From Terriglobia bacterium (GTDB lineage Bacteria > Acidobacteriota > Terriglobia > 20CM-2-55-15): a stretch of DNA of 64,000 nucleotides. The position numbers and the translations under genes are program-made. A model generated the notes under the pieces. It saw nothing but the letters and a program-made list of their open reading frames with translations, did not search any database and was not told where the DNA came from. Position 1 is the stretch's first letter. Every line of letters starts with the position of its first letter. The stretch covers positions 508,438-572,437 of the forward strand of contig CAXWPJ010000010.1 in NCBI GenBank assembly GCA_963664115.2. The letters are read 5' to 3'. This document shows, one piece after another, positions 1 to 64,000 of the stretch.

Positions 1-405
1 AACATCAACGGCCGATTTGCCGACATCGACTGGGTTCCGATTCGGTATCTAAATAGACTCTACGAACGCCCTGTCCTGATGTCGCTATTTCGGCTGGCGG
101 GCGTCGGGCTCGTGACCTCGATTCGCGACGGCATGAATCTCGTTGCCAAAGAATATGTCGCCACCCAGGATCCCGAAGATCCGGGCATGCTCGTCCTATC
201 GACGCTGGCGGGCGCCGCCAGGGAACTGACCGCAGCCGTCCTGGTCAATCCTTACGATCAGGACGGGGTCGCCGAAGGTATTCGCAAAGCGATCGAGATG
301 AGGATCGAAGAGCGGCAGGAACGTTATGCCGATATGATTGCCGTGTTACGCAAGAACGACATCCACACCTGGCGAAGGAACTTCGTTACGGCACTGACGG
401 AATAG
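1..405 (+). CDS. otsA: Trehalose-6-phosphate synthase, C-terminal part (5' end outside window)
   Basis: Open frame from base 1 ([16 protein letters not shown]); GT20 motifs [11 protein letters not shown] and LVNPYD. Confidence 0.9.
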
Positions 406-579
406 AGCCCGGTTTCAGACCCCCATACACGATCTGCCGGCAGAAGGTGGCAGGAGTCTGGGGGGCCGCGCGCAGGGTTCTCCTATCAGCCCAAAACGCT
501 TGACGAAATGGCAATAGCAAGCGACACTTAGGGCGCAATTTTCCTGGCTGAAGTTCGTGAACACTGAGAGGTTTTTAAC

Positions 580-972
580 ATGAGGAAGTTCGCTGTTGTG
601 ATCGGTTTCTTACTGGTCGTCGCGATCTCGGCGCCCGCCCACCACTCGGCTGCGACGGAGTTCGACATGAACGATCCGGTCAGCGTGGAAGGCGTCGTGA
701 GCAAAGTCGAGTGGAGAAATCCTCACATCTGGTTTTACGTCGATGTGACGGGAGACAACGGTGAAGTGACCACCTGGGGGTTCACCGGAAGCCCTCCGGG
801 CATGCTGGCCAGGAGAGGGATCACCCGGGATGTCTTGAAAGACGGTGCTGAGGTCAAGGTCAGCGGCTTCCGGGCCCGGGACGGTTCACCCAACGCGGTC
901 GGCCGAAATGTGACCTTTGCCGACGGCACCAGTGTCTTCGCGGGAACCCCCGGAGAATTTCCCGAGAGGTAG
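580..972 (+). CDS. DUF6152-family exported protein
   Basis: Signal peptide ending APA-HHS; GVVSKVEWRNPH motif; GAGAGG SD. Confidence 0.85.
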   Translation: MRKFAVVIGFLLVVAISAPAHHSAATEFDMNDPVSVEGVVSKVEWRNPHIWFYVDVTGDNGEVTTWGFTGSPPGMLARRGITRDVLKDGAEVKVSGFRARDGSPNAVGRNVTFADGTSVFAGTPGEFPER

Positions 973-1243
973 CGGTCGGTCCAGGGAGGGTTCACGGATC
1001 GAGCCGTGATGGCTCTAGGGTCTTGCCAGCCGCCCCCTCAACCATGCGCCACCCTGTCAGGAGCGATGCGCAACCGGACAGAGGCAGGAGCAGTGTGCCC
1101 GACAATTCACACCGGGCAGTGAATGAACCTGCCTGTTGCCTTCTGGAAGGTCCGAGAATCCAACACCATCACCACGGACACTGTCGTACTGAGGAAAAAT
1201 ATTGAGATTAGAATGGGTGAGAATTCATAAGGGAGAGTCAGCC

Positions 1244-2029
1244 ATGAAGAAACATTTCGAATTGTCGTTGGTCGCTGCGGCAGCCATTCTGCTTGCCCTG
1301 GCCCCGGCTTCGGCTGATGCGCAGGGAATACCGCGCACCGCGGATGGCACACCCGACTTCACGGGGGTATGGGCGGGTCCGGGGTTTGCACACACCGGGG
1401 GTCCGCTTGACCGCCCGACGGTCTCGCGATACACCACGGAGAACTTTGCTCCTTTGCAGCCCGGGGCGGAGTCCATCTTGTACCGGGAGTACACCGGAAA
1501 CATCCGCATCGATGATCCCACGGCGTATTGCTTGCCGAACGGACTTCCAAGGCAGATTCCTTCCCCCTACGCACAACAATGGATTCAGACGCCCACTCAA
1601 CTGGTGATTCTCTACGAATACATGCACTTCTTTCGGGTCATCCCGTTCGGGGAGCCCAACAGGCCGCACGCCGCCGATGCGGAGCCGACCTACATGGGAA
1701 ACTCGATCGCCTGGTGGGAGGATGACACGCTGGTGATCGACACAACCCATCTTCAGGAATGGGTGCTCGACGCCTACCATCCGCCTGACGGTGGCTCACG
1801 CTGGCACAGTGACCAACTGCACGTGGTCGAACGGCTAGCATTTACATCCCCCACGGAAGTGACCTATGACGTGACGATCGATGACCCTGTGATTTTCACC
1901 GAACCCTGGGTCCAGCCCTGGCAGATGGAACTGAAACCGACCTGGGACGGCCTCTTTGAAATGATTTGTGAGGATAACAATCGATGTCGTGGCGGGGAAT
2001 GCACGGCTTCCGACGTGCAGGTGGATTGA
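1244..2029 (+). CDS. Exported protein of the DUF6152-partner family (two conserved Cys)
   Basis: GGGAGAG SD before ATG 1244; signal peptide; PDFTGVW, CLPNGLPR, GNSIAWWEDDTLVIDT, IDDP, C-terminal EMIC. Confidence 0.85.
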   Translation: MKKHFELSLVAAAAILLALAPASADAQGIPRTADGTPDFTGVWAGPGFAHTGGPLDRPTVSRYTTENFAPLQPGAESILYREYTGNIRIDDPTAYCLPNGLPRQIPSPYAQQWIQTPTQLVILYEYMHFFRVIPFGEPNRPHAADAEPTYMGNSIAWWEDDTLVIDTTHLQEWVLDAYHPPDGGSRWHSDQLHVVERLAFTSPTEVTYDVTIDDPVIFTEPWVQPWQMELKPTWDGLFEMICEDNNRCRGGECTASDVQVD

Positions 2030-2052
2030 AAGGTTCTTATCAGAGGTATCCG

Positions 2053-2448
2053 ATGAATACGAAGCGATTAAAACCTTTACTGTTCGGGATCGGGCTGTTG
2101 GTCGTTTCTGGCACGACAATCGCCCACCACGGAACCAACATTTCCTACGACCAGACCACGACGGTCACCTTGACAGGCGTGGTGACCGAATTTCGCCTGG
2201 CGAATCCACACAGCCAGCTCTATTTCGACGTAACGGACGAGACCGGCACCCTCATCCACTGGGCCGGTGAACTCAACAGCCCCGGCATTCTAAGAAGGAT
2301 TGGCTGGACCCCTGATGTGATGGAGCCGGGAGACGAGGTCACGCTGAGCCTCCACCCGTCGAAAGCGGGCACACCGGTGGGGGTTGTCGAGAGAGACGAA
2401 CCTATGATCGTTAATGGCGCACAACTTTTGGGAACTGGAGATCAATAA
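2053..2448 (+). CDS. DUF6152-family exported protein
   Basis: GAGG SD; signal peptide ending TIA-HHG; GVVTEFRLANPH. Confidence 0.85.
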   Translation: MNTKRLKPLLFGIGLLVVSGTTIAHHGTNISYDQTTTVTLTGVVTEFRLANPHSQLYFDVTDETGTLIHWAGELNSPGILRRIGWTPDVMEPGDEVTLSLHPSKAGTPVGVVERDEPMIVNGAQLLGTGDQ

Positions 2449-2476
2449 GATTCTCAAAACGACAGGAGTTTCAAGA

Positions 2477-3220
2477 ATGCAAAATCGTTGCATGAGGTTT
2501 GCCGCCGTTGTACTGGCGATGGTGGTTTGCTCGTCTCTCGCAGCCGCTCAGACCGCCAGGCGAAATCTGAACGGCGTGTGGACCCGGACAACCCGGGTGC
2601 TGACCATGAGCGAAGAGACGCCTGCTTTCGCCCCTTGGGGGCAGGAACGCTTCGACGCGGCCCGGCCCGGATACGGACCCCGAGCGGTACCTCCGGGCGT
2701 GGGCAACGACCCCATGGGCACGTGTGACCCTCTGGGCATGCCCCGCAATCTCTTTCTTGAAGTTTCGATTTATCCAATGGAGTTCCTCGAAACCCCGGAT
2801 CGAGTCCTGCAGTTCTTTGAATGGGCGCATGTGTGGCGGGAGATCTGGACGGACGGAAGAGAACTCCCGGAGAATCCCTTCCCCCGATGGATGGGATACT
2901 CCGTCGGCCGGTGGGAGGGCGACACCTTCATCGTGGACTCCATCGGTTTTGACGAGCGTACCTGGCTCGATCATTTTGGAAATCCGGTGAGCGACGATAT
3001 GCGCCTGGAAGAACGCTACCGGCGTGTCGATGAGGAAACCCTGGAGCTTGTGATCACCATCAATGCCCCGAAGGCCTACCGGACACCCTGGGTCAGCGAA
3101 ACGAAGGTCATGCGCATGGCTCCCGAAGGCAGGGAGATCGAGGAATTGTTCTGCGTCCCGACCGAGGAGCAGGCGTTTAACAGGGGAATCCGGGATCCCG
3201 CCGCCGGGGTGATCCCTTAA
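2477..3220 (+). CDS. Exported protein of the DUF6152-partner family
   Basis: AGGAG SD; signal peptide; LNGVW, CDPLGMPR, GYSVGRWEGDTFIVD, C-terminal ELFC. Confidence 0.85.
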   Translation: MQNRCMRFAAVVLAMVVCSSLAAAQTARRNLNGVWTRTTRVLTMSEETPAFAPWGQERFDAARPGYGPRAVPPGVGNDPMGTCDPLGMPRNLFLEVSIYPMEFLETPDRVLQFFEWAHVWREIWTDGRELPENPFPRWMGYSVGRWEGDTFIVDSIGFDERTWLDHFGNPVSDDMRLEERYRRVDEETLELVITINAPKAYRTPWVSETKVMRMAPEGREIEELFCVPTEEQAFNRGIRDPAAGVIP

Positions 3221-3339
3221 GCGAAGATGCTCCCTAGCCGTTGATTCGGGCCATGCGTTCGGGTTAAAAACGGACGCAGCCTTTAACCCGATCTACTAAC
3301 CGGATCATTACACTGCCACAGGCTGAGGCCTCTATCTGC

Positions 3340-4299
3340 TCAGTCCTGGGCGGTGAGAGAACTGTACAGGTCCTCGATAAAACTTTCCGTCGCTCCCAGT
3401 CCGGATGTCGCGCCGTACATGGGTTCATATTCCCGTGTCGGAGCGGCCGCCTTCACCTGCTCCAGCGTCATACCCTGGCTGATCATGTCCTGAACGCGGT
3501 AGCGAAGGAGGACGGACATGTCGCGGTACTTGATGACGTCTTCCCGATCGCACAGTCGGCCGTGCCCCGGAACCACGTACGTGCGGCTCTCCCCGTTCAA
3601 GGGATTAGAGAGCGCGATTATCCTGTCCAACCCGGCGATCATCCCCTGAACGCGGCCGCCTCCATCGAAATCGACAACCGGATAGCGGGTGATCGCGAAG
3701 ACGTCACCGCCGCTGATCACGTTGGAGCCTTTGAAAAACACGATGCTGTCGCCGGTGGAATGCGCGGCCGGGATGTGAATGATGTCGATGTCTTCGCCGT
3801 TGAATTGAATCGTCATCTGGTCCGTGTACGTTTCCGTCGGCCAGAAACCCTCGCCCACGATGAAACGGTCATTCGGGGTACCGGAGGGTTCGGAGCTCAT
3901 CACCTTGATTACGTTTTCGTGCCCCACGATTGTCGCGCCGCTCGGGGTGGCCAGAGCTTCGTTTCCACCGGCGTGATCCCCATGGACGTGGGTGTTGATG
4001 ATGTAGCGAATGGGCTTGTCTGAGAGTTCCCGAATCGCCGCCATGATCTTGGGGGCCATGGGCGCAAACTGCGTGTCCACAACCAGGACGCCGTCATCGC
4101 CAATCTGTACGGTGACGTTTCCACCCGCACCGACCATCATGTAGACATTGCCCTGCACGTGTTTCACCTGAACCTCAACCGCGTCGAAGCGGCCCTGGGC
4201 GTAGGCGGGATTCAACTCCCCTGAGCCTACCAGCAACCCGACGATGACAAGCGCGACGGCAAACAGTGGCCCGATGACCGGTTGGAGTTTTACTTTCAT
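3340..4299 (-). CDS. Exported MBL-fold metallo-hydrolase (cyclase-like)
   Basis: THVHGDH, AAHSTGD, GD, VPGHG motifs; signal peptide; AAGGAG SD before ATG 4299. Confidence 0.9.
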   Translation of the reverse strand: MKVKLQPVIGPLFAVALVIVGLLVGSGELNPAYAQGRFDAVEVQVKHVQGNVYMMVGAGGNVTVQIGDDGVLVVDTQFAPMAPKIMAAIRELSDKPIRYIINTHVHGDHAGGNEALATPSGATIVGHENVIKVMSSEPSGTPNDRFIVGEGFWPTETYTDQMTIQFNGEDIDIIHIPAAHSTGDSIVFFKGSNVISGGDVFAITRYPVVDFDGGGRVQGMIAGLDRIIALSNPLNGESRTYVVPGHGRLCDREDVIKYRDMSVLLRYRVQDMISQGMTLEQVKAAAPTREYEPMYGATSGLGATESFIEDLYSSLTAQD

Positions 4300-4453
4300 A
4301 ACACTCGCTCCTTTTAGATTAGCTCTTAAGTAATTCCGGATTTGCGGTCCGACTCGGAATGCCACGACGAACCTGGACGCGATCAGAACACTAGCGCACC
4401 CCACCCATCCAGGCTGCCAGCAGGAATCCTCCTCCGCAGTCGGCACCCGGCAG

Positions 4454-5974
4454 CTAGAGCGCTGCGCCCAGCAGCTCCTGCGACCGGTCGGTAACCACCT
4501 GCTGCAGGTTGTTCCCGTGACTGTCGATCGTCACGACGACCGGGAAGTTCTCAACTTCCAGTTCCCACACGGCTTCGGGGCTACCAAATTCTTCGAGGCG
4601 GACGCTCAGAACGCGTTGGATACACTGCGCATAAATCTGAGCCGCGCCTCCAATCGCGTGCAGGTAGACGGCGCCGTGCTCCTGGCAGGCTCTCTGAGTT
4701 TTCCCTCCCATGCCGCCTTTTCCGATCACAGCCTTGATGGCAAACTTCTTGATAATGTCCGCCTGGTACGGTTCTTCACGAATAGACGTCGTAGGACCTG
4801 CGGCTACGACCTTGTATTCGCCGTCTTTCTCGAGCACAACCGGACCGCAATGGTAAATGACGCCGTCTCGAATGACATCGAGTTCCCCACCTTCATGGAG
4901 ATACTTGTGCACCGCGTCCCGCCCCGTAAACACAACCCCGCTGAGCAAAACGACATCGCCAACGTTCAGGCTGCGGACATCGGCTTCGCTGAGCGGCGTC
5001 TGCAGACGGACGACTTCGCCTTCGGGCAGCGTCAGATCCGGCGTCGGCTCTTCCCCCTGGAACTCGTGGTCGGCGGTGTAGAGCCACTCTTTCACACGAC
5101 CTTCAACATCCAACACCACGCCGCGCCTCCTGTAGGCCCAGCACATGTAAGCGATCGTGACGAAGTACGATGCGGGCAGGCGGTTTATCTTGCCCACCTT
5201 GCAGCAGCCCACGGTGAACTTTCCAGCGAAACCCATGGGCCCGATGTCGAGAGTGTTGGCCTCTTTCATGATCCGCGATTCAAGGTCGGCGAGAACCGGT
5301 TCCGGACTGCTGTCCTCGATGGACCGCAACAACTGATGCTTCGCAAATTCATAGCCTGAGGCCCGGTCACCCCCGATGGCCACACCCAGAAAGCCCGGGC
5401 CGCAGCCTTTCCCCTGAGCTCTCCAGACCGCGTCAAGAATGCAGGCGCGCACGCCCTCCAGGTCCCGGTTGACCCGACGGCCCTGAATCTCCCCGGGCAG
5501 GCTGTACTGGGCGCTCATGTTCTCGCATCCACCACCCTTAAGGATCAGGCGGATATCGATGTCGGCATCGCGCGTCTGCTCCCAGTGAAAGACCGGACTC
5601 CCGGGACCGAGGTTGTCGCCGCTGTTCTTGCCGTCCACGCTGTCCACGGAGTTTTGCCGGAGGTAACCCTTCGATGTCGCCTCCTGTACCGCTTCGCAGC
5701 AGAGATCCGCGAGTTCGAGCTGATCCACACCCACCGGAGTCTTGATATAGAAATTGATCGTCCCGGTATCCTGGCAGATCGGCAGGGACTTCGCCTTCGC
5801 CAGCCCGATGTTCTGCGCCACCAGTTCCAATGCAAAGTCGGCCTTGGACCCGGAGGCCTCAAGCTTGCGCTGGAGGTCGATCACGTTCTGAATGTCCGGA
5901 GGTAAAAAGGCGGAAGTACGACGTAAGAGTTCAAGGATGCTTTCGCGGAACGTTGCTCTGTTCATGGGGTTCAT
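4454..5974 (-). CDS. fumA: Class I Fe-S fumarate hydratase (fused alpha/beta domains)
   Basis: PICQDTG, KGGGCEN, GRDAVH, GPTTSIRE, GKGGMG motifs. Confidence 0.88.
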   Translation of the reverse strand: MNPMNRATFRESILELLRRTSAFLPPDIQNVIDLQRKLEASGSKADFALELVAQNIGLAKAKSLPICQDTGTINFYIKTPVGVDQLELADLCCEAVQEATSKGYLRQNSVDSVDGKNSGDNLGPGSPVFHWEQTRDADIDIRLILKGGGCENMSAQYSLPGEIQGRRVNRDLEGVRACILDAVWRAQGKGCGPGFLGVAIGGDRASGYEFAKHQLLRSIEDSSPEPVLADLESRIMKEANTLDIGPMGFAGKFTVGCCKVGKINRLPASYFVTIAYMCWAYRRRGVVLDVEGRVKEWLYTADHEFQGEEPTPDLTLPEGEVVRLQTPLSEADVRSLNVGDVVLLSGVVFTGRDAVHKYLHEGGELDVIRDGVIYHCGPVVLEKDGEYKVVAAGPTTSIREEPYQADIIKKFAIKAVIGKGGMGGKTQRACQEHGAVYLHAIGGAAQIYAQCIQRVLSVRLEEFGSPEAVWELEVENFPVVVTIDSHGNNLQQVVTDRSQELLGAAL

Positions 5975-6372
5975 TTTAGCAGTTTCGGGACCTTGATTGT
6001 TATGGGGGCGGTGGGGGAACCGACTTGAAGATGAATCGCTGCGGTACTTGATTTGAACGGTTCGCCTGTGGATGGGGATGCGCTCGGTCGTTCAATCGGC
6101 CATCCTGGCCGAACGACCGGCGACCCTCTCCATCTTCCTGATGGAGAGGCGTATTGGGGAATAAGAGTGGGAATGACGGAATGTTGATCCCCCTCTTAAA
6201 CAAAACCCACACCGGTCCCCCGGTGCGGGTGGACAACGAGGCAGCAGCCGAGGCGTCTGTGACAGATGAGCGTCCCTCTGTCAGGACAAGCAACCAATCA
6301 ACCCAAGCATTGCCTTCTCTTGTCCAACCTTAACTACCGCTCACTTAAAAACTCTCTCCGATCAACCCCCGA

Positions 6373-7755
6373 CTACTCCCCTGTCGATGGCGCCTCCAGC
6401 CTATCCAGTACATGCTCCTGCACCCATTTGGGATCCCACCATTCGATAGGATTCACCGGCACCCCGTGCAGAAAGAGACCGAAGTGGAGATGGTCGCCGC
6501 CGGCCAGGCCCGTGGCGCCGCTGCGTCCCAGTACGGCCTGCTTCCCAACCATCTGACCCACTTCCACATCGAGTGAACTCATGTGCGCATAGAGCGACAC
6601 GAGGCCGGCGCCGTGGTCGATCAGGACGGTGTTGCCATAGATGCCGAAGTAGTCCGCCATGAGAACCCGTCCGGCGTTGGCCGCTTCGATCGGATAACGT
6701 TGGACAACGGAGAGGTCGAAACCGACATGATCCTGCTGGTCCACAACCTCGCCCGCATACATGTAGGTGCGGCGGTCGGCGAAAAAAGATTCCACCTGAG
6801 AATTGCTGAGCTGGGTAAACGCTCCGTCCCAGAGGAACTCTCCCGGAGATTGCAAGGATAATTCCGCAATCGCTTCGTGGTTCTCCTGACGCAGGCGGCT
6901 GTTGATCTCGACGTAGGTGTCGATCAGGTTCCCCTGGTCCTGGATTTCCGGAGTTCGGCTGACGATTTCAGGAACAACCTTTCGGAGAAAGCTCTCCGTC
7001 AGGACGATTTCACGGTTACGGAACTCCCGCGCCGCCAGACGGTGGCTCACGTCCGATAGCGCCTCGTTCCCGGCCGCGTCGCGGGCAACGAGTTGGACAG
7101 CTGTGTCGCCGGGAAGGTCGTAGGCAAACGCGAAGAGGGCGAAGCGGAGATCCGGATCCGAGGGATCGGGTGCGAATCCCGGGAAGAAATGCGGGCCCAC
7201 CTGGACGCCCGACATCACCGCGTCCTCGGACACACGATAGACAAGGGAATCTGATCCACCCTGATTCATGTAGATCAGACCGGAAATGGTTTCCAGTCGC
7301 GGCGGATAAAGGTCGAAACGGAACTCACGCGTCAGCTCGATTCGATTGCCTGCCAAGAAGCTACGGTAGGAGTGATCACTTGCGGTAATGGCAAGGCTGG
7401 CGGGCCCGTCCTGGACCGTGTAGTTATCGGCGATCAGTGTCCCCAGGTCATATGTCCGGACGGGCGTGGTCCCGCGACCGGGGAAGGATTCATCCGCCAG
7501 GACAATCTCCGTGTTGCCCTGCGTAAAGACGACGCTCACCTGTTTGAGGCCGGTTCCGAGGTCTTCGACTGTGAGCTCGAAGGCCGCCCCAGCCGCAAGC
7601 GCTTCGAAGTCACGGTCGAAAGCGATACTCGGGTTCTGGCCCTCCAGTCGCCGGTAGCCCAAGCCCACAAGCGACACGAACACCAGGACAGCGACAATCG
7701 CCAATCGCACCCACATTGTTTCTCGCGACATCGGACGCTCGGTGTATCTGATCAT
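6373..7755 (-). CDS. M23 family metallopeptidase with N-terminal membrane anchor
   Basis: HVGFD, YGNTVLIDHG, YAHM, HLHF zinc motifs; start could be 7731. Confidence 0.9.
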   Translation of the reverse strand: MIRYTERPMSRETMWVRLAIVAVLVFVSLVGLGYRRLEGQNPSIAFDRDFEALAAGAAFELTVEDLGTGLKQVSVVFTQGNTEIVLADESFPGRGTTPVRTYDLGTLIADNYTVQDGPASLAITASDHSYRSFLAGNRIELTREFRFDLYPPRLETISGLIYMNQGGSDSLVYRVSEDAVMSGVQVGPHFFPGFAPDPSDPDLRFALFAFAYDLPGDTAVQLVARDAAGNEALSDVSHRLAAREFRNREIVLTESFLRKVVPEIVSRTPEIQDQGNLIDTYVEINSRLRQENHEAIAELSLQSPGEFLWDGAFTQLSNSQVESFFADRRTYMYAGEVVDQQDHVGFDLSVVQRYPIEAANAGRVLMADYFGIYGNTVLIDHGAGLVSLYAHMSSLDVEVGQMVGKQAVLGRSGATGLAGGDHLHFGLFLHGVPVNPIEWWDPKWVQEHVLDRLEAPSTGE

Positions 7756-8057
7756 TCCTGATTCCTACCAGAGGGAGGGCTCGGTTCTGGTCCCTCTGCC
7801 AGACACCGTCTCGCCATAGGATCTGCACCGGCTCCCCCGGTGGGTGTAGCGCATACTGCGACGCACATTCCAGATGAAGGGCCTCTCCAGAAAAATTGCG
7901 ATGCTCTCCACGACTTTTTCTCACTGCTCGGGGACTCAGCCCCAGCCTAAAGGTCGTCCTAAGCCAATCGAAATTGAGCATCTGTCACAGTTTTTACAAT
8001 TGCTCAGTCGTGCGGAGAGTCTAATTGTATAGATCACATGAAAGAGAGGTGAACGCA

Positions 8058-8948
8058 ATGCATATCAGAAACCTGACCGTCCTATTGATAACCCTGGTGT
8101 GGGTCCTGCCTGTCGGGGCTGAACCCACACCTGCCGCACCCCAACAGGCGGGGGCAGAAACAAGCGCGGTTCCATCGGAATTATTCGCCCCGGTTGGCAC
8201 GTTATTGACCGTCCGGACACGGGAGCCACTTTCCAGCAACACCAACGACAGTGGGGACGGATTTCTAGCCGTTCTGAGTCAACCTTTGGTTGTCGACGGT
8301 TGGGTCGTGGCACGGGCGGGGCAGACGGTTATGGGTCGCATCGTCCGCGCGACTGAAGCCGGACGGACCCGCGGCACCTCGGAACTGGGCATCGAACTGG
8401 GCGAATTGCTGCTCGTTGATGGCCAGCAAGTACCCGTTCGAACTCAACTGATCCGCAGCGAGGGATCGACGTCCGCTGATCGGGATGTTGGCGCGATCGC
8501 CGCAGGAACGGGACTTGGAACGATTATCGGCGGTGCAGCCTCCGGCGGGCGGGGGGCGGCTATTGGCGCTGTCGCCGGTGCGGCCGCATCAGTGATCGGC
8601 GTCTTGTCCACTCGGGGACGGGCGACCGAGGTTCCACCGGAAACGGAGTTGAGCTTCCGCCTGGATGCCCCCCTGACGATATCGACCGAGCGCAGCGCCC
8701 ACGCTTTTCTGGCTGTGACGGCCGATGACTACAACGCGGCCCCAACGCTTCAGCTTCCGACGTCTGATCGCCGCGATCTTCGTGATCGTGGCAATCGTGG
8801 CGAAAGAAACCGTCGAGGATCGTATCGATCTAGCGTGTTCTTTGGCTACCCGGCCTATTACTCAATCTGGCCACGAAACTACGGTGTCCGTGGATGGCGG
8901 GGACACGCTGTTCCTCGCGGCCACTTCAGAAGATTCGGTCGGCGCTAG
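8058..8948 (+). CDS. Exported hypothetical protein with glycine-zipper segment
   Basis: GAGGTG SD; signal peptide; GAxxGAxxG repeats; Arg/Tyr-rich tail. Confidence 0.75.
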   Translation: MHIRNLTVLLITLVWVLPVGAEPTPAAPQQAGAETSAVPSELFAPVGTLLTVRTREPLSSNTNDSGDGFLAVLSQPLVVDGWVVARAGQTVMGRIVRATEAGRTRGTSELGIELGELLLVDGQQVPVRTQLIRSEGSTSADRDVGAIAAGTGLGTIIGGAASGGRGAAIGAVAGAAASVIGVLSTRGRATEVPPETELSFRLDAPLTISTERSAHAFLAVTADDYNAAPTLQLPTSDRRDLRDRGNRGERNRRGSYRSSVFFGYPAYYSIWPRNYGVRGWRGHAVPRGHFRRFGRR

Positions 8949-9588
8949 GGAACGGCTCGCGTTCGAAGAGCACGTCCGCCTGGAGCAGAGTGCCGTCCCC
9001 CGCGTGTGACAAGTCGAATACGTCGATCGGCCGATAGCCGATGGATGCCATGTAGTCGAACACATCGACGATGAGCGGCGCCCCAAGGTTGTAGGCGGCG
9101 ATGGACGTCTCCAGCAGGATGAGCCGGGGCGTGAATGTCTCAAGAAAGTTTCGGGCACCCTTGAGAATGTCCACTTCCGATCCCTGGGTATCCAGCTTCA
9201 CCAGACCGTGCTCTTTCCAGTTTCCGGAAAAATCGATCCTCTTCATGAGCCGGTCGATTGTTGTCATCTCCTTTTTCAAAACGATGTTGGAATCACGGTA
9301 GAACCCGCTGTTTTCCCGATAGACGGAAGACCCCGTCGTAAACCCATCCTTTTCATCGACAGTGTAGAAGTCGCATACTCTCGGCCCGTCGCCCAGAAGG
9401 ATATAAAAGGCCTTGGGATTGTGTGGCTTCTGGCGCTCATCGGCTTCGAACTGCCATATCTTGATTCCGGGCCAGAGCTGATCGATAAGCGCCGAGAACT
9501 CGCCACGATACGCCCCAATGTCGAGCGCCCTCTCGAGCCGGAGACCACTGGAAATGTGAAAGCGAAATCGGTTTTCGAAGTTTTGCAT
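8926..9588 (-). CDS. FkbM-family methyltransferase
   Basis: LDIGAYRG, FEA, KLDTQGSE, QADVLF motifs. Confidence 0.88.
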   Translation of the reverse strand: MQNFENRFRFHISSGLRLERALDIGAYRGEFSALIDQLWPGIKIWQFEADERQKPHNPKAFYILLGDGPRVCDFYTVDEKDGFTTGSSVYRENSGFYRDSNIVLKKEMTTIDRLMKRIDFSGNWKEHGLVKLDTQGSEVDILKGARNFLETFTPRLILLETSIAAYNLGAPLIVDVFDYMASIGYRPIDVFDLSHAGDGTLLQADVLFEREPFPSADRIF

Positions 9589-9621
9589 CGATTCTTTAGA
9601 ACGCCGAGTAAACCTGAAGGT

Positions 9622-10332
9622 CTAGCGGTACTCAGTGCCGGCGACGCGATCGACATCGTCCCGGATCATCTGTTCGTGATAATAGCCGATTACGGCGTCT
9701 ACCGACGGTCCGAGATAGTCGTCATTGACGATGTGGAGATTCAACTGCGATCTCCAGAAAAAACTCATATCGAGGTTGGATGGCGTCGCATGGTTCCCGA
9801 TCTGATCGAAGAAAGGGTCAATCTCAACGAACGGTATTTTCGGAAATCCCCAGAGTACGCCGCCCCGGATTGTGAAGACCCAGCGGTGATGAATATAGCC
9901 GCGGTAGGAAATACCCGAGGCCATTACCTTCTCAAAGCGTGCCATCTCCGCGAACTTGCTCGGGACGGCGACGTAGCCGGATTCCGAGATGGCGGACAGT
10001 TTCTGGCAAACAAGCAGGGGGTTGGAAAGGTCCTCCAAGGTGTGGGCACAGATGCTGAAGTTGAACTTGCCGTGTTCGGCAACGTGGTCTTCGACGACCT
10101 TCCAGTCATTGTCGCGGGAGATATTGACCTTGAAATAATGGATCTGGGAATCCGACCCGGAGAGGGGTGGATTGATATCGACAATGGCGTTGGCGACACC
10201 TCCGCTCCAACCAACAACCGTCCCGCCAACGTCAATGACTGAATAAGCCGGACGAACTTTGCGTTTTTGTGCAATACGTTCGAGCACAGAAGTCCGGTCA
10301 CCGTTGCTGACGATCGGGACAACGCCCCTCAT
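9622..10332 (-). CDS. Class I SAM methyltransferase-like hypothetical protein
   Basis: VIDVGG motif I, FSICAHTLEDL, GYVAVPS, YIHHRW. Confidence 0.7.
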   Translation of the reverse strand: MRGVVPIVSNGDRTSVLERIAQKRKVRPAYSVIDVGGTVVGWSGGVANAIVDINPPLSGSDSQIHYFKVNISRDNDWKVVEDHVAEHGKFNFSICAHTLEDLSNPLLVCQKLSAISESGYVAVPSKFAEMARFEKVMASGISYRGYIHHRWVFTIRGGVLWGFPKIPFVEIDPFFDQIGNHATPSNLDMSFFWRSQLNLHIVNDDYLGPSVDAVIGYYHEQMIRDDVDRVAGTEYR

Positions 10333-10609
10333 GTTCTTTCCCTCTCCATCCCTCTCCATTCCTCTCAATGCTGAAATCTTCCTATACCCGATCCGATACT
10401 GTCACCGAAGAGTGGCGATGTTCCCACAACCCCACGCCACGGTCAATCGTCCCAAGCGGTGGAAGCACTGTTCTTCCTTTGCGTAACGGACACAGCCATA
10501 GAGCCCCGATCCCGGAAGCGAACGCTTCGAAAACTCGCAGCTTCGGAGTTTGTTTTCGCAAGCAATTGAGGATTCGTTTTGGAGCTTTTCTTCGGTGAAG
10601 TAAGCGCCC

Positions 10610-12103
10610 TCAAACGCGTGCCTTTCGCGCGCGGTAGGCGTTCGCGAGGGGAACGGCGAGCAGTGCGATGAGTGCTAACAAGAGCAACGTTGCGGAAATG
10701 CCTCGGGTCAAGAATATGGACGGGTCGCCCTGCGAGATCGCCAGCGCCCGCCGGAATTGTTGTTCCGCCATCGGCCCGAGGATCATGCCGATGATGGCGG
10801 GAGCTACGGGGATGTCGACGCGGCGCATGATGAAGCCGATCAGGCCGATGGCGTACATGAGGCCGACATCGAAAGCAGAGTTATTCAGGCTGTAGGTCCC
10901 GAGCGTCGCAAAGACGAGAATGCCCCCGTACAAAAGGGGTGCCGGAATTTTGAGCAGCCGTGCCCAGAGCGGCGCCAGGGGAAGGTTCAGGACCACGAGC
11001 ATCGTGTTGCCTATGTAGAGGCTGGCAATCAGTCCCCAGACCAGCTCGGGATTGGTAGTGAAGATCAAAGGTCCCGGCTGGAGGTTGAATTGCTGAAAAG
11101 CCGCCAGCATGATCGCTGCGGTCGAAGACGTCGGCAGTCCGAGCGTCAGCAAGGGCACGAGCACACCCGCAGCCGCGGCGTTGTTCGCAGCCTCGGGGCC
11201 GGCCACCCCCTCGATCGCGCCGTGACCGAATTCCTCCGGGTGCTTCGAGAGTCGCCGTTCGAGTGAATAGGACAGAAAGGTCGGGATCTCCGCGCCTCCC
11301 GTGGGCAGACAGCCGATGGGAAAACCCAGCAGCGTGCCCCTCAGCCATGGTTTCCAGGAACGCTTAAGGTCTTCGCGTGACATCCACGTCCAACCTCGAA
11401 CCTGTATCAATGCGTCTCGCGCACGTGGCTGGGACGCGAGAAACAGAGTCTCTCCGACGGCAAAAAGGCCGACCGCAACAACGACGACGTGGATACCGTC
11501 GAGCAATTGTGGAAATCCCAGCGTATAGCGCGCCTGCCCTGTCTGCAGATCGATACCCACGAGACCCAGAGCGAGACCGAAGAACAGACTCACCAGTCCT
11601 CGCGACGGGGTTTTTCCCAGCATCGAGGAAATCGTGGTGAAGCCGAGGACGATGAGCGCGAAGTATTCCGCCGGACCAAAGTTCAGCGCGAATCTTGCCA
11701 TTGCTGGGGCAGCGAAAGTCAGCCCAAGAGTAGCAATCGTGCCGGCAACGAAGGAACCGAGCGCTGCCGTAGCGAGCGCCGCCGATGCGCGCCCCGCGCG
11801 GGCCATTTTGTTGCCTTCAAGTGCCGTGACGATGCTGCCGCTCTCGCCCGGCGTATTCAGCAGGATCGACGTCGTTGATCCGCCGTACATCGCTCCGTAG
11901 TAGATGCCTGCGAACATGATGAAGGCCGCGACCGCTTCGAGCCCGTAGGTCACCGGCAGCAGCAGTGCAACGGTCAGCGCCGGACCGATGCCGGGAAGGA
12001 TTCCCACCATGGTGCCGATCAGAACGCCCACGAAAGCCCAAAGGAGATTCGCCGGCTCGAGGGCGACCCCAAAGCCATCAGCGAGCAGTTGTAGAGATTC
12101 CAT
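10610..12103 (-). CDS. tctA: Tripartite tricarboxylate transporter large permease
   Basis: [27 protein letters not shown] motifs; highly hydrophobic. Confidence 0.95.
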
Positions 12104-12592
12104 TCAGAACAACCCGTTGAGGGCGCCCTGTGGCAATTGGAGACCCAGGCCCCGCGTGAAAGCGAGGTAGACGGTAAGGGAAAGCAGCAACGCGACGGCC
12201 CCGTCCCGCCATGGACGCCGGCTCTGGAAGGCACGCGCGACGAGCCAGAACAAGAGCACGGCGGTCAGGACAAACCCCAGGCTCTCGAGAAAAATCACGC
12301 TCAAGACGAGCGCGAGCGTCAAGATGCCCACCTCGGGCCAACTCGTGGTGAGGTGAGGGTCGTCTGCGAAAGGCCGCCCTCGTTTCAGGGCTTCCCTTGC
12401 CAGAAAGCTTCCGGAAACGACCAGGCCGATGGCGATGAGATATGGGAAAAAACGCGGGCCGATGCGGTCGTAGCCCGACCCGAAATTAATTGTGAGGCTG
12501 CCGACAAGGACAAACACTCCGAGTCCGACAGCGACGATCGCGACGACGACCTCTACCCGGTCTGGACCTTGCTTGCTTGGGTCGGAAAGCAC
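12104..12592 (-). CDS. tctB: Tripartite tricarboxylate transporter small permease
   Basis: GPRFFP and LGLQLPQG motifs; lies between tctC and tctA. Confidence 0.9.
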   Translation of the reverse strand: MLSDPSKQGPDRVEVVVAIVAVGLGVFVLVGSLTINFGSGYDRIGPRFFPYLIAIGLVVSGSFLAREALKRGRPFADDPHLTTSWPEVGILTLALVLSVIFLESLGFVLTAVLLFWLVARAFQSRRPWRDGAVALLLSLTVYLAFTRGLGLQLPQGALNGLF

Positions 12593-12608
12593 GAGAAGGA
12601 AGTTTCAA

Positions 12609-13619
12609 TCAGTTGAGAAGACCGATGGATTCGAGGACTGCCACGGCGCGTGCGTCCTCCTGTATCAGAAATTCTTCGTATTCCACGCCTGTCAGATAGA
12701 GATCGATCCAGTTGTTTTGCGCGAGCGCTGTCTTCCATTCATTGGAAGCATGCATTCTATCCATTAGCGCAACGAGATCCGCCCGCTGCCCATCCGTGAT
12801 GCCCGGGGGCGCTGCCACCGCACGCCAGTTTGCCATCGCGACGTCGAGGCCCTGTTCCCTGAACGTCGGAATATCCACGCCTCTCACCCGCTCTTCGCTT
12901 GAGATCGCCAGAGGCCGCAACTGCCGGGCCTCGATGAACGGGACCAGCTCCGCGTAACCATTCATGCCGGCCGCCACGTGGCCACCCAGAAGCGAGGCGA
13001 GAGCCTCACCGCCGCCTGAATGCGGCAAGTAGTTGATCAAGTTGACATCGATGCCCGCTTCACGCGCGAGCAGTCCCGTCAACATGTGGTCGGTCCCCCC
13101 CGCCGAGCCTCCGGCGATTGCGAGAGCGCCCGGATCGAGTTTCCAGGCCGCTACAAAATCATCGAGCGTCTGATGGGGCGAGTCTGCGGGAACCACCAGG
13201 AGATCGTATTCCCCGAGCAGTCGGGCGATGGGAGTCACCTGCTCGAGCGTCACAGGGGAGTCATTGGTCAGGATGGCCCCCATCATGATGAGGCCCGTCA
13301 CCATTAACAGGTTCGGGTCACCCGCATTTCGGTTCACAACCCGGGCGAGGCCGATCACGCCTCCCGCACCGGGAACGTTCGTCACCTGCGGCGTGGCCGC
13401 CAGATCGGTATCGCGCAGTACCTGCGCCATGACACGAGCCGTCTGGTCCCACCCACCTCCGGGCGCCGCCGGCGCGACTAAGGTCAGGGTGTTCGAGGCC
13501 GGGGCGGAGTCGCCGCAACCCGCCAGGCCGATCAGGATGAAAGCCCCAAGGAGAACGCTCGGTGCACGAGTCACGATGTGTTTCCAACGGTATGTCGAAG
13601 AGTATGTCGAAAACTTCAT
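12609..13619 (-). CDS. tctC: Tripartite tricarboxylate transporter substrate-binding lipoprotein
   Basis: PAAPGGGWDQTAR, NVPGAGG; lipobox LAGC. Confidence 0.92.
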   Translation of the reverse strand: MKFSTYSSTYRWKHIVTRAPSVLLGAFILIGLAGCGDSAPASNTLTLVAPAAPGGGWDQTARVMAQVLRDTDLAATPQVTNVPGAGGVIGLARVVNRNAGDPNLLMVTGLIMMGAILTNDSPVTLEQVTPIARLLGEYDLLVVPADSPHQTLDDFVAAWKLDPGALAIAGGSAGGTDHMLTGLLAREAGIDVNLINYLPHSGGGEALASLLGGHVAAGMNGYAELVPFIEARQLRPLAISSEERVRGVDIPTFREQGLDVAMANWRAVAAPPGITDGQRADLVALMDRMHASNEWKTALAQNNWIDLYLTGVEYEEFLIQEDARAVAVLESIGLLN

Positions 13620-14776
13620 AACTCTCCCTCCTGCCGGGCAGACTCTTGGGCAGACTCTTGGGCAGAAATGATGAGGGCTCCAAATCGGTAGATCCCGTGT
13701 ACGAACTTGCCGTAAGGCATCGTCAGGAACAGCCCCATCACGACTCCCAAATGCACGGTTAGAGTAACACCCATCATGGCCGTCTCGCGCAACAACAGGA
13801 GCAACAGACCGGTCAGGCTCGTCAGGAACAACAGCACGAGAAAAGCGACGTCCATCCGACTCCCCAACGGGTCAGCCGGTTCGGGATCACGGATGGATTT
13901 GAGTCGGAGCAAACCGACAGGACCGACGAGGAGTCCCACGCCTCCCAGAGAACCGAGAATCACGGGCATGCTGAGGAAATCATAGGGGGCTTCCCAACCG
14001 AGCAGGTTGTGGTAGATCGCGGCAATCGTCGTCGACGCCAGGCAGAGACAGAATCCGTAGAAGGTCAGGTGATGGAACCTGCGCCTCGTGGAAGATGCCC
14101 GCTCATCCGGATAGGCACAGCCGTCACCACCCCCACCCGCAACACCCGCACCTCCACCGAGATAGCGCAAGCTGAAGCTATCTGAAAGAGCGCGTCTGAT
14201 TGCGGGGACGTCAAGCCACGTCCCCGCGTCTTGCCCCGACTCACGCCAGAAGTTACGAAACCCCATCGCGAAAGCGAGAAGCACGAACACTCCAACGAAG
14301 CTGAATGCCGAAACCATCACGCCGTGAGGGATGACTTGATAGAACGAGCCCGCTTCAACCGGGTGAGGGGCGAACACCGTCGAAGCATCCGCAAATGCGA
14401 GTATTCCCAACAAGAACAGAACCGGACTCAGAAAAAGACTCAGCACAAGTGCCGGACCCGTTTTCCCAAGTAGTCCGACAAGAAACCCGGGCCAGGCATA
14501 CTGGCTGTAGGATTCCCGCCTCAAGCTGGCGAGAGTCTGGGGAACATTCAGATTGAATTCGTGAGGCGGCGCGTACTGGCAGGAGTAGTAACACTCGCGA
14601 CAATCGTGACAGAGGTTCGCGAGGTAGCCAAGATCCTGCCCGGTGAACGTCAGCCGCCGCTCGAGGGCCGGAAAGACGGCGCAAAACCCCTCGCAGTAGC
14701 GGCAGGCGTTGCAGATGCTCATCGCGCGCCCGCCTTCCTTGACAAGATCCAGGAGTGAGGAATCAGTTGAGGACAC
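13616..14776 (-). CDS. tcuB: Tricarballylate utilization Fe-S membrane protein
   Basis: ICNACRYCEGFCAVFPA, LCHDCRECYYSCQYAPPHEF, PYGKFVH. Confidence 0.93.
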   Translation of the reverse strand: MSSTDSSLLDLVKEGGRAMSICNACRYCEGFCAVFPALERRLTFTGQDLGYLANLCHDCRECYYSCQYAPPHEFNLNVPQTLASLRRESYSQYAWPGFLVGLLGKTGPALVLSLFLSPVLFLLGILAFADASTVFAPHPVEAGSFYQVIPHGVMVSAFSFVGVFVLLAFAMGFRNFWRESGQDAGTWLDVPAIRRALSDSFSLRYLGGGAGVAGGGGDGCAYPDERASSTRRRFHHLTFYGFCLCLASTTIAAIYHNLLGWEAPYDFLSMPVILGSLGGVGLLVGPVGLLRLKSIRDPEPADPLGSRMDVAFLVLLFLTSLTGLLLLLLRETAMMGVTLTVHLGVVMGLFLTMPYGKFVHGIYRFGALIISAQESAQESARQEGEL

Positions 14777-16157
14777 TGCGCGCTGCCTCCTCTCCGGCGA
14801 TACGTCCGAACACCGTCCCGATCGTCATCCCGATACCCGCCAGATACCCCTTACCCAGAATGTTGCCGGCCATGGTCTCACCGGCAGCGAAAACATTGTC
14901 CGTAGCCACGTTGTTGTTCATCACCACCTGAGCCCTCTCGTTCACCGCTACACCACGATATGTGAACGTGATTCCCGGTCGCAGGGGATAGGCGAAATAC
15001 GGAGGCGTGTCCAGAGGGCGGGCCCAGTGGCTCTTCGGGGGCCCCAACCCTTCCGTGCGGCAATCGTCGAGCACCGCATGGTCGAAGGTGCCCGCCCGGA
15101 CGGCGGCGTTGAACTCCCCAACCGTACGCTCGAGCGGTCCGGAGGCTATGGAAAGTTGACCGGCAAGCTCCGGCAGGGTCGCCGCTTCGATCGGCGGATA
15201 GACCGGCGGCAAAAACAAGCCCATCGATTTGCGATCGATGATCGAATAGGCGATTTGATCGGGCTGGTCCGCGATCAGCAGTCCCCAGATCGCATAGCGT
15301 TTCGGCCAGAAGTCCTCGCCTTCGTCATAGAAACGAACACCCTCCTGATTGACGACGATCCCCAAAGACACGGAATCGACCCGGGTCACAATGCCCCCGT
15401 CGAAACGCGGGGCACGCGCATCGACGGCGATCGCATGACACTGGGTCGGATCCCCAACGCTCATTGCATTGCACTCTTCGAGGCTACGCAGGACCGTCCC
15501 GGTGTTGAACGGCGTCCCCCGAATTACGAAGTTGTCCGCCCTCTCACCCCAGACTTCTTTGAGCCATTCGAGATTCGCCTGAAAACCTCCAGAGGCGGCA
15601 ATGAGCGCGCCCGCCCGAACCTGGCGAGAAATCCCATCGCACCGGACTGTGGCCGATCGAAACCGTCCATCCCGGATGTCCAGCCCCCGGACCTCGGTTT
15701 CATATTCGATGTCGACGCCCATGCCTTCGGCCCTTCGGTAATACGCGTTCAGAAGCGCTTTGCCTCCCCCGAGGAAGAACGCGTTCGTGCGGGAGAGGTG
15801 GAGCGTCCCGGCAAGCGCCGGCTGAAATCGCACTCCCTGCTCTATCATCCATTCGCAACAGGTGGCCGACCCTTCGAGCGTGATGCGAGCGAGCGTCTCG
15901 TTCGTTTCTCCTCCCGTCACCTGGAGCAAATCGTCCCAGTACTCGGAGAAGGAATAGGCGTCTGTCAAAACGTCCGTGGGTTGGGCGTGCACGCAGCGGA
16001 GGTTTCGCGTGTGGCGGCTGTTACCACCACGCAGTCCTCGCGGCGCCACTTCGAGCAGCAGCACGCTTGCCCCGGCGCGTCGCGCACTGATTGCCGCGCA
16101 GAGCGCGGCATTGCCGCCGCCAACCACCAGCACGTCATGGGCGGATTCCCTTTTCAT
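14763..16157 (-). CDS. tcuA: FAD-dependent tricarballylate dehydrogenase
   Basis: GGGNAALCAA, RGGNSRHTRN, RTNAFFLGGGKAL, GEDFWPKRYAIWG. Confidence 0.93.
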   Translation of the reverse strand: MKRESAHDVLVVGGGNAALCAAISARRAGASVLLLEVAPRGLRGGNSRHTRNLRCVHAQPTDVLTDAYSFSEYWDDLLQVTGGETNETLARITLEGSATCCEWMIEQGVRFQPALAGTLHLSRTNAFFLGGGKALLNAYYRRAEGMGVDIEYETEVRGLDIRDGRFRSATVRCDGISRQVRAGALIAASGGFQANLEWLKEVWGERADNFVIRGTPFNTGTVLRSLEECNAMSVGDPTQCHAIAVDARAPRFDGGIVTRVDSVSLGIVVNQEGVRFYDEGEDFWPKRYAIWGLLIADQPDQIAYSIIDRKSMGLFLPPVYPPIEAATLPELAGQLSIASGPLERTVGEFNAAVRAGTFDHAVLDDCRTEGLGPPKSHWARPLDTPPYFAYPLRPGITFTYRGVAVNERAQVVMNNNVATDNVFAAGETMAGNILGKGYLAGIGMTIGTVFGRIAGEEAARSVLN

Positions 16158-16399
16158 CAGGAAGATTGACCTCTTTCAAGAATCGTGATTGCCTGCTCGA
16201 TGCAGTTTTCGCGCACAAGACGTCCAAGGGAAAAGGCGTGTGTTTCGTGCCAAACTGACAAGGTCACCGCACGTCCCCTCAGGTTCGGGTCCTGTGGTAT
16301 TGGAACACCTGCTTCGGCATTGGCAGGTTTCAGCCTTATCCAAGGAGAGCTTTGGGATAATCCGCACAGTGCTATCAGCCTGTAGCTCTGCTCGCCCGA

Positions 16400-17326
16400 C
16401 TAGTGCTGGCGGATAAACTCGAGTACGGCCCGGTTAAATATCTCCGGCTGCTCCCAGTAAGTGGAGTGTCCCGCATCGGGCACAACCATGGACTCGGAAT
16501 TTCTGATTCGGGTTGTGTAAAAGCGCTGCAGCGGAGGCGGCGCGGACAAGTCTGCACCCCCTGAGATCAGCAGGGTCGGGATCTCGATCCCCTCGAGAAG
16601 AGAGAACGTCAGGCGATTCCGCAACGGTTGAGTATCTAGTATCGGCCCCTCCGGCCTGCTCCTGCTTTCGAACTCCATCCAGCGGCGAGTGCCCTCCGGG
16701 TTGGCCGCCCGGTACACAGGCCCTAACTCCCGGAACCAGCGAGGCAAGTCGGGGTACTGGGGAGGCCGGAGACCGCTGACCAATTCCAGATACTCTTCAT
16801 CCTCCACCCTACCGACGTTGTTGGCGATCACAAGGCTCCGGAGCCGCTCGGGAAACGATACCGCATAGTCCATAGCGACAGATCCACCAGCTGCCGTAGC
16901 CACCAGGTGAAAGCGGTCCACCCCCAGGTAGTCCATCAGGTTTTGCAGGTCGTCGGCGGCTGTGCCGGGCTGCACCCCCGAGGGATCAACCTCAGAACGG
17001 CCCCATCCCCGCCGATCGTAAGCGATGAAGCGGTATCCAGCTGCGGTGAATGTTGGAATTTGGTGCTCCCAGACCTCGCTGCTGCCGGATGCTGCGTGCA
17101 GGAACACCGCGGGGACTCCACTGCCGCCGGAGTCCTTGAACCAAATGCGGACTCCGGGAAGCTCCGCGTACGCCTCGCGGGCTGCGGCCGCCCCCGGCGC
17201 TTGAGGGGGCGCCTGTGCTGACGATGCAGAGGTCGTAAAGACCCCGGTGCCGGTGATTGCAAGAACTGACACACCGATCAGCAAATAGAGCCGGTGAATC
17301 TTGTCCTCAATACGCGGTCGGGCCAT
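16400..17326 (-). CDS. Exported alpha/beta-fold hydrolase (nucleophile elbow ATAAGG lacks Ser)
   Basis: FLHAASG, YDRRGWGRS, PDAGH; signal-like N-terminus. Confidence 0.85.
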   Translation of the reverse strand: MARPRIEDKIHRLYLLIGVSVLAITGTGVFTTSASSAQAPPQAPGAAAAREAYAELPGVRIWFKDSGGSGVPAVFLHAASGSSEVWEHQIPTFTAAGYRFIAYDRRGWGRSEVDPSGVQPGTAADDLQNLMDYLGVDRFHLVATAAGGSVAMDYAVSFPERLRSLVIANNVGRVEDEEYLELVSGLRPPQYPDLPRWFRELGPVYRAANPEGTRRWMEFESRSRPEGPILDTQPLRNRLTFSLLEGIEIPTLLISGGADLSAPPPLQRFYTTRIRNSESMVVPDAGHSTYWEQPEIFNRAVLEFIRQH

Positions 17327-17525
17327 GCGCCAAGAATACTACGAGCAGAACCGCCACTCCATGCTTAAAGACATCTTAGGTGAGCCCCGCAGTCTGCGCC
17401 CTCGGGCAGAGGAGTTGTTCAAACTCTGATAGAAATGAGGCGTCCTTTAGTTCTGAGAACGTCAAGGTCGACAACAGTTCGTCCGCCGCTCGAATGTTTC
17501 GATAGACTACCGACAGGAGGATCGC

Positions 17526-19772
17526 ATGAGCTCGACCAAAGACACGGCCGTTCCACAAATGGAATTTCGGGAGAACGGTCCGATCAAGGTTTCCTCTCTG
17601 GATAACCTGACAGGCCCCGACGGCGAAAAGATTCCCTCAAAGAAAGTGATCGCTCTCTGCCGCTGCGGCCGTTCGAAGAACAAACCCTTCTGCGACGGCA
17701 CGCACAAGACCTCTGGATTTTCGGACCAGAAAACCAGCGATGGGAAATGGGACGAGCGGGTCAACTACGTCGGCAAGAAGATCGCGATACATGACAACCG
17801 GGCCGTTTGTTCCCACGCCGGGGTCTGCACGGCCAGGCTGCCCGCCGTCTGGCGCATGAAGGAGGAACCATGGATTGAGCCCGACGGCGCGGCGGTCGAT
17901 GCAATCATCGAAGCCATCCAGGCCTGCCCTTCGGGCGCCCTCAGTTACACCATCGACGACGTCGAGCATCGCGATCAGGATAGAGAGCCCGCCGTCCAGG
18001 CTACGAAAGACGGCCCGTTCGCAGTTCAGGATCGGGTAGCCATCGAAAGTGTCGCTCAGGGAGAAGGGGCATCCGAGGAACATTTCGCGCTATGCCGCTG
18101 TGGAGAGTCTAAGAACAAACCTTTTTGCGACGGCACCCACTGGCCGGTCCATTTCAAGAGCGACAACAGCGTCAAGGTGGCCGACCTGGCGGATATGAAA
18201 GACGATGCACTGCTGCATGTCCAGGTCGAAGGCACCGACCTCGTGGTGATCAAGACCGGGGGAACCGCTTCGGTACTTGACGGCAAATGCCGCCACCAGG
18301 GCGCTCTGATGTCTGACGGCGCGGTTGACGGGGAAGACCTTGTCTGCGGGCTCCATGGTTGGACATACAACTCGGTTACTGGCATCAACGCCGACGGGAG
18401 TGGAACCGATCTCAAGAACTTCCGGTCATGGATCGAACGCGACACCGTGGTATTCATCGATGCGGACGAAATCACGGCCTGGAAGAAGGGAAGCTCAGAG
18501 TCGACGCCAGCCGCAGCTGCCAAAGCGGCCTCGCCGGGGAGCACTCCCGAAGAGCCCTTCAACGCATATATCCAGGAATTGGCCGAACACGGTCTCGACC
18601 AGGTGGGCACCCATGGTCGATTCGCCGCCATGGGCGTTCCGCGTTACGAGCTTCCAGGCTGGGACGACCTTCAGTTCGTGACGGCGCAGTTACACACGCT
18701 GCCCCAACTCGACGATGTGCCTGTGGGGACCGAACTGGTCATCGGCCCGAGGGCGCGAAAGCCGCTGCGCCTTGAAATCCCGATCTTTGTTTCGGACATG
18801 AGCTTTGGTGCGCTGTCGGAAGAAGCCAAGATCGCGCTGGCATCCGGCGCCGAGATGGCCGGCACAGGAATCTGCTCGGGCGAAGGTGGGATGCTCCCGG
18901 AAGAACAAGCTGCGAACAGCCGGTATTTCTATGAGTTGGCTTCCGCTCGATTCGGCTTCAGCTTCGAACAACTCGCTAAAGTTCAGGCGTTTCATTTCAA
19001 GGGCGGACAGGGCGCCAAGACCGGAACCGGCGGACATTTACCGGGAGTCAAGGTATCTAAAAAAATAGCGGCCGTTCGCGGACTCGAAGAGGGACAGGCC
19101 GCAGTCTCACCCGCTCGTTTTCCCGACTGGAACAGCGTGGACGACTTTCGAAAGTTTGCCGACGAGGTCCGCCAACGCACGGGAGGCATTCCGATTGGAT
19201 TCAAGCTCTCAGCGCAGCACATCGAAAAAGACATCGAGTCGGCCATTGCCGCGGGCGCCGACTACATCATCCTCGACGGCCGCGGCGGTGGAACCGGCGC
19301 CGCGCCTCTTCTCTTTCGGGACAATATTTCCGTGCCCACGCTGCCTGCGCTGGCGCGTGCCCGGAAGTACCTGAACGAATCGGGCCACAGCGACGTCACT
19401 CTGATCGCAACCGGCGGCCTGCGTACGCCCGCTGATTTCTCCAAAGCTCTGGCTCTCGGCGCCGACGGCATCGCGATCGCCAACTCCGCGATCCAGGCCA
19501 TAGGTTGCGTGGCCACACGCGCGTGTCACACCAACAACTGCCCGACCGGTATCGCGACCCAGAAGGAACACCTCAGAGCCCGGCTCAAACCGGAGGTGGG
19601 CGCAGAAAAACTGAATCGTTTCCTCAGAGCGGCAGTCGGGTTGATGGCTGTCATGGCCCGGGCCTGCGGCCACACCCACCTGAACCAGTTTTCTGCCCAC
19701 GACCTGACGACATGGAAACGTGATGTGGCCTACCTGACGGGCGTGAAATACGGCGGCGTCACGCCGCTCTAG
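17526..19772 (+). CDS. FMN-binding glutamate-synthase-like protein fused to CDGSH, Fe-S and Rieske domains
   Basis: Two LCRCGxSKNKPFCDGTH; CSHAGVC/CPSGAL; CRH...CGLH Rieske; SDMSFGALS, GQGAKTGTGGHL, GCVATRACHTNNCPTG. Confidence 0.9.
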   Translation: MSSTKDTAVPQMEFRENGPIKVSSLDNLTGPDGEKIPSKKVIALCRCGRSKNKPFCDGTHKTSGFSDQKTSDGKWDERVNYVGKKIAIHDNRAVCSHAGVCTARLPAVWRMKEEPWIEPDGAAVDAIIEAIQACPSGALSYTIDDVEHRDQDREPAVQATKDGPFAVQDRVAIESVAQGEGASEEHFALCRCGESKNKPFCDGTHWPVHFKSDNSVKVADLADMKDDALLHVQVEGTDLVVIKTGGTASVLDGKCRHQGALMSDGAVDGEDLVCGLHGWTYNSVTGINADGSGTDLKNFRSWIERDTVVFIDADEITAWKKGSSESTPAAAAKAASPGSTPEEPFNAYIQELAEHGLDQVGTHGRFAAMGVPRYELPGWDDLQFVTAQLHTLPQLDDVPVGTELVIGPRARKPLRLEIPIFVSDMSFGALSEEAKIALASGAEMAGTGICSGEGGMLPEEQAANSRYFYELASARFGFSFEQLAKVQAFHFKGGQGAKTGTGGHLPGVKVSKKIAAVRGLEEGQAAVSPARFPDWNSVDDFRKFADEVRQRTGGIPIGFKLSAQHIEKDIESAIAAGADYIILDGRGGGTGAAPLLFRDNISVPTLPALARARKYLNESGHSDVTLIATGGLRTPADFSKALALGADGIAIANSAIQAIGCVATRACHTNNCPTGIATQKEHLRARLKPEVGAEKLNRFLRAAVGLMAVMARACGHTHLNQFSAHDLTTWKRDVAYLTGVKYGGVTPL

Positions 19773-19845
19773 CCCACCCATCGCTACGGACGACTGAGGT
19801 CGACTGTTCGATTGTTTCTTCTGCAGGTGCGAAGGGACGAAGAAA

Positions 19846-19873
19846 TTGACAACGCTCATTGGTTTGTTAAACT
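19846..19873 (+). promoter_or_regulatory. Candidate sigma70 promoter of the 19993-23315 operon
   Basis: TTGACA-N16-TAAACT with extended -10 TG. Confidence 0.5.
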
Positions 19874-19992
19874 GGCGTGACTATCCACTTCAAGAACAGA
19901 ACGACGTGTGAACCGGCACTGCATTTCGGCGCAATTCACACTGCCCCCACACGAGTTTGAGAGTGGCGCTTGAATCTTTTACAGGAGAGACC

Positions 19993-20889
19993 ATGGATTT
20001 CCTTTATCACGCCAGAATCACAGGTCCTTTATGTTTGCTGGTGATCGTTTTGGCCTCTATGCCGGCCTTTGGCCAAACCACGGATTTTTCCGGGGACTGG
20101 GCCGAGAGGAGTCACGAAGACAACTGGGGCCGGAGGGGTGGTCCTTGCCCTTCGCCTCAGTGTGGCGGTCCGGCACTCGGCGATTACCTCGGATTTGCGC
20201 TCACCGACGCAGGCCGGATGAGGGCCGATACGGCTGACGTTGCGGACTGGGAACTACCGGAATTCCAATGCCGGCCGCACCCTGTCCCCTATGTGTGGCG
20301 TGCTGCAGGGGGCGTACGGATCGACAAGGAAATCGATCCCGTTACGCGGGAACTCGTCGCCTACCACGTCAACTGGGTCCGGTCGTTGGACCGGACGATT
20401 TACATGGATGGCCGCCCGCATCCTCCGGAATACGCGGCACATACTTGGGAGGGTTTCTCCACAGGACGGTGGGACGGAAACACCCTGGTGGTTACGACGA
20501 CTCACCTCAAAGAAAGTTATTTGAGACGCAACGGCGTGAAGTCCACGGATCAGGTCAAGGTCACCGAATATCTGACGCGGCACGGGAACATTCTTACGGT
20601 CGTCGCGATGATAGAGGACCCCGTGTATCTGGAAGAACCCTACATCTTTTCCGTCAGTTACGTCCGGGATCTGCACACGAGCTTGACCTACTATCCCTGC
20701 ACCATCGTGGAAAGCGTAGACATCACTCCCGTCGTGCCGCACTTCTTGCCGGGTGAGAACCCGAATCTGACGGACTGGACGGCTCAATTCGGGATACCCA
20801 TAGAGGCTGCGAGAGGGTACCGCAAAGCGTTGTACCCGGAATATCAACTCGAAATAAACAACTCGCCGTCCGGCCCCGACACGAATTGA
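19993..20889 (+). CDS. Exported protein of the DUF6152-partner family
   Basis: AGGAG SD; signal peptide; DFSGDW, QCRPHP, GFSTGRWDGNTLVVTT, IEDP, YPC. Confidence 0.85.
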   Translation: MDFLYHARITGPLCLLVIVLASMPAFGQTTDFSGDWAERSHEDNWGRRGGPCPSPQCGGPALGDYLGFALTDAGRMRADTADVADWELPEFQCRPHPVPYVWRAAGGVRIDKEIDPVTRELVAYHVNWVRSLDRTIYMDGRPHPPEYAAHTWEGFSTGRWDGNTLVVTTTHLKESYLRRNGVKSTDQVKVTEYLTRHGNILTVVAMIEDPVYLEEPYIFSVSYVRDLHTSLTYYPCTIVESVDITPVVPHFLPGENPNLTDWTAQFGIPIEAARGYRKALYPEYQLEINNSPSGPDTN

Positions 20890-20908
20890 TGAAACTCCGG
20901 GAGCATGT

Positions 20909-22018
20909 ATGACAAGAAACGTTCTTAAGCGGGCGATGGTCGGGTGGGTGATACTCGCCACTGCGGCTCTCGCTGGAATTGGGCAGACCTGGGCCCAGGG
21001 AACCGAAGATTCCAACAGCCCGGCGATCAGCGTGCTGCCGGTTCGCGGCAACGTCTATATGCTCGTTGGAGGCGGGGGCAACGTCACCGTGTCCGCGGGT
21101 CGGGACGGCGCCCTGGTGGTCGACACCGGGTCCGCACGAATGGCGAATCAGCTTGTGGCAACCATTCAACAGATTGTCAACGCCGTCAACACTTCACCTG
21201 TGCCCGCCTCAGCCTGTGTCGGGTCCGATTGTGGGGGGGTCTTCAGTGCCTATGGTTGGTCCAGCCCCGGGTTCAATGGGGCGACGATCTCACGGGCCCC
21301 AGCCAAGCCTATCCGCTATATCATCAACACCAGCATGGCCTCCGACCATACGGGTGGTAATGAGGCGGTGAGTGCGGCCGGCACCACGTTCACCGGCGGT
21401 AACGTTGCGGGAACGATAGAAGATTCTGGAGACGGCGCAGCGATACTCGCCCATGACAACGTGTTCTGGAAAATGAGCGAGGTTCCGAATTCGAACGACG
21501 CGTTGCCGACCGAAACCTATCTGAACCCGTCATACAAACTCACCCAGTTCTTTAATGGTGAGGGCGTACAGCTGTTTCATCTGCCCGCGGCGAGCACCGA
21601 CGGCGATACGATGGTCTGGTTTCGATATTCCGATGTGATCAGCACCGGTGACGTCTTTTCTACCGTGAGCTATCCGGTAATCGACGTTGAAAACGGCGGG
21701 ACCATTCAAGGGATAGTTGACGGACTCAATCGCATTCTAGACGTGGCGTATGCGGAGTTCAGATCGCAGGGTGGCACCATGATCATTCCAGGTCATGGGC
21801 GGCTCAGCGACGTGGCCGATGTGGCCAACTACCGCAACATGATGTCTATCATCCGCGACCGTGTTCAGAACATGATCCAGAAAGGTATGACCCTCGAGGA
21901 AGTGAAAGCGGGCAATCCCACCCTGGACTACGATGGGCGCTACGGTTCCGATACGGGCGCTTGGACAACCGATATGTTTCTAGAGGCGGTATATCGAAGC
22001 CTTACCCCGTCCCAGTAG
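20909..22018 (+). CDS. Exported MBL-fold protein with degenerate metal motif
   Basis: Paralogous to 3340-4299 (GNVYMLVGGGGNV, IRYIINT, IPGHG), but HxHxDH reads SMASDH. Confidence 0.88.
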   Translation: MTRNVLKRAMVGWVILATAALAGIGQTWAQGTEDSNSPAISVLPVRGNVYMLVGGGGNVTVSAGRDGALVVDTGSARMANQLVATIQQIVNAVNTSPVPASACVGSDCGGVFSAYGWSSPGFNGATISRAPAKPIRYIINTSMASDHTGGNEAVSAAGTTFTGGNVAGTIEDSGDGAAILAHDNVFWKMSEVPNSNDALPTETYLNPSYKLTQFFNGEGVQLFHLPAASTDGDTMVWFRYSDVISTGDVFSTVSYPVIDVENGGTIQGIVDGLNRILDVAYAEFRSQGGTMIIPGHGRLSDVADVANYRNMMSIIRDRVQNMIQKGMTLEEVKAGNPTLDYDGRYGSDTGAWTTDMFLEAVYRSLTPSQ

Positions 22019-22065
22019 CGTTGGGTGAACGCGAAACGATCGACCTTTGTTTGGGAGGAAGCGTC

Positions 22066-22461
22066 ATGAAAAGCAGCTTGACCGGGTTCCTGATCGCAAT
22101 GTTTCTCTGCGGAACCACCGCCTACGCCCACCACTCCCTTTCGGCCACCTACGATCAGGCGAAGGAAATAACGATCGAGGGAAGATTGGTCCGGTTCATG
22201 TTCCGTAATCCACATGCCTTCGTTCACATCGAAGCGCCGGATGCGGATGGACAGATGCAGCGATGGGCCGTGGAGTGGGGCGGCGCCACGCAGCTCAGCG
22301 GCCAGGGCATTACGCGAAGCACGTTTAAAGTCGGAGATGAGGTCATCGTCTCGGGGAATCCTTCGCGCACTGCCACCGACTACAGAGTAAAAATGAATAC
22401 CCTCTACCGAACGGAAGACGGATTCGGCTGGGGAACACGTCCGGGTGAAGTCGTCGACTGA
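22066..22461 (+). CDS. DUF6152-family exported protein
   Basis: GGAGG SD; signal peptide ending AYA-HHS; FRNPH. Confidence 0.87.
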   Translation: MKSSLTGFLIAMFLCGTTAYAHHSLSATYDQAKEITIEGRLVRFMFRNPHAFVHIEAPDADGQMQRWAVEWGGATQLSGQGITRSTFKVGDEVIVSGNPSRTATDYRVKMNTLYRTEDGFGWGTRPGEVVD

Positions 22462-22526
22462 TTTAAGCCGACTGATTTAAAAGGTTCAATAGCTCGCTCC
22501 AGCATCTAACGGACAACAGGTGCCCA

Positions 22527-23315
22527 ATGAATAAAAGACCGTCGAGACGCACTTCGGCACTGGCCATTGCGGCCTGCCTCCTGTTAACCGGACCTGTGGA
22601 GAGCGCGGCCCAGAATCGTGGAGTTGGGGGCCCTAGAGGCGGCCCCGGCGGCGGGTTCGAGACAGCTCGAGAAGGCGCACCGATTGATCTGACTGGAACC
22701 TGGGTGTCCGTGGTCACCGAAGACTGGAGGGTCCGCATGGTAACGCCCCCCAAAGGTTATTATGAATCCCTTCCCCTGACCGCCGAAGGGCTTCGCATAG
22801 CCGATGCCTGGGATCCGGCCCAGGACCGAGCTGCGGGTAATGGTTGCAAGGCTTATGGCGGGGCGGCCATTATGCGGGCGCCCGGGCGGTTGCGCATCAG
22901 CTGGGAAGACGCAAACACCCTGCGGATCGACACGGATGCGGGTATGCAGACGCGGATCTTCCATTTCGGACAATCCCGGGCGCCGGCAGGTGAACGGACT
23001 TTGCAGGGACACTCCGTCGCGGAGTGGGAATACGCAAATACAGGTCAGGGAGAACCGCCAAAAGGCAATCTGAAAGTGGTGACCACGCAAATGCAAGAGG
23101 GGTATCTGCGTAAGAATGGAGTGCCCTACAGTGAAGACGCACTCGTTACGGAATACTACGACCTGATCACCGCTCCCGATGGCGAGCAATGGGTTGTGGT
23201 GCTAACCGAGGTCGTAGACCCGGTATATCTGCGCGCACCTTTCATCACGAGCACCCAGTTCAAGCATCTTCCTGATGACTCGGGGTGGAATCCCACGCCC
23301 TGCTCTGACAGATAA
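22527..23315 (+). CDS. Exported protein of the DUF6152-partner family
   Basis: Signal peptide; DLTGTW, CKAYG, GHSVAEW, LKVVTT, GYLRKNGVP, VVDP, terminal PTPC. Confidence 0.83.
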   Translation: MNKRPSRRTSALAIAACLLLTGPVESAAQNRGVGGPRGGPGGGFETAREGAPIDLTGTWVSVVTEDWRVRMVTPPKGYYESLPLTAEGLRIADAWDPAQDRAAGNGCKAYGGAAIMRAPGRLRISWEDANTLRIDTDAGMQTRIFHFGQSRAPAGERTLQGHSVAEWEYANTGQGEPPKGNLKVVTTQMQEGYLRKNGVPYSEDALVTEYYDLITAPDGEQWVVVLTEVVDPVYLRAPFITSTQFKHLPDDSGWNPTPCSDR

Positions 23316-23321
23316 ACAAAC

Positions 23322-23528
23322 TTGGCGGCGACCCGCACACCGACAACGTCGCGTTTCGCGTTCGGCCGTCCCGTCTTGGCCAGCGACATGTTCGAACACT
23401 CCTATCACGTGGACTACGGTGCGAGAGCCGGAGAATACGTCGATGCTTTCCTGCGGAACGTGAGCTGGGACGGGTGCAACCGCGGATTTGAAACCGCCGA
23501 TAACGCGTACGGCGCGCTCAGGGCTTAA
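23322..23528 (+). pseudogene. Fe/Mn superoxide dismutase C-terminal remnant
   Basis: PVLASDMFEHSYHVDYG...YVDAFLRNVSW matches the SOD D-x-[WFY]-E-H-[SA]-Y signature; no N-terminal domain upstream. Confidence 0.75.
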
Positions 23529-23531
23529 CCG

Positions 23532-24542
23532 TTAGTCGTTGAAGAAGATTTTTTCAAAGAGGTGGGTTCGGCGGACTTGGACCTGTCCTCCGTCTTCGGG
23601 TATCAGGAAGGCTGCAGCGATATCGTGTCTTTCGGCCCAGGCGAGACCTTCGTCCGCACCCATGACGTAGAGCGCAGTCGAGAGGATGTCGGCAACCAAT
23701 GCCCGTGGGTGCCAGACCGTGACGGCAAACTTTCTCTTGAGCGCGTGTCCGGTTTTTGGATCCAGAATATGGCCGATGCGCGCCTCACCTGTCCCGATAT
23801 CCCGTTCCGATCCACCACTGGTAGCCAGTGAGCCTTCCCTGAGCGCTATCCCCAGCACGGCCTGGGTCCGGTCGAGCGGGTGCGCCAGGGCGAGGCTCCA
23901 GGATTCTTCATTCGGAGGCGTGCCATGAACCATGATCTGCCCTCCCAGATCGATCATCCAGGCATCGATGCCCGCAGCTCTGGAATAGTCCAGCACGCGA
24001 TCCAGGGCATCGCCTTTGCCGAACGCGCCCACCTCGATCAGGATGGGTCGATTCCTGACCACGACACAATTTTCGGCATCTAAATCGAGATATTCGAAGC
24101 CAGCGTTTTCGAGTCCAAGCTGCAGTTCCTCCGTCGTTGGGCGATGTCCCCCGCGGTGGAGCCCCCAGGCCTCTACGAGAGTTCCAATTGCGGGATCGAA
24201 GGCACCATCCGTCCGATGGGCCCACGCCCGGAGTTCATCGAAGAGACGGCATAGCGCAGGCTTGAGAGGGAAGCCCGCTCCAACGGGCTGACGGTTGAGG
24301 CGACTGATGGCGCTGTCGGGCCGCCAGGTACTGAGTTCTGCTTCGCTGTCTTCAAGAGTACGAATAAAACTCTCAATCCGATTCAAGCCCGTCTGGCGAT
24401 CCGGGGCGTAGGTTTGTAAGGAAGCTCGGGTTCCCATCAAATAGACATCGCGGCGGACATCTATAGGAAAGACCGCACTCTGGGCAAAGCACTCAAGAAT
24501 GAGAGTGAGATAGATGGCTGGGATCAGGAGCGGGAACTTCAC
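23532..24542 (-). CDS. apbE: FAD:protein FMN transferase
   Basis: LMGT, TDGAFDPAIG, GAFGKG, LATSG, HILDPKTG, ADILSTA. Confidence 0.9.
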   Translation of the reverse strand: MKFPLLIPAIYLTLILECFAQSAVFPIDVRRDVYLMGTRASLQTYAPDRQTGLNRIESFIRTLEDSEAELSTWRPDSAISRLNRQPVGAGFPLKPALCRLFDELRAWAHRTDGAFDPAIGTLVEAWGLHRGGHRPTTEELQLGLENAGFEYLDLDAENCVVVRNRPILIEVGAFGKGDALDRVLDYSRAAGIDAWMIDLGGQIMVHGTPPNEESWSLALAHPLDRTQAVLGIALREGSLATSGGSERDIGTGEARIGHILDPKTGHALKRKFAVTVWHPRALVADILSTALYVMGADEGLAWAERHDIAAAFLIPEDGGQVQVRRTHLFEKIFFND

Positions 24543-25024
24543 GCGACCTGTTTTCGGGCAAAGACTTCGGACCGGTCCTTCAACCGCGACCTTTTCGATT
24601 TTATGAACAAGCGATAGCTGACCACCTGATGCGTGGCATAGGTAATGACAAAAACTGATGACGACACCAGATGCATGCCAAGCGTAATATTCGCCAGCAA
24701 CGGGGCCGTCACAACCTGAAGCATGTATCCGGAAGCGATCATCACCGGCAGCGTCACCATTGAAAGAAGACCCGAACTACGATTGGAACTCGTGCCGCTT
24801 CGAAGCTTCTTCTGAATGTGTGACTGAATCATGAGTCCGACGACGAACACCAGTACGGGCGCCACCAGAACGTGCAGGCTCAGCATGGCCGGTTGCCATG
24901 GATGATTGATGATGCTGAACGGATCGTCGGTCGCCATAGCGTACTTCATCCAGAAATAGGCCAGACCGCTGAGCATCACCAGAAGCGTAGATATGTGGGA
25001 TAACCAGATCTCCCAGGGTTTCAT
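24539..25024 (-). CDS. Four-helix membrane protein with His residues (possible cytochrome b)
   Basis: Four hydrophobic segments with His at helix ends; stop overlaps the apbE start. Confidence 0.7.
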   Translation of the reverse strand: MKPWEIWLSHISTLLVMLSGLAYFWMKYAMATDDPFSIINHPWQPAMLSLHVLVAPVLVFVVGLMIQSHIQKKLRSGTSSNRSSGLLSMVTLPVMIASGYMLQVVTAPLLANITLGMHLVSSSVFVITYATHQVVSYRLFIKSKRSRLKDRSEVFARKQVA

Positions 25025-25040
25025 CGTATTTACCTCAGAT

Positions 25041-25586
25041 CTATTCGTCTAAAACACTATTGATAGCTAAGACTCGACGCACAGCCGCTGTCGTCGCTCG
25101 TGCCGTCAACGTGGCGCCCGCAATTGGGCGGATCGCGCGATTCAAATTCAAATCCGGATTCAAGGTCTGTCCTTCGTATTGGGCCAACCAGGCCTCCGGA
25201 GCCATGTACTGAGGAGGCTCCAGAAAAGCGGTGACTTCAATCCTCACAACCAGCCCCTCCGGATCGAGACTGATCAGCAGACTTTCGTTCTTGGTCCTTA
25301 CCACGTGTGTGTCCACATACGCAGTGCCCACCAGGTTTCCGTCGTCGGTCGCGATATATCGGGCAATCAACAAAGACGGGACATCCACTCCGGACTGCGC
25401 CCCGGCCGCGCTGCGCTGGTCTTCCGTTAAAAAGACTCGCTCAGCCCGAATCTCCGCACCCGGAAAGACCTGTGCCAGGGCTTCTTCCCGTGTCGTCTGC
25501 GCCCCCGCAATCGCAATACCGGTAGACACAAAGGTCAACACCAGCACTAAGCGAAGAAGATTAAAAGCTGTATCCAAGCGCGACAT
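25041..25586 (-). CDS. Exported FMN-binding domain protein
   Basis: Signal peptide; FLEPPQY, WLAQY, IAGATLTA flavinylation-like motif. Confidence 0.85.
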   Translation of the reverse strand: MSRLDTAFNLLRLVLVLTFVSTGIAIAGAQTTREEALAQVFPGAEIRAERVFLTEDQRSAAGAQSGVDVPSLLIARYIATDDGNLVGTAYVDTHVVRTKNESLLISLDPEGLVVRIEVTAFLEPPQYMAPEAWLAQYEGQTLNPDLNLNRAIRPIAGATLTARATTAAVRRVLAINSVLDE

Positions 25587-26871
25587 TTAACTGATTGACT
25601 CCGCTCTCACCCTCGTTGACGACCCACTGGTAGTCCGCTTTCACGACGACGTTCTGAATGGGTGCAAACGCGAGGCCCAGTGTGTGAAACACGCGATCCA
25701 TCGTCGCGTCTTTTGAGAACCCTTGAGCCACACTATCCTGCGTGTCCAGGGCTTCGAATCGGTAAAACGGCGTGAGGGCAATGTCCGGCCGAACCTGAGA
25801 AAGAAGGTTGTAACCGACCTCGATATAACCCCCTTCCTGCACTTCGCCGACAGCAGCCTCACCTTCAAGCGATCGAGCGCGGTTCAACAGGTCGACGTTG
25901 TTCAGGGCAGAGCGGGCATAGAGAGCTCGAAAATTGAATCCCCGGATTTGCGCCTGCCCGTGAAGCTCAGTAATCGCGGTGCGAAGGGCAAACCCTCGCC
26001 CATCAACGGTGAACTGTCCCTGGCTCGAATCTCCGACGTAAAAAGATCCGCCCACCAAAACGCCCGGCGTTGGCGTCATATCCAGACGTCCGACAAAAGC
26101 CGGATCTGTGAACCGCGCCTTCGAACCCTTCTGCCGACCACCACGCAAGCCGTTCGAACTGAAGCCGCTTGCATCGAGCCCGTTCACGACGTACGCCCTG
26201 TAGCTGAACTTTCCAGCCGTACCGACCACTCCAAAGCCGTTCTCTCTCCACGTGGACGGCAAGAGCCGGCTTTCCGTCTCGGGGCGCCGGGCACTAAAAA
26301 ACGTGTTGGGTTCATGAAATTCGTTGGTCAATCCCATAGGAACCAGCAACAGACCCCCGCGCAAGGTAAGAGCGGGGTGAGCCAGATAATCGACGTAGGC
26401 AAACTCGACTCCGATTTCGTTCGCGTGCTCGACTTCGATTTCGGAATTGAATAGAAACTTCTCATTGAAGCGGTAACCGAAATAAACGACGGCCCTCAGA
26501 AAATCCAGCTGCGTCCCTTTTTTTACGGGGGTGCCGCTCTCGTCCTGACCCGCGAAATTCTCATAAAGCATTTCGCCATAGCCGGCGATCGAAACACCCT
26601 GGTCTTGCCGATATACGGATGCGGCCGCAGGTCCGAGTCCAAGTTGTCTGGCCTCGTCAGTTGTGATTTCAATTTCGACTTCGCTACTGCGTAGTCGCTC
26701 CAGTTCCTCCGCCAGTACATCGATCTGGCGACGCAACTCGTCAAGGTCGGCTTCGATCTGCTCAGATGACCTTCCACCGGCCTGCACAGGCGAAGCTGGA
26801 GCTGAGATCACGCTCGACACGAGGCCAAGAACGATCGCTCCAACGATTCTCCCTATCGCTTTCCTTCTCAT
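25561..26871 (-). CDS. Outer-membrane porin-like protein with N-terminal coiled coil
   Basis: Signal peptide; GYGE, FNSEIEVEHA, VEFAYVD, HEP, PSTWRENG; C-terminal GYSF. Confidence 0.82.
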   Translation of the reverse strand: MRRKAIGRIVGAIVLGLVSSVISAPASPVQAGGRSSEQIEADLDELRRQIDVLAEELERLRSSEVEIEITTDEARQLGLGPAAASVYRQDQGVSIAGYGEMLYENFAGQDESGTPVKKGTQLDFLRAVVYFGYRFNEKFLFNSEIEVEHANEIGVEFAYVDYLAHPALTLRGGLLLVPMGLTNEFHEPNTFFSARRPETESRLLPSTWRENGFGVVGTAGKFSYRAYVVNGLDASGFSSNGLRGGRQKGSKARFTDPAFVGRLDMTPTPGVLVGGSFYVGDSSQGQFTVDGRGFALRTAITELHGQAQIRGFNFRALYARSALNNVDLLNRARSLEGEAAVGEVQEGGYIEVGYNLLSQVRPDIALTPFYRFEALDTQDSVAQGFSKDATMDRVFHTLGLAFAPIQNVVVKADYQWVVNEGESGVNQLNVALGYSF

Positions 26872-27100
26872 CTGTCCTTACCTCATCTCAGCGCTGCGAT
26901 CGAACCCAGTGGCAGGACAGTTGACGCATCCTAACGACGGAACTTATACTGCAGTCGGCGTTTAGCAACGAAGTTAAAGTTTTGCGCCAGGGATGCGCCG
27001 GGGATCATCCGGCGCGTCCCACTCTACCTCTCGGAATTACCTGCAATTTCTCAACTACAAAGGCTCGCCCGCCCATCTAAGACTCCACGATCTTATTGCA

Positions 27101-27119
27101 ATTGAAAATCATTTTCAAT
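27101..27119. promoter_or_regulatory. Fur-box-like 9-1-9 palindrome
   Basis: ATTGAAAAT-C-ATTTTCAAT perfect inverted repeat upstream of the porin/FMN/ApbE operon. Confidence 0.7.
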
Positions 27120-27384
27120 ACCGAGATTGATTTTCACTGCCTGACAGACCCCTTGTCAAGCCATTCTTCCCAGCTCCCCGTCCTGGGACCGGCCAATGGT
27201 CTAGACACACAATAGGAGGCTCAAAACCAATAAAGCAGGAAGAAACAAAGAACCCACGGGCTCCTTTCTGCGGGAGCTCCTGCCCCCGTATGCGGCCTTG
27301 ACGATTTCGATTGGGTACCTACGAACGGATTGAATGGCCGACAAGACCCCCTGAGGCAGGGACAAATCAGGGCTCTGATAAGCA

Positions 27385-27412
27385 TTGACAGGAGCCCCCG
27401 GACTCATATACT
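27385..27412 (+). promoter_or_regulatory. Candidate sigma70 promoter of the RRM gene
   Basis: TTGACA-N16-TATACT about 140 nt upstream of ATG. Confidence 0.55.
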
Positions 27413-27551
27413 GATCATTCGAGTAACTGATACTAACGCCTGTTTAGGAGCCCCGTGCCTCTGTTCGGAAAGTAGTTGCATTGTGCAGTGGACCATAGCC
27501 TTTCCCGCAAAAGCCCTGGAAGTTCCCTACAGCTAACATCAAGGAAAACGA

Positions 27552-27872
27552 ATGACAAAGAAACTGTACGTTGGAAACCTGCCCTTCCAGACCACGGAAG
27601 ATGACCTCTCTGACATGTTCGCTGCGGTTGGATCCGTGGAATCGGTTCGGATCATTACCGACCGCGATACCGGACGGTCACGAGGCTTCGGCTTTATTGA
27701 AATGGGTGACGAAGACGCCGACAAGGCGATCAATGAATTTAACGGCAAGGACATGGAAGGCCGACCCTTGACCGTTAATGAAGCGCGCCCGCAGGCAGAC
27801 CGGGGTGGCGGTCGCGGTGGTGGCGGTGGCGGTGGCTACGGCCGGGGCGGCGGCGGCGGCGGCCGATACTAA
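27552..27872 (+). CDS. RRM RNA-binding protein with Gly-rich tail
   Basis: RNP2 LYVGNL, RNP1 RGFGFIEM, VNEARP. Confidence 0.95.
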   Translation: MTKKLYVGNLPFQTTEDDLSDMFAAVGSVESVRIITDRDTGRSRGFGFIEMGDEDADKAINEFNGKDMEGRPLTVNEARPQADRGGGRGGGGGGGYGRGGGGGGRY

Positions 27873-27882
27873 AGACGAATCC

Positions 27883-27922
27883 GCAAAAAGGCACGGTGGT
27901 TGAACCCCCCGTGCCTTTTTGC
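27883..27922. terminator. Intrinsic terminator
   Basis: GCAAAAAGGCACGG...CCGTGCCTTTTTGC. Confidence 0.85.
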
Positions 27923-28035
27923 ATTTATGGACAGGTCATCGATATATCGCACTCTCTTTGTTCACCCCGCCTGAATTTTTTCCGTAACAAAAAGTACTTT
28001 CCGATTTCAGATATCCGTATACTTTTTGAAGCTTC

Positions 28036-28377
28036 ATGTTTCGGCGTTACACCAACCAGACCATAGCGATTCTGCTGCTACCTCTCCTGCTGGGATTCAG
28101 TTTCCAGTGGGCTCTGGAGGTGTTCCATCCGATCGAGGAAGGAATCGCCCCCTCACATCAGCACGACGGCAGCGGTAACGTCGTCCATGCGACACATGAT
28201 CGTTCCGCGGGACATGCGCCTCATGCATGTCCGCATTCGGGCGCTTTCGCGCAGATCGGGCTTTTGGCCTCCAATTTCTCCGATAGTCAGCTGTGGGCGA
28301 CGGCCCCGTTGTTTCCTGACACGCCCCTCGTCCGATACGCTTCCAACGTTTTCCAGCGGGGCCCTCCCAGAGCCTGA
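28036..28377 (+). CDS. His-rich leader protein ending in RGPP (DUF2946/CruR-like)
   Basis: N-terminal hydrophobic segment, His-rich linker with CPH, C-terminal FQRGPPRA; directly upstream of a TonB receptor. Confidence 0.78.
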   Translation: MFRRYTNQTIAILLLPLLLGFSFQWALEVFHPIEEGIAPSHQHDGSGNVVHATHDRSAGHAPHACPHSGAFAQIGLLASNFSDSQLWATAPLFPDTPLVRYASNVFQRGPPRA

Positions 28378-28443
28378 CACATCCAATCCGTTTCCGAAAA
28401 ATCTGATTGTCGAGTCGTGGATGATGTCTCTGCGGAGGATTCC

Positions 28444-30672
28444 GTGAAGCGTTCGTGCTTTCTATTAACTATTACCAGTTGCTTGTTGATCGCCGTGTCC
28501 GGGCCGAGTTGGGCACAGGCACCCGGGGCCGTCGAAGGCCGTGTCCTCCTGCCGAACAATGACCTGGTTCACAGGGCGACCGTTTTGCTGGTGGAACTCG
28601 GGCTGACCGTCGAAACGGACGAAATCGGTCGCTACCGATTCGAGAACGTACCCGAAGGGATGTACGAGGTCCTCGCCTACCAGTCGATTCTCGACTCCGA
28701 ATCACACTTCGTCGCAGTCGTCCGAGGAGCGACGTCCACCCTTGACATCGAGCTGCGACTGTCGTCGCTGCGTCAGGAAATTACAGTGACGGCACAGGGC
28801 CGCTCGGAGTCGACGTTTCAAGCCATCCCGTCGGTCACGACACTGGACTCGTTCGATCTGTCCGAATCGATGGCGACGTCTATTGGTGAAATCCTGGATG
28901 GCCAACCCGGCGTCGCGAAACGAAGCTTTGGAGCCGGAAACGCACGGCCCGTGGTGCGAGGCTTCGATGGAGACCGTGTCCTCGTAATGCAGGACGGGAT
29001 GCGCATCGGTTCTCTGGCCTCGCAGTCGGGAGATCACGGGGAACCCATCGATGCGGGGAGCATGGAGCGCATCGAAGTCGTCAAGGGACCCGCGACACTG
29101 CTGTATGGGAGCAACGCCGTCGGCGGTGTGGTCAATGCGATCAGCACACATGAAGGCTTTCTGGAACAACCCTATGAAGGTCTGCGCGGTCAGATCTCTT
29201 CGTCCGCCGGCTCGGCAAACGGGCAAGCAGGCGGCAGCTTCACGTCCGAATACGGCTTTGGCGAATGGTTGCTGTGGTTGGGCGGCGGGGGACAACGCAG
29301 TGGGGACTACCAGACGCCGATCGGCGTGATCGCCAATTCGAAGAGCCGGGTCAGCAACGGATCCTTCGGGCTCGGCTGGTTCGGAGAAAAGGCATTTGCC
29401 AGTGTCGGATATCAGGGGAACGACGGTCGCTACGGCATTCCCTTCGCCAACACATTTGAAGGCGGAGGCGAGAGCGAAAAGATTGTGGATGCCGTCAAGG
29501 TCGCCTTCCGGCAGCACGCTGTCCGGCTGACGACAGGGCTCAAAAACCTCGGATCTGTCGTCGACAGCTTCAAACTGTCCCTGAACTACTCCGATTGGAA
29601 CCACGACGAGCTGGAAATTTTTGATGATGGTGTGCAGGAAGTCAGCACGACCTTCGAAAACCAACAGTACGTCTATAAAGGCGTGTTCACCCAGAAAACG
29701 AACGGCCGTCTTTCAGGCAGCTTCGGTGTGTGGGGCCTCGACCGTAACTTCGAGACCCGGGGCGCGGAAACTCTTTCTCCGCCTGTAGACCAGAACGCTT
29801 TTGCCGTCTTCGGACTTGAGGAGCTAAGTTTCGAAGGCCTTCGTCTGCAATTGGGGGGACGCGTCGAACACAACCGATACGCACCAGACCCCGATTCGAG
29901 TTTGGGGAAGCTTGATTTTACAGGTGTCTCGGCGGGTGTGGGGGCGCGCTTCGACCTGTGGGAAGGCGGCGCCTTTGTCGTCAACTACACGGATTCATCC
30001 CGAGCACCTGCGATGGAAGAACTCTACAATTTTGGCCCTCATGTCGGGAACCTAACATTCGAAATCGGTAACCGCACACTGGGAAGCGAACGTTCTCACG
30101 GTCTCGATTTTGCGCTCCGGCACCAGAGAGCCCGTGTGCAGGGTGAAATTAATTTCTTCTATTACGATATTAGTGACTTTGTCTTTCTGGCTCCGACCGG
30201 CGCAACGATTGACGGTCTCATCGAGGCCGCATACGCGCAAGGAGACGCGCGATATTCAGGCACGGAGATGACGCTCGATGTGAACGTCCACGAGAATCTC
30301 TGGATAAACCTGGCCCTCGACGCAGTTGACACCGAGTTAAGAAGGACTTCTGAGCCACTTCCACGAATCCCCCCACTCAGGGGAAAGATTGGTCTGGATA
30401 TTCGATATGGCGGTTTGAGCGTCAAACCCGAACTCGTCCTGGCGGACCGGAGGGACGAGGTTTTCAGCACCGAAACGGAAACCCCCGGTTACGGCCTCCT
30501 GAACCTGAGTGCCTCCTACACAATCCCGCAAGCCCATCTCTCACACCACCTGGCCTTCAGCCTCTTCAACGCCACCGACACGCTGTATCGCAATCACCTC
30601 AGCTTCATCAAGGACCTGGCTCCTGAGATCGGGCGCGGCGTGCGCCTCTCGTATTCGGTGAAGTATTTCTGA
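28444..30672 (+). CDS. TonB-dependent receptor (ZnuD-like metal receptor type)
   Basis: GGAGG SD before GTG; signal peptide; EITVTA TonB box; RPVVRG, RIEVVKGPATLLYG; terminal F. Confidence 0.93.
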   Translation: MKRSCFLLTITSCLLIAVSGPSWAQAPGAVEGRVLLPNNDLVHRATVLLVELGLTVETDEIGRYRFENVPEGMYEVLAYQSILDSESHFVAVVRGATSTLDIELRLSSLRQEITVTAQGRSESTFQAIPSVTTLDSFDLSESMATSIGEILDGQPGVAKRSFGAGNARPVVRGFDGDRVLVMQDGMRIGSLASQSGDHGEPIDAGSMERIEVVKGPATLLYGSNAVGGVVNAISTHEGFLEQPYEGLRGQISSSAGSANGQAGGSFTSEYGFGEWLLWLGGGGQRSGDYQTPIGVIANSKSRVSNGSFGLGWFGEKAFASVGYQGNDGRYGIPFANTFEGGGESEKIVDAVKVAFRQHAVRLTTGLKNLGSVVDSFKLSLNYSDWNHDELEIFDDGVQEVSTTFENQQYVYKGVFTQKTNGRLSGSFGVWGLDRNFETRGAETLSPPVDQNAFAVFGLEELSFEGLRLQLGGRVEHNRYAPDPDSSLGKLDFTGVSAGVGARFDLWEGGAFVVNYTDSSRAPAMEELYNFGPHVGNLTFEIGNRTLGSERSHGLDFALRHQRARVQGEINFFYYDISDFVFLAPTGATIDGLIEAAYAQGDARYSGTEMTLDVNVHENLWINLALDAVDTELRRTSEPLPRIPPLRGKIGLDIRYGGLSVKPELVLADRRDEVFSTETETPGYGLLNLSASYTIPQAHLSHHLAFSLFNATDTLYRNHLSFIKDLAPEIGRGVRLSYSVKYF

Positions 30673-30685
30673 AAAGGATGGAGTG

Positions 30686-32416
30686 CTATCGTTCCAAAGC
30701 CTCTGCCACAGCCTGCCGCAGTTGATCCAGCCCATGGGCCAGGTCTCCTCCGATATGGACGCGAAGGACGCGCCGCCCCCGCTGCTCTAAAACTTCCATA
30801 TCACCGAGGGCCTGGGCGGCCTTTACGATTCCGAACGAATAACTCCGTCCGGGAACGGGAAGGTCCATTGGGTCATCACATGTGATTTGCAGAAAGACGC
30901 CCGTCGCGGGACCGCCCTTGTGCAGTTGACCCGTCGAATGGAGAAACCGGGGGCCGAAACCGAGACAGGTTGCCACACACGTTCGATCTCTCACAAGGTT
31001 ACGAATTTGCTGAAGGTGGAACAGGTTCGTTGCGTTCATCGCGACGTACGCTAGGATCGCGAAGTAGTCGCCTGTATTGAGACCCGCCAGATACGCCCCC
31101 AGGTAGCCACTTAGGGAAGGTCTTGGGGTCACCTCCTGGAAAACGCGAGCGACGGTATCGGAATCTGAGAAGAGGCTGATTTCCGCCGTTTCGAAAAAGG
31201 GTTCGGACTCGTCAAGCGCTCCTGTCTGCTCGAATTCGGCAGTCATTTTTCGGGAAGCCACCTTACTCGCATCGACGTCGGGTTGATCGAATGGATTGAC
31301 CTTGAGCAGCGATCCAGCGACAGCGGTCGCCATTTCCCAACGGAAAAACTCCTGGCCGATCGCGTAGGGACCATCGAGTTCAATCCGCACGACAGGCTGA
31401 CCGGCCTGTTCAATACGGTCAATCGCGCTATCTTCGGAGGTGCTTCCTTCGGAACTGAGCTTTAGATAGACAAACACACGGTCGTCACCGTAAACCTCGG
31501 GTGGACCGAGTGATTCTTGATCGACCGGAACAATTCCCTTCCCGTCTTTTCCCGTGGACTCAGCCACCAGTTGCTCAAGCCATGCGCCTAAGCTGCCAAT
31601 GGCAGGGGAAGCAGCGATCGTTAACTTGTTCCGACCCGCCCCCGCCAACTGTCCCAGGGCGATGCCCAACATTACTCCCGGGTTTTTGGAAACAGGGACG
31701 TCGGCTCCGCATTGATCAACCATTTGCTTCGTGACATCGAGAAGTCGTGCGACGTCGAGCCCCATCAGTGCGGCTGGCACCAATCCGAAATCTGAAAGAG
31801 CCGAAAACCGGCCGCCGACGTCTGGTTGACCTAAGAACACCCGTCGCAGGTCGCGTTGGCGGGCAAGGCTTTCGAGCGAAGAACCTGGATCGGTGATCGC
31901 GACGAACCGCCGACCGGTTTCAGCCGGAGGGAAGATGCTGGCCATGTGATCAAAGAAATATTCGAAGAGTATGGAAGATTCCAGCGTCGTACCAGACTTA
32001 CTGGAAACGATGAACAGGGTTCGCCGCAGATCAACGGCATCTTCGGCGGCACGGACCTGGGCCGGAACCGTCGAATCCAGCACGCGAAGTGCTGGATGAG
32101 ACGGGCCGCACTCAAAGGTCGATCGCAGGACCTCTGGACACAAACTCGACCCACCCATTCCCAGTAACAGGGCATGGGTAAATTGTCCTTGGCGGACATC
32201 GGCGGAAATCTGCGAGAAGGTGCTTTGTCTCTCGAGCTGGGTCGTGACCACGTCGAGCCAACCCAGCCGCTGGTCCTCGTCCGACCCGGTCCACAGCGAC
32301 GGGTCGCGGCCCCAGATCCGCTGAACCTTATCCTCCCCAATCCACTCCTCAACCGTCGCTTCCACGGCCCGGGCAATCTGGGGGGGGAGACTGAAGGATT
32401 GAGAGTTTACCCGCAT
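30686..32416 (-). CDS. pgi: Glucose-6-phosphate isomerase (PGI part of the Tal-Pgi type)
   Basis: LGMGGSSL, SSKSGTTLE, GGRFSALS, EQLVAESTGK, NPFDQPDV, HSTGQLHKGG. Confidence 0.88.
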   Translation of the reverse strand: MRVNSQSFSLPPQIARAVEATVEEWIGEDKVQRIWGRDPSLWTGSDEDQRLGWLDVVTTQLERQSTFSQISADVRQGQFTHALLLGMGGSSLCPEVLRSTFECGPSHPALRVLDSTVPAQVRAAEDAVDLRRTLFIVSSKSGTTLESSILFEYFFDHMASIFPPAETGRRFVAITDPGSSLESLARQRDLRRVFLGQPDVGGRFSALSDFGLVPAALMGLDVARLLDVTKQMVDQCGADVPVSKNPGVMLGIALGQLAGAGRNKLTIAASPAIGSLGAWLEQLVAESTGKDGKGIVPVDQESLGPPEVYGDDRVFVYLKLSSEGSTSEDSAIDRIEQAGQPVVRIELDGPYAIGQEFFRWEMATAVAGSLLKVNPFDQPDVDASKVASRKMTAEFEQTGALDESEPFFETAEISLFSDSDTVARVFQEVTPRPSLSGYLGAYLAGLNTGDYFAILAYVAMNATNLFHLQQIRNLVRDRTCVATCLGFGPRFLHSTGQLHKGGPATGVFLQITCDDPMDLPVPGRSYSFGIVKAAQALGDMEVLEQRGRRVLRVHIGGDLAHGLDQLRQAVAEALER

Positions 32417-32544
32417 CGCTGGGAACAGATCATACTCGTACCTTGTCGGCGACACCACTGGCCTTGGGCTGTCGTCGTCGACACGCACTCCCGCCGGCGC
32501 ACCACTGTCAAGGACAGTGTCAAGTTCTTTAGATTGAGGGATTC

Positions 32545-32745
32545 TCAGTTACGCGCGGGCTGCGGTCGGTGCAATCGCTTGTGTTCCAACAACAGGTGCA
32601 GTCGCCTTCGGTGAGAAGGGTTTGCGTCCTCGAAATCGGCACCGCAGACGTTGCAACGGTACCAGCGAATCCGGAAGGTCGTCGACTCACTATCTGCCAG
32701 GGCAACTTCTTCGAGCTCTGGTCTCATGGTTTTCTGGATGCTCAT
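32545..32745 (-). CDS. Small hypothetical protein with C2H2-like zinc-finger pattern
   Basis: CNVCGADF...LLEHKRLH; weak SD. Confidence 0.45.
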   Translation of the reverse strand: MSIQKTMRPELEEVALADSESTTFRIRWYRCNVCGADFEDANPSHRRRLHLLLEHKRLHRPQPARN

Positions 32746-33377
32746 CCGATATGGGGATCCGTACCTCGATATAAGGTCAGATCCTCAACTCCTCCCGGCG
32801 ACGTATTCTCATCAGGCGGACTTTATACAACCAAGCGCCCCTGTTACAAGTCTAACCGCATCGCCGAGCCCCCATTGTAAGACACGTCACCCACTTTCAC
32901 CAATTAGAAACAGGGGGTACCCTCACGTTTTTTTACCTCAGGCGCCAGATCGCGACCTCAGTTCTTAAGACAGCCACCTTGTAAGTGGTTGACAAATAGA
33001 TCTCAAATCTACCACCGGATCTGACCAGGGCCTCAATCACACTGGAGATTTCCTCCCCTTCCCGGGCCTCGATTGCAAAATCCTGGAATCCCACCGGACT
33101 TCCGGCCCGCGCCCCGAAGACACAGCCTGCCCCTACCAGGCTGTGGGGGCAGGCTGGGGAAGAGGGCGAATCGCCCTCTCACCGGAAATACCCTAATTGC
33201 GTATGTTAGAATGTGCCGGCAGATTCGGAATAGCCAACACGCCCGGCCTGAGATCCGTAGACGGAACCGTCGCCTCACCTTGGACCGATCCGAGCCGCCT
33301 GGCCCCGTTTCTCGTTAGCATCCGAAAGACGCTCGGTGCCCGAATGACGCTTAATTCGGAATCGCGGCTGAGCGAAA

Positions 33378-34762
33378 GAGTTATAACCGAATCTGGTGTT
33401 TGAGGGATTGAATAAGAGCGGCGTATCTGGTTGATTTGTTGTGACAAAACTTCAAAGCAACCATAGGAGATACGCCACTGTGAGCAAGAGTAACGTGAAT
33501 GGACCGGAAGGTCGAGAAACGATTGAGGATCCAGTAACAGAACTACTACGAGTTGGGGCACAGCAACTGATCCAACGCGCAGTGGAAGCCGAATTGGCAG
33601 AGCTGCTATCCCAGCACGGTGGCCGGCGAACTGAGACAGGAAACGCCGGGGTGGTACGCAACGGTTATCTGCCGGAACGCGAACTGCAGACGGGATTGGG
33701 TCCGGTAACAGTCCAAATCCCGAAGGTCCGTGCCAAGACGGGCGAAGCTGTGACGTTCCGATCGGCCCTGGTACCACCGTACATTCGGAAGACGAAGTCG
33801 CTGGAAGCAGCGGTGCCGTGGTTGTATTTGAAAGGCGTTTCCAGCGGCGAGATGGGTGAGGCCCTAAAAGTTCTTGTCGGTCCCCAGGCGCAGGGTCTGT
33901 CGGCGAGCACGGTATCGCGGTTGAAACAGGTTTGGGGCGAACAGTACCGCCTCGGATGCGAGGAGCGTTTGGATGCAGATCGCTGGGTCTATGTCTGGGC
34001 CGACGGCATCTACAGCGGACTTCGGGCGGAACAAACCAAGTTGTGTGCATTGGTCGTGATCGGCGTGAATGAACGCGGAGAGAAGCGTTTCCTGGCGATC
34101 GAAGACGGTGTACGGGAATCGACACAGAGTTGGCGCGAGGTCTTGTTGAAGCTGAAGTCCCGTGGGATGAATGTTCCGAAGTTGGCCATCGGTGACGGTG
34201 CGATGGGGTTCTGGGCCGCACTGGAGGAAATCTATCCCGAGACACGTCAACAACGTTGCTGGATGCACAAAGTCATGAACGTCCTCAACTGCCTGCCCAA
34301 GTCGGTCCAGGCGAAGGCGAAACAGGCCCTGCACTCGATCTGGCAGGCCGAGACGAAGGCAGACGCCGAGAAGGCATTCGACTTGTTCATTGAAACCTAT
34401 GAACCGAAGTATCCGAAAGCCACACTCTGCCTGCAGAAAGACAGAGAGGAACTGCTGGCCTTTTACGACTTTCCGGCCAAGCACTGGCAGAGCATCAGAA
34501 CGACGAATCCCATTGAGTCGACCTTTGCCACCATTCGACACCGAACGAAGCGATCCAGAGGTTGCCTGACACGGGATGGCATGCTGCACATGATGTTCAA
34601 ACTGGGCCAGTGCGCTGAGAACAATTGGCGACGATTACGAGGATTCGATGATCTGAGCAAGGTAATCATCGGAGTGAAATTCAACGATGGTGTCGAAGCG
34701 ACACAAGTCGATCAGGCCGCCGCTTGAATCAATCTCCTAAACACCACTTTTGACAATAACTC
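33378..34762 (+). mobile_element. IS256-family insertion sequence with 9-bp target duplication
   Basis: Imperfect terminal IRs (GAGTTAT..TGGTGTTT); TGAGCGAAA duplicated at 33369-33377 and 34763-34771. Confidence 0.93.
33480..34727 (+). CDS. IS256-family (mutator-type) transposase
   Basis: RNGYLPER, WADGIY, IGDGAMGFW, QRCWMH, TTNPIES; AGGAG SD before GTG. Confidence 0.95.
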   Translation: MSKSNVNGPEGRETIEDPVTELLRVGAQQLIQRAVEAELAELLSQHGGRRTETGNAGVVRNGYLPERELQTGLGPVTVQIPKVRAKTGEAVTFRSALVPPYIRKTKSLEAAVPWLYLKGVSSGEMGEALKVLVGPQAQGLSASTVSRLKQVWGEQYRLGCEERLDADRWVYVWADGIYSGLRAEQTKLCALVVIGVNERGEKRFLAIEDGVRESTQSWREVLLKLKSRGMNVPKLAIGDGAMGFWAALEEIYPETRQQRCWMHKVMNVLNCLPKSVQAKAKQALHSIWQAETKADAEKAFDLFIETYEPKYPKATLCLQKDREELLAFYDFPAKHWQSIRTTNPIESTFATIRHRTKRSRGCLTRDGMLHMMFKLGQCAENNWRRLRGFDDLSKVIIGVKFNDGVEATQVDQAAA

Positions 34763-34852
34763 TGAGCGAAAAGCGCTGATAAATAATACTTTACCGGTCT
34801 GACTGTGCAGCACCGTCGGCCCTACCTAAGACTTTCAGAGTCGGGAGGACCC

Positions 34853-36244
34853 ATGAATAAACCGACAGCCGAGCCGAGCCGATATCTTGCCTATACCAGC
34901 AAGAATATCGACACGATTCCACAATTCAAGGCCCTGACTTCGGAACAGCGCACGGCTATCAGCGCGGTTTCCAGAGTGCTCCCGTTCCGGGTGAATAACT
35001 ATGTCATTGACGAACTCATTAACTGGGATGACATACCCCGCGACCCGATATTCCAGCTGACCTTTCCGCAGGAAGGCATGCTTTCTGGGGAAGACTTCGA
35101 CTGCATTCGAGGTCTGATCGACGAAGAAGCGCCGGAAGCGCACATCGACCAGGCTGTACATCAAATAAGGCTCGGACTCAATCCGCACCCGGCGGGCCAG
35201 ATGGACATGAACGTCCCCGTCCTGAACGGAGAACCCCAGGCGGGAATGCAGCACAAGTACAGGGAAACCGTCCTCTTCTTCCCCAGTCAGGGCCAGACCT
35301 GCCACGCCTATTGTACGTACTGCTTCCGGTGGGCACAGTTCGTCGGCATGGAGGAATTCAAGTTCAGCAACAACGAGGTGACTGCGCTGGTGCGATACCT
35401 CGAACAACACTCCGAGGTTCGGGATGTGTTGATCACCGGCGGCGACCCGATGATCATGCGAACAAACATCCTTCGGAGCTACATCGAGCCACTCCTCAAG
35501 ATTGAATCGCTCCGCAGCATTCGGATTGGTACGAAGGCATTGGCGTGGTGGCCGTTCCGTTTCGTGACAGACAACGATGCCGATGATCTGCTCAGGCTTT
35601 TCGAACAAGTCGTCGACTCGGGCAAGCACCTTGCCCTGATGGCTCATTACAGCCACCCGCGCGAAATGTCGACCCCTATTTCCGAACTGGCTATCCGGAG
35701 AATTCAACAAACCGGTGCGACGATCCGATCTCAAGCGCCCCTGATCCGTAACGTCAATGATTATGCGGACATATGGGCTGCGATGTGGCAAAAACACGTG
35801 GATTCGGGAATCATCCCGTACTATATGTTCGTTGAACGGGACACGGGTCCGAGGCAGTATTTCGACGTCCCGCTCTACCGCGCACTGGATATTTTCACTC
35901 GGGGAATCCGGCAGGTATCGGGACTGGGACGGACGGCACGCGGCCCGTCAATGTCGTGCGCACCCGGAAAAATCCTTGTCGACGGGGTGGCTGAGATCGA
36001 CGGAGAGAAGGTCTTCGTCCTGAAGTTCCTACAGGGCAGGGATCCGAACTGGACGAACCGAATCTTTTTTGCACACTATGATGAAGCGGCATCGTGGATT
36101 GACGACCTGGCACCTGCCTTTGGCGATCGATTCTTTTTCGAGGGTTCATTACCCGCCAATAAGCGCTGGAAGAACTTTACCGTGTATTCGGGTGCGCGAT
36201 CCGCAGCCGCAACGCACGGCGGGAACCGGAAGTCATTTACGTAG
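34853..36244 (+). CDS. KamA-family radical SAM aminomutase
   Basis: HKYRETVL, CHAYCTYCFR, TGGDP, PYYMF, GKI; GGAGG SD. Confidence 0.88.
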   Translation: MNKPTAEPSRYLAYTSKNIDTIPQFKALTSEQRTAISAVSRVLPFRVNNYVIDELINWDDIPRDPIFQLTFPQEGMLSGEDFDCIRGLIDEEAPEAHIDQAVHQIRLGLNPHPAGQMDMNVPVLNGEPQAGMQHKYRETVLFFPSQGQTCHAYCTYCFRWAQFVGMEEFKFSNNEVTALVRYLEQHSEVRDVLITGGDPMIMRTNILRSYIEPLLKIESLRSIRIGTKALAWWPFRFVTDNDADDLLRLFEQVVDSGKHLALMAHYSHPREMSTPISELAIRRIQQTGATIRSQAPLIRNVNDYADIWAAMWQKHVDSGIIPYYMFVERDTGPRQYFDVPLYRALDIFTRGIRQVSGLGRTARGPSMSCAPGKILVDGVAEIDGEKVFVLKFLQGRDPNWTNRIFFAHYDEAASWIDDLAPAFGDRFFFEGSLPANKRWKNFTVYSGARSAAATHGGNRKSFT

Positions 36245-36267
36245 AGCGCTGAGCACCGCAACAAGCG

Positions 36268-36297
36268 AAGGGGGCGGCTCCGAAGAGCCGCCCCCTT
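36268..36297. terminator. Terminator hairpin between convergent genes
   Basis: AAGGGGGCGGCTC-CGAA-GAGCCGCCCCCTT. Confidence 0.85.
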
Positions 36298-36321
36298 ATT
36301 CGTGCCTCAGGTTTCTTCTGT

Positions 36322-36651
36322 TCAGGCCGCGTATCGATCCAGCAGGGCCGCAATGCTCTGTTTCGGCTGAGCTCCGACGAGCCGTTCCTTCTCCTCTCCA
36401 TCCTTGAAAAGTATCAGCGTGGGTATCGCGCGCACACTGTAACGTGCTGCCGCATCGGGATTGTCATCAACGTTCAATTTGGCGATGCTGGCACGGCCGG
36501 TAAACTCCTTGCCCAACTCTTCAAGGCTTGGAGCCAACGCGCGACAGGGTCCACACCATTCGGCCCAGAAGTCTACGAGCAAGGGTTCCGTAGACTGAAA
36601 AATACCGTCCGCCAGGTCGTTGTCGGTCAATTGCCGTAATGTTTCACTCAT
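36322..36651 (-). CDS. trxA: Thioredoxin
   Basis: VDFWAEWCGPC, AIPTLILFK; AAGGAG SD. Confidence 0.95.
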   Translation of the reverse strand: MSETLRQLTDNDLADGIFQSTEPLLVDFWAEWCGPCRALAPSLEELGKEFTGRASIAKLNVDDNPDAAARYSVRAIPTLILFKDGEEKERLVGAQPKQSIAALLDRYAA

Positions 36652-36680
36652 TTTGCTTATCTCCTTAGCGTTCTTACACT

Positions 36681-37259
36681 TCAAGGTATTTCTTGAATCT
36701 CCAGAACGCGTCTGATTTCACTCGAAACCGCGTCCAGGGGCTTGGTCGAACGGTATGCTCGACCCAGCAGCAAGCCGCCTTCCATCATCGTCAGTGCGAT
36801 CAGGACGCGCTCCCCGGCCTGAACGGGGGTATGACCTTCGGCGACCAATCGCTCCACGAACAATACAGTCCACGTTTCGAAAGCTTTAGAGCAGGTCCTC
36901 TGCAGCGGTTCCGATGTCGCTGCCTCCAACGCAACCGTTGCAATCGGACAGCCTTCGCTGAAATCTGAGTTCACCAAGTGATCCCGGACCATTCCGACCA
37001 GTGTCACCATGGCCTCCGCCGCTGTCGAAGTCTGGCTGAAAGCTCTTCTGATTGCTTTAACCTGGGCGTCACAGGCGTATTCGAGCGCGGCTACGGCCAG
37101 TTCCTCCTTTCCGCCGGGGAAGTGGAAATAAAGTGACCCCCGTGGCGTCCCGCTTTCTTCAACGATCTGTTTGAGTCCTGTGCCGCTATAGCCCTGTTTC
37201 TGCAATAGTTCTGCAGTCTTTAAAACCATGCGATCTTTGCTGTCCGATATCTTTGGCAT
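36681..37259 (-). CDS. TetR-family regulator (LmrA-like)
   Basis: GYSGTGLKQI, GSLYFHFPGGKEEL, GCPIATVALE. Confidence 0.92.
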   Translation of the reverse strand: MPKISDSKDRMVLKTAELLQKQGYSGTGLKQIVEESGTPRGSLYFHFPGGKEELAVAALEYACDAQVKAIRRAFSQTSTAAEAMVTLVGMVRDHLVNSDFSEGCPIATVALEAATSEPLQRTCSKAFETWTVLFVERLVAEGHTPVQAGERVLIALTMMEGGLLLGRAYRSTKPLDAVSSEIRRVLEIQEIP

Positions 37260-37283
37260 CAGCGGACTTCCACAACAATACAT

Positions 37284-37312
37284 AATATACCAATCGGTCT
37301 ACATACTGTCAA
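37284..37312 (-). promoter_or_regulatory. Sigma70 promoter with embedded TetR-type operator
   Basis: Minus strand TTGACA-N17-TATATT; spacer carries the imperfect palindrome TAGACCGATTGGTATA. Confidence 0.7.
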
Positions 37313-37568
37313 CGGCGTTGTGGATCGAAAGGGTACCGCAGAGAAAGGGCTGGTACGCCGATTGCTGCTAGTTGGAGGCCAACACGTCCCCAATGCGGGG
37401 CAGGCCTTTAGGAATCAAGGGTTAGCAAGCGGTGTGGGCGATGTGTAAACGCCAGAACGCTGGCACAGGTGTCGTATTCTTGTCAGATTCCGAGCTGTGA
37501 GGTTACTTGAACAACCTGAAAAGGCGCTCGCTGGCTTTTGAGACCGACAATTGTACCCCCTTAACTCT

Positions 37569-38522
37569 ATGACAAACAGCGTAATGCTGACGACGAAATT
37601 GAGCCCTAGCCCGACCGACTTCGATATCACGGAACTCGTCGAGAACCTGCCTGGAGTCGCCTACCGGTGCCGATGGAGTGGTACGTGGTTCATGGAGTTC
37701 GTGAGCAAGGGCTGCCACCGGGTGACCGGGTACGAGCCTAACGAGTTAGTCGGCGACTCCGCTCTACCCTGGCAAAAGCTTCTGCACCCGGACGACTTCT
37801 CTCAGATCGCCACTGAAATCACTCTCGCCACGACTCATCGCAAATCGTTTCAGGTGGTGTACCGCGTCTTTACCAAAGATGGCGCCGAGCGCTGGTTGAT
37901 GGAAGAAGGGCGTGTTGTATCGGCACCGGACGAAGAGGGCGTTTGTTTGGAGGGGTTCATCTCGGACGTCACGGTACTAAAACAAACTGAAATGTCGCTG
38001 CGGGAAGCGAACCAGACCATCGGTCGCCTGATACGAGAGGATCCGCTGACCGGACTGGCAAACCGAAGGGCTCTCGAGGAGAACATGGTGCGCTCCATGT
38101 CGTTCTCACGCAGATGGCAACACCCGCTTTCTATCGTCATGGCGGACATCGACTATTTCAAGACCGTAAACGATCGATTCGGTCATCTCACGGGCGACCA
38201 GGTCCTGGTCTGCTTCTCCCAGTTGCTCAAATCGTCGTCCCGCGTTGAGGACATTGTGGCGCGCTTCGGAGGCGAGGAATTCATCCTGCTCTTACAAAAC
38301 ACCGGGCTCGAACGTGCAACGCAATTGGCCGAGAGGCTTCGAATCGACACGCAGGAAGCAATCCTGCCAATTCCGACACATATCACTGCGAGTTTCGGAG
38401 TCACCCTGATGCTGGACGAAGACACGCCCGAGAGCCTGATGACGCGCGCGGACAGGGCACTCTACGAAGCCAAGGAATCAGGCCGGAATGCTGTTCGGGC
38501 CTTCAACAGCGAACCGTCTTAG
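37569..38522 (+). CDS. PAS-GGDEF diguanylate cyclase
   Basis: PAS (NLPGVAY, HPDD); DPLTGLANRR, DIDYFKTVND, RVED I-site, GGEEF; start uncertain. Confidence 0.92.
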   Translation: MTNSVMLTTKLSPSPTDFDITELVENLPGVAYRCRWSGTWFMEFVSKGCHRVTGYEPNELVGDSALPWQKLLHPDDFSQIATEITLATTHRKSFQVVYRVFTKDGAERWLMEEGRVVSAPDEEGVCLEGFISDVTVLKQTEMSLREANQTIGRLIREDPLTGLANRRALEENMVRSMSFSRRWQHPLSIVMADIDYFKTVNDRFGHLTGDQVLVCFSQLLKSSSRVEDIVARFGGEEFILLLQNTGLERATQLAERLRIDTQEAILPIPTHITASFGVTLMLDEDTPESLMTRADRALYEAKESGRNAVRAFNSEPS

Positions 38523-38535
38523 CCGATCCGAAACG

Positions 38536-39870
38536 CTACTTCCCCGACCGCGACAAGACCAAAAAACCGATCACACTTGCGATCAATGAAGCCCCGAAGA
38601 TGCCGATTTTCGTCACGGCCTCAAGGGCCGGATCGTCGAAGGCGAGTCCTCCGATAAAGAGAGACATCGTGAATCCGATCCCGGCGAGGCAGCTGACACC
38701 ATAAATGTGCTTCCACCTGACACCAGCGGGCAACTGCGCCAGGCCCAAACGAACAGCAAGAAACGCAAACAGCGTGACCCCGATCTGCTTGCCGAAGATC
38801 AGTCCCAGTACGATTCCAAGCGTCACCCGACTACCGAGAGCCGAAGCCGTATTCAAATCGAAGATGACCCCCGCGTTGGCCAAGGCGAATAACGGCAGGA
38901 TCACGACGCTGACCCACGGGTGAAGAGCGGTTTGGATGCGCTGCAAAGGCGTGAGTGAGTGGTCCGTCACAACATCGAGGTCGAGAAGCGCATCCTGCCG
39001 CTTACGGTTCGCCAGCACGTGATGCTCGGGAGGACCGGCCTGCTCGAAGCGGTCGATCATTGCCCGACTGCGGGAGACAAACTTCCCGGGATCGAGACGA
39101 ATGTTCGCAGGAATCAGCATGGCCATCAACACTCCAGCCACCGTAGGGTGAACACCGGAAAAGAGGAATGCTGACCAAACGCCTCCAACACCGAAAATTC
39201 CATAGACCAGGGGATTGCGGACGCCGAGGCGATTGAGAACACCCACGAAGGCGAATGCGGCCGCTCCCACTCCAAGGCTCAAATATGAAATTTCAGAGGT
39301 GTAGAAAAGAGCAATCGCAATGACCGCGCCTAAGTCGTCCACGATCGCTAGAGATGCCAGGAATATCTTCAAAGAAGCAGGAACGCGGTCTCCCAACAGA
39401 TGGAGAATGCCCATTGAAAAGGCAATGTCGGTCGCCATCGGGATACCCCATCCAACCGCTTCGGGGGTCCCCGCGTTGAAAGCCGTGTAAATGAGGGCCG
39501 GCACCATCATGCCACCCGCGGCGGCGACCAGCGGCAGGGCGGCGAGACGCGGGGAGGCCAGCTCTCCAGCCAGCAACTCCCGCTTGATCTCCAGTCCGAC
39601 AACAAAGAAGAAAATCGCCATCAGCCCGTCGTTGATCCAGAGCAAGAGCGATTCGCTGACCTCAAGTCCACCCAGTTGAAAGGATAAGTGCGTCTCCCAC
39701 AACGCCGTATAGAGATCAGACCATGGAGAATTCGCCCAGGCCAGGGCGATCGCGGCCGATACAAACAGGAGGATGCCGGAGGACACCTCAGCCCGGATAA
39801 ACATCCGAAACGGAAGCAGCAACTTCTCGATCGGTGGGTTCTCGTTGATGAGGATGCCTTTTCGCTTCAT
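38536..39870 (-). CDS. nhaA: Na+/H+ antiporter
   Basis: WINDGLMAIFF, GLEIKRE, ATDIAF, AIVDDLGA, GIGFTMSLFI. Confidence 0.95.
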   Translation of the reverse strand: MKRKGILINENPPIEKLLLPFRMFIRAEVSSGILLFVSAAIALAWANSPWSDLYTALWETHLSFQLGGLEVSESLLLWINDGLMAIFFFVVGLEIKRELLAGELASPRLAALPLVAAAGGMMVPALIYTAFNAGTPEAVGWGIPMATDIAFSMGILHLLGDRVPASLKIFLASLAIVDDLGAVIAIALFYTSEISYLSLGVGAAAFAFVGVLNRLGVRNPLVYGIFGVGGVWSAFLFSGVHPTVAGVLMAMLIPANIRLDPGKFVSRSRAMIDRFEQAGPPEHHVLANRKRQDALLDLDVVTDHSLTPLQRIQTALHPWVSVVILPLFALANAGVIFDLNTASALGSRVTLGIVLGLIFGKQIGVTLFAFLAVRLGLAQLPAGVRWKHIYGVSCLAGIGFTMSLFIGGLAFDDPALEAVTKIGIFGASLIASVIGFLVLSRSGK

Positions 39871-40574
39871 GTCGCGTTAGGACTATAATGGATTCAAAGA
39901 TAGAAATTCGAACTCGGATGCATGCTCGGACCCCGTCGCCCCCTCGTTTCTCCAATACTGTGCCTCGTTCGTCCTAGACCGACAGGCGCAAGGTCCGATG
40001 AGGGGCCCAAAAAAACCCAAATCAACTACATTTTTCGCTAAAGTTTCTGCAGGAATTGTCGACGGGGCCATTGGAGGACAGCTTTGGATGGGGCCAAAAA
40101 GTGTAAGTAAATGAAACGTAAACACCGATGGCAAAGGGGTGAACTTTGGCATGCTCATTGCAACATGGAAAGACATAACGCGGTTAGAAATAGCCCGTTC
40201 GGACTCAGTCGCAATAGAGGCAAGTCCGGCCAGGGACGGTACGCGCAAACGATAGATTCAGGATGAGCTGCGGGGGCGGAGCCCACATCGAAAAGGATTT
40301 CGGAGAGCAGCAACCTTACGTGGGCGACGAAGGACACTGGGACCAAAGCCTGACGGCGAAGGGATTCGCCGCCAGGTTTTTTCGTTCAGGCGTAAATCTC
40401 TCAGTGCGCCATCACTATCGCGAAGTCACCATTCGCGCCATCGTGACCCCAGGTGCCCGTGATCGTATTCCCATCGATGGAACCTTCAATTAATAGAAAT
40501 TGATCCGTTTAGCCGGACCGGCCTAAAATAACGTCTTCACGACCGTACGCAGACATACCCGGAGGTACTCAAAG

Positions 40575-42392
40575 ATGCTTCGAAAACTGGAGTGGCTCGG
40601 TGCAGCAATGCTCATCGTTGCGATTGGTGTAGCGCCGGCTTCTGCTCAGGAAGCGGGACCCGCCGAATGGCGGGACGATCTCACAGCCATCGGGCCCGGG
40701 GACTGGAACGATGGCTTTGCCGCGCACCTGCTCGAACGAGCCGGATTCGGTGGAACTCCGGAAGAGATAGAAGTTCTGGCGCAGATGACGCCGGCTGATG
40801 CCATACGCCGGCTGGTTAACTTCGAGAACGTTGACAACAGCCACCTGCCTCGGTTCGAACACTCCGAAATTCACGATCCTGGACTGGAACCGTTCCCTCC
40901 CGGCCGGCCAGCGACGACAGCCCTGGCCAAGGAGACTGGAGAAGCACTCGGGATCAAGGTCAAACCGAGGGGAAACCGTCGCCTTCAGCCCGTCGTCAAC
41001 AAGTTCTTTTACTGGCTGAGGGCCAGCGTCCTCGAAACCAACCGTGTCGCCTACTGGTGGGCAAACAGAATGGTCGCCACCAACCGCCCGGTTGAAGAAA
41101 AGATGGCGCTGTTCTGGCACGGCCACTATGCGGTCAGCGAGGGCAAGGTCCGTGACTATCGAAAGTTGCTGGGCCAACTCGAACTCTTCTACGAGCATGG
41201 AACGGGCAATTTCCGGGACTTGATGGTAGCCATGGCACAAGATCCTGGAATGCTCTCGTTCTTAGACGCCGGCGTCAACGTCAAGGGCGCACCCAACGAA
41301 AACTTCGCTCGCGAGATCATGGAACTGTTCACGATGGGTGTGGGGAACTACACGGAAACAGATATCCGTGAGGCAGCCCGGGCGTTCACGGGTTGGAACT
41401 ATGTGGATCTCGACTTCGTAGTCAACGAAGACCAGCACGACAGCGGCGAAAAACGCTTTCTCGGTCGAACGGGCAACTTCGACGGCGTCGAAATTATCGA
41501 CATCATCATGGACCAGCCCGTCACGGCCAACTACATCGCCGGAAAGATCTATCGCTACTTCGTCCGCGAAGAACTCTCAAGCGAACTCCAGGAACAACTG
41601 GGCACGGTGCTCAGGGAAGCCGATTACGAAATCGCGACGCTGCTGGAAACGATCTTCCTATCCCGGGACTTCTACAGTGAACCTTCGGTGGGCACTCTTA
41701 TCAAGAGCCCCGTGGGGTTGGCCGTGTCCACGTACCGCAAACTGGGCTTGGCTGACACGCCGGGCGTTCCAGACTTCAACTCGGCCACCAGTGCGTTGGG
41801 TCAACGTCTCTTTCATCCCCCGACGGTAGCCGGTTGGGCCCAGGGCCGGAGTTGGGTGACGCCGGGCCTACTGCTCGAACGGGGTAATTTTGCGCGCGAC
41901 GTCCTCTTCCCGGACATCAACTTCGTGCCACCGGACCGTATCAACGGTAACCCCGAAATCCGGAGTGTGGCAGACAGGATACGACAGGGAATGGACATCA
42001 CTGCGGCGACGATGCCCAGCAGTGGGGAAATCATGGCGGAGTCGAATATGCTGGCGGATCGCGACGAGGACTTCAACACCCGTTACGGCAGCTTCCGCGG
42101 CTGGCAGATGGCGATTCAAAGAGTCATACCGATCTCGAGACATGCCGCCCGGATTGATCTGTCCGCTATGGTTTTAGAGGCGGGCTTAACAGACACGACA
42201 GAGGTCGTCGACTATTTCATCGAGCGTTTCATGCGCGTCGGCCCCAGTTCTGATGTAAGGAAAATACTTGTGGATTTCCTGGACTCCGAACTGGGTACGT
42301 CCGACGTCGCGGTTGCCGAAACCTATCTGGAGGATTCCCTCCGGCTGGTGCTGCACCTGATCATGAGCCAACCCGAGTACCAACTCGGTTGA
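40575..42392 (+). CDS. DUF1800-family exported protein
   Basis: HLLERAGFG, EKMALFWHGH, PNENFAREIMELFTMG, AARAFTGW, PEYQL. Confidence 0.9.
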   Translation: MLRKLEWLGAAMLIVAIGVAPASAQEAGPAEWRDDLTAIGPGDWNDGFAAHLLERAGFGGTPEEIEVLAQMTPADAIRRLVNFENVDNSHLPRFEHSEIHDPGLEPFPPGRPATTALAKETGEALGIKVKPRGNRRLQPVVNKFFYWLRASVLETNRVAYWWANRMVATNRPVEEKMALFWHGHYAVSEGKVRDYRKLLGQLELFYEHGTGNFRDLMVAMAQDPGMLSFLDAGVNVKGAPNENFAREIMELFTMGVGNYTETDIREAARAFTGWNYVDLDFVVNEDQHDSGEKRFLGRTGNFDGVEIIDIIMDQPVTANYIAGKIYRYFVREELSSELQEQLGTVLREADYEIATLLETIFLSRDFYSEPSVGTLIKSPVGLAVSTYRKLGLADTPGVPDFNSATSALGQRLFHPPTVAGWAQGRSWVTPGLLLERGNFARDVLFPDINFVPPDRINGNPEIRSVADRIRQGMDITAATMPSSGEIMAESNMLADRDEDFNTRYGSFRGWQMAIQRVIPISRHAARIDLSAMVLEAGLTDTTEVVDYFIERFMRVGPSSDVRKILVDFLDSELGTSDVAVAETYLEDSLRLVLHLIMSQPEYQLG

Positions 42393-42403
42393 GGAATTCA
42401 CTT

Positions 42404-43651
42404 ATGAAAAAACACGGTTCACCTTCGAGCAATCTTACCCGAAGGGATCTGTTGCGCGCCGGCCTGTGCGGCATCGGTGTCGGCGCGGCAGCCACGATGC
42501 GCGTACCTAGTTTGTTTGGGCGCGCGGCGCGGTCGATCGCCTCACAGGCGAGGGACGACGGGCGGATACTCGTAGTGCTGGAGTTATCTGGCGGAAATGA
42601 CGGACTCAACACCGTGATTCCTTATGGTGACGACGCTTATTACCGGCATCGGCCCACGATCGGTATCCCCGCGGCCGATATCCGCCAGATCGACGACCAC
42701 TTCGGCTTCAACCGTGGCATGACCGGCTTCGAGCGCCTTTACAAGGACGGGAAGATGGCCATCGTTCACGGATGCGGGTACGAGAACCCTTCGTTCTCAC
42801 ACTTCACCTCGATGGCCTACTGGCACACTGCCGCGCCCAATAGTGGGTCTGAATATGGGTGGGTCGGCCAGCTTGCCGATACGATGGAGCCAAGCGCGCC
42901 TCCGAATTTCCTGATCAACATCGACTCCCGCCAATCGCTGGCCGTTCGCAGCCGCACCCACGTACCGGTCGTGTTCGACGATCCGAATAAGTTTGCGCGC
43001 GAGGGCTTCTATCAGGAGGAGGAAGTTTTCTCCCGTGTCGCACACAACGGTCAGGTCAGCAACCCGTCACGGGCATTCCTGTTGGACATCGCCCGAAGCG
43101 CGCGTGACGCGTCCGCCCTCGTCCAGGAAGCCTGGAGCAACTATAGCTCGCCGGTGGACTACGGCATCACGGGGCTCGACCTGCCCAAAGTCGTATCTTT
43201 AATCGACGCCGGCATGCCGACACGCCTGTATTACACCGCGTACCGAAACAACGCGTTCGACACGCATGTGTTCCAGAACGACCTGCACCAGCGTTTGCTG
43301 ACGTACGCGTCCGATGCCGTTTCCGCGTTCATCGAAGACCTGGAACGCATCGGCCGCGCCGATGACGTCACCGTGATGGTCTTCTCAGAATTCGGCCGCC
43401 GCGTACCTGAAAACGTAAGCCTGGGCACCGATCACGGAGCTGCAAATCTCATGTTCGTCGCGGGCAACAACGTAAGGGGTGGCCATTACGGAGAAGTGCC
43501 GAGCCTGACCAATCTGGACGCAGGCGACAACCTCGTCTACACCACCGACTTCCGCCGTGTCTACGCGACAATGATCGAAGGTTGGTTGGGGCATCCCGAT
43601 GCAGGGGAGATCCTAAACGGCAGCTTTGAGCCGTTCGACATGTTCGTCTGA
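42404..43651 (+). CDS. DUF1501-family Tat-exported protein
   Basis: TRRDLL Tat motif; GGNDGLN, SHF, FDTH, SEFGRR, GTDHG, DFRRVYA. Confidence 0.9.
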   Translation: MKKHGSPSSNLTRRDLLRAGLCGIGVGAAATMRVPSLFGRAARSIASQARDDGRILVVLELSGGNDGLNTVIPYGDDAYYRHRPTIGIPAADIRQIDDHFGFNRGMTGFERLYKDGKMAIVHGCGYENPSFSHFTSMAYWHTAAPNSGSEYGWVGQLADTMEPSAPPNFLINIDSRQSLAVRSRTHVPVVFDDPNKFAREGFYQEEEVFSRVAHNGQVSNPSRAFLLDIARSARDASALVQEAWSNYSSPVDYGITGLDLPKVVSLIDAGMPTRLYYTAYRNNAFDTHVFQNDLHQRLLTYASDAVSAFIEDLERIGRADDVTVMVFSEFGRRVPENVSLGTDHGAANLMFVAGNNVRGGHYGEVPSLTNLDAGDNLVYTTDFRRVYATMIEGWLGHPDAGEILNGSFEPFDMFV

Positions 43652-44013
43652 CCCCGGAGGCCCAGAGGAAAGGCCACCAAACCTTGTGCCTCCGCAACGC
43701 CCGACAACAGCCTCCTGCCAATCAGGAACGATAGTTTCCTATCCAGTCTGATAGCTTTAACACGCTTTTCGCCCGACCCGGTTTCCCCGCCTGCTGCCCT
43801 CTTCTAATCTCCTATCCCGTTTATACACAGTCGGTTTCCTCCTGAATCAGACTGCCGTCCCCACCGGTCCCAACGCTTGGCACTCGATCTGCCTTTACTG
43901 AACCAGAACCGACGCTCAAAGCGCCGGATTCAAAAAAGAACGAGGCCGCCGACAGGCATCCAAACCCGGGCGGCCTCGGAGATCTGAGAACTTCAACACA
44001 GGAGACAACACAG

Positions 44014-44445
44014 ATGAAGCGAAAGACCATTTTTTCGATATTGACCTTAGGAGTGATCGTCCTGTTCGGATCCACTGACGTTCGGGCACAAATACCGGAC
44101 GTCACGCGGATCAATGTCCCCTTCGCCTTCACCGTTGGAGATCAGCTGCTGCCGCACGGCGACTATCTCATCCACAGGCTGAATCCTCTGGCCCCCAACG
44201 TCGTCCGGATCATGAGGAAGGACGGTGAGGTTGAGGCAAGCATTCACGTCACGATGCTGGTTTATGAAAACCAGCATCCGGGGCCTGGCAGGCTCGTTTT
44301 CAACAAATATGGGAACGACCTCTTCCTGTCCCAACTCTGGCTGACCGGTTCCACGACCGGCCGCGAATTCCGAGTCTCGGATGCCGAGCTTGAGGTCGCG
44401 GCAAACACGCCTCGTGTCCGAACCGAAATCGCTCTGGGACAGTAA
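44014..44445 (+). CDS. Small exported beta-rich hypothetical protein
   Basis: AGGAG SD; signal peptide; VPFAFTVG..LPHGDY, LVFNKYG..FLSQLW. Confidence 0.8.
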   Translation: MKRKTIFSILTLGVIVLFGSTDVRAQIPDVTRINVPFAFTVGDQLLPHGDYLIHRLNPLAPNVVRIMRKDGEVEASIHVTMLVYENQHPGPGRLVFNKYGNDLFLSQLWLTGSTTGREFRVSDAELEVAANTPRVRTEIALGQ

Positions 44446-44589
44446 TTCACACACCCGTCCATGCCGTGACGAGGACGGGAGGGGTTCGGAGGGCTAGAAC
44501 GGCTCCGAACCCCGCCACGTTGCCGAGAAACAAATCGTTCGATGAACAGCGACAAACAAAATTGATGGGTTGTAAAGGAGCGTTACAAA

Positions 44590-44850
44590 ATGATTGGAAC
44601 AGCTGAGTCCGTTATCCCATCCGGCTACGACATCACCCCGATGAATGGGATAACGGACGTTCAGACAAAGCAACTCAAGCGGACGCTCGATGGTGATCAC
44701 TCGTTGGTGACTGATCCGAAGCGCGCGAAATTCTACGAGGTGAGATCTCCCGACGACTGGTTCTACATTCACGTGCGTGAATCGAAGGTTTACCTCGTCT
44801 GGCATGCGCAACGGAACAGGAGCAACACCGGTATGGCGGCAGGAGCCTGA
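44590..44850 (+). CDS. Small hypothetical protein
   Basis: AAGGAG SD; 86-aa ORF filling the gap; no recognised motif. Confidence 0.6.
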   Translation: MIGTAESVIPSGYDITPMNGITDVQTKQLKRTLDGDHSLVTDPKRAKFYEVRSPDDWFYIHVRESKVYLVWHAQRNRSNTGMAAGA

Positions 44851-44927
44851 ATTCGGACAAACCGGCCGACACGGTAGCAAGGCAAATCCCGGCGGGGGGA
44901 GTTATTAATTGCTAAGACAAATACAGA

Positions 44928-46480
44928 TATTCTGTTAGTCGGCGGGTCGACCGATCGCCGGGCACTGTACCTCGGAACAGCCTTTCTTCTCTCAGCTTCG
45001 GGGTTCGCGGAAGGTCTGATCCTCGTACCTCCAGCCAACATACCCTTACTCTCTTCCCTGGTCGACGCTTTCTATTCGATTCGCCTTTTCTCGATCGTCC
45101 CAATCTATCTGTGGCTCTTCGTAGCGGACTTCCCAAGGACGATCGATGAAGGCCGGGCAAGCAAGCTGGTTCGATCGGGATATCTGTCGTCGCTCTACAT
45201 CGGGACCGGTCTCTGCGTTGCCAATATCGTTTTAGGTCCCGATCTCCAAATGTGGGGCTTCAACGTCGGCTCGAGCTTGGGGGACTGTTCGCGTACGGCA
45301 CTGAGGGTACTCTGTATTGGACGCTGGTCTATGCTCTAAGCCTGCCTGCTGTTCCCGTAATCCTCTGGAGAAGCCGCACTGCACCACTGTCTGAGCGACG
45401 CCGTGTATCTATCTTTGCCTCGGCACTCGCCCTCGGTGCGGGACCCTTACTGCTATGGCCTTTCCTTCTCTACACAATACCTGGTCTGACCGAATTTATC
45501 GCCGATCCATCGCGTCAGCTGTGGCAATTCGTAATCTCCTATCCACTGCTGGCACTAACGCCACTGGCAAGCACATATGCGGTTCTTGTTTATCGTGTTC
45601 TCGAGGTCCGACTCATCATCCGTGCTGCCATCCAGTACGCGCTGGCACGTTATACGGTCTTGGCTGCTACCGGCCTGCCCATCGTGGTGCTCTTCGCATT
45701 TCTCTATCAGAATCGAGAGCAAACTCTGGTGTCGTTACTCACAGGCACACGCCCCGCGATGCTTTTGGGTGGAACTGGACTTGGAATCCTCACGTATCAG
45801 GTTCGAGGTCGGGTTATCACCACCATTGACCGCCGCTTCTTTCGCGAACAGTATGACACGAATCAGATCTTGGCAAGATTGGTCGAACAGATCCGAACCA
45901 CTTCAGCAAGTTATGAACTCACTTCCATTCTGGGGGACGAGCTCGACCGCGCCCTGCATCTACAGACGTTAGGAACCTTTGTATTGGATCTCGAAAGGGC
46001 CGTTCTGAGGTCAGCTGACGGTCGATCTCGCCCCCTCGGACTGACCTCAGATTTGGCAGGAATACTCGAAGCCGAAACAGAATCTTTGGATGTGGACCCT
46101 GGAGATCCGAGGGCGGCTTTTCGCGAGATGGGAACTGAAGATCAGGAATGGATCGTCGATCACAGTTTTGTTCTGTTGGTTCCGTTGATCGGTTCCACTG
46201 GGAGACTCGTCGGCCTGATGGCACTAGGAGAAAAAAGAGCGAGTTGCCTTTTTCTGCAGAGGATCGATTCTTGTGATCCGCAGTCGCCAGTTCTTCGGCA
46301 TTAGCGGTCGAAACGCGTGTCATCAGTGAAACTCCTGCGTTGATGCCCCCTCTGGGAGCGGGTGCCGACACAACCGCCGATAACGCGACCCTGTGTCCCG
46401 CATGTGTTCGAATTGAAACGACTGAAACGCTCGCATGCCCGAAATGCGGTGGAAAGATGCACGATGCCTCTGTGCCCTAT
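44928..46480 (+). pseudogene. Decayed membrane sensor (TM + GAF-like + Zn ribbon), probably the N-terminal part of a Ser/Thr kinase
   Basis: Frameshift near 45250, frameshift in the A-run near 46232, in-frame TGA near 46274; DRRFFRE, GEK(K)SELPF, CPAC..CPKCG; cut by an IS at 46481. Confidence 0.7.
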
Positions 46481-47874
46481 CAGCCCGTGGCAGAAGTGGC
46501 ATATTTTGAGCCGGAATTCACAGGAGTGTTCCGGGAAGGATCGGCTGCGAAATCGTTTCGGGAGCGGTGACGATCGAAAGAGAGCGTTGCATAGTGGCTC
46601 CAGAGCAGTATCAGGGTGAACAAGGCAGTGACATGCTGGCCCTGAAGGCCTCGCGGTGTGCCATTCCCGAAATTGTTCCGAAGAATCAGACTCAGATTCA
46701 ACGCAGCGTACTGAATCAGAACACGCTTGAGAATGTTGTCGCGATGTCGCAGGTGAACCCGACGCATTGCGCCAGTTTCCAGCGTGTGCGCAAACGGTTG
46801 TTCCAACATCAGTCCCCGCTGTCGGAGTAACCGCTTGCCCCGCTCACCCCGGATCCGCCGCCGGTTCGCATAGACGGCCTTTTGTTCGTCGGGCTTGCCT
46901 TTCCAGTTGCGCCGGCCCCGGTCCGGCTCCGAGATGTAGCTGCGCATATTGAGGTCCCTGAAACCGGTCAGCGTATCGTTACTGTGATATCCCTTATCGG
47001 CCACGATTTCGGAGAGGCAATCATCCCGCAACTTCGATTCAGGATCGGCCGCCAGTGTCTCCATCTGACGAGCCGCTTCGATCATCGTCTCTTTGATCGT
47101 CGTCGTGTCGCCCTGGTCGGTGCCCTGCACGGTGACTGCCAGGATGGCCCCGGTCTTCATGTCGGCGGCATGTGCGACCTTGTGCGCCAGATCAGTCCGG
47201 CCGTCCTTCATCTTCGTGATTCGCGCGTCCGGGTCGTGGGGATGTTCCCACTCTTTGTTCGATCCCTTCTTCGTGCGCTTTCGGTCCAGCCGGGCCCGCT
47301 CGGCCTGGGTCGGAGTCTCAATGCCCGACGCCTGCGCCAGCCGTGTCAGGAACTCGTTGTAGGCTTCTCCGGTATCCCGTCTCACGATCGTTCGCATCGC
47401 CGCATTCGCCTCCAGCGTCGATGCATCCACGCCCACCGTCTTCCCATCGATCAGGCCCTCACTGGCCAACACGCCCAACATCCACGAAAAAACCTTTCCA
47501 TGCGTTTCCAGATCGATCAGCCGTCGGGTTCGCGACACCGTCGAATGATCCGCCACCGCGTCGCTCAGTCCCAATCCCAGAAATTCCCGCAAGCTCAGAG
47601 AATCGGCACACCGCCATGCGATTCCCCGCTCCGAATCGATCCCTTCAAAGTAGCCGACCAGCAGCATCCGAAAATACCTGCCCGGTGCCAGGCTCGGCCG
47701 ACCCATCACTGCGGCGTAGAACTTCTCGCAGGCATCCTCGACGAACCGGTCGAAATTCGTCTCATTCAGGATTCGGTTCACCCGTTCATAGAACACGTGG
47801 CCCGCGGTTCGCGGCAACTCCGCCGTCGCCACCCACAACGTCTCCTGTCGGTCCTTTCTTCGTCCCATTCCCAT
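46480..47874 (-). CDS. DDE transposase with DUF772-like N-terminus
   Basis: GRPS, SERGIAW, DHSTVSR, VDAST, ADKGYHS, LEQPFAH. Confidence 0.92.
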   Translation of the reverse strand: MGMGRRKDRQETLWVATAELPRTAGHVFYERVNRILNETNFDRFVEDACEKFYAAVMGRPSLAPGRYFRMLLVGYFEGIDSERGIAWRCADSLSLREFLGLGLSDAVADHSTVSRTRRLIDLETHGKVFSWMLGVLASEGLIDGKTVGVDASTLEANAAMRTIVRRDTGEAYNEFLTRLAQASGIETPTQAERARLDRKRTKKGSNKEWEHPHDPDARITKMKDGRTDLAHKVAHAADMKTGAILAVTVQGTDQGDTTTIKETMIEAARQMETLAADPESKLRDDCLSEIVADKGYHSNDTLTGFRDLNMRSYISEPDRGRRNWKGKPDEQKAVYANRRRIRGERGKRLLRQRGLMLEQPFAHTLETGAMRRVHLRHRDNILKRVLIQYAALNLSLILRNNFGNGTPRGLQGQHVTALFTLILLWSHYATLSFDRHRSRNDFAADPSRNTPVNSGSKYATSATG

Positions 47875-47965
47875 AGCGCGGTCTCCTTACCTCAATGTTC
47901 CTCGCGATATGGTCGCATCCGGTCCTTCTTCTAAATACTATGAAACCGACTTTCACCACGGGCTG
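46481..47965 (-). mobile_element. IS5/IS1182-like insertion sequence
   Basis: Terminal IRs CAGCCCGTGGCAGAAGT / ACTTTCACCACGGGCTG; flanked by CTAT and CTAG. Confidence 0.88.
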
Positions 47966-47969
47966 CTAG

Positions 47970-49437
47970 TACTACTGTGTTACAAAATGACGAGCTTGTG
48001 TTAGCATTGGCACATGAGCGCCAAAACGAAGGCGCCAGGCACTCAGGAAGAACGTTTTGCGGCCTATATGGAACGCCTGGCGTCGGCCGCCGGACACGCC
48101 GACCGTCATGAACCGCTGAAGTGGTACTGCAAGGGATTGCTGCTGCCAATCAAGCGCAAGAGCGTGGAGCCGATGGCGGCGCGATTGGCTCCGGATAATG
48201 TGCGCCAAATGCATCAGTCGCTGCATCACCTGGTGGCGGATGCCCCCTGGGAGGATGCGGCCATATTGCGACAAGTCCGGGAGTCGACGTTGCCGGGGAT
48301 GGAAGCGCACGGTCCGATTGAATCGTGGATTGTCGACGACACCGGATTCGTGAAGAAGGGGACCCACTCGGTAGGTGTGGCCCGGCAATACTGTGGACAG
48401 GTCGGCAAGCAGGAGAACTGCCGGGTGGCGGTCAGTCTGTCGGTAGCGACGGCGAAATCGAGTCTGCCCGTGGCATGGCGGCTGTACCTGCCGAAGCTTT
48501 GGGCGAACGATGCCGAACGCCGCAAGAAGACCGGTGTCCCCGACGCGGTTGGATTCCAGACCAAAATTGCGATTGCTCTGGACCAAATCCGACAGGCGAT
48601 TGCGGACGGTGTGGGGACGGCTCCCGTGTTGGCCGATGCCGCCTACGGCAACGACAGTAAGTTTCGCGCGACGATTACCGCACTGGGGCTGCCTTATGTG
48701 GTTGGCATCCAATCCTCGACCTCGGTCTGGGAGCCCGGTCGGCAACCCCTGCCCAAGAAGTCGTGGACCGGCCAGGGGCGCCCGCCGACGCTGTTGAGGC
48801 GTCACAAGAAGCATCGTCCTGTTTCGGTCAAACAACTGGCTCTCTCCTTGCCTCGACAAAAATGGAAGAACGTGTCCTGGCGCGAAGGCACGGCCGACAC
48901 GTTGCGCTCCCGCTTCGCCGCAATCCGGATTCGCACGGCTCATCGCGATCATGAGCGCCACGAGCCCCATCCGGAAGAATGGTTGTTGATCGAATGGCCC
49001 AAGACCGAATCCGAACCGGTTCAATACTGGCTCTCCAGTCTCGGGACCAATACCTCTCTTTCAAATCTGGTCTATCGGGCCAAGCATCGCTGGATCATCG
49101 AACGCGACTATCAGGAACTCAAGCAGGAACTCGGACTGGGCCATTACGAAGGTCGCGGCTGGCGTGGATTTCACCACCATGGCGCTTTATGCATCGCAGC
49201 TTATGGGTTCCTGGTCGCTGAGCGGAACCGTTTTTCCCCCTCTGCATTTGTCACGCATGTTGGACTATCCGTCCCCCAACTCCCCAGACACTTCAAACCC
49301 CGCGGAGCCCCGGATCCGGCCCGAGCGACATAATCCGTGCTCGATCGCCTCACTTCGCATTCGCATCGCACGATTCCTCATCCAGCAGCTCCCGTGCTGT
49401 CCGCTCTGTGGGCCGCTTCGTTTGTAACACAGTAGTA
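47970..49437 (+). mobile_element. IS701-family insertion sequence
   Basis: Perfect 17-bp IRs TACTACTGTGTTACAAA / TTTGTAACACAGTAGTA; CTAG on both sides (47966-47969, 49438-49441). Confidence 0.93.
48014..49333 (+). CDS. IS701-family transposase
   Basis: VDDTGFVKKGTHSVGVARQYCG, ADAAYG, RWIIERDYQELKQELGL. Confidence 0.95.
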   Translation: MSAKTKAPGTQEERFAAYMERLASAAGHADRHEPLKWYCKGLLLPIKRKSVEPMAARLAPDNVRQMHQSLHHLVADAPWEDAAILRQVRESTLPGMEAHGPIESWIVDDTGFVKKGTHSVGVARQYCGQVGKQENCRVAVSLSVATAKSSLPVAWRLYLPKLWANDAERRKKTGVPDAVGFQTKIAIALDQIRQAIADGVGTAPVLADAAYGNDSKFRATITALGLPYVVGIQSSTSVWEPGRQPLPKKSWTGQGRPPTLLRRHKKHRPVSVKQLALSLPRQKWKNVSWREGTADTLRSRFAAIRIRTAHRDHERHEPHPEEWLLIEWPKTESEPVQYWLSSLGTNTSLSNLVYRAKHRWIIERDYQELKQELGLGHYEGRGWRGFHHHGALCIAAYGFLVAERNRFSPSAFVTHVGLSVPQLPRHFKPRGAPDPARAT

Positions 49438-50217
49438 CTAGAGCCGCGGTGGGGGAACCTGGTTCCGCCGCACGCGGGACTGGTGAAATTGTTCGCTGCC
49501 AACGATGCCCACTACGAACACGTGCTCGACGAAATGCGATCGCTCACGCCGCACTTTGAGCGGATCGCCAAGACGTTCACCGCCGAGACCGCTCCAGAGC
49601 CGGGATGGGTCGGCGGACCGATCAACGCCATCGATACGGCGCTCCTGTACTACTTCGTCAGCTCGTACAAGCCGAAGACGTATCTCGAGATCGGATCCGG
49701 AGTGACGACTTGCTTCACCCGACGTGCGGTGCAGGACCATGCCCTGTCGACGAAGATCATATCGATCGACCCCCAACCCCGATCCGAAATCGACTCCATT
49801 TGCGACGAGGTTGTGCGAGTGGCGTTCGAGGAGGCCGACCTGTCAATCTTCGACTCGCTAGAGCCGGGGGATATCGTGTTTATGGACGGCAGTCACCGAT
49901 GCTTCATGAATTCCGACGTCACCGTGTTCATGCTGGACGTGGTTCCCAAACTGAATAAAGGTGTCATCGTCCACATCCACGACATCCTTTTGCCACTCGA
50001 CTACCCATCGTTTTTCACGGACTGGTACTGGAGCGAGCAGTACGTCGTAGCCGCCTATCTCCTGGGCGCACGTGAACGGATCGAGATGGTGATGCCCTCG
50101 GCCTATGTGTCTCAGACCGAACAATTCCAGGAGACCTTGGCCCGACCGTTCGTCGACCTCGGAGGGGCGAACGAACAGTGGCGCTACGGTGGGTCGCTGT
50201 GGTTCACGCACCGCTAG
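49438..50217 (+). pseudogene. Class I SAM methyltransferase, 5'-truncated at the IS701 end
   Basis: LEIGSG, SIDP, FMDGSH, HIHDI, WSEQY; no native start before the IS boundary. Confidence 0.75.
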
Positions 50218-50338
50218 GAGTCTGTTTCTCATAACAGTGAAGCGGGTGATGTGAGTCTCGTGACAGGTCTGACACTCTCCACTTAGGATGGCGAGAACGC
50301 GGGCGAATCTATCCGTCCCCAAAACGGACGAAGCGGAA

Positions 50339-50422
50339 AAGCGGTATAAGCAGGGTCTGACGACTATGGCAGCGTTGTCAATGTTGTCGTATGGGTGTTA
50401 TGTCAACCCGCGCGTGGCCACA
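50339..50422 (+). repeat. 84-bp direct repeat, copy 1
   Basis: 79/84 identical to 54067-54150. Confidence 0.92.
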
Positions 50423-50456
50423 CGCGGCGGCTCGGAAAGGCCGTAACCGTCTCATC

Positions 50457-50483
50457 GGGGCTGGGCACATGACGCCCAGCCCC
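50457..50483 (-). terminator. GC hairpin downstream of the OsmC-like gene
   Basis: GGGGCTGGGC-N7-GCCCAGCCCC; no clear U tract. Confidence 0.55.
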
Positions 50484-50491
50484 TCTCCGTC

Positions 50492-51061
50492 CTATGACTG
50501 CAGCACTGCGACCGAAGCATCGATATTGACCGGTTGGAGGATGGTATTGCGAACGGGCGAGTACTCGAACAAGTCTTGCAGATCCTCTGCATCAGCGTCC
50601 GCTTTGACTTTGAAACTGGCTCGAATGTTTTGATAACCCGGACGGACCGTTTCATTCAGGCCCAGGAATCCCTGCAGATCAAGGTCTCCTTCAAAACGGG
50701 ACTCAACGGACTCTATCGTGATTCCGCGAGCCGCAGCGTGGTAGACCAGGGTCGTCGTCATACAGGCAGCCAGCGCATGTAGAAGATACTCCACCGGATT
50801 GGCACCTCGATCGGTGCCCAGGAGTACATCCGGCTCGTCAGCATCCAGAACAAATGATGCCGTCCTGGAAACATCCTCAGCACCGACTCCGTAGAAGCCC
50901 TTGATTGCGGATCGGTTATGACCTCCAGTGAGCCACTGGTTGCTGGCACGGAACTTGAAACTCGCTAATTCCGGTTGCGCCTTGACAGCATCGACTGTTT
51001 CTCCGAGGCGTGTCACGTCAACTCCGTTGATTACAGTCTGCTTCGTTATCGCTTTACTCAT
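50492..51061 (-). CDS. OsmC-family protein
   Basis: NGVDV, ADEPDVLLGTD, NPVEYLLHALAAC, GFLGL, SPV. Confidence 0.9.
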   Translation of the reverse strand: MSKAITKQTVINGVDVTRLGETVDAVKAQPELASFKFRASNQWLTGGHNRSAIKGFYGVGAEDVSRTASFVLDADEPDVLLGTDRGANPVEYLLHALAACMTTTLVYHAAARGITIESVESRFEGDLDLQGFLGLNETVRPGYQNIRASFKVKADADAEDLQDLFEYSPVRNTILQPVNIDASVAVLQS

Positions 51062-51085
51062 GATTGTTTCCTCTTTCAGTTAATA

Positions 51086-51103
51086 AGACAGACCTGTCTG
51101 TCT
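51086..51103. promoter_or_regulatory. TetR operator candidate upstream of the OsmC-like gene
   Basis: AGACAGAC-CT-GTCTGTCT palindrome; matches 51745-51758. Confidence 0.75.
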
Positions 51104-51131
51104 CTATTTGAGACTAAAAAAATGTCTTACT

Positions 51132-51725
51132 CTAGTGAATCAGCCGCCTCACAGCTTCGACTCCCTGTTTGATCGGCCAAATGTCGTGGCTGATTTCGGC
51201 GAGCGCGATCGCGCCAGTAAGAACGACCATGTAGTCGTCGGCCAAAGTTTGAGCGTGCAGATGGCCATAGCGCTTCGGCTTGGATTTGATCAGTTCGCCG
51301 GCGAGTTCCTTCACTCTGGTTCGGAGCCTGGCGTAATGGAGCTCGCCCTCTTTCCTCAGTGGGCTACCAGCATCAGGAACCTCGGGTACCATGTTCAGAA
51401 ACCCACAACCCTTCATTCCATTACCTATAATCCACGGTTCGAGCGACTCGATGACAGCAAGAAACCGATCAACGGGCCGCGCCTTTGTACTGATGTAATC
51501 TTCGATTTCGGCTAATTCCTTGCCGTTCCGATTCTTCAGGTATGCCAGACATAAATCATCCTTCGTCGAGAAGTGGCTATAAAAAGTCGCCTTGGCCACC
51601 CCCGCTTTTTCTATGACTTCATTTATTCCCGTCGCCCGATAACCCTGCTGGTAGAACAAATCTGAGGCCGTAAACAGAATTCGGTCGTATGCGGAACCTG
51701 TCGGTTTGATTTTCTTTTGACTCAC
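51132..51725 (-). CDS. TetR/AcrR-family regulator
   Basis: GYRATGINEVI..AGVAKATFYSHF.TKDDL, GCGFLN; start GTG 51725 or ATG 51734. Confidence 0.92.
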   Translation of the reverse strand: MSQKKIKPTGSAYDRILFTASDLFYQQGYRATGINEVIEKAGVAKATFYSHFSTKDDLCLAYLKNRNGKELAEIEDYISTKARPVDRFLAVIESLEPWIIGNGMKGCGFLNMVPEVPDAGSPLRKEGELHYARLRTRVKELAGELIKSKPKRYGHLHAQTLADDYMVVLTGAIALAEISHDIWPIKQGVEAVRRLIH

Positions 51726-51744
51726 AGGCAACATCCTACATAAC

Positions 51745-51758
51745 ACAGACCGGTCTGT
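51745..51758. promoter_or_regulatory. TetR auto-operator within the promoter
   Basis: Perfect palindrome ACAGACCGGTCTGT within minus-strand TAGACA-N17-TAGGAT. Confidence 0.75.
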
Positions 51759-51859
51759 CTACTTCTTTATACTCTTTTTTCGCTTGCAAAGAAACTGGGG
51801 TTCGAAGGAATTCCAGCTCGTCACGCATGGACGAGGTAAGACGGGCTGGGGAAAACGTG

Positions 51860-53917
51860 CTAGCCCGCGGGAAATCCCTTGTCCCGCAAGAGTGCCGCTA
51901 TGTTCGCATCCCTGCCGCGAAACGTTCTATAGGCTTCGGCCGGGTCCACGGAGTTCTGCGGCGCAAACAGATTGTCTACGAGCTTGCGGGCCAGGTCCTT
52001 GTCATAGAAACCGCCCGGGGCTTCGGCGAATGCTTCTGCGGCGTCCGCGGTCAGGACATCCGCCCACATGTATCCGTAATACCCGGCCGAGTAGCCCTCG
52101 CTGGAGAAGGCATGACCAAACTGCGTACTGCGGTGGCGCATGACAAGTTCTTCAGGCATGTTCAACTCTGTCAGGACCTCGCGTTCGAAGTCCCCCGGAT
52201 CGATGCCGGTCGGATCGACCGTGTGGTATCGCATGTCCACCAGCGCACAAGCCAGATATTCGGTCGTCGCAAATCCCTGGTTGAAGGTGGCTGCCTTGCG
52301 AATCTTGGCCACGAGTTCTTTCGGGATCGGTGCACCGGTTTCATGATGCAAGAGAAAATTGTCGGTGACCTCCTCGCTCAGAAGCCAGCGTTCCATTAGC
52401 TGCGACTGAAACTCGATGTAATCACGGAGGGCGCCGTTCAATGTCGGATAATCGACTCGAGAGGAAAAGTAGTGCAGCGCGTGCCCGAACTCGTGGAACA
52501 GTGTCCGGGCGTCGTCCCAGGAAATCAGGACGGGCTCGCCCGGGGGCCCCTTGATGAAGTTGGAATTGTTCGATCCGAGAACCGTCCGTTCCCCTTCGAA
52601 ATCTTCGTGGTGGCGATACGTGGTGGCCCAGGCGCCGGACTGCTTGCCGGGGCGAGAATAAGGATCCAGATACCACAGGCCGATGTGACTTCCCGTATCC
52701 TTGTCGGCGACTTCCCAAACGCGAACCTCATCGTGGAAGACAGGCACCGATCCTTTGGGAACGGCTGAAAAGTTGTAGTTGAACAGCTCTCCCGCAACGA
52801 AGAACATCGCCTCCCGCAGCTTGTCCAGTTGCAGGTAGTGCCGTACCTGATCTGAATCCAGGGCATAGCGGGATTCGCGCACTTTTTCGGCGTAGTAGCG
52901 GTAGTCCCACGGTGCGATCCTGATACCGGCATCCTCGGAATCCGCCAGCGCCTGCATGTCGGCCACTTCCTCGGAAACACGGGCAAGCGCTGCAGGCCAT
53001 ACGGCTTCCATCAATTCGACGGCGCGATCCGGTGTTTGGGCCATTCGGTTTTCCAAACGCCACGTCGCGTAGTTCGGAAAACCGACGAGTCCCACACGCT
53101 CGTGTCGCAGTTCGAGAATTTCGGCAATGATCGCATTGTTGTCGTGCGCGTCACCGTTGTTGCCGCGGTCGTAGTACGTACGCCACACCTTTTCACGCAG
53201 ATCGCGCTCAGCAGAATAGATCAGGAACGGTTCCATTGAGGACCGCGTGTTAGTGACGGCGTACTCCCCGTCGTGCCCGCGCTCTGTCGCTGCAGCAGCC
53301 GCGGCTTCGACGAACGAGCGGGGTAAACCGGCGAGTTGTTCCTTGGCCAGGTAGTGGACGTAGCCTTCCTCGTCCGCCAGGACATTGTTCGAGAAGCGTG
53401 CGTGGAGTGACGCGAGGCGCTGATTAATGGCGGAGTAGCGCTTTCTGGCATCGCCCTGGAGTGTCGCTCCGTTTCGCGCGAAGTTATCGTAGATCAGCCA
53501 GACGAGCCGTTGGTGTCGGGCACTCAAACCGACCCTCTCGTTTCCTTCGTAGACGGCTTTGACGCGGGCGACCAGCTTCTCGTTTTGTATGATTCTGGAT
53601 TTGAATTCCGCGAGTCGAGGGGCCATCTCCTGTTCGATCTCCCGGAACTCGGGCGTCGACAAGTTCGCGCTCCAGACTCCAAAGAACGGGAACACTCTAT
53701 CCAGCAACCGTCCCGACGATTCTATGGCGACGATGGTGTTTTCGAATGTCGGCGGGTCGGGGTTAGTCGCGATCGATTCCATCTCGTCCAGACTCGCCGC
53801 CATCCCAGCCTCAAGGGCTGGCTTCAGGTCTTCGAGGTCCATACGATGAAACGGCGGTACGCCGCTGTATGGGCCTGTCCATTCCTGGAGAAGTGCATTC
53901 GATTCAGCGTTACTCAT
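51860..53917 (-). CDS. M3 family metallopeptidase (peptidyl-dipeptidase Dcp-like)
   Basis: TFENT, KQSGAW, FHEFGHALH, EFQSQLME, YSAGYYGYMWA, FRGRD. Confidence 0.93.
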   Translation of the reverse strand: MSNAESNALLQEWTGPYSGVPPFHRMDLEDLKPALEAGMAASLDEMESIATNPDPPTFENTIVAIESSGRLLDRVFPFFGVWSANLSTPEFREIEQEMAPRLAEFKSRIIQNEKLVARVKAVYEGNERVGLSARHQRLVWLIYDNFARNGATLQGDARKRYSAINQRLASLHARFSNNVLADEEGYVHYLAKEQLAGLPRSFVEAAAAAATERGHDGEYAVTNTRSSMEPFLIYSAERDLREKVWRTYYDRGNNGDAHDNNAIIAEILELRHERVGLVGFPNYATWRLENRMAQTPDRAVELMEAVWPAALARVSEEVADMQALADSEDAGIRIAPWDYRYYAEKVRESRYALDSDQVRHYLQLDKLREAMFFVAGELFNYNFSAVPKGSVPVFHDEVRVWEVADKDTGSHIGLWYLDPYSRPGKQSGAWATTYRHHEDFEGERTVLGSNNSNFIKGPPGEPVLISWDDARTLFHEFGHALHYFSSRVDYPTLNGALRDYIEFQSQLMERWLLSEEVTDNFLLHHETGAPIPKELVAKIRKAATFNQGFATTEYLACALVDMRYHTVDPTGIDPGDFEREVLTELNMPEELVMRHRSTQFGHAFSSEGYSAGYYGYMWADVLTADAAEAFAEAPGGFYDKDLARKLVDNLFAPQNSVDPAEAYRTFRGRDANIAALLRDKGFPAG

Positions 53918-54066
53918 TGGCTCCGATTATACGGCCAGGCGATCCGCGTCACGACTCCAGGTTCTTCTGAATGTAGTGGGTGGTCTCGTGGAACTCTGAC
54001 GACATAGGTCCCGGCAATCGTGTCGTGCCACGACTGCCGTTCGGGATCTGTCAGGTCGTGGCGAAT

Positions 54067-54150
54067 AAGCAGTATAAGCAGGGTCTGACGACTATGGCAG
54101 CGCTGTCAATGTCGTCGTATGGGTGTTATGTCAAACCGCGCGCGGCCACA
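54067..54150 (+). repeat. 84-bp direct repeat, copy 2
   Basis: 79/84 identical to 50339-50422. Confidence 0.92.
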
Positions 54151-54357
54151 GGCTGTCGGCCCTGGTGAAGTAGCTCGGCCTTTTGGAAACTTGCCCGATT
54201 CCCCACCGAGTCGCCATGCCAAGCGGCAAATTATTGCTGCCGTGGATGCTCGCTTGAGAAACGACTTGTTCGCATCCTCAAGATGATCCGATCGGGCCCG
54301 GACGCAACTGTTAAGTTGCGAACTTCCAACTCGTGAGACGCGCAGCCAACCTGGAGC

Positions 54358-55248
54358 TCAGTCGAGTTCCTTGGGAAGGGGTGTCGGATTCCTGGGGTCC
54401 GGTGGGTTCGTGACCGACTTGATGCAGGTCAGCGCCCAGCCGTGGATGACGTTATTGCTTCCGATGTAACCGCCGTCTGAATAAAGCCAGGAATTACCAT
54501 CGCGGTCAGTGAGAACACCGCCGGCCTGTTCCAGGATAAGTCCCGGGGCCGCGACGTCCCAGATTGTGAGATCGAGGTGCCAGTAGAGGTGGGTTCGTCC
54601 CGCCGCTACGTAGCAGATGCCCAGAGCCGGTGATCCCATCAGGTTGCAGTCTATGACCTGGTTTTCCATCATTCCCAGGATCAATTTGGTTTGTGCGCGA
54701 AGCTCACCGCTGCCGGCCCAGTCCGCCCCGATCATCGCGTTGTTCCAGGCTTCCTGACCCTCCAGTATTTGCCGCACAACGATGATTTCGTTATTGAGCC
54801 GAGCCGGCGTCTTCGGAGTTGCCTCGAACATTTCGTCCCGGCACGGGTCATAGACGACACCGACGAGGATATCGCCCCCCGCACGCAGAGCTATGGTGAT
54901 CCCGAAGTGCGGGACGCCGTGTGCGAAGTTCAGGCTGCCTGAGGCGGAATCCACAATCCAGAGTTCAGGCTTGTCGACCGGTACCGCGGCATCTTCGGGG
55001 CCTAGTTTCGCCAGAATCCCGGCATCGGGGAATTCAGCCGAGAGTGTGGCGACAATCGCCTCCTGAGCTTCTAGTGATGCTTCTGTTTCGACGTCGCGGC
55101 GCTGGGTCCATTTCAAATATCCCGGATCCGAAAGGCGAGCCCGTGCAATTTTGCCGCCCTCGCGCGCTGCACGCTTGGCCACCTCGAGCGCGTGGTTGAT
55201 GTCTGAGAGTTCCATAGCTTGAGGGGACTGGCTTGAGGGGACGGACAC
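54358..55248 (-). CDS. Inositol monophosphatase-family protein with degenerate active site
   Basis: NFAHGVPHF, GVVYDP, GSPAL..YVAAGR, WDVAA; DPIDGT replaced by DSASGS; start may be 55215. Confidence 0.85.
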   Translation of the reverse strand: MSVPSSQSPQAMELSDINHALEVAKRAAREGGKIARARLSDPGYLKWTQRRDVETEASLEAQEAIVATLSAEFPDAGILAKLGPEDAAVPVDKPELWIVDSASGSLNFAHGVPHFGITIALRAGGDILVGVVYDPCRDEMFEATPKTPARLNNEIIVVRQILEGQEAWNNAMIGADWAGSGELRAQTKLILGMMENQVIDCNLMGSPALGICYVAAGRTHLYWHLDLTIWDVAAPGLILEQAGGVLTDRDGNSWLYSDGGYIGSNNVIHGWALTCIKSVTNPPDPRNPTPLPKELD

Positions 55249-55312
55249 TTCATAATTCGAATGCCTGAGTCATACGGATCCCGGATTATGAAGTGTCCGT
55301 CCCCTGCAGTGA

Positions 55313-56200
55313 CTATTGTTCGTTGTACAGATCGGGAGTCGGATCGTCAGAGTACGGATTGTTGGAGGTTTGATACAGCTCTTTCAATCCTGTTTCGGGA
55401 TCGCAGTCCCAGGCGTTGATGGGTTCCTGGTCCGTCTTCTCCAGCATTCCGGTGAAGACGAACGGTGCCGTCAAAAAGAGTGGATCTTCCACCGTGATCT
55501 CCAGTTCCATTGTGTCGATTCCGGTCAGTGTGTATCGCTCGGTATATCGTGCCATGTGGGATCGTGCAATGTGCGACTGGTCGTCGTAGCCGTCGGGATC
55601 CCAGGTGAAGTTGGTGGTTTCCACTACTAAGGTATCGCCGTCCATCCAGCCTAAGGAGTGCCCGTGAGAAAAGGACTCGGTGGCCGGCGGGTGCTTCCGT
55701 CCGTCTGTCCAGACCCAGCGCCACCAGTTGGATTGTTCGTAGTGCATGACAAGAGCGTCTGGTCGAGTGGAGAAAGTTCTCAAATAGCCCTCGGTCAGGA
55801 CAGTGCCAAGACTTGCCGCGCCGCAGGTCCACTTCGGTGAAAGCGCTTCGTCGCCTCCGGAAAATTCCAGCCAGGCGCGTCCGCGTCCGTTCAGCAGCGC
55901 TTCCAATTCGTCGGTCGGCCATTGACAGATGGGACGACCTGCCTGTCCCTGTCCCCCTCCGAAGACGAGGGGATCGCCGTAGGAATCTGTACGGGTCCCG
56001 CAACTCTGTCTCGGAGTCCGCCAGTCCCAGGTGCCGACGAACGAAAAAGGAATCTCCGAGATTGTCGGGATACGGTCCAGATCAAAGACTTGGGCCGATG
56101 TATCCCTTGGGCTGGCTGCAATGATCAGGGCCAGCAGGGCGGCGGACATGGCTGTGCGCCATAGGCGTGATGGAGCCTGTGTTTCAACTATAGAGGCCAT
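55313..56200 (-). CDS. Exported protein of the DUF6152-partner family
   Basis: GGAG SD; signal peptide; FVGTW, WTC, WTDGRKHP, GHSLGWMDGDTLVVET, ERY, VEDP, WDC. Confidence 0.85.
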   Translation of the reverse strand: MASIVETQAPSRLWRTAMSAALLALIIAASPRDTSAQVFDLDRIPTISEIPFSFVGTWDWRTPRQSCGTRTDSYGDPLVFGGGQGQAGRPICQWPTDELEALLNGRGRAWLEFSGGDEALSPKWTCGAASLGTVLTEGYLRTFSTRPDALVMHYEQSNWWRWVWTDGRKHPPATESFSHGHSLGWMDGDTLVVETTNFTWDPDGYDDQSHIARSHMARYTERYTLTGIDTMELEITVEDPLFLTAPFVFTGMLEKTDQEPINAWDCDPETGLKELYQTSNNPYSDDPTPDLYNEQ

Positions 56201-56493
56201 GGTCGTTCTCCATTGTTCCGAGCTTTGAGACGTTATCTGCTTGGGTTCGTGGGGATGGCAAATCCTTGCGTGCTGTATACCCCTTGCTCTGGTACCTGTC
56301 AAGCGAGCGACGTTCTTCCGTAGTGGGTCTGATTGGTCAGCTCTAAACGGGACTTCGAAGCAGGCGGCGCCCCTGATCTCAAGACTGCAATCACGGTTTC
56401 GTAGAGTGTGATCAACGTCGATCTTGACAGGTGTTCAAATTAGAGGTACCAATGGCCCTGCAATCTTCGCCCCTGACGATGGGAGATAGAACA

Positions 56494-56904
56494 TTGAAAT
56501 TTATTAGCTCTGGTTTTCTGGCTGGTACGGTTCTCGCTCTTGTCCTGACCATGCCTGTCGAGGCGCACCACTCGTTCACGAATTTCTGGCAGATGGACCG
56601 AACGGTCATGATCACCGGAGTTGTCAAATCGCTCAAGCTGGTCAACCCCCACCCGGAAATGGTGGTCGAAGTGACCACTGAAAGCGGTGCGGTCGAGACA
56701 TGGACCATTACCGGGCGAGCCACGGGTACCGGAATACTGCGGGCAGGCTGGAATGTCGATACTGTGCCTGTGGGCGTAACCGTGACCGTTGATGGGAACC
56801 CGTCTCGGAGAGAGGGCGCGCGAGCTCTGGCTGCCGGAAGAATCATTTTTGAAGATGGCAACGAGGTTTGGTTCGGGGGAGGCGGAGGTATCCCTGCAGG
56901 ATAG
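56494..56904 (+). CDS. DUF6152-family exported protein
   Basis: GGGAG SD before TTG; signal peptide ending VEA-HHS; LVNPH. Confidence 0.85.
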   Translation: MKFISSGFLAGTVLALVLTMPVEAHHSFTNFWQMDRTVMITGVVKSLKLVNPHPEMVVEVTTESGAVETWTITGRATGTGILRAGWNVDTVPVGVTVTVDGNPSRREGARALAAGRIIFEDGNEVWFGGGGGIPAG

Positions 56905-57048
56905 CCGCAAAGAATTTAAGAGTTATGAGTGACACGTTGAAGATTCCTGCCCCAACTCTCGTTATTAACTCGTAAATCTAAACCGTCGAAATCGGCCGTC
57001 CAAATAGCCGATGGTTACCTGCCTTCTGAAGTCGGGAACTCCCTAAAA

Positions 57049-57131
57049 CAGCCGTGGTGAAAGTCGCTGAAAGCTGTCGGAGCGGTCTATGACCGCCCCT
57101 ACATTCTGGATTCGACTTTAAGCGCGGGCCC
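57049..57131. repeat. Miniature element with ends resembling the IS at 46481-47965 and an internal GTAG-type REP palindrome
   Basis: Left end CAGCC-GTGGTGAAAGTCG (18/19 to the IS IR); right end CGACTTTAAGCGCGGGCCC (14/19). Confidence 0.5.
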
Positions 57132-58358
57132 CTAAGCGCTCTTGGCCTGAGCCTGGGCCGAATAGACCTTCGTTTCTGGAAAGTAATCGGCCCACGGGAA
57201 CCAGAAAAGTTTGTTGAAATGCGGGATGGCCCTCAACCAGCATCCTTCGTAGGCGCCCGATACACAGCGGCCGTGGGGCGAGAACCTTGAACCTGTTTCC
57301 TCGTCTACGAAGCCTTCACCATTATCGGCGTTCTTGAACGTCAGAGTCGTGCCGTCCAAATCGCGATCGAAGACCTGGATGTAGTCTCCATCGAAAGCCG
57401 AGGCGATGAGTACCGCTGTTCCCCCAATGGTGTCGTTGATGATCTGGCGGTGTTCGAACACAGGTACCGGATAAGCCTTGGAGGCCTCGCCCACCCGCAC
57501 GCCGATCACCAGCGACTTCAACCCCAGGCGTGCGTCATGGGGGCGTTGCAGGGGATACAGCAACTTGGGACTTGCCGGATTGATCATCTCCCCGCGCGAC
57601 AGGGCCTTGAGAAAGAAAGCATCCCGCCATGTAAATGGACGGATGCCGACCCTGGACTCGGGGTAAAGTGCCTGCCAGGAACTCAAACTTGTCGCCACGG
57701 TCGGAAGTGCAACCGGGGCCAGTGCGTCGTCGGGTGACCGGCTCTGGATCTGGCTGATCGTACAGTCGTTTTTGCTGTCATAGATCACCAGGTTGTTGGC
57801 GAGTGCGGCCGCGACCGAAAACTCAGGTTGATGGAACTTTCCCTCGGCAGCGTATGCCATGGAACTGTGCGAGAGGATGCAATGCGTCATCACGAATGGG
57901 GTGTCCCCGTCGGGTTGATGCAAGATGTGTGGACGCCGCGCCAGGCGAGTAATGATCGCGAACGGTTGTCCCCCGCCGTCGGTCACGCCGATGATCTCCT
58001 CGTCAGGGCCGAATTTCTGAATGGCCGCATCCATGGAGATGAATACTGGCTTTTTAATCGGTTTGAACATCAGGCTGGTATGCATCACGAAGCCGAAGCC
58101 GAGTATTCCCAGGTAGGCCGCTGTGGCAAACATTGTCAGAGTCGAAAATCCGTCTACCGAGGAGGCTTGACGGACTCCAAGAGTCAGAACAACAGCCGAA
58201 CCGATGAGAATCTCACCAATTCGGCCATAGATAAAGCGGGCACCGCCCGAGCCTGCCGCCAGGTCATTGGTCAACGCGAGCACGCCCAGGGAACCGGGCA
58301 TCACAGCCAGTGCGCACAGTGCCGTGGCTGCAATGAATAACCACTCTGCCAACGTCAT
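57132..58358 (-). CDS. DUF3179-like protein with N-terminal membrane helices
   Basis: THCILSHS, NNLVIYD, WQALYP, KAYP, INDTIGG, DEETGS, FWFPWADYFPET; GGAGG SD. Confidence 0.78.
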   Translation of the reverse strand: MTLAEWLFIAATALCALAVMPGSLGVLALTNDLAAGSGGARFIYGRIGEILIGSAVVLTLGVRQASSVDGFSTLTMFATAAYLGILGFGFVMHTSLMFKPIKKPVFISMDAAIQKFGPDEEIIGVTDGGGQPFAIITRLARRPHILHQPDGDTPFVMTHCILSHSSMAYAAEGKFHQPEFSVAAALANNLVIYDSKNDCTISQIQSRSPDDALAPVALPTVATSLSSWQALYPESRVGIRPFTWRDAFFLKALSRGEMINPASPKLLYPLQRPHDARLGLKSLVIGVRVGEASKAYPVPVFEHRQIINDTIGGTAVLIASAFDGDYIQVFDRDLDGTTLTFKNADNGEGFVDEETGSRFSPHGRCVSGAYEGCWLRAIPHFNKLFWFPWADYFPETKVYSAQAQAKSA

Positions 58359-58530
58359 TGATATCCTCCGCTCGAATTCACAGATGATAAAGAGGCGCGT
58401 CAACTGAGGTCAATCGATCTCTCGCTGTGAACCCGCTAAGTCTACCCGACGATAAACGAAATCTCTGTCGGTGCAGTCGACGATAGTCTCAACGGGTGGA
58501 AAATGGTTTCTGGAAATCGACAACTCCGGG

Positions 58531-59253
58531 TTAAACGAAGAACGTAATCGAGGAGAGTAGTGTCAGCACGATGATCATTGTTTCGAAAACGCGTTGTGGG
58601 ATGCGATGGACGATCCAGACGCCGAGTACATTGCCCACAAGAATGATGGGCACCATCATAAAATCGAAGACGAATCCTTCACGGCTGTACAGATCGTGCC
58701 AGACGTAGATCGGCACTTTGGCCAGGTTCACCACGAGGAAGAACCACGCCGCTGTCGCTACGAATTTTTCTTTTTTGAAGCCCCGGCTCAGCAGGTACAT
58801 GTTCATTACCGGACCGGCGTAGTTTGCGATCGTGGTAGCGAAGCCCGCGGTGATTCCAAAGAAAGATTGGTGGCCGACGGCTTGAACCTTTTTACTGCGC
58901 CTGAACAGGATCAGAACCACCATCAGCAGAACGATGCATCCAATAATCGGTCTCACGACGTTTTCAGGAAGAACCAGCGCGGCGGCGCCGCCGGCCATGC
59001 CGATTGCGACCCACGGTATGAGCGAGATCAGCTTTCCAACATCGGCTTTCCGGTGCCAGTAAGCGACCGCGTAGATGTCGCCTACTGAGAGCATCGTCAC
59101 CGTCCATGCCGCTGAGATGCGTGCATCACCCACGGTCAGGACCATCAGGGGCACGATCAGGGGGCCTGCAACGGGAAAGCCGCTCTTGGCCAGACCGACC
59201 ATGAGGGCGGCGGTGCCGCCCAGCAACCATTGCCAAAGTTCGAAATCAGGCAA
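58531..59253 (-). CDS. Sulfite exporter TauE/SafE-family membrane protein
   Basis: GLAKSG, AGFATTIANYAGP, FFLVVNLAKVP; about 8 TM helices. Confidence 0.85.
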   Translation of the reverse strand: MPDFELWQWLLGGTAALMVGLAKSGFPVAGPLIVPLMVLTVGDARISAAWTVTMLSVGDIYAVAYWHRKADVGKLISLIPWVAIGMAGGAAALVLPENVVRPIIGCIVLLMVVLILFRRSKKVQAVGHQSFFGITAGFATTIANYAGPVMNMYLLSRGFKKEKFVATAAWFFLVVNLAKVPIYVWHDLYSREGFVFDFMMVPIILVGNVLGVWIVHRIPQRVFETMIIVLTLLSSITFFV

Positions 59254-59589
59254 CTACTTAATTTCCACCACGTCCGCCGGTAAAAGGGCTGAGGAACGAT
59301 TGGTAAGGATTTGCATTGTTACAGTAACTTCAGAAAACATCGCTGATCCCGGATACCGTCGAATGATAGATCGAAAGTGAGGCGACAACTCTTTGAGGCA
59401 TCGCTACCAGCGGGCTCGCCATTTCGCCCGTCTCATTCTCGCATGTGCGTCCGGTCATGCCCAGAACAGCGGCGAGGGGTCCGGAGCTGTCGAAGTTCGA
59501 CGCTTCCAGGCGGCGATTCCGCGCTTCGCGACGTTGGCGCTCCAGGTCAGCTTCTGACGATTCGTGAGAGTTGCCGCCGGCAGAGAAAC

Positions 59590-59617
59590 AGCCCCGATGG
59601 TATTCGCGATCGGGGCT
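59590..59617 (-). terminator. Terminator hairpin after the Tat protein gene
   Basis: AGCCCCGAT...ATCGGGGCT followed by GTTTCTCT on the minus strand. Confidence 0.65.
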
Positions 59618-59622
59618 TTCAG

Positions 59623-60339
59623 TTACGCAGAAGCGACAAAAGAGAACGTGTATCCACGTTCCTGTGCGCGATTGACCGCGACGATGCCTGCCGGGACGAG
59701 ATGGGAGTTATCGACGAGGTTCTGCGTAAACTCCTCGAAAATACTGTCGGCATCGCCTCCCATCGCCCGGGCCACTCTCCCCGCAGCGCCACGCGCGGCT
59801 ATTTCGCATACTGCAAGTCGCAAACCTTTTTCAAGCAGGCTCTCCAGCATTAACCCCCGGTTGGGCAACTCGTCCCCGTAGCCGGCAGTGTTGAACAGGT
59901 TAACAGTGGGTGGCGCGTTCGTTTTAGGATCGATAATGTTTTCGCGATCGGACAGCGGCCCACCGTACTTTTCCCACATGGCGTCGTTGAAAGCGAACGG
60001 CGTGGAATTATGACGGGCGACTATGATCACGGCGAGATCGTTGTTCTCCAGGCCGTAGGCGTCGTTGTTCACCCGCATATAATTGTTCGCGAAGCGCATC
60101 GCACCCCCGAATCCGGCAAAATCTGTATTGTCGAACATGAAGCGGTGAACGCCGGGGACGTCGTCCATCCAGTCGTCCTCGGAATGGCGGGCCGGTTTCC
60201 AGTTTTCGCCGCCGCCGGATTGCGCCTTGACCGCAGGGGTTCCCACCGCCAATACCCCTCCCAGAACGGTTGTTACGCCGCTCATACGTCTTAGAAACGA
60301 ACGCCGCTTGAGCAGTGATTGTAAATAGTTTTCTGTCAT
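59623..60339 (-). CDS. Tat-exported DsrE-like protein
   Basis: KRRSFL Tat motif; HRFMFD, LAVC, VPAGIVAVNRAQERGY. Confidence 0.75.
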   Translation of the reverse strand: MTENYLQSLLKRRSFLRRMSGVTTVLGGVLAVGTPAVKAQSGGGENWKPARHSEDDWMDDVPGVHRFMFDNTDFAGFGGAMRFANNYMRVNNDAYGLENNDLAVIIVARHNSTPFAFNDAMWEKYGGPLSDRENIIDPKTNAPPTVNLFNTAGYGDELPNRGLMLESLLEKGLRLAVCEIAARGAAGRVARAMGGDADSIFEEFTQNLVDNSHLVPAGIVAVNRAQERGYTFSFVASA

Positions 60340-60467
60340 GGTCCCTCGCTGATTACTATGTGGGTTTCCGGGCAAGTTTATGACACAAACCGTTCTTAAG
60401 CCAGGTGTTCGAGTTTCTTGTGAGAGAAGTCTTGACATGCTCGATTGGTTGCGGCATTTTTAGGACC

Positions 60468-61463
60468 ATGCTGAATTCACCAAACACAGCCGTTCCTTTG
60501 GCGGCTCGGTTCCCCTTGCTGGGGTGGGTTCTGCTGGCTACGCTAGCCGCTACGGGTTGTTCTCCAGACCCGCTCTCTCCCGAGCTCGGCAAGCTCACGG
60601 GTCCTCTGATCTCGTCTACGACGACGATGGTCACCGCTTGGGAGTATCCCAATGACCCTCTGACGGATCCCACGCTGGGCAATTCGCGGGTCGCGGACCA
60701 AATTCGTTTGGGGTTCCGTATCTTTACGAATACGCCGGCCGAAGCGGCGGAGTTCATGCATGGCCAGATGTCGTGCAACAACTGCCATATGAACGGTGGC
60801 CAGCGGGAACTCTCTCTTCCCCTGGTCGGTGTGGCGGCAATGTTTCCTGAATTCAACCGGCGCGCCGATCGCTTGTTCAGCCTTGAGGACAGGATCGTGG
60901 GCTGTTTCTACCGGAGCCAGAATGCTACGGGCATACTCGATCCGACGGTGACCGATTCGGCGAATCCGGATGATTATGCAGAAACGCTGCCGAGTCCGGA
61001 CTCCCCGGAAGTACTCGCACTTTCGGCCTACCTCCGATGGCTGTCCCGGGGATTCGAGCCCGGAGTGGCCGCACCCTGGCGCCGCAAGAACGTCATCGAT
61101 CCGGCGAACCGGATTCCGCTTGCGGAATTGGATACGGCTAGAGGCGAAGAACTCTACATGGAACACTGCACCAACTGCCATGGAGAGGAGGGCGAGGGCG
61201 TGCAGATCGGAACTAAGAAGGCCGGCCCCCACTGGGGACCGGATTCGTGGAACGATGGCGCCGGGGCCGCCCGCATCTACACGCTCGCCGGTATTATTCG
61301 CTATTCCATGCCCTACCTCGATCCCGGCCGTCTGACCGACGAAGAGGCACAGCTGTTGTCGATGTTCATCAATTCGAAACGGCGCCCCTCATATCCTTTC
61401 AAGGACCAGGATTATCTGGCCGTGGAGCTTCCCGTAGACAGTGTCTATTATCCAAAACCCTGA
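60468..61463 (+). CDS. Dihaem cytochrome c lipoprotein, thiosulfate dehydrogenase TsdA-like
   Basis: Lipobox ATGC; CNNCH and CTNCH; LEDRIVGCFYRS; WGPDSWNDGAG, SMP. Confidence 0.82.
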   Translation: MLNSPNTAVPLAARFPLLGWVLLATLAATGCSPDPLSPELGKLTGPLISSTTTMVTAWEYPNDPLTDPTLGNSRVADQIRLGFRIFTNTPAEAAEFMHGQMSCNNCHMNGGQRELSLPLVGVAAMFPEFNRRADRLFSLEDRIVGCFYRSQNATGILDPTVTDSANPDDYAETLPSPDSPEVLALSAYLRWLSRGFEPGVAAPWRRKNVIDPANRIPLAELDTARGEELYMEHCTNCHGEEGEGVQIGTKKAGPHWGPDSWNDGAGAARIYTLAGIIRYSMPYLDPGRLTDEEAQLLSMFINSKRRPSYPFKDQDYLAVELPVDSVYYPKP

Positions 61464-61475
61464 CGGAGGTCACAG

Positions 61476-61988
61476 ATGAAGCGAGTATTTATGGCGGCTA
61501 TTTTAGGGGTGTTTGCGTTTTCTACAATTGGGTTCGCCCAGGATTTGTCGATACGGAATTTTCTGCGCGTGAATACTGAATTCTGCACCGCGGGTCAGCC
61601 GACTGTGGAGGAGCTGTCGGACCTGAAGGCGGACGGAATCCGTGCCGTTTTGAACCTGAGAGTTCCCACCGAGCATGACGCGGCGGGGGAAGCAGCTGCA
61701 GTGCGTGAACTGGGCATGAACTACTTCAACATTCCGGTCGATGGCGCGAACATCGGCGACGGGCAGGTGGAGGAGTTTCTTTCATTGACGGATGACGAAA
61801 GTAACCAACCCATGTTCATCCACTGTGGGTCGGCCAACCGTGTCGGTGCATTTTGGATGATTCGCCGTGCGATCCGCGATGGCTGGAGCGTGAGTGATGC
61901 CGAAGCCGAGGCGGACGAGATTGGATTGACTTCCGCTGCACTGAAAGACTTTGCCCTTCAGTACATTGAGACCCACCGGGCCCCCTAG
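61476..61988 (+). CDS. Exported CX5R protein (DUF442-type sulfurtransferase/phosphatase fold)
   Basis: GGAGG SD; signal peptide; AGQP, VLNLR, HCGSANR. Confidence 0.85.
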   Translation: MKRVFMAAILGVFAFSTIGFAQDLSIRNFLRVNTEFCTAGQPTVEELSDLKADGIRAVLNLRVPTEHDAAGEAAAVRELGMNYFNIPVDGANIGDGQVEEFLSLTDDESNQPMFIHCGSANRVGAFWMIRRAIRDGWSVSDAEAEADEIGLTSAALKDFALQYIETHRAP

Positions 61989-61997
61989 CGACTGCAA

Positions 61998-62030
61998 AAA
62001 GAAGCCGCGCCAACAGGGCGCGGCTTCTTT
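61998..62030. terminator. Bidirectional terminator
   Basis: AAAGAAGCCGCGCC-N5-GGCGCGGCTTCTTT. Confidence 0.85.
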
Positions 62031-62062
62031 CTAGAGGCTTTCTGAATTTCAGTACACGGTGT

Positions 62063-63233
62063 CTAGGAAATCATCACGGTGCGCGGGAACTGCGCATTGT
62101 GTTCCAGGAACGTCATCTTGTTTTCGAGATCGGCCTCCATTGGCTGCACGTTTCCGTTCGCATCCGTTGCTCGTGAGACCAGAGTGTGTTCTCCCGCTGT
62201 GGCTGCGTCCCAGGAATAGTTGAACAGCTTCCAGGAATACTGCGTGTTGGAAGACTCGAGAGCCGCCAGTCTCCATGCGCCCCCGTCGATTTGAACTTCG
62301 ACTGATTCCAGCGGCGTGCCATCGTTTAAGGCGAATCCAAAGACCTCATGCCGGTTGCCGCTTTGGGTAACCCGGGCGATGACAGATTTCAGTTGCAAAC
62401 GGGAGACTTCGGTTTCCCTCCACTCCATTTCACCGTCGATCATCTCCCCCCTCAGGGTGCGGTACCATCGCGCCTGGAACTTGCCCAGGTAGCGCTCTTC
62501 CTGGATGTGGATGTTTCCGAGCCACTTCACGTTTGCGACGCCATACCAACCGGGCATGATCACCCGAAGGGGGGATCCCTGGTGACGCGTCAGCGGTTCA
62601 CCGTTCAGCGCGTAGGCCAGCAAGGGGCCGGGGCCCATAGCGTTGTCGATCGTAATGCTGCGGGCCGAACTGCTGTTCGACTGCAAAGTCCGTGCCGCGG
62701 AAATTCACTTGTTCCTCGCCGCGGTCGATTCCGAAAAAGACAACTTCCTTGCCGTTGGGGCCGACGCCGGCATCAGAGAGCAGATTGCGAAGAGATACGC
62801 CTCGCCACAAACCGTTTGAGGCCAGACCATGAATTCGGCGGCCGCTGTTGCCTGAGCATTCGTAGCCGGCCACGAGTTCGACCGAATCGCGGGCGCGAAG
62901 ATCGTCCAGCGACAACTCCATTTCTGTGTCGACGAGGCCGGTGATCTTCAGGCGATATGCGGCGGGGTCGATTTCAGGCTGGCCGTAGTGCTGTATTGCG
63001 AAGAACTGATCTGTCGGGGTGTACGGTCCGTCGATCGTCCGGATGTCGAGGACACGGACCTCGGCGTCCGGTCCCGAGGGAAAGACCATGTCCTCCGGAA
63101 TGTCCGTAAAAGGAACAATCGTTTCGTTCTGAGCCAGGGCCGGCAGGGCCCATTCGCCCAGGCCCACGGCCAGCAGACTGGCGGTGGCTATTCCTCCCTT
63201 CAGGAGTGCTCGACGGTCGATGTCTTTTGCCAT
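62063..63233 (-). pseudogene. Tat-exported sulfite-oxidase-family molybdoenzyme split by one extra base (real lesion or sequencing error)
   Basis: DRRALL Tat motif and ECSGN in frame 1; RSI, NGEPL..HQGSPLR..PGWYG.ANVKW in frame 2; junction TTCGGCCCGCAGC near 62663. Confidence 0.85.
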
Positions 63234-63576
63234 CTTCAAATCTCCTCTGCAAATATATAAATAACCTGCGTCATCCGGGGGCTCCGTCCACAATGCCGGG
63301 CACTGATCGATGGTTCCGGTGGCCTACCCCCGTCTCGCCTGCGAACCTCACGCCGTTGTCCCTGGCTTGGGTAATCCCATCCTTATATTACGCATCCGTC
63401 CGTGAGTAAATGATTTAACGGTTTCCCTCGTGCACTAGAAGTTAAAGAGGTTGGTCAACTTGAGGATTACGGCGCGCCCGGCCCAACCAGGAAACAGTCG
63501 CTTTGATATCTTTTTCAATCGGTCCATTTATCATGCTCCATTGTTCAGCTCTTCGCTTCTCCGCGCCCCAGGTTCC

Positions 63577-64000
63577 TCAGCCGTGTGTGCGTTCAAATTC
63601 GCCCATGAATGCCACCAGGCTGTCGACGCCTTCTTCCGGAAAGGCGTTGTAGATCGAAGCCCGTATGCCTCCAACTGACCGGTGGCCTTTGAGTCCGTCC
63701 ATTCCTGCTGCTGTGGCTTCTTCGAAGAATGTCTTTTCAAGTTCTTCTGTCGGGAGACGGAATGTGACGTTCATGAGGGACCGGCTTTCTCTGTCGGCGG
63801 TTCCTCTGTAAAACTCCGTTCGATCGATTGCGGCATACAGTTTGCTCGCTTTCCCTGCGTTGATCCGGGCAATACTGGAAAGACCGCCGAGTGACCGTAT
63901 CCACTTGATCGTCAATCCAAGGATATAGACACCAAAGGTATTGGGAGTGTTGTATAGCGAGTTGTTCTGTGCGTAGGTGCTGTAGTTCAGCATCGATCCC
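63577..64000 (-). CDS. serC: Phosphoserine aminotransferase, C-terminal part
   Basis: SLYNTP, RSLMNVTF, KGHRSVGGIRASIYNA. Confidence 0.95.
   Translation of the reverse strand, partial: GSMLNYSTYAQNNSLYNTPNTFGVYILGLTIKWIRSLGGLSSIARINAGKASKLYAAIDRTEFYRGTADRESRSLMNVTFRLPTEELEKTFFEEATAAGMDGLKGHRSVGGIRASIYNAFPEEGVDSLVAFMGEFERTHG

Follow-up and report, generated by a model that had tools for sequence, protein, structure and literature searches.

What is the function of a short open reading frame (ORF) that ends just before the gene for a TonB-dependent receptor, and whose last codons could pair with the Shine-Dalgarno (SD) sequence of that gene? The question is raised by a locus in DNA from a Terriglobia bacterium (GCA_963664115.2, CAXWPJ010000010.1, positions 508,438 to 572,437, forward strand); the whole 64,000-nt stretch is referred to here as the window. 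On balance, we favor the explanation that the ORF encodes a metal-sensing arrest peptide, probably responding to zinc, in which a ribosome stalled at an RGPP motif would open a stem that hides the ribosome-binding site (RBS) of the receptor.

Anatomy and conservation of the leader

The leader ORF (28036..28377, forward strand, ATG to TGA) encodes 113 amino acids, arranged as a helix, an HPxEE motif, an HxxHxCxH motif, a linker, and the C-terminus FQRGPPRA (RGPP-RA). A segment resembling a signal peptide or membrane anchor covers residues 9–26 (28060..28113, forward strand; hydropathy and predicted helix), within which residues 9–23 are the most hydrophobic 15-mer. There is a single Cys (C65) and there are eight His residues (31, 41, 43, 51, 54, 60, 63, and 67). 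Length, hydrophobic N-terminus, and single Cys agree with a preliminary description of the locus, which had also placed RGPP at the C-terminus; the motif is present, but two more residues (RA) follow it, so it is C-proximal and not terminal. The AlphaFold model consists of one helix (residues 2–30) with the remainder at low confidence (mean pLDDT 63, pTM 0.30), too low to add anything on the metal site. The leader matched no Pfam family at E values up to 1 and no NCBIfam model. Nothing was found by an Rfam scan of 26800–28700 at E values up to 1, hence no known riboswitch. The nearest ESM Atlas clusters are unnamed, and one "DUF2946 domain-containing" cluster at 0.95 serves as a lead only.

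The RGPP motif by itself is weak evidence, since six-frame small ORFs of the genome include 27 with a C-proximal RGPP or RAPP and control motifs gave similar counts (AGPP, 9; AAPP, 14). RGPP requires upstream context for arrest, and by eye the leader is the sole one of the 27 that lies outside a large ORF, looks exported, and has a long exported gene immediately after it. In the source data of PMC12992588, as far as accessible, the mean frequency bias of RGPP in Acidobacteriota proteomes is 0.076. The case therefore rests on conservation. Starting from receptor homologs, we aligned 13 leaders and used them for a profile search. Matches were found in 13 of 401 genomes sampled across the phylum (a tally that takes in the window's own genome and G106, whose locus was left out of DNA counts), in 14 of 35 genomes of the same family, at two metagenome loci, and among proteins (40 and 55); those relatives that carry a name are MAGs of Terriglobia and other Acidobacteriota. 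An R[GAS]PP motif lies within 10 residues of the C-terminus in 81 of 89 distinct proteins (63 RGPP, 16 RAPP, and 2 RSPP), and the remaining eight are apparent fragments, frameshifted copies, one long unrelated match, and one protein with RAQP.

Across 65 full-length members, hand-picked and with a mean column identity of 30%, residues F21, E28, C65, H67, R108, P110, and P111 are invariant, and H31, P32, E34, E35, and H63 are at least 90% conserved; H60 is invariant among the 13 closest leaders. The expectation that RGPP would be conserved is thus borne out. The His-rich tract proposed as the sensor is only partly retained: the eight His residues exist, but His41 to His54 are variable, and conservation picks out E28, H31, E34, E35, H63, C65, and H67 instead. 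The predicted metal site is accordingly H60-x-x-H63-x-C65-x-H67 (28213..28236, forward strand), with E28, H31, E34, and E35 further N-terminal. At the other end, the RGPP codons (28357..28368, forward strand), whose R, P, and P are invariant in 65/65, form the predicted stall site, at which Pro110 (28363) would occupy the P site; this P/A-site placement is taken from the CruR toeprint (PMC12992588).

The distance between the two sites is nearly constant. From the Cys to the P-site Pro there are 45 residues in 75 of 81 proteins and 44–46 in all 81 (standard deviation 0.24), whereas the internal control, the spacing from E28 to the Cys, ranges from 31 to 47 (standard deviation 2.7); a profile search favors equal spacing, a bias that would hit both intervals. 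The linker between Cys and stall site is only 13% identical. CxxC occurs in 3/89 family proteins and PF11162 gives weak matches in 3/65 members (best E value 7e-4), so the leader is not a member of DUF2946. Comparison of these sequences establishes the anatomy of the leader and the selection acting on it, and the view that the family is a real and conserved switch of the CruR/CutF type is well supported. That the leader acts in cis as an arrest leader is very likely.

Upstream, a −10-like hexamer, TATACT (28018..28023, forward strand), lies 12 nt 5′ of the leader ATG. A TANNNT element ends 6–13 nt 5′ of the start in all 27 leaders with a callable start (0–3 of 27 at 11 other offsets), and 26 of the 27 starts have no SD-like word. 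A near-leaderless leader transcript is therefore predicted, which would suit one lead ribosome. A GTA-N8-TAC box (27984..27997, forward strand), 20 nt upstream of the −10 hexamer, is a candidate regulator site that we take to be similar to NtcA-type sites; it occurs in four same-genus leaders (L001–L004) and was not seen, by eye, in the other 23 upstream regions. No Zur-type palindrome was found upstream of the leader, using generally known patterns and those in the accessible part of PMC4176598, and the genome has two Fur-family matches. A long inverted repeat (27884–27921) flanked by runs of A and T was noted by eye 3′ of an RNA-binding-protein gene (27552–27872), and is likely a two-way terminator between that gene and the leader. 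Four metatranscriptome contig sets cover the RNA-binding-protein gene without leader or receptor, and as contigs cannot show absence, these RNA data are uninformative on the pair. Elsewhere in the window, a cluster on the reverse strand (23532–26871) encodes a porin-like protein with no Pfam match, an FMN-binding protein, a small membrane protein, and an ApbE flavin transferase, and looks like a flavinylation-linked module. An IS256-type transposase-like ORF (33441–34727, by eye) is preceded by sequence that recurs in the genome.

Predicted pairing between the leader's last codons and the receptor SD

The 5′ arm of the stem (28363..28385, forward strand) begins at the first Pro codon, CCT at 28363, and includes the anti-SD sequence CCUCC. 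The 3′ arm (28418..28438, forward strand) includes the receptor SD GGAGG (28434–28438), which precedes the GTG start at 28444. Both arms lie where they had been proposed, and folding of 28340–28460 with RNAfold, which had been suggested as a check, returned the arm-arm stem as both the minimum free energy and the centroid structure (−40.2 kcal/mol, z −2.18; 6 of 200 shuffles were as good, which is modest taken alone). An alternative receptor start, GTG at 28417, was rejected as it has no SD and is not conserved. The leader-receptor spacer is 66 nt in the window and 61–85 nt in 28 of 29 loci; at the remaining locus (L011:3787-4045), a spacer of 217 nt carries an inserted structured element and no switch is predicted. 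In a promoter and terminator scan, the spacer showed a single weak match to sigma-70, and short GC hairpins were also noted.

Because Pro codons are partly complementary to an SD by nature, codon choice was compared with synonymous recodings drawn from the codon usage of the leaders themselves. Among 29 leader-gene pairs (L043 and L069 were dropped, the latter having no SD-bearing start), 27 have CCTC or CTCC within positions −3 to +17 of the P-site codon, against 11.6 expected. Taking the least favorable representative of each sequence group, the word is present in 16 of 17 groups (P = 1.5e-5); since the groups are related, this P value and those below overstate the significance. The word set was picked after the data had been seen, and a scan of all 163 4-mers, as a check on that choice, ranked CCTC, CTCC, and TCCT, all SD complements, as the three most enriched. 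Leu codons in the tail are CTC in 21 of 26 cases, compared with 72 of 284 in leader bodies. Pairing between an arm and the RBS of its own locus is also stronger than in swapped combinations (−16.2 versus −13.6 kcal/mol; P = 1e-4, 17 groups), with only 9 of 29 loci individually in the best tenth.

The cost of opening the RBS was computed with and without a ribosome at the stall site. The family median is 12.9 kcal/mol in free RNA and 7.0 kcal/mol with the ribosome footprint masked, compared with a genome background of 8.2 kcal/mol (n = 120 sampled starts); at 7 of the 29 loci, masking makes a difference of less than 2 kcal/mol. For the window, the cost drops from 16.1 to 7.9 kcal/mol, and the free value is 10.6 when more upstream RNA is included in the fold. 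A ribosome anywhere on codons 100–114 gives 8.7–10.1 kcal/mol, so that RGPP is not distinguished from neighboring positions in the model; stalling would therefore set how long the site is open rather than the geometry.

The exact stem is not universal, because the register of the anti-SD, assigned from motif and fold, shifts between the Pro-Pro codons and those that follow: 10 loci use the Pro-Pro (0) register, 11 use the tail codons (+8), and the others differ. Pairing of the Pro-Pro codons with the SD, as first proposed, is thus one register among several, although an anti-SD word of some kind is general. Covariation across homologous pairs, which had been suggested as a check, is weak. In the +8 register, four base pairs on the inner side of the SD show G-C/A-U swaps, with 19 of 28 paired (P = 0.035), whereas in the 0 register, the window's own, 10 of 28 inward pairs are formed, no better than shuffling (P = 0.47). 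Within the genus, 85.5% of the stem is paired versus 34%–54% when slid (four sequences); covariation in these four sequences does not reach significance (equaled by 117 of 500 shuffles), RNAalifold returns a different consensus, and CCUCC is lost in two of the four members. By computation, then, a stem-loop is predicted to shield the receptor SD, and we consider it likely that this stem is the main output of the leader.

An arrest leader might instead work mainly through Rho-dependent termination, with the stem secondary, as CruR does before a TonB receptor (PMC9426467). Rho is encoded in the genome, the 5′ arm is pyrimidine-rich, and the variable register would fit. We nonetheless regard this as unlikely, given that nearly all spacers are far shorter than the 162 nt of CruR, that the enriched words exactly match SD complements, and that own arms fit own RBSs best.

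The receptor, its neighbors, and the nature of the signal

The receptor gene (28444..30672, forward strand) starts with GTG and encodes 742 amino acids, including an N-terminal CarboxypepD_reg-like domain (Pfam). Its best NCBIfam match is ZnuD (NF038289; 206 bits, below the curated cut-off of 950), and its best solved structure is also ZnuD (PDB 4rdr, E value 1.7e-39; next, 1.6e-18). The high-affinity zinc ligands of ZnuD are described as Asp99, His100, Glu340, and His499 (PMC4557270), and receptor residues D197, H198, E389, and H533 align with them in the HMMER comparison with 4rdr, whose numbering is offset by 14 residues. This D-H-E-H set is kept in all receptor homolog rows except L028 and L030. 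The receptor was rightly called ZnuD-like. In the window's own genome, loop 3 lacks a His cluster, and several homologs have a His-rich loop; in one (L026), loop 3 comprises about 200 residues of His/Asp/Glu repeats with 45 His.

Thirty distinct leader loci were compared, of which 27 precede a ZnuD-like receptor, two precede a ZnuA/ABC-3 operon, and the last lies before a membrane protein of an unrelated kind. The leader profile by itself retrieved 11 counted matches from the phylum sample, and the receptor follows in every one. In the two ZnuA/ABC-3 operons (genomes G021 and G004; loci L072:7081-10964 and L073:7579-11617), the leader heads an exported, outer-membrane-like protein with no Pfam match, after which come ZnuA and a fusion of an ABC-3 permease with HEAT repeats. 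Many receptor homologs have no leader or another leader type. Eight of them, in other lineages (L018, L019, L034, L035, L010, L024, L012, and L033) have other RAPP, RGPP, or RSPP leaders of CxxC and HHHH types, which suggests that leaders were repeatedly swapped on one ZnuD-like receptor family. The window's own genome has a second leader-receptor pair (L054; C6:353849-356123 and 357950-358348). A frameshift breaks this second leader ahead of its RGPP motif, and the matching receptor sequence is split into two parts separated by about 1.8 kb, which could reflect decay, an insertion, or an error in assembly. The znuA region of this genome showed no R[AGS]PP leader in 3.5 kb examined on a single strand.

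We consider it likely that a metal is the signal. The preliminary description favored Zn, Ni, or Co over Cu; the four ZnuD ligands and the ZnuA/ABC-3 operons agree with this and further favor zinc over Ni and Co, so that zinc, given a metal signal, is the probable one. ZnuA-family proteins also bind Mn and Fe. The same switch could respond to Cu, Ni, Co, or Mn, or the metal could strengthen the stall, as Cu prolongs the CutF stall; sets of His and Cys are not metal-specific, and published CutF-like lists place His-rich clusters before Ni/Co HupE/UreJ genes (PMC9973294). This too seems unlikely, considering the zinc-type ligands and operons, the scarcity of CxxC, and the expectation that uptake genes fall, not rise, with metal, and part of its uncertainty is already counted in the confidence that we give to our preferred explanation.

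Less likely still is a monitor of export or envelope state resembling SecM or ApdP. An export-like helix with RGPP is the anatomy of ApdA and ApdP (PMC12992588), and F21 and E28 near the helix are invariant, but so is HxCxH, at a fixed distance from the stall site, and metal importers lie downstream in 29 of 30 loci while Sec genes do so in none. Most improbable is an ordinary small exported metal-binding protein whose stem arises incidentally from Pro codons (CCN CCN) that match a G-rich SD, for despite the natural complementarity of such codons and the modest single-locus z value, the synonymous-recoding control was exceeded, the AlphaFold model is unstructured, and the linker is fixed in length yet unconserved, with an avoided motif retained at its end.

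Proposed mechanism and comparison with known arrest leaders

Stalling, metal binding, and the direction of the response are modeled on characterized leaders. When metal is scarce, the ribosome would pause at RGPP with Pro110 in the P site, by analogy with CruR, ApdA/ApdP, and SecM, and would cover the 5′ arm, freeing GGAGG and allowing the receptor to be translated. During the stall, the 45-residue ruler would put HxCxH near the exit of the combined ribosome and translocon. Metal bound by HxCxH with HPxEE may then fold or pull the chain and release the stall, upon which the ribosome would terminate four codons on, the stem would re-form, and the receptor would be switched off, possibly with Rho termination following. 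A fuller version can be offered only tentatively, and we doubt that it holds in every part: an exported nascent peptide that reads envelope zinc through HPxEE and HxCxH and controls uptake of the ZnuD and ZnuABC types through an anti-SD in the stall codons of an mRNA with almost no 5′ leader, serving throughout Acidobacteriota as the post-transcriptional equivalent of Zur.

In the literature surveyed, so far as its text was accessible, copper is the signal of all metal-sensing arrest leaders that have been tested. Should the leader respond to zinc, nascent-peptide sensing would be extended to a redox-inert metal, and the locus would offer a compact test of how an RGPP stall is released by metal bound outside the ribosome, with controls built into the family: the strict 45-residue distance from Cys to Pro, seven candidate ligands that are nearly invariant, anti-SDs in two natural registers, and target operons of two unrelated kinds. 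We found no paper, among those with open licenses, that shows a zinc-responsive arrest leader. To that extent, the leader would be an undescribed variant, as had been suggested, but the accessible parts of published lists already contain variants rich in His, as well as RAPP leaders that precede receptors of the zinc type. RGPP/RAPP uORFs before TonB receptors are reported as widespread (Fujiwara et al. 2025, PMC12992588), and the source data of that paper include at least nine RAPP uORFs before "zinc-regulated TonB-dependent" receptors; the words "zinc," "Shine," and "stem-loop" do not occur in its main text as accessible. The motifs of the present family were not found among the matches listed there, and the family may be listed in that work. 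Both the class and its link to TonB receptors have thus been published before, and the leader is not a new principle.

The system first put forward as a precedent was CruR (Bp2923, DUF2946/PF11162), which lies before bfrG in Bordetella pertussis and is described as responding to Cu through Rho termination, with CXXC and RAPP 45 residues apart and regulation impaired by five added residues (PMC9426467); its arrest has been reported in vitro (PMC12992588). The leader shares with it a small uORF with an export-like signal, a candidate metal motif, a fixed spacing of about 45 residues, a C-proximal RxPP, an operon with a TonB receptor, and the prediction that an uptake gene is turned off with metal. 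Unlike CruR, the leader has HxxHxCxH and HPxEE in place of CXXC, is not matched by PF11162, precedes a ZnuD-like receptor, and has a short spacer with an SD-masking stem rather than Rho termination over 162 nt in response to Cu. The precedent thus holds for the ruler, the RxPP motif, and the receptor, but the hairpin output is closer to CutF. ZnuD of Neisseria meningitidis, for its part, is under the transcription factor Zur, and the receptor described here adds an N-terminal domain.

In Rhodobacter capsulatus, CutF precedes cutO, and its stall is described as opening a stem-loop that hides the SD, with the motif, 45 residues from the stall, placed at the periplasmic vestibule of SecY; CutF-like lists include His-only clusters before HupE/UreJ and frequent TonB neighbors (PMC9973294). 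The leader falls within the rule set for CutF-like proteins (PMC9973294; <150 aa, PP in the last 15 residues, same-strand neighbor within 1,000 nt), with 113 aa, PP at 110–111, and a 66-nt spacer. The rule set also names a cleavable Sec signal peptide, and the leader has a basic N-terminus and a hydrophobic helix (hydropathy and AlphaFold model). The stem-loop over the downstream SD that the rule set requires is predicted here by computation, with weak covariation. The leader lacks the CxxxC motif and cutO neighbor of CutF proper. As with CutF (PMC9973294; bioRxiv 2025.02.05.636593, as accessible), a leader with an export-like helix and a 45-residue spacing is combined with a stem, here a predicted one, over the downstream SD. 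CutF differs in having CxxxC and a proline-rich end, in a stall that is prolonged by Cu, and in turning on a detoxification enzyme, whereas the leader's target is an importer and its anti-SD lies in the last codons.
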